The notes under the pieces are model-generated. The model had not been told where the DNA came from, searched no databases, and saw nothing but the letters and a program-made list of their open reading frames with translations. From an uncultured bacterium (GTDB taxonomy: Bacteria; GCA-001730085), in NCBI GenBank assembly GCA_964565945.1, contig CAZMGY010000012.1:90001-122000 (forward strand): a stretch of 32,000 nucleotides of DNA, read 5' to 3'. Of this stretch, positions 1 to 32,000 are shown piece after piece; position 1 is the stretch's first letter, and each line of letters opens with the position of its first letter. The translations under genes and the position numbers were made by a program.

Positions 1-1157
1 CCAGAATTGATCTTCTTAATGATGAGGAAAAAAACCAAATACAAGGTCTGTTTGTGAGCCTTTTGCAGAAATACAATATTGAGAAGGAGTCTTCGGTTCA
101 GAGGATTGCGCCTCTCATTGCGCGTGGAATTGCTTATCACCACGCGGGTATGTTGCCAAGTTTAAAGGAAGTGGTGGAACATCTTTTTGCCTCTCGTTTG
201 ATAAAGATGATTTTTACCACCGAAACATTTGCGCTAGGGATTAATATGCCAGCACGTTCTGTGGTTTTTGATGAGCTTCGCAAATTTTATGGGATTCATT
301 TTGATAGCTTGCGAACGCGTGATTATTACCAAATGGCTGGTCGGGCAGGTCGACGAGGTTTGGACAGCGAAGGTTATGTGTACGCCCGCGTGAATCCTTA
401 CCGCGTACGTTTTTCGAGTGTGAAAAAGATTATTCAGGGTGACTATGAGCCTGTGATGAGTCAGTTCAATAGCTCATATGCAACCTTAATGCATCTCTAT
501 GATAAATTTGGAGAAGAACTGTATGACATTTATGTGACATCGTTTCACTGTTTTCAATCAAACAAACGCGAGCGTAAAGACGCTCGGCGTGATTTACGTG
601 AAAAGGTGTCCATGCTAAGAGACTTTGATTATATTCACGAGGAAGAATTAACCGTTAAAGGTCAGTTTGCAGCTCAGATACACGGCTATGAACTTATGTT
701 GGGCGAACTTTTTGCCAATGGCGTGCTTGAAGAGTTGGATGAAGTTTCCTTGAATGTGGTGCTCTCCTCCTTGGTCTATGAACCTCGTAAGCGAGATGTA
801 TGTCCGCCTTTAGATGAAGAGGTTAAAGCTCTACGCAAAATGATTCGTAAATACAATCGAAAGATTGTGAAACAAGAACAGAGGCGTGGTTTGAATACAT
901 CGACATGCCAAGGTTACTTTCATTTGGCTCCAGTGATGGAGGCATGGTCGCACGGGGAAAATTTTTCAGAGCTCAAAGATATTGCCGATAAAGATGAAGG
1001 AGAAATTGTGCGCAACTTTCGTATGGTGATTCAGTTGTTACGTTTGTTGAAGAATTCTTCTTTTGTGACACCTCAGTTTGTTGACAAAGCGAAAGCGTGT
1101 TTGGATTTGATTAATCGCGACGCTATTGATGCGGAGCGGCAGTTGAGGATGCAGTAA
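1..1157 (+). CDS. Ski2/HelY-like SF2 (DEAD/DEAH-box) helicase, C-terminal part; 5' end outside window
   Basis: The frame is open from base 3 (RIDLLNDEEKNQIQGLF...), so the GTG at 54 in the ORF track is probably internal. Helicase C-terminal core motifs are present (FTTETFALGINMPARSVVF; motif VI QMAGRAGRRG). A DSHCT-like tail follows (APVMEAWSHGENFSEL...EGEIVRNFRMVIQLLRLL). Stop at 1155-1157. Confidence 0.8.
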   Translation, partial: RIDLLNDEEKNQIQGLFVSLLQKYNIEKESSVQRIAPLIARGIAYHHAGMLPSLKEVVEHLFASRLIKMIFTTETFALGINMPARSVVFDELRKFYGIHFDSLRTRDYYQMAGRAGRRGLDSEGYVYARVNPYRVRFSSVKKIIQGDYEPVMSQFNSSYATLMHLYDKFGEELYDIYVTSFHCFQSNKRERKDARRDLREKVSMLRDFDYIHEEELTVKGQFAAQIHGYELMLGELFANGVLEELDEVSLNVVLSSLVYEPRKRDVCPPLDEEVKALRKMIRKYNRKIVKQEQRRGLNTSTCQGYFHLAPVMEAWSHGENFSELKDIADKDEGEIVRNFRMVIQLLRLLKNSSFVTPQFVDKAKACLDLINRDAIDAERQLRMQ

Positions 1158-1172
1158 GGGGGGTAAAATAGA

Positions 1173-2315
1173 ATGACAAAGTGGGTTTTTGCCATTACGG
1201 CCGTACTTAGTTTTCTAACGGCAGAAATGCATGCTTCTTATCCTAAGGTGATTAAAGTTCTTATTGAAGAAGCTCCTATGTTAAAGATTGCAGCTACGGG
1301 TTCTTTTGATTTGTTTGCCAAGGACAGCGATCAAGCTTATGTAGAAGGTTTTTATTTGCCCCAAACTGATGTGTATAAAGCTGAAAAGAATTGGCTGTTT
1401 GTGAAAGGGTTTTCTAAAGGTTTTTGGGGAGGTATTCGCATCGAGGCTCAAGAAGAGTCGTCAATTGTGATCAATGGTGTTCGTTATCGTGGACGTTTGG
1501 ATATTCAACTAGACCCTAAGACAGGTATGTTGCAAGCTTTTAATTATATTCCTATAGATGATTATTTGCGTGGAGTTGTCGGACGAGAAGTGGCGTATTA
1601 TTGGCCTCAAGAAGTTCTTAAGGCACAAGCTATTATTGCACGCTCTTACACTTATGATCGGATTCAAAAACAAACTTATGAGGGATATGATTTGAAAGCC
1701 ACTGCGGAGTCACAGATGTATGGGGGTGTTTCTGCTGAGATGCCTCAGGTGGATTTGGCAGTCAAGGCAACCAAAGGAAAGTTGTTGTTGCATGAGGGCA
1801 AGATTTTTCCTACGTTTTATCATTCAACCTGTTCAGGTCATACCGAGGCCTCTCATGATATATGGGATTTTAAAGTAGCTCCCCTTAAAGGGAAAGTGTG
1901 TTCGTACTGTGATATTTCTCCGCACAATAAATGGACGAAAACACTGTCTCGCGAGACTATCCAAGAAGCTTTACTGACTTTTTCTGGAGGGCAAGATACT
2001 CGTGTAAAGTCGGTTAAAGTCCTCACTCGCTCTAATTCGGGGCGTGTGCGCTGGATGAAAGTGAGTTATGCTAATGGCAAAAAAGTGAGTTTATCAGGTA
2101 ATACGTTTCGTCTTAAAGTGGGGCCTTCGCGTTTGAAAAGCACCCGTTTTCAGGTTTATAAAAAAGGAAAGAATTTTGTTTTTGAAGGTTCTGGCTGGGG
2201 GCATGGTGTTGGCTTATGTCAGTGGGGAGCACGTGGGATGGCGCAATTTAAAAAAACCTCGGCTGACAAAATATTGAGTTATTACTACCCTGGAGCGAGG
2301 GTTGTTACTGGGTAG
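1173..2315 (+). CDS. SpoIID/LytB-domain protein (peptidoglycan-remodelling, secreted)
   Basis: N-terminal signal-like segment (MTKWVFAITAVLSFLTAEMHA). SpoIID-family motifs YLRGVVGREV, AQAIIARSY, FYHSTCSGHTE and GHGVGLCQWGA. G-rich SD (AAGGGGGGT) lies 8-16 nt upstream. Confidence 0.85.
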   Translation: MTKWVFAITAVLSFLTAEMHASYPKVIKVLIEEAPMLKIAATGSFDLFAKDSDQAYVEGFYLPQTDVYKAEKNWLFVKGFSKGFWGGIRIEAQEESSIVINGVRYRGRLDIQLDPKTGMLQAFNYIPIDDYLRGVVGREVAYYWPQEVLKAQAIIARSYTYDRIQKQTYEGYDLKATAESQMYGGVSAEMPQVDLAVKATKGKLLLHEGKIFPTFYHSTCSGHTEASHDIWDFKVAPLKGKVCSYCDISPHNKWTKTLSRETIQEALLTFSGGQDTRVKSVKVLTRSNSGRVRWMKVSYANGKKVSLSGNTFRLKVGPSRLKSTRFQVYKKGKNFVFEGSGWGHGVGLCQWGARGMAQFKKTSADKILSYYYPGARVVTG

Positions 2316-2387
2316 TGTCATACCTGCCATTCTCGCGACTTGCCATGTGTCCTACGCGGTACCTCTGGAAACGGGAAGCTATCAAAT

Positions 2388-3413
2388 ATGACTTACAACA
2401 TTGACGATTACAACTTTAAATTGCCCGAAGAGCTGATTGCTCAATATCCTGCCGAGCAGCGAGATCAATCACGCCTTTTGATTTATCATTCCAAGCAGTC
2501 CTTGATTGAGCATGGAACTTTTGCCAACATTGGTGACTATCTTCGTGCAGGTGATGTTTTGGTTATGAACAACACTAAAGTCATTCCTGCGAGGATTCGT
2601 GCCAAGCGTGAGACTGGTGGAAAGATCGAAATTTTTTTAGTACGCCCCTATAGCGATCACGAATGGTTGTGCATGGTGAAGCCTTCTAAGAAAATGACCC
2701 AGGGTGTTTCATTGTCTTTGTCGGAGAGTCTTGACTGTCGAGTTCTTGAAGAGCTTGAACATGGTTATCGCAAGATTGGGTTTGAAGGTCCTCGTGTGGT
2801 GAACGATTTGAAAGCCTTAGGAGACATCCCTTTGCCACCTTACATTAAACGTGACCCCAACGCGGATGATGAAGAGCGCTACCAAACGGTGTTTGCTACT
2901 CAAGATGGAGCGGTGGCTGCTCCAACGGCAGGGCTCCATTTTACCGAAGAATTGCTCGAATTTTTATATGCTAAAGGTGTGCAAACTGTTTTTGTGACTT
3001 TACATGTTGGACCAGGCACCTTTAAGCCAGTGGTGGTGGAGGATATTCGCGATCATCATGTTGATCAAGAATACTTTGAGATTTCCGAGGGAACCATTGA
3101 GATTCTAAAAAAAGCCAAGCAAGAGGGGCGACGCATTATCAGTGTCGGAACGACAACAACACGTGTTTTGGAGTCTCTTAAAGATCCTTGGACTGCGGGC
3201 GTAGGCTGGACGGACTTGTACATTTACTCTCCATATCGACCCAAGGTTATCGACGGTCTGATTACTAATTTTCACCTGCCAAAGAGCAGTCTTTTGCTCC
3301 TAGTAGCCGCGTTTATCGGCCATGATGATTTGATGTTGCTATACAGACAAGCGGTTGCGCATAAATATCGCTTTTACAGCTATGGCGATGCATCTCTTCT
3401 ATTGCGTTCTTAA
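2388..3413 (+). CDS. queA: S-adenosylmethionine:tRNA ribosyltransferase-isomerase
   Basis: Full-length QueA-like sequence starting MTYNIDDYNFKLPEELIAQYP. Other matches: RDQSRLL, VMNNTKVIPARI, GAVAAPTAGLHFT, ISVGTTTTRVLES, HLPKSSLLLLV. The ATG at 2388 matches the family N-terminus. The TTG at 2340 in the ORF track adds 16 unrelated residues. Confidence 0.9.
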   Translation: MTYNIDDYNFKLPEELIAQYPAEQRDQSRLLIYHSKQSLIEHGTFANIGDYLRAGDVLVMNNTKVIPARIRAKRETGGKIEIFLVRPYSDHEWLCMVKPSKKMTQGVSLSLSESLDCRVLEELEHGYRKIGFEGPRVVNDLKALGDIPLPPYIKRDPNADDEERYQTVFATQDGAVAAPTAGLHFTEELLEFLYAKGVQTVFVTLHVGPGTFKPVVVEDIRDHHVDQEYFEISEGTIEILKKAKQEGRRIISVGTTTTRVLESLKDPWTAGVGWTDLYIYSPYRPKVIDGLITNFHLPKSSLLLLVAAFIGHDDLMLLYRQAVAHKYRFYSYGDASLLLRS

Positions 3414-3491
3414 CAGTCAATCAACATGGAAAATCTCATTTGCATTTCATCCTATATATGTGTTAAGTTTGTGATGATTTAGGGGAAAGTT

Positions 3492-4394
3492 ATGTGTGCA
3501 CATGAGTTCAAAACACAAATAGGTGGTGTAAATCCTGTCCCTCTCAAAGAAGGGGGTGGAGATCCTTGCTTGGTGGTTGTTTCTGGGCCGAACTTGGGGG
3601 AGGTTTTTCCTTTATCGCAATCTCCTGTCGAAATAGGCCGTAATGAAGACGCTGACATTATTTGCGATGATCCGCTTATTTCGCGCAAACATGCGCAAAT
3701 TATCAAAAATCTAGAAGCTCAGTGGAGGCTGATCGATATGCATAGCACCAACGGGACCTATTTGAATTTTCAAAGAGTTGAGAGTTTGCCTTTGCACAGT
3801 GGTGACAAAATCAGCATTGGCAAAACCATTTTTAAATTTTTAGATCGCGATAGCATCGAAACAACTTTTCATGACGAACTATACACTTTATCGACGATGG
3901 ATGGACTAACGCAAATTTATCGTAGATCTCGTTTCGAAGAGTTGTTAGAAAAAGCCATGCAAGGGGCACGCAATGGATATGGTCAGTTGGCCCTCTGCAT
4001 GATAGATATTGATCATTTTAAAAAAATTAACGATACTTATGGGCATCAAGCAGGTGACTATGTTTTACGAAGGATCACCTCGGTGATTAAACAGGTGATT
4101 AGACGCGAGGACATTTTTGCACGTTATGGTGGAGAGGAGTTTTGTTTGCTTCTCGTTAATAAAACCCTGCAAGAAGGGGTTTTAGTGGCCCAAAAAGTCC
4201 GTCAGACGGTTGAAAACCATGTGTTTGAGTTTGAGGGAGAAACGATTACTGTGACTGTCAGCATTGGTGTATTTTCCTTTGAGTCTCAGCTGGAATCCAC
4301 AGAAAAGTTTTTGGCACGAGCCGATGAAAAACTCTATCAGGCAAAACATGAAGGGCGTAATTGCGTTTGCTATGAAGAAGAACTGGAATCATGA
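3492..4394 (+). CDS. FHA-domain / GGDEF-domain diguanylate cyclase
   Basis: N-terminal FHA signature (IGRNEDADIICDDPLISRKHAQI...STNGTYLN...GDKISIG). C-terminal GGDEF domain (DIDHFKKINDTYGHQAGD, RYGGEEF at 4122-4142). I-site RRED at 4101-4112, five residues before GGEEF. SD AGGGGA precedes the ATG. Confidence 0.85.
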   Translation: MCAHEFKTQIGGVNPVPLKEGGGDPCLVVVSGPNLGEVFPLSQSPVEIGRNEDADIICDDPLISRKHAQIIKNLEAQWRLIDMHSTNGTYLNFQRVESLPLHSGDKISIGKTIFKFLDRDSIETTFHDELYTLSTMDGLTQIYRRSRFEELLEKAMQGARNGYGQLALCMIDIDHFKKINDTYGHQAGDYVLRRITSVIKQVIRREDIFARYGGEEFCLLLVNKTLQEGVLVAQKVRQTVENHVFEFEGETITVTVSIGVFSFESQLESTEKFLARADEKLYQAKHEGRNCVCYEEELES

Positions 4395-4548
4395 AAAAAT
4401 GTCGGATATTGGGTTTTAGGACTTAGGACTTAGGGTATCGGGTTGTGTGGGATCTGCCATGAATCGTGTCGAAGAATTGCCTCAAGAATCATAACGGGGC
4501 TCGTGTTTTTTACCTAGGGCCAGGGTAGTGAAGATGCGATTACCGTAG

Positions 4549-4932
4549 GTGGGGGCAAGGGCTTTATTGCGATTGAGATATTATAAATACACTTCATCTT
4601 GGATTATTATTATTTCATTTCTTTGTGTGAGTGTCTTGTGGCGGGTTAAGCTGCTGTATGATAGGCCCCAGATTGCTCCTATGAAGAATCATGATTACAA
4701 AACGTGGAAGCACTTGAACACTTATCGTAACAAAACATATCCATTGAACAACGTCACAGAAGATGAATTGTTAGCTATTCCAGGAGTTGGTCCTGTTTTG
4801 GTGCATCATATACTTGCTTATAGGGAGCAACAAAGGTTTGCATCGAAAAAAGACCTTTTGAAAGTTAAGGGCATTGGTCCGAAAATATTTGAAAAACTTG
4901 CTCCTTATTTTGATGATTTTGTTAAAAGTTGA
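4549..4932 (+). CDS. comEA: ComEA-like helix-hairpin-helix DNA-binding protein (membrane-anchored); start codon uncertain
   Basis: Hydrophobic N-terminal segment (SWIIIISFLCVSVLW). Tandem HhH motifs follow (ELLAIPGVGPVLVHHILAYREQQ-RFASKKDLLKVKGIGPKIFEKLAPYF). The start could be the GTG at 4549 or the nearby TTGs at 4567 or 4573. Confidence 0.7.
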   Translation: MGARALLRLRYYKYTSSWIIIISFLCVSVLWRVKLLYDRPQIAPMKNHDYKTWKHLNTYRNKTYPLNNVTEDELLAIPGVGPVLVHHILAYREQQRFASKKDLLKVKGIGPKIFEKLAPYFDDFVKS

Positions 4933-4941
4933 AAATACAGT

Positions 4942-4970
4942 TTGCAGACCTCCTATAGATTTGCTAGAAT
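4942..4970 (+). promoter_or_regulatory. Predicted sigma70-type promoter for rpsO-pnp
   Basis: TTGCAG (4942-4947), 17-nt spacer, TAGAAT (4965-4970), about 115 nt upstream of rpsO. Pattern match only. Confidence 0.4.
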
Positions 4971-5083
4971 ACTAAGGTTCTTGGAGATGTTGAAAATAAA
5001 TAGTCCTACAAATATGGATTGAGGGTTCTGTTTTTTAGGTTTAAATTTTATTTAGAGATGCATAAGTTAGTAAGGAGAAGCTA

Positions 5084-5347
5084 ATGTTGACAATGAGCAA
5101 AAGCGAAATTGTAAAAAAATTTGCCCGAAAAGAGGGAGATACGGGATCTCCAGAAGTTCAAATTGCATTGCTTACAGAAAGAATCAATCATTTGACAGGT
5201 CATTTTAAGTTACATCTTAAGGATCATCATTCACGCAGGGGACTCCTATTACTAGTGGGGCAACGTCGTCGACTTTTGGAACATTTGAAAAAGGTTGATG
5301 TTGAGAGATATTCAGACCTTATTGGCCGATTAGGAATTAGAAAATAA
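5084..5347 (+). CDS. rpsO: 30S ribosomal protein S15
   Basis: Typical S15 sequence ([53 protein letters not shown]). SD AAGGAG upstream. The start may instead be the second ATG at 5093. Confidence 0.95.
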
Positions 5348-5365
5348 ACGAAAGGGGTTTCGTCT

Positions 5366-7450
5366 ATGGAAACCATTAAATTTAATCTTGGTGGTAAAGA
5401 AGTTTCAATAGAAACGGGACGGATTGCAAAACAGGCCAACGGTGCTGTGCTTGTCTGTTCTGGAGAAACGGTTGTGATGGTGACGGCGTGTGCCACGGAT
5501 GAAGCTAAAGAAGGAGCTAGGTTTTTTCCTCTAACTGTTGATTATCGTGAAAAAACTTATGCTGCTGGGCGTATTCCTGGTGGTTTTTTCAAAAGAGAAG
5601 CTCGGCCAACGGAAAAGGAAATTTTGGTCATGCGTCTGACGGATCGACCGTTGCGCCCCATGTTTCCCGAGCACTATTTGAATGAAGTTCAGATTATGTC
5701 TCAGGTGTTATCCTATGATGGCAGTGAGACTCCTGATATTTTATCAATCATTGGTGCTTCAGCGGCTTTGACTATTTCGGATATTCCTTTGCAAGAAAGC
5801 ATTGGAGCCGTGCGTGTTGGTTATGTTGACGGTCAGTATGTAATCAATCCGACAATGGAACAAGTCAAAAAAAGTGAGCTTGATCTGGTTATGGCTGGAA
5901 CTGCGGATGCTATCACGATGGTCGAAGGTGGATCCAATGAGCTAACGGAAGATCAAATCCTTGAAGGTTTAAGGCTTGGACACGAAGCGATTAAACCGAT
6001 TGTGGAAGCTCAAAATGAATTGGCATCGCGTTGTGGCAACCCTAAACGCGTGGTCGCTTCTCCTATGTGGGACGATGCCATCTATGAACAAGTCAAAAAT
6101 CTTTTTGTTCCTAAAGTGGATGAAGCCTTTGAAATTTTTACCAAAAAAGGGCGTGATGAAGTTATTTTCGAAGGTAAGCAAGCCGTTAAAGATAATTTGA
6201 TTGCCGAAGATGATAAGTCAGATAAAATTGCTATGCTTGGTGAGATGTTTTACAAAATTGAGAAAACCCGTACGCGTGAACTAATGTTCGAAAAGCAACG
6301 TCGTGCCGATGGACGTATGTTTGATGAAATCAGACCAATTGCCACCGAGATCTCGGTGTTGCCTCGTACACATGGTTCGGCTTTGTTCACACGTGGTGAG
6401 ACCCAGGCTCTCGTAACGGTCACTTTAGGTTCTGTGACCGATGAGCAAATGATTGATGGTTTGGATGGATTAACCAAAGAGAAGTTTTTGTTGCATTACA
6501 ATTTTCCTCCTTTTTCGGTGGGTGAGTGTAAGCCTATTCGCTCGATCAGCCGTCGTGAGATTGGTCATGGTTACTTAGCCAAACGTGCTCTAGAATTTGT
6601 GAACGCCGATCACCAAGATTTTCCTTACACCATTCGTATTGTTTCGGAGATCACTGAATCGAATGGCTCTTCTTCGATGGCGTCTGTTTGCGGTGGTTCA
6701 ATGGCCCTTATGGATGCGGGGGTACCTGTTAAAAGTATGGTCAGTGGTATTGCGATGGGACTGATCAAAAACGATCTAGGTGTGATTGTTCTTTCAGATA
6801 TTCTTGGATCGGAGGATCACTTGGGTGACATGGATTTTAAAGTTGCAGGAACCTCTAAAGGAATCACTGCTTTTCAAATGGATATTAAAGTCAAAGGTAT
6901 CAGTTTCGATATTATGCGCACTGCTCTCGAGCAAGCTAATGTGGGACGGAGTCATATTCTTAACAAAATGCAAGAGACAATCCAGGCTCCGAGCCAACAA
7001 TTATCTAAGTATGCTCCTAAAATTGTTAGCTTGATGATTCCTGTTGATAAAATCAGAGATGTGATTGGTCCAGGAGGCAAGGTGATTAAGGGCATTATTG
7101 AACGCACAGGTGTTGCGATGAACGTCGCAGATGACGGCTCTGTTGTGATTGCGAGTTCGGATGAAGCTGCTCTTGATGAAGCTAGTCAATTTGTCCAAAA
7201 GTTGGTTGAAATTCCCAAAATTGGTAAAACTTATGAATCGAAAGTGGTTAAAATTATGGATTTTGGTGCTTTTGTTGAGTTTTTGCCTGGCAAAGAAGGT
7301 TTAGTCCATATCTCTCAAATTGCTAACAAACGTATTGAGCGTGTCGAAGATGTTCTTTCAGAAGGGGATATCGTCCAAGCTAAGTTGATTGATATTGACA
7401 AGATGGGACGCAAATCGCTGAGCATTAAAGTTGCTTTAGAAGACAAATAA
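5366..7450 (+). CDS. pnp: Polyribonucleotide nucleotidyltransferase (PNPase)
   Basis: 694 aa with two RNase PH-like domains (FFPLTVDYREKTYAAGRIPGGFFKREARP; RTHGSALFTRGETQAL; ESNGSSSMASVCGGSMALMDAGVP; LGDMDFKVAGT). C-terminal KH (IRDVIGPGGKVIKGI) and S1 (GAFVEFLPGKEGLVHISQI) domains. Sits immediately after rpsO, the classic arrangement. Confidence 0.95.
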   Translation: METIKFNLGGKEVSIETGRIAKQANGAVLVCSGETVVMVTACATDEAKEGARFFPLTVDYREKTYAAGRIPGGFFKREARPTEKEILVMRLTDRPLRPMFPEHYLNEVQIMSQVLSYDGSETPDILSIIGASAALTISDIPLQESIGAVRVGYVDGQYVINPTMEQVKKSELDLVMAGTADAITMVEGGSNELTEDQILEGLRLGHEAIKPIVEAQNELASRCGNPKRVVASPMWDDAIYEQVKNLFVPKVDEAFEIFTKKGRDEVIFEGKQAVKDNLIAEDDKSDKIAMLGEMFYKIEKTRTRELMFEKQRRADGRMFDEIRPIATEISVLPRTHGSALFTRGETQALVTVTLGSVTDEQMIDGLDGLTKEKFLLHYNFPPFSVGECKPIRSISRREIGHGYLAKRALEFVNADHQDFPYTIRIVSEITESNGSSSMASVCGGSMALMDAGVPVKSMVSGIAMGLIKNDLGVIVLSDILGSEDHLGDMDFKVAGTSKGITAFQMDIKVKGISFDIMRTALEQANVGRSHILNKMQETIQAPSQQLSKYAPKIVSLMIPVDKIRDVIGPGGKVIKGIIERTGVAMNVADDGSVVIASSDEAALDEASQFVQKLVEIPKIGKTYESKVVKIMDFGAFVEFLPGKEGLVHISQIANKRIERVEDVLSEGDIVQAKLIDIDKMGRKSLSIKVALEDK

Positions 7451-7458
7451 GTTTTTCT

Positions 7459-8217
7459 ATGTCCTATCTACAGGCATTAATTTCGGGTTGTTTGCAAGGC
7501 ATAGCTGAGTTTTTACCTGTCAGTAGTTCGGGTCATTTGATCTTATTACAAAACTATTGGTCTTTAGCAAGTAATCAAGATCACGTTCTGTTTGATCTTT
7601 TACTACATCTGGGAACCTTGTGTCCTATTGTGTGTGTGTTTCGCGTTCAACTTCTTCAAGAACTCCGATCTTTGCAATTGCCCCGAATGGTTTTGTGCAG
7701 TATGGTGCCCACAATTTTGATTGCTCTTGTTCTCACGCAGTTTCGGGTTTTGTTTACTCAGTCCTGGATGGTGGGTTTGATGCTATGTCTGAATGCATCT
7801 ATTTTGTGGTTGGGGCATCGCTTGAGTCTTAAAAATCATGAAGAGTCTTTTTCTCTCACAAAGGCACTGCTGATTGGGGTGGCTCAAGGTTTTGCGGTTA
7901 TTCCTGGATTGTCTCGTTCGGGGATGACGATTTGCATGGCTTTGGGTCTTAAAATGAAACTCCAGCAAACCTTTTTCTATTCGTTTGCTTTGGCGATTCC
8001 TACGATTATCTTAGCGTTTAGTTATGAGCTTTTGAAGCACCACGCGACTTTAAGCATGATGGATTATCGTGTTCTGTTGCTTGGCTTTATTTCGTCTGCC
8101 TTGGTGGGGTGGGCAAGTTTGGAAGTTTTTAGGCGGCTATTTACCGCTAAACACTTAGATTTTTTTGCGATATACTGTATAGTAATGGGGCTAATAACTT
8201 TGGTGCGCTCCTCCTAG
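7459..8217 (+). CDS. uppP: Undecaprenyl-diphosphate phosphatase (BacA/UppP)
   Basis: N-terminal LQGIAEFLPVSSSGHL motif and the second conserved motif PGLSRSGMTI. Polytopic hydrophobic profile, 252 aa. Confidence 0.9.
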   Translation: MSYLQALISGCLQGIAEFLPVSSSGHLILLQNYWSLASNQDHVLFDLLLHLGTLCPIVCVFRVQLLQELRSLQLPRMVLCSMVPTILIALVLTQFRVLFTQSWMVGLMLCLNASILWLGHRLSLKNHEESFSLTKALLIGVAQGFAVIPGLSRSGMTICMALGLKMKLQQTFFYSFALAIPTIILAFSYELLKHHATLSMMDYRVLLLGFISSALVGWASLEVFRRLFTAKHLDFFAIYCIVMGLITLVRSS

Positions 8218-8245
8218 CCTAAGGTTCTATGTTAAGTAAAGGGTT

Positions 8246-10570
8246 GTGTGGATGTTTGATAAAGAACTTTCTTATCGAACGAAAGATATCTTTCGTTTAC
8301 TGTTTGGAGCTTTTGCACTTTTTGTTTCCTTTAGTTTTCTATCATTTGATGTGAATGATATCCCTTGGTTGACCACCGAGCTCAACCGTCCTTTGCAAAA
8401 CTACACAGGTGTTGTCGGTGCTTATATGGCTTTTTATGGTCGCTTTTTATTTGGAGATGCGATTTGGGCTATCCCATTGTTGCTCGTGTGTTGGGTGATT
8501 AACAGTACAAAAATAAACACTTATGGCGAGATTTATAAAGAATTTTTAGGAGCTTTTTTTGTTTTATTAACATTGTCGGCCATGCTTTCATTGCACGAAG
8601 ATAGTTTGTCGAGCTTTCTGTTCAAAGGAGGTTTGGTGGGACCTCAAATTGCTGGTTTGTTTATGAGCTCTTTTAGTTATTTGGGATCTATTCTGATTTT
8701 GGGTTTGTTTTTGATTTTGTCTTTGGCTTTGGCAACAGAGTTTTTAATGGTCTCGGCTGTTGTGATTGGAGGGTGCTACCTTGTTCAGGGGCTTCATAAA
8801 GCTGGAACCTGGTTGGTTTCGAAAATGAAATGGTTGCGTTTGAGGCGCAGAGCCTCTACTGAGGAGGATGAAGAAGAATACGAATACGAGTATAAAGAAG
8901 AGAGACATGTGGAGAAAGAATCCGAAGAAGAAAATAAAGAAGAGATTGCCCCGACCGAGAAGCCTTGGTTAAGGATTGTTAAGCCTGTTAAGAAAAAAAC
9001 GAAACAAAAGCGTAAGCCTCCGAAACTTGAGTTTTACGATGGTGAATTGCCTCCAATTAATTTATTGGAAACAAGCGAGGGGACAACGGATGATGGTCAA
9101 AAACGAACTGAGAATATCGAAGAAACGACACGTATTTTGGGAGAAACACTCAAAAGTTTTGATATTGTCGCTGAAGTGGTTGCCGTTAACCAAGGGCCTG
9201 TGATCACGGTTTATGAGGTTCAGCCTGCACCTGGAGTGAAGATTAATCGCATCGTTAATTTGTCAAACGATATTGCCTTGTCGCTAAGCGCGCCATCGGT
9301 CAGAATTGTAGCACCTATTCCAGGTAAGTCGGTGATAGGGATTGAAATTCCAAATAAATTTCCCGAAAAGGTTTATTTTAGAGATTTGATTGAGTCGGAT
9401 GAATTTCAAGACGCTACCAGCAAGTTGTCAATTGTTTTGGGCAAAGATGTGGCGGGTGATCCTATGGTGAATGCTCTGGAGACAATGCCACATCTCTTGA
9501 TAGCGGGTTCGACAGGTTCGGGAAAAACAGTGTGTCTGAATGCTTTGATTATGAGTGTGTTGTACAAGTCCTCTCCCGACGAAGTTAAAATGATTATGGT
9601 TGACCCTAAAATGGTCGAGATGACATTTTACAATGGCATTCCGCATTTGTTGACACCTGTGATTACTAACCCTCGCAAAGCCGCTGACGCACTTATTTGG
9701 GTGGTTTCGGAGATGGAACGTCGCTATGAGCATTTTTCTGATGTTGGTGTTCGCAATATTACGGGTTATCACAAGCGCTTTGAAAATTCAAAAGATAAAA
9801 CTTATAAGTCTAAAAATGGTGAAGAAAAATCTTTGGAAAAAATGCCTTACATTGTCGTGTTCATTGATGAGTTGGCGGATTTAATGATGACTGTTGCTCA
9901 AGATGTGGAAACATCGATTTGTCGTTTGGCGCAGTTATCAAGAGCGGTGGGGATTCATTTGATTATTGCAACCCAACGTCCTTCGGTGAATGTGTTAACA
10001 GGTTTGATCAAATCGAACTTACCTTGCCGTATTTCGTTTCGAGTGGCCTCAAGTATTGATTCTCGCACCATTTTAGATTCCAAGGGAGCTGAGAAGCTTA
10101 TTGGTAAAGGGGATATGTTGTTTATTCCTCCAGGTTTGTCCTCTATGTTGAGGGCACAAGGTTGCTTTTTGGCCGATGAAGAAATTCGGGATGTGGTTGA
10201 TTTTCTTAAAAAGCAGCGAGAGCCAGAGTTTGTTAATATCTTTGCTTCGGCCAAAGCTGTGATTGAATCGAGTGATCGCGATGACTTGTACGAAAAGGCC
10301 GTTAGGCTTGTAATTGAATCGGAGCAAGCTTCGGCGTCTTTTTTACAACGACGCATGCGAATAGGCTATAATAGAGCGTCTCGTCTGATTGATGCGATGG
10401 AGGAAGAAGGTATTATTAGTGCTTCGTGCGGAAGCAAATCTCGGAAAGTTTTGGTTGACTCATATGATTTTTCCGTTGACAACTTTTTGAAGTCCGCTGA
10501 AGCCGACTATGATGCTTATGACAATGATCCTGGAAAAACTGACGAGGAAAAGCCTGAGTATGAAAAATAA
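8246..10570 (+). CDS. ftsK: DNA translocase FtsK/SpoIIIE
   Basis: N-terminal multi-TM region, then an acidic/basic low-complexity linker (EEDEEEYEYEYKEE...KKKTKQKRKPPK). Motor domain has Walker A GSTGSGKT (about 9505-9528) and Walker B VVFIDELADL. C-terminal gamma winged helix (SASFLQRRMRIGYNRASRLIDAMEEEGIIS). The start could be the GTG at 8246 or the ATG at 8252. Confidence 0.9.
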   Translation: MWMFDKELSYRTKDIFRLLFGAFALFVSFSFLSFDVNDIPWLTTELNRPLQNYTGVVGAYMAFYGRFLFGDAIWAIPLLLVCWVINSTKINTYGEIYKEFLGAFFVLLTLSAMLSLHEDSLSSFLFKGGLVGPQIAGLFMSSFSYLGSILILGLFLILSLALATEFLMVSAVVIGGCYLVQGLHKAGTWLVSKMKWLRLRRRASTEEDEEEYEYEYKEERHVEKESEEENKEEIAPTEKPWLRIVKPVKKKTKQKRKPPKLEFYDGELPPINLLETSEGTTDDGQKRTENIEETTRILGETLKSFDIVAEVVAVNQGPVITVYEVQPAPGVKINRIVNLSNDIALSLSAPSVRIVAPIPGKSVIGIEIPNKFPEKVYFRDLIESDEFQDATSKLSIVLGKDVAGDPMVNALETMPHLLIAGSTGSGKTVCLNALIMSVLYKSSPDEVKMIMVDPKMVEMTFYNGIPHLLTPVITNPRKAADALIWVVSEMERRYEHFSDVGVRNITGYHKRFENSKDKTYKSKNGEEKSLEKMPYIVVFIDELADLMMTVAQDVETSICRLAQLSRAVGIHLIIATQRPSVNVLTGLIKSNLPCRISFRVASSIDSRTILDSKGAEKLIGKGDMLFIPPGLSSMLRAQGCFLADEEIRDVVDFLKKQREPEFVNIFASAKAVIESSDRDDLYEKAVRLVIESEQASASFLQRRMRIGYNRASRLIDAMEEEGIISASCGSKSRKVLVDSYDFSVDNFLKSAEADYDAYDNDPGKTDEEKPEYEK

Positions 10571-10588
10571 TATAGGGTTAAAAATAGA

Positions 10589-11404
10589 ATGGTAGGGATA
10601 GGTGAGAAACTTCGCAAATCGCGAGAAGCTCAAGAGTTGTCCTTAGAGCTTATTAGCCGTAAAACTAACCTTAAAAAAGATTTTATTTTAGCTTTAGAAG
10701 ACGAGGATTTTTCTCAATTACCCACGATGATTCATGCCAAAGGTTTTCTAAAGACTTACGTTCAATTCCTTAATTTGAATGCAGATGATATTCTTAAATC
10801 TTTTGATGATCTGGTGGAGCAATCTTTTCGCACAGAGCTTGCGTCAAAAATTCGTTTATCCAGCGAGGCTAGACCTAAGTTAACCTGGATTGATGTGAGA
10901 AACGAGTTTTTTCAGTATTTGTCGTACAGTCAAGACAAAATTAAATTTTTTATTGTGGGGACTATTGTTTTGATTGTGGCTTATTATGGATTGTCGTGGG
11001 GATACCAAAAGGCTAGACCCTTTGTCAACTCTTGGGGGGGGTGGGTCAGTTCTTTGTGGACTTCCTCCAAGAATGCAGAACCATCGGAACAAGCTAATGT
11101 ATCTGAGGTAGTGGATCAAGAAGTTCCTCAAACGCAGCCTGTTTTGGAGCAATTGTTGTTGCAGGTTGATGTGAAAAAGTCCGTTTGGATGTCGTTAACA
11201 GCGGATGGCAATGTTTTGTATGAAGGTGTTATGCAAAAAGGCATGAATGAAATCTGGAAAGCTGAGGATGAGATTGTCATTCGAATCGGTGATGCCAAAG
11301 GTGTGGACTTTTTATTGAATGGACAGGCGATAGAAGAGCTTGAAGAGATGGAGCAAAAAGTATCACGGATTCGTATAACCCCAAAGGGAATTGAATTTCG
11401 ATGA
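10589..11404 (+). CDS. rodZ: RodZ-like cytoskeleton-associated protein (XRE-type HTH + TM + DUF4115-like C-terminus)
   Basis: N-terminal HTH (GEKLRKSREAQELSLELISRKTNLKKDFILALEDEDFSQLP). Single TM (FFIVGTIVLIVAYYGL). C-terminal beta-rich domain (VWMSLTADGNVLYEGVMQKG...IRIGDAKGVDFLLNG). Located directly upstream of pgsA, as ymfM/rodZ is in Bacillus subtilis. Confidence 0.7.
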   Translation: MVGIGEKLRKSREAQELSLELISRKTNLKKDFILALEDEDFSQLPTMIHAKGFLKTYVQFLNLNADDILKSFDDLVEQSFRTELASKIRLSSEARPKLTWIDVRNEFFQYLSYSQDKIKFFIVGTIVLIVAYYGLSWGYQKARPFVNSWGGWVSSLWTSSKNAEPSEQANVSEVVDQEVPQTQPVLEQLLLQVDVKKSVWMSLTADGNVLYEGVMQKGMNEIWKAEDEIVIRIGDAKGVDFLLNGQAIEELEEMEQKVSRIRITPKGIEFR

Positions 11405-11970
11405 ACGGCCCCAATGTTTTGTCTTTGTTAAGAATTGTGATGGCCTTTATTTTTATGGTTTGTGTGCTTATTCCGCAAACATACGCAGCTCTTATGGCTT
11501 TACTTATGTTTGTTTTGGCCTGTGCCACTGATTTTATTGATGGATACTGGGCACGGTCGGCAAAGATCGAGACGAGTTTAGGAGCTTTGTTGGATCCCTT
11601 GGCTGATAAGGTTCTGATTACAGCGGCTCTTGTGACATTTGTAGACTTGGGTTATGTTGTTTCCTGGGTGGTTGTGCTGGTTTTAGCTCGTGAATTTTGT
11701 GTGACTGGCTTAAGGTTGATGGCGATTAAGCAAGGGATTGTTGTTGCGGCATCTGTGTGGGGGAAAATGAAGACCGTTATGCAAATGATGGCTGTGCTGG
11801 TAATTTTATTGTTTCATCTTCAGATCATTTATCAGGCAGAATGGTTGGCTTTTTATCATTTTCGAATGATTATTTACATTGTCACATGGGCAATGTTGCT
11901 GGTAACAGTACTGTCTGGTTGGACGTATGCTGTTGGTTGTAAAAGCTTGTGGACTAAGGAGCTTCGATGA
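11401..11970 (+). CDS. pgsA: CDP-diacylglycerol--glycerol-3-phosphate 3-phosphatidyltransferase
   Basis: CDP-alcohol phosphotransferase motif DFIDGYWARSAKIETSLGALLDPLADKV. Polytopic, 189 aa. Its ATG overlaps the rodZ stop (ATGA at 11401-11404). Confidence 0.85.
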   Translation: MNGPNVLSLLRIVMAFIFMVCVLIPQTYAALMALLMFVLACATDFIDGYWARSAKIETSLGALLDPLADKVLITAALVTFVDLGYVVSWVVVLVLAREFCVTGLRLMAIKQGIVVAASVWGKMKTVMQMMAVLVILLFHLQIIYQAEWLAFYHFRMIIYIVTWAMLLVTVLSGWTYAVGCKSLWTKELR

Positions 11971-12425
11971 AACAAAAATTTGAACATTGTTTGGCATCGT
12001 GGTTTGGCTTAGGTCATGCTCCCGTAGCTTCTGGCACGATTGGCACGCTTGGTGCTGTGCCCCTCTATTGGCTCTATAGTTCGCACACTTTAACCATGTT
12101 GATGTTGCTTGTTATTTTGATCCCTTTAGGGGTGGTGATCTCGAACCGTGTCGTTGACCGTATGGGGGATAAAGATCCATCGATGATTGTGATCGATGAA
12201 GTGGCAGGATTTTTGCTCGCGGTGATTTTCTTTCCCTTCACATGGGTGAACCTTGTTGCTTTGTTTCTTTTATTTCGATTCTTTGATATTGCAAAGTTTT
12301 GGCCCATGAGTGCTTTGGAGCGCTTGCCTCGCGGCTGGGGAGTAATGGCCGATGATTTGGCTGCGGGTATTTTGGCAGCCTTGCTATGGCAGGGAATCAT
12401 TTATGCTTATATCCTTTTGTTCTGA
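11967..12425 (+). CDS. pgpA: Phosphatidylglycerophosphatase A
   Basis: PgpA-family motifs (GLGHAPVASGTIGTLGAVPLYW; DKDPSMIVIDEVAG; FRFFDIAKFWP; GWGVMADDLAAG). Its ATG overlaps the pgsA stop (ATGA at 11967-11970). Confidence 0.85.
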   Translation: MKQKFEHCLASWFGLGHAPVASGTIGTLGAVPLYWLYSSHTLTMLMLLVILIPLGVVISNRVVDRMGDKDPSMIVIDEVAGFLLAVIFFPFTWVNLVALFLLFRFFDIAKFWPMSALERLPRGWGVMADDLAAGILAALLWQGIIYAYILLF

Positions 12426-12627
12426 TCTGATATGGTGCTGTTACTGTGCAGATAGCCGAGGTAAAATGGTTCGGGGTTTATAGAAGTTGACTCAAGCCAA
12501 TCATGTGTGGCTGTGACGGGCATTGTTGGAATCTGGGGGTGGTTCGATTGAGAAGCTGCTAGGAATGGTCACGTTGATGTGATTTGTTTGCGGTCCAAGG
12601 GTGGGAAAAAGCAAATCAAACAGTTAA

Positions 12628-12694
12628 CATGTAATAATATATTGTATATTATTAGAAATTTATTAAAAAATATTGAATAATATTTTATTACATG
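12628..12694. repeat. Nested AT-rich inverted repeats (operator-like) upstream of the giant gene
   Basis: Three repeats:
- Outer IR: CATGTAATAATATATT (12628-12643) against AATATTTTATTACATG (12679-12694), 15 of 16 complementary.
- Inner perfect 10-bp IR: TAATAATATA-ttg-TATATTATTA (12632-12654).
- 8-bp IR: AAAATATT-gaat-AATATTTT (12667-12686). Confidence 0.7.
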
Positions 12695-12701
12695 CTATTA
12701 T
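12673..12701 (+). promoter_or_regulatory. Predicted sigma70-type promoter of the 1622-aa protein gene
   Basis: TTGAAT (12673-12678), 17-nt spacer, TATTAT (12696-12701), about 55 nt upstream of the ATG at 12756. It overlaps the right arms of the palindromes. Pattern match only. Confidence 0.4.
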
Positions 12702-12755
12702 TAAGGGTTGGCGAGGGGTTGTTAGGACAACTAATAAGGTCAAAAGGAGTAGTTT

Positions 12756-15700
12756 ATGAGATCCCTTTTTTCGAGATGGTGGGTGATACTTTTTAGTGCA
12801 ATGTCACTTTTTGTGGTCACGCCAACCTCTCAGGTTCATGCCAGTTTCTGGTCGGACGTAGGCGACTTTTTTACCCAGGATATTCCTGATTTTTTTAAAA
12901 ACATTTTTATACCTTCGACAACTTCTAATGGTCAAAACAATACTTTCCTGTTTCCTGATATTATTGATGAGGCTTCGGGGCCAGATGGATTTCATGTGGT
13001 GAATTTATCGGGCGATCGTGATCGCGATGGTATTGTTCATTTGAAGTGGAACACCAAAAAATTTAGTGGTACGCGTGCTAAGTGTTACCAAATTGTTGTG
13101 CTTGGGCGTCATAACCTCTTGATCAATAGTCCAATTAGTATCGAACAAGATTATTTTATTAAGCCGATCGAGGTTAACGACGATCCTTCAAGCCAAATTC
13201 AAGAGGTTATCATTGATATTCCAGCCTTGCTTGGACCTGGTTTGAAAGAGGATTTAGGGAACTTTGTCGATTTGCCTCGCGACTTTTTGAATGGTCGCAA
13301 CACAACGCTTTATTTTGCTGTGAAAGCTTCGAAAAATAAAGATCTAGTTGATCCAGATAACTTTGTTTCCGATTTAGATCCCCAGGATAATCGTCAGCGA
13401 TTAGACAGTAATGGGAATCCTAAAGTTCTCACTGTTCCGAACTACACTTTTCTGGGTTCTAAGTTTTCGAATGTCTTGCCTGTTTCATTTGAACTTGATT
13501 CTCCTCCTGATAAGCTCAAATTGCTTTTGGTGAAAAAAACAACTCCTCTTGAAGGACACTGTATTTACACTCCACAGCAGCAGTTGCAAAATTTGACTGT
13601 GACTGTGGGAGATGCCTCCAATTCTCGTGAGCTCAACTTGAATTTAGATGATGAAATTGAGTCGGTTTATATCGATCGAGATGGTATTCTTGATATATGG
13701 TTTGTTAAGGAAAAAGATAATTTGATTCCATCCTTTCCTCAATATCAAATTCAATTTAGTAAATGGCCTAAGTTTACGTTCAATAGGGAGACTGATTTTG
13801 ATCGTGCAGTCGTCAATCGTTATTTTATCCAGGGCGAGAAAACCCACTTTTTATACAATAATTTTGACGATTTTTTCTCTCCAAGTGCTGGGGCTGGCGA
13901 GCTTAAATCTTTGACAAGTGACCGCTATTTCGAGAATGGTCACTTGATTCGTCCATTTCATTCTAAAAATTTGGCTGTGAATGGTTTTGAAAGAGATTCT
14001 CAAGGCAGTTTAGATTTTGGACGTCCGACTTATTTTCAGGACAGCGAGTACGGAGCCGTAAATGGCGTTTACTATATTCGTGCCCGTGCCTTAGGTTTAC
14101 CTAGTCGTGAACTTCGTTTGAATCACGATAATCGTTATGGTGACTGGAGTCGCATCGTAGCCGTTAAGGTTGAGCAAAATCCACGCTTGATGGGCATTCA
14201 TTTCACTGAATCTCCTTTTCAAATTGATCAACGTCGTGCGGAAGCAAAGCGTTTGATTCCGGCAGGTTTGGTTCCAGTCAATTTCCGTTTAGACAACAAG
14301 CAAAATTCACGCAATGCTAGTCAATTGATCTATCAAATTGCGGTTTCTCCTCATGCGGATTTGATTGTGAATCTTGAATCATTCAAAGTGGGGGCCAAAG
14401 AAGGACGTAATTTTGGAGATGAGGTCGTTGCGAATCGTTCGGATTATTTTTTAGACTATGTTTTGCCTGATGCTGTTGCATTGGCACCTAATCCGAATTA
14501 TACAGTGAATATGTTATTCAATTCGGGTGTTGTTCCAGCGGGACGCTACTATCTTTGGATTAGAACTGTGTTGAATGAGCCTGATGCTATTCCTTCTTTG
14601 TGGAGTGCTCCAGTTTCGGTGGATTTGCCACGATTTGAGCAACTGCTGTCGCCAAGACCTGATTTGAAGCCTATCATTGCTAGCATATCTGATCTCAATA
14701 AAGGTTTTGTTCCTTTATCGTGGTCGTTACACGACGTTCAGCCCATAGATCCCCGAAATAGTCAATACACCAACAATCAAGATGGCAATAATATTCACTT
14801 CATTCCATCTTACCAGGTTTTGGTTTATAACCGCGAAGATGTTAACCCTGTCGGAGATGGCGGATATATCAAATTTTGTGATGACAATAGTAATGGCATC
14901 AATGACTGGGTCGAAATTCAGTGCGAAGGTGGTGCTGGGAAGGCCTATTCGACGTACACTGTGACGCCTCAGCAGTTTGAACAAGCATCTGTGGCCGAAA
15001 ATCAGCGCGATGTTTTGTACCGTGTTCCCCTTTTAACGATTCCAGTTGTTCCTGACAAGGACAGTCAAAGCATGTTTGAACAAAGAATTCAGGTGATTGA
15101 ACCAGGCTTATATGATTTTTATGTGATTTCCAATAGAATAACTGGTCATCAAAGCTTGGTGAGTCAGGGGCAGAGCCTTTCAATTTCAACTCGCATTGAA
15201 CCTAGGCCATTACCTCCAAGAACTCAAATAGGGGATGTTGATTTAGGAGATCTTAAAGTGACACATGGACAAATTCCTTTGAATTGGACAATGCAAGCGA
15301 CACCGAGTGATCCAAGAAATGCTGTTTATCGTGAAAAAAGTCTGGAAGAAGGATCTTTACAACGACACATTCCTTTTTATCAGCTACTTATTTATCGCAC
15401 TGATTTTGGACAGAACTTATCCGATGACCAATTGCCTTATGCACGTCGTCGAGTGATTGTGGCTGACTTTGAAGGTGTTGTGCGCCAGCACACGATGCTC
15501 TACAATGATTTGATTTCGCGTGGCTATATTTCTGCGCAGGGGGATGTGTTACCAGCTTTTAGTAATTTAACCTCGACCAATCAGTTTGTGGTGAGTGCCA
15601 GTTTTATGCCTCAAAAGCAACGAATTTACAATATCTTGTGTGTAGCTTATTTTGCTTTGAAAGAGGTGGATGTTAATAAGGACGAGGTGAATAATTTTAC

Positions 15701-17624
15701 CGAAGTTGGATGCGGAGCGTATGCCACGTATATGATTCAAGATAAGGATATTTTGCCAGTACCTACGTCAAAAGAAACCGCGGCAGGTGCTAGAAATGTT
15801 CTCTATTACATTCCTTTGTTAAAAATTTTTAAATCTACGTGCGATGCTGCTGGAAACATTATTCTCGAAAGAAAGATCAAAGCGATTGAACGAGGAAGTT
15901 ACCACATGTTTCTTAGGGCGTTCAATGCTTCGGAAGAGCCTGGGGTATTGAGCCATGTGAGACGTGTCGATATTTCTAATCGGATTGTTCCGATCATTCC
16001 ACCTAAGCCTAACTTAGTACGACCCAATGCGACAGATCGCAATAGCCTTAATGTGAAGGAAAAAGCTCTGATTCCTGTGTCGTGGACTCTTGGAGCTCAA
16101 CAACAATCGCCTCTTGCAAATGCTTATTCTAACAGGGCTCAGTCAACCTATATTCCCTTTTATCGGGTTCTCTTTTACCAGGATCTTCCTGCTGGGCAGT
16201 CTCCGTGCGATGCACAGGGAAATCTTGTCTTCTTGGATGTTGATAAAAATGGGGTGAATGACTGGTTGGAACGTCCTTCGGAAAGTCTCTCAGGTCGCTT
16301 GTTCACAACCTTTTTGGTGACCACTAAACAGCTGGAAAAGATTGCTCAAGAGGAGTTGTTAAAAGCAGAAAATTCTGATGAAACACGCACCACGGTCGAC
16401 TTGCCGTCCTTTTTGGAAATTGACACATTTTACAAACCTAAATTAGCTGCTGATGGGACGCCTTTGATCAATGATGCGGGAAAACTTCAGTTTGAAGCTG
16501 ATTTCCATGAAGTTCCTATTGGTACGTACAGTGTGTTTGTTTTTCCGATTAACCTTATGGAACTCGAAGGGCCCTTGAGTGACCCGAAAACTATTCAAAT
16601 CACTAAACATATCGAAGACATTCAAACGCCGGATCCTTTGCAACTTGATCCTATTACGCCAAATCCTGATCGCAACGGAATTATTGGCTTAAATTGGACT
16701 TTAAAAGGGCGTGATCCGACCGAAAGAGATCGATTGGATTTTTTCCCTCTGTATGAAATAAACATTGCCAAACACAATGCAACGTGGCAGCGCAATACCT
16801 TTGCCGTTGAATATGTCAAAAGTTTGGGAGACTTTCCTTTAATGGTGCCTGTTTCACCGGGTTCAAAGATTTTTCGTAAAGTGAGTAAATGGCCTTGGGT
16901 ACGCAACTTGAACGATCCAGATTTTCCTTTGAATTATAGGCGACTGGGTGAAGTCACTCCTGTCTCAATTGGTTTTGAAAATGATGCGATGTATTATATT
17001 CGTGTGCGTGCCTTGTCTCATGAAGGGCCTGTTGCCAAACGAGGAGAGTGGAGTAATACTGAAGCCGTTCGTGTTGATTTACGCAGCGATATGCTGCATC
17101 CTCCGATTGTTTCTCGGACACAAGGGCCCGAAAGAAATTGGAACTATCAAGATCCTTCTGAGCAAATTATTGTCAACGATCTATTCCTTAAAATTTACGC
17201 GATGTACTATCAGTTTAATCCGCAATTAACGGCTCTGCAAAAACAAGAGTCTCAGATGATTGAAATTTATGAAAGTGAGTCCTCTTTGTTTGAAACGATT
17301 CGCGAAGTGTTTTATTTGGATACCAATCGTACGGAAGCCTTTTCGATTAATGGAGATGAGGTGTTCACTCTTAAACGATCTCCGTTCACAACGGTGGATT
17401 CCAAGCCTGAGTTTGAGGTGCAACGACCTCTTTGGGGCCAAACCTACTATTACAAAGCGCGCTTTATTGGCTTTAATGAAAATTCTCCCGACCGCATGAA
17501 CGACTTGCCTCGAGGACGTTTTGGCAAGACTGTTAGGGTTAATGTCCCCACTGAGGAACCCTCTGGTGCGTCTCCTGGATCTGAAGATCCGCACGATCCT
17601 CGTCAGAAAACCTGGCGCCTCTAA
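12756..17624 (+). CDS. Giant secreted protein (1622 aa) of about 8 diverged Fn3-like beta-sandwich modules; function unknown
   Basis: SD AAGGAG at 12744-12749. Sec signal peptide MRSLFSRWWVILFSAMSLFVVTPTSQVHA|SF. The early strand motif recurs (IVHLKWN, FVPLSWS, IPLNWT, IPVSWT, IGLNWT). The late tyrosine-corner strand also recurs (VYYIRARALG, RYYLWIRTV, LYDFYVISN, SYHMFLRAF, TYSVFVFPI, MYYIRVRALS, TYYYKARFIG). Pro-rich linkers join the modules. No catalytic or anchor motif was recognised. Confidence 0.85.
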   Translation: MRSLFSRWWVILFSAMSLFVVTPTSQVHASFWSDVGDFFTQDIPDFFKNIFIPSTTSNGQNNTFLFPDIIDEASGPDGFHVVNLSGDRDRDGIVHLKWNTKKFSGTRAKCYQIVVLGRHNLLINSPISIEQDYFIKPIEVNDDPSSQIQEVIIDIPALLGPGLKEDLGNFVDLPRDFLNGRNTTLYFAVKASKNKDLVDPDNFVSDLDPQDNRQRLDSNGNPKVLTVPNYTFLGSKFSNVLPVSFELDSPPDKLKLLLVKKTTPLEGHCIYTPQQQLQNLTVTVGDASNSRELNLNLDDEIESVYIDRDGILDIWFVKEKDNLIPSFPQYQIQFSKWPKFTFNRETDFDRAVVNRYFIQGEKTHFLYNNFDDFFSPSAGAGELKSLTSDRYFENGHLIRPFHSKNLAVNGFERDSQGSLDFGRPTYFQDSEYGAVNGVYYIRARALGLPSRELRLNHDNRYGDWSRIVAVKVEQNPRLMGIHFTESPFQIDQRRAEAKRLIPAGLVPVNFRLDNKQNSRNASQLIYQIAVSPHADLIVNLESFKVGAKEGRNFGDEVVANRSDYFLDYVLPDAVALAPNPNYTVNMLFNSGVVPAGRYYLWIRTVLNEPDAIPSLWSAPVSVDLPRFEQLLSPRPDLKPIIASISDLNKGFVPLSWSLHDVQPIDPRNSQYTNNQDGNNIHFIPSYQVLVYNREDVNPVGDGGYIKFCDDNSNGINDWVEIQCEGGAGKAYSTYTVTPQQFEQASVAENQRDVLYRVPLLTIPVVPDKDSQSMFEQRIQVIEPGLYDFYVISNRITGHQSLVSQGQSLSISTRIEPRPLPPRTQIGDVDLGDLKVTHGQIPLNWTMQATPSDPRNAVYREKSLEEGSLQRHIPFYQLLIYRTDFGQNLSDDQLPYARRRVIVADFEGVVRQHTMLYNDLISRGYISAQGDVLPAFSNLTSTNQFVVSASFMPQKQRIYNILCVAYFALKEVDVNKDEVNNFTEVGCGAYATYMIQDKDILPVPTSKETAAGARNVLYYIPLLKIFKSTCDAAGNIILERKIKAIERGSYHMFLRAFNASEEPGVLSHVRRVDISNRIVPIIPPKPNLVRPNATDRNSLNVKEKALIPVSWTLGAQQQSPLANAYSNRAQSTYIPFYRVLFYQDLPAGQSPCDAQGNLVFLDVDKNGVNDWLERPSESLSGRLFTTFLVTTKQLEKIAQEELLKAENSDETRTTVDLPSFLEIDTFYKPKLAADGTPLINDAGKLQFEADFHEVPIGTYSVFVFPINLMELEGPLSDPKTIQITKHIEDIQTPDPLQLDPITPNPDRNGIIGLNWTLKGRDPTERDRLDFFPLYEINIAKHNATWQRNTFAVEYVKSLGDFPLMVPVSPGSKIFRKVSKWPWVRNLNDPDFPLNYRRLGEVTPVSIGFENDAMYYIRVRALSHEGPVAKRGEWSNTEAVRVDLRSDMLHPPIVSRTQGPERNWNYQDPSEQIIVNDLFLKIYAMYYQFNPQLTALQKQESQMIEIYESESSLFETIREVFYLDTNRTEAFSINGDEVFTLKRSPFTTVDSKPEFEVQRPLWGQTYYYKARFIGFNENSPDRMNDLPRGRFGKTVRVNVPTEEPSGASPGSEDPHDPRQKTWRL

Positions 17625-17689
17625 AAATCGACAGGCATCTATGACATAAAGGACATGGTTGAAGCTAACTGTGTGTGTGGCGAAGTCTA

Positions 17690-17698
17690 TGTTAGAAT
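17690..17698 (+). promoter_or_regulatory. Possible extended -10 promoter (TGtTAGAAT) for the pseudopilin-like gene
   Basis: TGT+TAGAAT at 17690-17698, 34 nt upstream of the ATG at 17732. No convincing -35 element. No hairpin terminator is seen between 17625 and 17690, so read-through from the giant gene is equally possible. Confidence 0.3.
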
Positions 17699-17731
17699 AA
17701 AGTTTTTATCACTTGATTGTGGAGATGGATT

Positions 17732-18358
17732 ATGCAGTTAGGTCAACGAGGTGTGTCGCTTGTGTCAATATTAGTGACTTTGTCAATTATCCTGATTCTA
17801 ACTGGAATAAGCACATACATGTTTCAATATGCTACGAAAACAGCCAAAAGAGCTTGGTGTGCCAACAACTTAAGACAAATTTATCAGTATTGGCTCTTGT
17901 ATCTCGATGAAAATCATGATCGAATCAGGCGTATTCGTGACTTGCAAGATAGTTCTTTGCCCGAGAAGGGCAGTGGTGTTTATCTTAAAAATGTTTTGGA
18001 GCAGTTTTTGTCACAAAGGGAAAAGCGCCCTATTGATCTAACAGCTATTTTTTCTTGTCCTGCAGACCCTCTACATAACGAGTACGAGCTTAAACATAGC
18101 GGAAGCTATGACAATCGCGATGAGATGTCACGAAGCTATCGCCCCTATGTTTTTTCGGATATTCCCAATCCACAAGATAAAATCCTGATGGGTGATTATC
18201 GTTCTGGCTGGCATGCTATTCCTTTTTTCGGTTTATTTGGTTATGATAGTCAATCAGATAAGGAGCGACGCATTAATGTGCTGTTTGCTGATGGACGTGT
18301 TGAATGGTTGACCGAAAAGGAATGGCAGGATCAGTTACGGCTGCCTTTTTGGGACTAA
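17732..18358 (+). CDS. Pseudopilin-like protein (prepilin-type N-terminal helix, C-terminal DG motif), non-canonical leader
   Basis: The ATG at 17732 is preceded by GGAG. N-terminus MQLGQRG|VSLVSILVTLSIILILTGI resembles a class-III signal peptide (G-1, hydrophobic helix) but has Ser instead of Glu at +5 (17750-17767). The C-terminal NVLFADGRVEWL resembles the H-X9-DG/DUF1559-type pseudopilin tail. Confidence 0.6.
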   Translation: MQLGQRGVSLVSILVTLSIILILTGISTYMFQYATKTAKRAWCANNLRQIYQYWLLYLDENHDRIRRIRDLQDSSLPEKGSGVYLKNVLEQFLSQREKRPIDLTAIFSCPADPLHNEYELKHSGSYDNRDEMSRSYRPYVFSDIPNPQDKILMGDYRSGWHAIPFFGLFGYDSQSDKERRINVLFADGRVEWLTEKEWQDQLRLPFWD

Positions 18359-18377
18359 AAAAGATGTGGAGTGAGCA

Positions 18378-19343
18378 ATGAAACGTATAGCATTGATGAC
18401 AAGTGGTGGTGATGCTCCAGGAATGAATGCGGCTATTCGGTCGATTGTCCGAATCTCTTTGGCTAAAGAGATTGAACCTTGGGGTGTGTATCGTGCCTAT
18501 AATGGTCTAATTGATAACAAAATCGAACTTTTACGACATTCTTCGGTATCCAACATTATTCAGCGTGGAGGAACGATGCTTAAAACATTACGTAGCGAAC
18601 GTTTTCACACCGCTGAAGGTATTGAGCAAGCAGTTAAGAATTTAAAGGAACGCCAGATTGATGCACTGATTGCTGTAGGGGGAGATGGCACAATTCGTGG
18701 TTTGTTGGAGTTGCAAAACCACTGGGATGGTCGCGTGATTGCTTTGCCAGGCACCATTGATAATGATTTGTATGGGACGGATGAAACGATTGGTTATGAC
18801 ACGGCTGTGAACACAGCTGTTGAAGCAATCGATAAAATTCGCGATACAGCCGATGCGCATGAACGCAATTTTATTGTCGAAGTGATGGGGCATCATTCTG
18901 GTCATATTGCTTTGCATGCTGGTGTGGCGGGTGGTGTTGAGGAAATTATGATCCCCGAAGTAAAAACTGTAGTTGAGCATGTGTGTGCCAATATGGTTTA
19001 TTTTTTGGAACGGGGCAAGTCGAGTTATATTTTGGTGGTGGCTGAGGGGGATGATGCGGGATCGGCGTTTCAGTTGGCAGAAAAACTTCAAAACCAGTGC
19101 GATGCAAAATATAAGGTAACCATTTTGGGCCACCTACAGCGTGGTGGATCTCCGACAGCGCGAGATCGTATTTTGGCTTCTAAATTAGGTGGTTACGCTA
19201 TCGATCTTTTGGATACACAAGTGAATGGTGTTATGGTGGGAGAGGTCAAAGGGGAGCTGGTGCACACGCCTCTTAAAGAGACTGTGACCGTTAAAAAAGG
19301 ACATGATCATTTTCTTTATGAATTGGCAAAGGTGTTGCGCTAA
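18378..19343 (+). CDS. pfkA: ATP-dependent 6-phosphofructokinase
   Basis: MTSGGDAPGMNAAIR, GGDGT, LPGTIDND, MGHHSGHIAL and GHLQRGG motifs. Gly in both GGDGT and PGTIDND matches ATP-type rather than PPi-type enzymes, which have Asp and Lys there. Confidence 0.9.
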   Translation: MKRIALMTSGGDAPGMNAAIRSIVRISLAKEIEPWGVYRAYNGLIDNKIELLRHSSVSNIIQRGGTMLKTLRSERFHTAEGIEQAVKNLKERQIDALIAVGGDGTIRGLLELQNHWDGRVIALPGTIDNDLYGTDETIGYDTAVNTAVEAIDKIRDTADAHERNFIVEVMGHHSGHIALHAGVAGGVEEIMIPEVKTVVEHVCANMVYFLERGKSSYILVVAEGDDAGSAFQLAEKLQNQCDAKYKVTILGHLQRGGSPTARDRILASKLGGYAIDLLDTQVNGVMVGEVKGELVHTPLKETVTVKKGHDHFLYELAKVLR

Positions 19344-19549
19344 TGAATGTCATTAATGTGCTTGTGGGGGTTGTTTTCTTACTGACTGCTTGTGGCCAAA
19401 ACTCTATATCTAGGGATGCAGTTGATAATGCCAAGAAAGAACCTTCTACTCAAGAAGTAACCTGGATCAGAGATGAAGACCGTGTGACAATGTCGTTTAT
19501 TCCAACAACTGTTGATGTTTTGGTTGAGGTGATTTATGGTTTGGTTTAG
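19343..19549 (+). CDS. Small putative lipoprotein (68 aa)
   Basis: Signal peptide plus lipobox (MNVINVLVGVVFLLTA|C). The ATG overlaps the pfkA stop (TAATG). The 3' end overlaps the next gene by 14 nt. No homology recognised. Confidence 0.5.
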   Translation: MNVINVLVGVVFLLTACGQNSISRDAVDNAKKEPSTQEVTWIRDEDRVTMSFIPTTVDVLVEVIYGLV

Positions 19550-20399
19550 GCCTTTTGTGGTTTTAGGGCTTATGGGGTACTTAGGGATAACAGCAGAGCC
19601 TCTTTGGGCTCGAAGAGGACTACTATTGAATTCAAAGTTGGATAAGTCGCGACATAAGCCTGCCAGAACTGTTTTAAAACGATCACATCGACATGCTCAA
19701 GCCAAAGTTTTTTATTTGCAAGGACAATACGAACGGTCGCTCAAAATATTTCAACAGTTTTTGATGAATCACAGGAAGCACTGTGACTTAGATGAGGCGT
19801 ATTTGTATGCTGGGCTTTGTTACGATGCCTTGGGCGATGGGGATAACGCTGTGATTTGCTGGGATCGTTTGATTTATCAAAAAAGTGATGCACTTATGAA
19901 GCGAAGAGCGCTGATGGTGAAAGCTCGTTTTAAAGATCGCGAAGGACAAACCTTTGAAGCGATGCGTTTGTATGAACTGATTTTGCAGGTAGCTCCTTTA
20001 GATGAGTATCCTGTTGCGAGTGTTCATCGCCTCATTGAGCTCTATCGTAAGTATGATAGGGCGTCTGAAGCGGGTCGGCTAGATAAGAAAGCACGTGCGC
20101 TTATGCCTATTTCACAAGGTATGGCATTTTTTGTAAAGTCGGCGATGAGTCGAAGAAAATATTTTTCTGTACAGGTTGGGGCTTTTAAGACTTTCAAAAA
20201 TGCAAATCAACTGAAACGACACCTCAAGAAAAAAGGTTTTGATGTTTTTATTGTTCGCGATGCTGTGTCTAAGCATTCGCTATATAAGGTTCGTGTAGGT
20301 CAACTTAAAGCACATTCTCAGGTGAGAACTTTGCAGCGAGATATGTGGTCCCAAGAAAAACTAAAAGGTTCGGTTGTGTTTGAACTGATTCCTTTATGA
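19536..20399 (+). CDS. TPR-like repeat protein with C-terminal SPOR (septal peptidoglycan-binding) domain
   Basis: N-terminal signal/anchor (MVWFRPFVVLGLMGYLGITAEPLWA). Central TPR-like helices (AKVFYLQGQYERSLKIFQQFL; EAYLYAGLCYDALGDGDNAV). C-terminal SPOR pattern (YFSVQVGAFKTFKNANQLKRHLKKKGFDVFIV...LYKVRVGQL). Confidence 0.7.
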   Translation: MVWFRPFVVLGLMGYLGITAEPLWARRGLLLNSKLDKSRHKPARTVLKRSHRHAQAKVFYLQGQYERSLKIFQQFLMNHRKHCDLDEAYLYAGLCYDALGDGDNAVICWDRLIYQKSDALMKRRALMVKARFKDREGQTFEAMRLYELILQVAPLDEYPVASVHRLIELYRKYDRASEAGRLDKKARALMPISQGMAFFVKSAMSRRKYFSVQVGAFKTFKNANQLKRHLKKKGFDVFIVRDAVSKHSLYKVRVGQLKAHSQVRTLQRDMWSQEKLKGSVVFELIPL

Positions 20400-21280
20400 G
20401 TGCAATGAGATCGGAAGTTATTTTTATTCTTGGAGCCACCGCTAGTGGCAAGTCAGATTACGCGGTTGATTTAGCTGAATCGTTAGGGTGTTCGATTGTT
20501 TCGGCCGACGCTTATCAAGTTTATCGTGGTATGGATATTGGCACAGCCAAGCCGAGCCATACGATGCTTCAACGTGTTCCTCATCACCTTATCGATTGTG
20601 TGAATCTTTTCCAGGACTTTGATGTGGCTCAATTTATCAGCGAAGCTTGCGCCAAGATTGACCATGCTATGGCACAAGGCCAGTCGCTTGTGGTCACGGG
20701 AGGAACGAATTATTACATTCATACTTTGGTGGAGGGCTTAGCACAAGTGCCCAAAGGAGATCCTCTGGTGCGTTTACAGTGGCAAGCTCAGCTAGAGGAG
20801 CACGAAGGTTCTTGGTTGTGGGAGCAACTCCATGCAGTGGATGCACAAACGGCGGAACGCTTGCATCCTAATGATCACAAGCGGGTGATCCGTGCGCTTG
20901 AAATTCATCAATTATCGGGGGGGCGCCCCTTGTCGTCTTTCAAAGGCGAAGGTGGCTTGAGAGGGCGTGTGCCTTATCGCAAGATAGGTTTGGCTTGGCC
21001 AAAAGAAGAATTATTTATCCGCATCGAGCAAAGGGTCAAACAGATGTTGTCGGAGGGACTAATTGAAGAAGTGGAGCAATTGATTCATAAAGAATTTCGA
21101 AATACGATTCCTATGCAAACTGCCGTGGGGTACAAAGAAACGCTTGCGTATCTGGATGGAGAGATCCTGCTAGATGATTTGGAGCAAAGCATTAGCAGCA
21201 ATACAAAAAAACTCGTTAAAAAGCAATTGACGTGGCTTAAAAGAGATTCCGATATTATGTGGATTGATAAACGACATTGA
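20396..21280 (+). CDS. miaA: tRNA dimethylallyltransferase
   Basis: P-loop ILGATASGKS. MiaA motifs (IVSADAYQVYRGMDIGTAKP, VPHHLID, VVTGGTNYY, HPNDHKRVIRALE). The start overlaps the upstream stop (ATGA at 20396-20399). Confidence 0.9.
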   Translation: MSAMRSEVIFILGATASGKSDYAVDLAESLGCSIVSADAYQVYRGMDIGTAKPSHTMLQRVPHHLIDCVNLFQDFDVAQFISEACAKIDHAMAQGQSLVVTGGTNYYIHTLVEGLAQVPKGDPLVRLQWQAQLEEHEGSWLWEQLHAVDAQTAERLHPNDHKRVIRALEIHQLSGGRPLSSFKGEGGLRGRVPYRKIGLAWPKEELFIRIEQRVKQMLSEGLIEEVEQLIHKEFRNTIPMQTAVGYKETLAYLDGEILLDDLEQSISSNTKKLVKKQLTWLKRDSDIMWIDKRH

Positions 21281-21305
21281 CACGTGTCGGGGATCAGGAT
21301 AGAAT
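21277..21305 (+). promoter_or_regulatory. Predicted strong sigma70-type promoter for the ABC permease operon
   Basis: Consensus TTGACA (21277-21282, overlapping the miaA stop), 17-nt spacer, TAGAAT (21300-21305). Located 39 nt before the ATG at 21344. Confidence 0.5.
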
Positions 21306-21343
21306 GCCCTTTATGTGTGGTTGATTTTTTCCTAGGAAACATA

Positions 21344-22234
21344 ATGTTACTTTATTTAAACAAACGTCATATTCGTGAATGGATTTCTGGATATCTCTTT
21401 ATTATGCCCAATTTACTGGGTTTTCTTATGTTCACTTCAATTCCCGTTGTGGCTTCTCTTGTGCTTGCTTTTATGAAGTGGGACTTACTAACGCCTCCCG
21501 AATTTGTCGGAATCAACAATTTTATTAAGCTGATTCAGGATCCGTTGTTTTGGAAATACACCAAAAATACGTTTTTTCTGATGATGGGTATTCCTTTTGA
21601 AATGGGGGGGGCTCTTTTGATTGCTACATTTATGAATCAAAAAATTAAGGGGATTAAATTTTTTAGAACCATTTACTTTTTGCCAACCATTTGTTCTGGA
21701 GTTGCAATTTCGATTTTGTGGATGTGGATGTACAATCCTAATTTTGGTTTATTCAATTACATGTTAGCCAAACTAAGCATTCTTGGACCCAATTGGTTGA
21801 CTGATGAAGCTTGGGCCAAACCAGCCTTAATGTTAATGGCATTTTGGACAGCTATTGGTGGTCAGAACATGATTCTTTATTTGGCTGGATTGCAAGGGAT
21901 TCCTCCTGAGCTATACGAAGCTGCTAATATTGATGGTGCTAGCGCATGGCAAAAGTTTCGTCATATTACCTTGCCAATGCTAACCCCAACGACATTTTTC
22001 ATCTTTATCATGAGCGTAATCGGTGGTTTTCAAGGAGGCTTCGCCTCGGCTTATGTCATGACGGGTGGAGGACCGAATGGATCAACCACTACAATCAGTT
22101 ATTACATCTATAGTAACGCCTATCAATGGTTCAATATGGGCTATGCGGCTGCGATTGCTTGGGTGTTGTTTGTATTTGTTTTTATTGTCACCATTTTTAA
22201 TTGGAAATATGGCGGCAAAGCTGTTCGTTATTAA
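21344..22234 (+). CDS. Carbohydrate ABC transporter permease (MalF/UgpA-like)
   Basis: Six-TM-type profile and EAA loop (YEAANIDGASAWQKFRHITLPML). The ATG at 21344 is preferred: the GTG at 21284 lies inside the predicted promoter and adds a non-hydrophobic extension. Confidence 0.85.
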   Translation: MLLYLNKRHIREWISGYLFIMPNLLGFLMFTSIPVVASLVLAFMKWDLLTPPEFVGINNFIKLIQDPLFWKYTKNTFFLMMGIPFEMGGALLIATFMNQKIKGIKFFRTIYFLPTICSGVAISILWMWMYNPNFGLFNYMLAKLSILGPNWLTDEAWAKPALMLMAFWTAIGGQNMILYLAGLQGIPPELYEAANIDGASAWQKFRHITLPMLTPTTFFIFIMSVIGGFQGGFASAYVMTGGGPNGSTTTISYYIYSNAYQWFNMGYAAAIAWVLFVFVFIVTIFNWKYGGKAVRY

Positions 22235-22255
22235 ACAAAGGGTTTTGGTTATAGA

Positions 22256-23194
22256 ATGTCTCAGGTTGGAAAAAATCCATTACACAGAGATTATGTTAAG
22301 AAAACAGGGATTTACGCCTTTTTAATTTTGTTGGGTGTAACGATGGTTTTGCCATTTATTTGGATGGTGTCCACCTCCTTAAAGGTTCCTGGGGACGTGT
22401 TCACTTACCCTCCTGAGTGGATTCCTTCTCCGATTGAATTTGGTAACTACATCAAGGCTTGGTTGGCGGTTCCTTTTGGCCGTGGCTATGTGAATAGTAT
22501 TATTGTGGCGGTGGCGACCACCTTGGGCCAAGTGTTCACCTGTTCAATGGCTGCGTTTGCGTTTGCACGTTTGCAGTTTCCTGGTCGGGACAAGCTCTTT
22601 TTTGGGTATTTGGCTACGATGATGATTCCAGGTGATGTGACAATGATTCCTGTCTTTATTTTGCTTAAAAAATTGCCCGAGTGGTTGAATACGGTGTTTA
22701 GTCCTGTTAATCAGTGGTGGTCACAAGACATGTATCTATTTGGTGAGTTTTTTGTTGGCAAACCGATTGGGATTGATTCTTACTTTGCTTTGATTGCTCC
22801 AGGTTTGTTCACCGCTTATGGAACATTCATGTTGCGTCAATTTTTCATGAATATTCCTCGCGATTTGGAAGATGCTGCTAAAATTGATGGTTGTAGTTTA
22901 TTCGGGATTTATTGGCGTGTGATTTTGCCTCTATCCAAAGCGGCTTTGGCGACATTGATCACCTTTACGTTCATGGGCTCTTGGAAGAGCTTTATCTGGC
23001 CTTTGATTGTGACAAATAGCATTGAGTTAAAAGTCTTACCAGTGATGTTGCAAGCGTTTCAGGGATCTTATAACACTGAGTGGACCTTACTGATGGCAGG
23101 TAATATCATCATGTTGATGCCGATCATTTTGGTGTTTATCTTTAATCAGCGTTTCTTTGTCGAAGGGATTCAGCTCGGTGCCGTTAAAGGATAA
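22256..23194 (+). CDS. Carbohydrate ABC transporter permease (MalG/UgpE-like)
   Basis: Polytopic profile. EAA loop (LEDAAKIDGCSLFGIYWRVILPLS). The family-typical N-terminus VLPFIWMVSTSLK is present. Confidence 0.85.
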   Translation: MSQVGKNPLHRDYVKKTGIYAFLILLGVTMVLPFIWMVSTSLKVPGDVFTYPPEWIPSPIEFGNYIKAWLAVPFGRGYVNSIIVAVATTLGQVFTCSMAAFAFARLQFPGRDKLFFGYLATMMIPGDVTMIPVFILLKKLPEWLNTVFSPVNQWWSQDMYLFGEFFVGKPIGIDSYFALIAPGLFTAYGTFMLRQFFMNIPRDLEDAAKIDGCSLFGIYWRVILPLSKAALATLITFTFMGSWKSFIWPLIVTNSIELKVLPVMLQAFQGSYNTEWTLLMAGNIIMLMPIILVFIFNQRFFVEGIQLGAVKG

Positions 23195-31832: not shown

Positions 31833-31890
31833 AATACCCCCCCCCTCCCCGTTGATTGATTTTATCAACCGGGAGGGGGGGGTATTTTTT
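31833..31890 (+). terminator. Strong G/C-homopolymer hairpin followed by T6 (intrinsic-terminator-like on the + strand)
   Basis: AATA-C9-T-CCCC-GTTGAT (31833-31856), 7-nt loop tgatttt, then ATCAAC-C-GGG-A-G8-TATT (31864-31886), then TTTTTT ending at 31890. On the - strand the stem is followed by an A-rich rather than T-rich tract. Confidence 0.5.
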
Positions 31891-31903
31891 ATCTGGTATG
31901 CGA

Positions 31904-32000
31904 TTAACGTTGAATGATTACACGGCGGATCACAACATTGTTCAAAGGACGGTTTTGACGGCCAGTAGGTACGGAACCAATTGATTGCAGCGTTTGGTTT
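31904..32000 (-). CDS. 3' end of an unidentified - strand gene (last 31 codons plus stop)
   Basis: The frame is open from the window edge: ...NQTLQSIGSVPTGRQNRPLNNVVIRRVIIQR*, with stop TAA at 31906-31904. GC content returns to core-genome level here. I do not recognise the product. Confidence 0.35.
   Translation of the reverse strand, partial: NQTLQSIGSVPTGRQNRPLNNVVIRRVIIQR

Follow-up and report, generated by a model that had tools for sequence, protein, structure and literature searches.

The window, by which we mean the whole 32,000-nucleotide stretch of DNA analyzed, contains a large gene whose 1622-residue product is predicted to be a chain of eight to nine Fn3-like beta-sandwiches joined by Pro-rich linkers. 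Our best explanation, to which we give a probability of about 0.5, is that the protein is a lineage-restricted fibrillar component of the cell envelope or surface, that is, a fibril or adhesin of variable length which would work together with the pilin-like protein encoded by the adjoining gene. Judged from its sequence, it is most likely a surface fiber or adhesin that represents a new sequence family of a familiar kind of protein. Large secreted proteins made of Fn3 or Ig repeats are very common in bacteria, often without known anchoring. The "undescribed system" proposed in an earlier note on this DNA is overstated because such proteins are common and because bacteria of the Planctomycetes-Verrucomicrobia-Chlamydiae (PVC) group offer a precedent in the phylum Omnitrophota (preprint 10.1101/2023.11.21.568195).

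Table 1. Features of the large gene, its upstream region and the partner gene (positions in the window).
Feature	Position	Strand	Basis
AT-rich imperfect inverted repeat, within the 330-nt upstream intergenic region	12625..12697	+	29-nt arms
Promoter-like block: -35 TTGAAT, 17-nt spacer, TG-extended -10 TATTAT	12673..12701	+	sigma-70 consensus match 9/12
Shine-Dalgarno site AAGGAG	12744..12749	+	read off sequence; 6 nt 5' of ATG
Gene for exported multi-Fn3-like protein	12756..17624	+	1622-aa ORF, intact, confirmed
Sec (signal peptidase I) signal peptide, aa 1-29	12756..12842	+	predicted cleavage VHA|SF
Phe/Asp-rich mature N-terminal segment, aa 30-71 (SFWSDVGDFFTQDIPDFFKNIFIPS...)	12843..12968	+	conserved in L009, L007
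Module M1, aa 72-250, Fn3-like with inserts	12969..13505	+	nine strands in model
Module M2, aa 251-476, probably two beta-sandwiches	13506..14183	+	14 strands, two groups in model
Module M3, aa 477-628, Fn3-like	14184..14639	+	seven strands plus short helices in model
Module M4, aa 629-816, first copy of 188-aa variable-number repeat	14640..15203	+	hhalign, jackhmmer
DxDxDG / EF-hand-like loop DDNSNGINDWVE in M4	14880..14915	+	repeat consensus
Module M5, aa 817-1076, second repeat copy	15204..15983	+	repeat profile match split
Helical insert in M5, about 75 aa, aa 893-966	15432-15653	+	helical in AlphaFold model
EF-hand-like loop copy DVNKDEVNNFTE in M5	15669-15704	+	repeat consensus
Module M6, aa 1077-1288, third repeat copy	15984..16619	+	hhalign, jackhmmer
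EF-hand-like loop copy DVDKNGVNDWLE in M6	16236-16271	+	repeat consensus
Module M7, aa 1289-1446, Fn3-like	16620..17093	+	IGLNWT, MYYIRVRALS, AVRVDL on predicted strands
Module M8, aa 1447-1600, beta-rich, low-confidence model	17094..17555	+	pLDDT mostly <50
C-terminal polar tail, aa 1601-1622, ends KTWRL	17556..17621	+	Trp conserved in family
Partner gene, 208-aa H-X9-DG-type pseudopilin-like protein	17732..18358	+	TIGR04294, GspG, distant profile matches

The reading frame with its Shine-Dalgarno site and Sec signal, as described in the earlier note, was confirmed (Table 1). Eight near-identical variants from independent assemblies are each intact and 1622 residues long; with these strain variants and with collinear relatives in at least seven other loci, the possibility that this is not a real gene was excluded. 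A phage or mobile origin was also rejected because the housekeeping synteny is conserved and the G+C content is unremarkable (38.6-43.5% in the large gene vs 33-46% across the window). The signal peptide begins with a basic n-region, continues into a hydrophobic core and ends at the predicted cleavage site within V-H-A|S-F (residues 27-31); its core is the sole hydrophobic stretch of the protein in a hydropathy scan. Relatives with a complete N-terminus also begin with signal-like peptides. On the evidence of these peptides, the protein is exported via Sec.

The region upstream of the gene had been described as a palindrome-laden control region. An inverted repeat is present, with arms that are 79% complementary, and this part of the description holds; as a regulatory RNA or operator the palindrome was rejected, the hairpin folding as RNA only marginally better than shuffled sequences (z = -2.2), and no RNA family of Rfam matched in the window. 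The repeat overlaps the promoter-like block, which aligns in the related loci L009 (TTGCAT, 17 nt, TAGGAT) and L007 (TTGATT, 17 nt, TATTAT), and the conserved part of the region is better explained as a promoter. No clear sequence conservation was seen with the upstream region of the relative AB1_div.

The Fn3-like fold is a seven-stranded beta-sandwich with a Trp in strand B and a Tyr corner in strand F. All of the recurring strand motifs and linkers listed in the earlier note (23 of 23) were found in the stated order, with the strand motifs lying on beta-strands assigned by DSSP. AlphaFold models of residues 60-640 and 629-1622 are nearly all beta, with only moderate confidence (pLDDT 64.7 and 66.0, respectively, thus about 65) and values below 50 in parts of M2 and most of M8. 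Searching with both models, Foldseek returned solely tandem Fn3 arrays, including the insulin receptor, gp130, OSMR, neogenin, fibronectin Fn7B89 and thick-filament proteins in the PDB (E 1e-9 to 1e-6, best 1.3e-9, probability 1.0) and Fn3 tail proteins in the viral library BFVD (top E 2.9e-12). Multi-domain chains superpose poorly, which keeps the TM-scores low. Together with the Trp and Tyr motifs on predicted strands, the Foldseek matches place the predicted fold in the Fn3-like class, and a weak profile match to a protein that carries Pfam fn3 is borderline (E 8e-4).

A closer inspection of the modules revealed that the mature N-terminal segment, partly outside the AlphaFold models and otherwise of low pLDDT, carries a repeated (D/E)FF..IP(D/E)FF motif that is kept in L009 and L007. 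In M1, IVHLKWN (strand B) and LYFAVKAS (strand F) fall on predicted strands, with Fn3 arrays as the Foldseek matches. Conservation within the family is highest in M2, with motifs that include YQIQFSKWPKF, RYF, YGA, YYxRxRAxG and DNRYGxWS, and its model probably comprises two beta-sandwiches. For this reason the count of about eight modules given earlier is better stated as eight to nine, while the description as an Fn3-like chain stands. M7 is weakly similar to M1 and M2. In M8, TYYYKARFIG and TVRVNV are predicted as strands F and G, and GxxYYYxAR and SPD are conserved family-wide. The C-terminal tail has a family-conserved Trp located 3-8 residues before the end, and the C-termini of the relatives read KTWRDAG, AKWRK, GDWREE, HTWRRRSPE, NTWHP, YQWDGSQQDY and SNWQGTE.

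The modules are missed by every sequence model. Pfam gave zero families for the window protein at E <= 10, and none of the fn3, Big and Cadherin families for any of 10 relatives; sequence searches of Pfam, NCBIfam and the PDB gave no matches, whether run with the single protein, with every relative or with family profiles, so that no characterized family was found by sequence. A regex scan detected no LPXTG, RTX, PEP or lipobox motif in the large protein, and the GG.G.D motif of RTX or type I secretion was not found, while a Sec signal is present. No cell-surface anchor emerged from the regex and hydropathy scans, Pfam or NCBIfam. In the search for an adhesive (ligand-binding) domain, by sequence or fold, only Fn3-like modules appeared. 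The statement that the protein has no recognizable catalytic, anchoring or sorting domain is thus supported. The Verru_Chthon cassette, which we take to be defined by the models TIGR02596-TIGR02600 and to comprise a large protein A plus pilin-like proteins B-D, was also considered; the large protein has no NCBIfam match, and a match to protein C (TIGR02599) at E = 0.22 is the sole one of its kind among the partner genes.

Whole-protein self-BLAST showed no repeats, and therefore piecewise BLAST and hhalign were needed to find them. The hhalign probabilities for the pairs among M4, M5 and M6 are 99, 99 and 91%, the 99% values belonging to M4-M5 and M4-M6, vs 53% at most for module pairs outside M4-M6. 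At the level of sequence profiles, statistically supported paralogous repeats are clearly limited to these three modules. The jackhmmer match of the repeat profile to M5 comes in two pieces (aa 819-892 and aa 967-1079) and the helical insert of M5 is found solely in the window protein and AB1_div. Among the relatives, the copy number of the M4-type module is 2, 3, 4 or about 12, and the first half of M3 in three of them (P0004, P0005, P0008) also matches the M4-type profile (E about 1e-8 to 1e-9). The earlier proposal of an ancient duplication is not fully right, in that the central module is more than an old duplicate frozen in number. A repeat number that differs between relatives is a stalk-type character of fibrillar adhesins. 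Each of the three repeats contains an EF-hand-like loop, for which 24 repeat copies give the consensus D-x-N-x-N-g-i-N-D-w-l-E. These loops are putatively calcium-binding; they deviate from canonical EF-hand spacing, with Asn at position 8 instead of a hydrophobic residue. A weak profile match to a cadherin-like/Big_9 protein sits on the loop part of the profile.

An exhaustive HMM search of 1.84 billion protein representatives identified about ten relatives of the large protein, and every one, AB1_div included, comes from one poorly sampled PVC-related lineage. A word-indexed homolog search with the single protein matched just itself and AB1_div, scans of genome collections gave AB1_div as the sole match, and a scan of JGI metagenomes gave none. 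An ORF of >2325 residues that follows P0010 in locus L006 was considered as a paralog and excluded (no blastp match). AB1_div (GCA_001730085.1), the closest relative, is a 1.9-Mb genome associated with a bryozoan (PMC5041132), and a small genome tied to a host agrees with the idea of binding to a host surface. The L007 ortholog, of roughly 3380 aa, is spread over four ORFs. The relatives are collinear and align over their full length at 22-43% identity, with conserved ends formed by M1-M3 on the N-terminal side and by M7-M8 and the Trp-containing tail on the C-terminal side. The large gene diverges much faster than its neighbors: identity to the AB1_div ortholog is 38-40% vs 74% for PNPase, and identity to L005 is about 22% vs 52% in the neighbor comparison.

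The pseudopilin-like gene noted 107 nt after the stop codon of the large gene was found at that distance. A GGAG precedes its ATG, and the gap holds no terminator-like site. The two genes are adjacent in five loci, each with several kb of context (the window, L001, L005, L007 and L009) and not in three more distant ones (L004, L006 and L008). The 208-residue product has an N-terminal hydrophobic helix (G|VSLVS, without Glu+5) and a C-terminal NVLFADGRVEW, of which NVLFADG[RH]VE is present in all partner orthologs. TIGR04294 matches three of the four partner members below its cut-off (best E 3.4e-4; 14.2 bits vs 19 for the window copy), two members match GspG (best E 1.8e-4), the window copy has a faint PF07596 match (E 0.0017), and PF07963 is weak and, among the partner copies, limited to L007. 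Distant profile matches are annotated as DUF1559 or H-X9-DG and bear PF07963 and PF07596. The partner departs from the prepilin motif G|F-x-x-x-E: the Gly and the hydrophobic helix are kept, but the copies of the window, AB1_div, L007 and L009 have Ser or Leu at position +5. Among the five loci in which the two genes adjoin, L005 alone has Glu there and the other four lack it.

The placement of the large gene among housekeeping genes is borne out by conserved synteny. In the five loci it lies within a conserved envelope block, between FtsK-RodZ-PgsA(-PgpA) and a TPR/SPOR protein, and in L004, L006 and L008 it lies beside CinA or tRNA synthetase genes. No genes for type II secretion or pilus machinery were found in the window. 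Diguanylate cyclase genes also occur in the neighborhood.

In the preferred reading, the Sec-exported chain would form a rod of tens of nanometers if fully extended, with the central modules acting as a calcium-stiffened extender that sets its length. One conserved end may bind a target, for example a host or partner-cell surface, and the other end with its tail may be held or handled by the pilin-like partner. The partner could serve as an inner-membrane anchor, or it could be part of a type II secretion or type IV filament-like pathway that would take the rod protein across the outer membrane. Against a surface fibril, the analysis identified no element for adhesion, anchoring or outer-membrane targeting, and a Sec substrate of a diderm ends up by default in the periplasm. 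The moderate confidence of the models, the lack of type II secretion or pilus machinery genes in the window, the separate position of the partner gene in L004, L006 and L008 and the atypical spacing of the putative calcium loops also count against it.

The protein might instead be a periplasmic structural protein, its rod serving as a spacer or scaffold from the inner membrane to the peptidoglycan or outer membrane with the N-terminal helix of the partner anchored in the inner membrane, and the presence of a Sec signal with no recognizable signal for outer-membrane export or anchoring agrees with this, as does the block of envelope genes in the five loci. A link to cell shape or division would be possible, the lineage reportedly lacking FtsZ; AB1_div has no detectable FtsZ and has peptidoglycan synthesis genes (PMC5041132). 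However, a change from 2 to about 12 repeats would alter the rod length several-fold, which fits poorly with a periplasm of fixed width; the rapid divergence is typical of exposed proteins, and the neighbors in L004, L006 and L008 are not envelope genes. We consider a periplasmic role rather unlikely.

A further reading, which we consider unlikely, is that the Glu+5-less partner belongs as a tip-type subunit to a type IV filament-like fiber that carries or releases the Fn3 rod. The two-gene unit would then be a minimal "pilin-presented fibril" and would provide the first concrete job for a member of the H-X9-DG/DUF1559 family of PVC bacteria, which is large and, to our knowledge, functionally uncharacterized.

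An S-layer or surface-coat subunit, forming a self-assembling calcium-dependent lattice that covers the cell, would share with the large protein a multi-domain, all-beta build that includes putative calcium loops, rapid divergence and a dedicated conserved promoter. We nevertheless regard it as very unlikely, given that the searches turned up neither an S-layer or SLH domain nor any other known cell-wall-binding domain and that a variable, stalk-like repeat number fits a fiber better than a lattice. Least credible of all is a soluble type II secretion substrate in which M2 is a cryptic enzyme or a module that binds carbohydrate. The Fn3 modules would then serve as spacers, the role they have in many glycoside hydrolases. 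M2 combines the highest conservation in the family with the longest low-confidence stretch of its model and the adjoining gene is pseudopilin-like, but the Pfam, NCBIfam and PDB sequence searches are empty even with family profiles, Foldseek on the half that contains M2 gives Fn3 arrays only, and the conserved positions are aromatic or structural, with no residues of a catalytic type standing out among them.

If the surface-fibril reading is true, the protein would be the main attachment or envelope fiber of a PVC-related lineage with small genomes that has hardly been sampled and is tied to an animal host at least once. The conserved pairing provides a tractable two-gene case for the role of the very large H-X9-DG family of PVC bacteria, and the Fn3-like modules, a clean case of such modules escaping every sequence model, would be useful for improving domain libraries. 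No general concept is changed by a large Fn3-like protein.

Among known systems, the best structural matches are the FnIII ectodomains of eukaryotes (insulin receptor, gp130, fibronectin), and the insulin receptor also has an FnIII domain with a large internal insert. The resemblance is one of fold only, at 8-11% identity, with no arguable shared function or ancestry. Tip subunits such as GspK lack Glu+5. The PilY1/PilC tip adhesins and the GspK-capped pseudopilus are comparable in that a large exported protein is encoded beside a pilin-like gene, with a putative calcium loop in both, and the partner here lacks Glu+5 as GspK does; in contrast, the PilY1 beta-propeller has no sequence or fold relation to the large protein, and a single pilin-like gene is present here, with no minor-pilin operon and no pilus machinery in the window.

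Adhesins of the LapA, SiiE and MpIBP type, exported by type I secretion, likewise have an extender of beta-sandwich repeats, each with an acidic putative calcium site, and diguanylate cyclase genes occur in the neighborhood here. Unlike them, the large protein has an N-terminal Sec signal; it lacks GGxGxD RTX repeats and a type I signal region at the C-terminus, and no ABC/MFP/TolC genes adjoin its gene. The giant genes of the Omnitrophota lie beside type II secretion-like loci and have a proposed role in attachment (10.1101/2023.11.21.568195). They share with the present case PVC membership, small genomes and large repeat-rich exported proteins near pilin-like genes (10.1101/2023.11.21.568195). 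Their products, however, exceed the present protein 10-50 times in size, have transmembrane regions as well as SecA-like or dockerin-type domains, and are encoded after a secretion locus with more than ten genes. None of these features is seen here, and no homology to them was detected in the HMM search of 1.84 billion proteins. Bacterial fibrillar adhesins have a stalk of repeated Ig/Fn3-like domains, an adhesive tip and an anchor. Compared with them, the large protein differs in that it has no known adhesive domain, no LPXTG, autotransporter barrel, T9SS CTD, PEP-CTERM or lipobox, and modules that are invisible to the Pfam fn3, Big and Cadherin models. It agrees with them in being large and exported, in its tandem beta-sandwich modules, and in combining a variable number of stalk repeats with conserved ends and fast divergence.

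The large gene encodes a soluble protein that is exported, evolves fast and consists of a chain of Fn3-like modules. Its open reading frame is real, as the earlier note had it, with AAGGAG placed 6 nt upstream of the ATG. The frame is maintained: eight variants from several assemblies fall in the query's 90% cluster, each exactly 1622 aa. The Sec signal described previously is also present (basic n-region, hydrophobic core and V-H-A|S-F at residues 27-31). A 19-residue hydropathy scan detects no second hydrophobic segment, and lipobox, LPXTG, GGxGxD and PEP motifs are all absent. All of the quoted strand motifs and Pro-rich linkers were found in the order proposed, and searches against Pfam (E ≤ 10), NCBIfam and PDB sequences gave no meaningful match to the protein. 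Clear paralogy is limited to residues 629-816 (M4), 817-1076 (M5) and 1077-1288 (M6), supported by piecewise BLAST matches and by hhalign at 99, 99 and 91% probability, while no other module pair exceeds 53% in profile-profile comparison.

As the sequence level demonstrates the proposed chain only in part, structure prediction was undertaken for residues 60-640 and 629-1622, using alignments of 7 and 9 sequences with relatives from the exhaustive HMMER search described below. Confidence in both models is moderate (mean pLDDT 64.7 and 66.0, pTM 0.54 and 0.49, respectively). They are almost wholly beta, and every B-, F- and G-strand motif named in the earlier note lies on a DSSP strand; it is by predicted fold that the module chain holds. 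Foldseek against the PDB returned only tandem FnIII ectodomains and filaments (E 1e-9 to 1e-6, probability 1.0), including insulin receptor, gp130, OSMR, neogenin, leptin receptor, RPTP-sigma, fibronectin Fn7B89 and thick-filament chains, and against BFVD phage Fn3 tail proteins (top E 2.9e-12). The low TM-scores of these matches are what superposing flexible multi-domain chains would be expected to give. The modelling is poor for M8 and part of M2; the 14 strands of M2 fall into two groups, so that the true count is 8-9 sandwiches, close to the eight or so first estimated by eye.

The family is restricted to a small PVC-related clade. Among 5.8 billion proteins, a word-indexed search returned nothing beyond the query's own cluster and a single relative at 38% identity, hypothetical protein AB834_02200 of 'PVC group bacterium (ex Bugula neritina AB1)' (AB1_div), a deep PVC-superphylum branch from bryozoan ovicells with a genome of 1.91 Mb (34.7% G+C, 96% complete) in which FtsZ is not detectable and peptidoglycan synthesis genes are present (PMC5041132). 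Exhaustive HMMER over 1.84 billion representatives, with a two-sequence profile of residues 80-1220, recovered ten members or fragments (E ≤ 1e-14), none of them with a Pfam domain, and an eleventh member of 1762 aa was reached via the partner gene. The only two weaker matches bearing on the fold are a protein with fn3 and a T9SS tail (E 8e-4) and a cadherin-like/Big_9 protein (E 5e-4). Full-length members are collinear end to end, and the large protein diverges much faster than its neighbours' products, with 38-40% identity to AB1_div against 74% for PNPase, and ~22% against 52% to locus L005. The L005 orthologue is called as two genes (245 and 1619 aa, overlapping by 11 nt); since the signal peptide and M1 are encoded by the shorter one, a real product of ~1860 aa is probable.

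M1-M3 and M7-M8 occur in all full-length members; the ends are conserved and the middle varies in length. Counted with a jackhmmer module profile built within the family, M4-type copies number 3 in the window and AB1_div proteins, 4 in L009, 2 each in P0004, P0005, P0009 and P0010, and about 12 in the L007 orthologue. The latter is split into four consecutive same-strand ORFs (672, 248, 1603 and 854 codons, together ~3380 aa); as one break sits mid-module, the breaks are probably assembly errors, and may stem from faulty sequencing in this low-coverage long-read contig and not from a pseudogene. In the window and AB1_div proteins, M5 carries an extra helical insert of ~75 residues. The M4-type consensus is P-x-P ... 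vPl-W ... ip-Yqv-VY ... f-D-x-N-x-N-g-i-N-D-w-l-E ... GkAYAvY ... G-Y-fy ... S. Its 12-residue loop D-x-N-x-N-G-I-N-D-W-x-E has EF-hand-like ligands at positions 1, 3, 5, 9 and 12, but position 8 is Asn where EF-hands have a hydrophobic residue, and it is therefore better called DxDxDG-type; we infer from its sequence that it may bind calcium.

The mature N-terminus of the closer relatives is a Phe/Asp-rich repeat (window SFWSDVGDFFTQDIPDFF..., L009 SFWDDVGNFFTETIPDFFTETIPDFF...) of pattern (D/E)FF..IP(D/E)FF, kept in L009 and L007 and not in more distant relatives, and might be a functional tip, or a peptide that attaches to a membrane or to a partner protein. At the C-terminus lies a polar tail of ~20 residues; every member that retains this end has a Trp 3-8 residues before its last position, and no known sorting signal resembling the tail was found.

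Positions of features in the window and at related loci
Locus	Positions	Strand	Feature
Window	3492-4394	+	GGDEF (diguanylate cyclase) gene
Window	12625-12697		AT-rich imperfect inverted repeat
Window	12756-17624	+	Large gene, 1622 codons
Window	12843-12968		Phe/Asp-rich repeat, aa 30-71
Window	17732-18358	+	Partner gene, 208 aa
Window	23157-23891	+	244-codon ORF
Window	23888-25087	-	GGDEF gene
Window	25075-26508	-	GGDEF gene
Window	30255-30662	+	135-codon ORF
L005	7274-12860		Large-gene orthologue
L006	8719-15693		ORF of >2325 aa, cut by contig end
L007	204-10347		Large-gene orthologue
L007	11020-11460		143-146-aa gene
L008	6748-7444		Nucleotidyltransferase/HEPN pair
L009	6451-6882		143-146-aa gene
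L010	2852-3283		143-146-aa gene

The large gene is conserved beside a pilin-like gene. As the earlier note observed, such a gene lies directly downstream, and the pairing recurs in AB1_div (L001), L005, L007 and L009. The partner proteins (196-208 aa) share Gly followed by an N-terminal hydrophobic helix, two invariant Cys and a C-terminal NVLFADG[RH]VE; three of four members match TIGR04294 (H-X9-DG) and two match GspG, all below trusted cut-offs, and distant profile matches, which bear PF07963 and PF07596, have type II secretion or DUF1559 annotations (Scalindua, Chthoniobacteraceae). Position +5 after Gly is Ser or Leu instead of Glu, L005 excepted; the tip pseudopilin GspK is the type II secretion subunit without Glu at +5. 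The 107-nt gap holds no terminator-like site, hence co-transcription is plausible. A gene without family matches follows the partner in L007, L009 and L010, where the window has PFK.

Housekeeping and envelope genes follow one another on the same strand in the window: helicase, SpoIID/LytB, QueA, FHA-GGDEF, a ComEA-like gene, an 87-codon ORF (in the slot of ribosomal protein S15 in L001 and L005), PNPase, UppP, FtsK, RodZ, PgsA and PgpA upstream, and the partner, PFK, a TPR/SPOR protein, MiaA and two ABC permeases downstream. Genes for secretion or pilus machinery are absent from the window. The order PgsA(-PgpA), large gene, partner, ..., TPR-SPOR, MiaA, permeases is repeated in the four paired loci, while in the more distant L004, L006 and L008 the large gene adjoins a CinA or class I tRNA synthetase gene and the contigs lack the partner. 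The 32 kb include three GGDEF genes, one of them with a fused FHA domain, and the minus-strand pair is likewise kept downstream in L009; cyclic-di-GMP often governs adhesin display. The 244- and 135-codon ORFs have no NCBIfam match, the former no Pfam match either, and L009 has a similar-sized gene (246 aa) in the same slot after the permeases. The very large L006 ORF, directly after P0010 and rich in charged residues at its start, is unrelated to the family by blastp, and the L008 pair, two genes downstream of P0005, is toxin-antitoxin-like. GC skew is positive (0.06-0.30) over 1-26000, along the plus-strand gene run, and about zero from 27 kb (27000-30000), the orientation switch at ~23.9 kb preceding the drop; G+C is lowest (33%) at 30-31 kb.

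Of the palindrome-laden control region proposed earlier, the 330-nt upstream spacer bears out an imperfect inverted repeat, which folds as RNA only marginally better than shuffled sequence (z = -2.2), and a probable promoter, with no sign of anything more elaborate. Aligned orthologous spacers share a promoter-like block (-35 TTGAAT, TTGCAT and TTGATT; -10 TATTAT, TAGGAT and TATTAT in the window, L009 and L007, respectively; spacer 17 nt), so the large gene probably has its own promoter.

The observation behind the earlier note is confirmed and its reading as a surface or adhesion system supported in part. We give a probability of about 0.5 to an extended fibre, in which the central modules would serve as calcium-stiffened extenders, one end would bind a target, and the pilin-like partner would anchor the protein or help its export. 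A periplasmic scaffold is an unlikely role. A surface-coat subunit seems more doubtful still, and the least probable reading is a secreted protein in which M2, the best-conserved region of the family, would contain a cryptic active domain. Only one feature merits following, the conserved pairing with a pseudopilin-like gene of H-X9-DG type lacking Glu at +5. In Omnitrophota, large attachment-type genes adjoin type II secretion-like loci (preprint 10.1101/2023.11.21.568195), but these are far larger and built differently. Among known kinds, fibrillar adhesins and calcium-rigidified repeat adhesins come closest; their defining anchor, adhesive-domain and secretion features were sought in the large protein and not found, so that it at most works like them without being a member. 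The sequence family is new, the kind of protein familiar.
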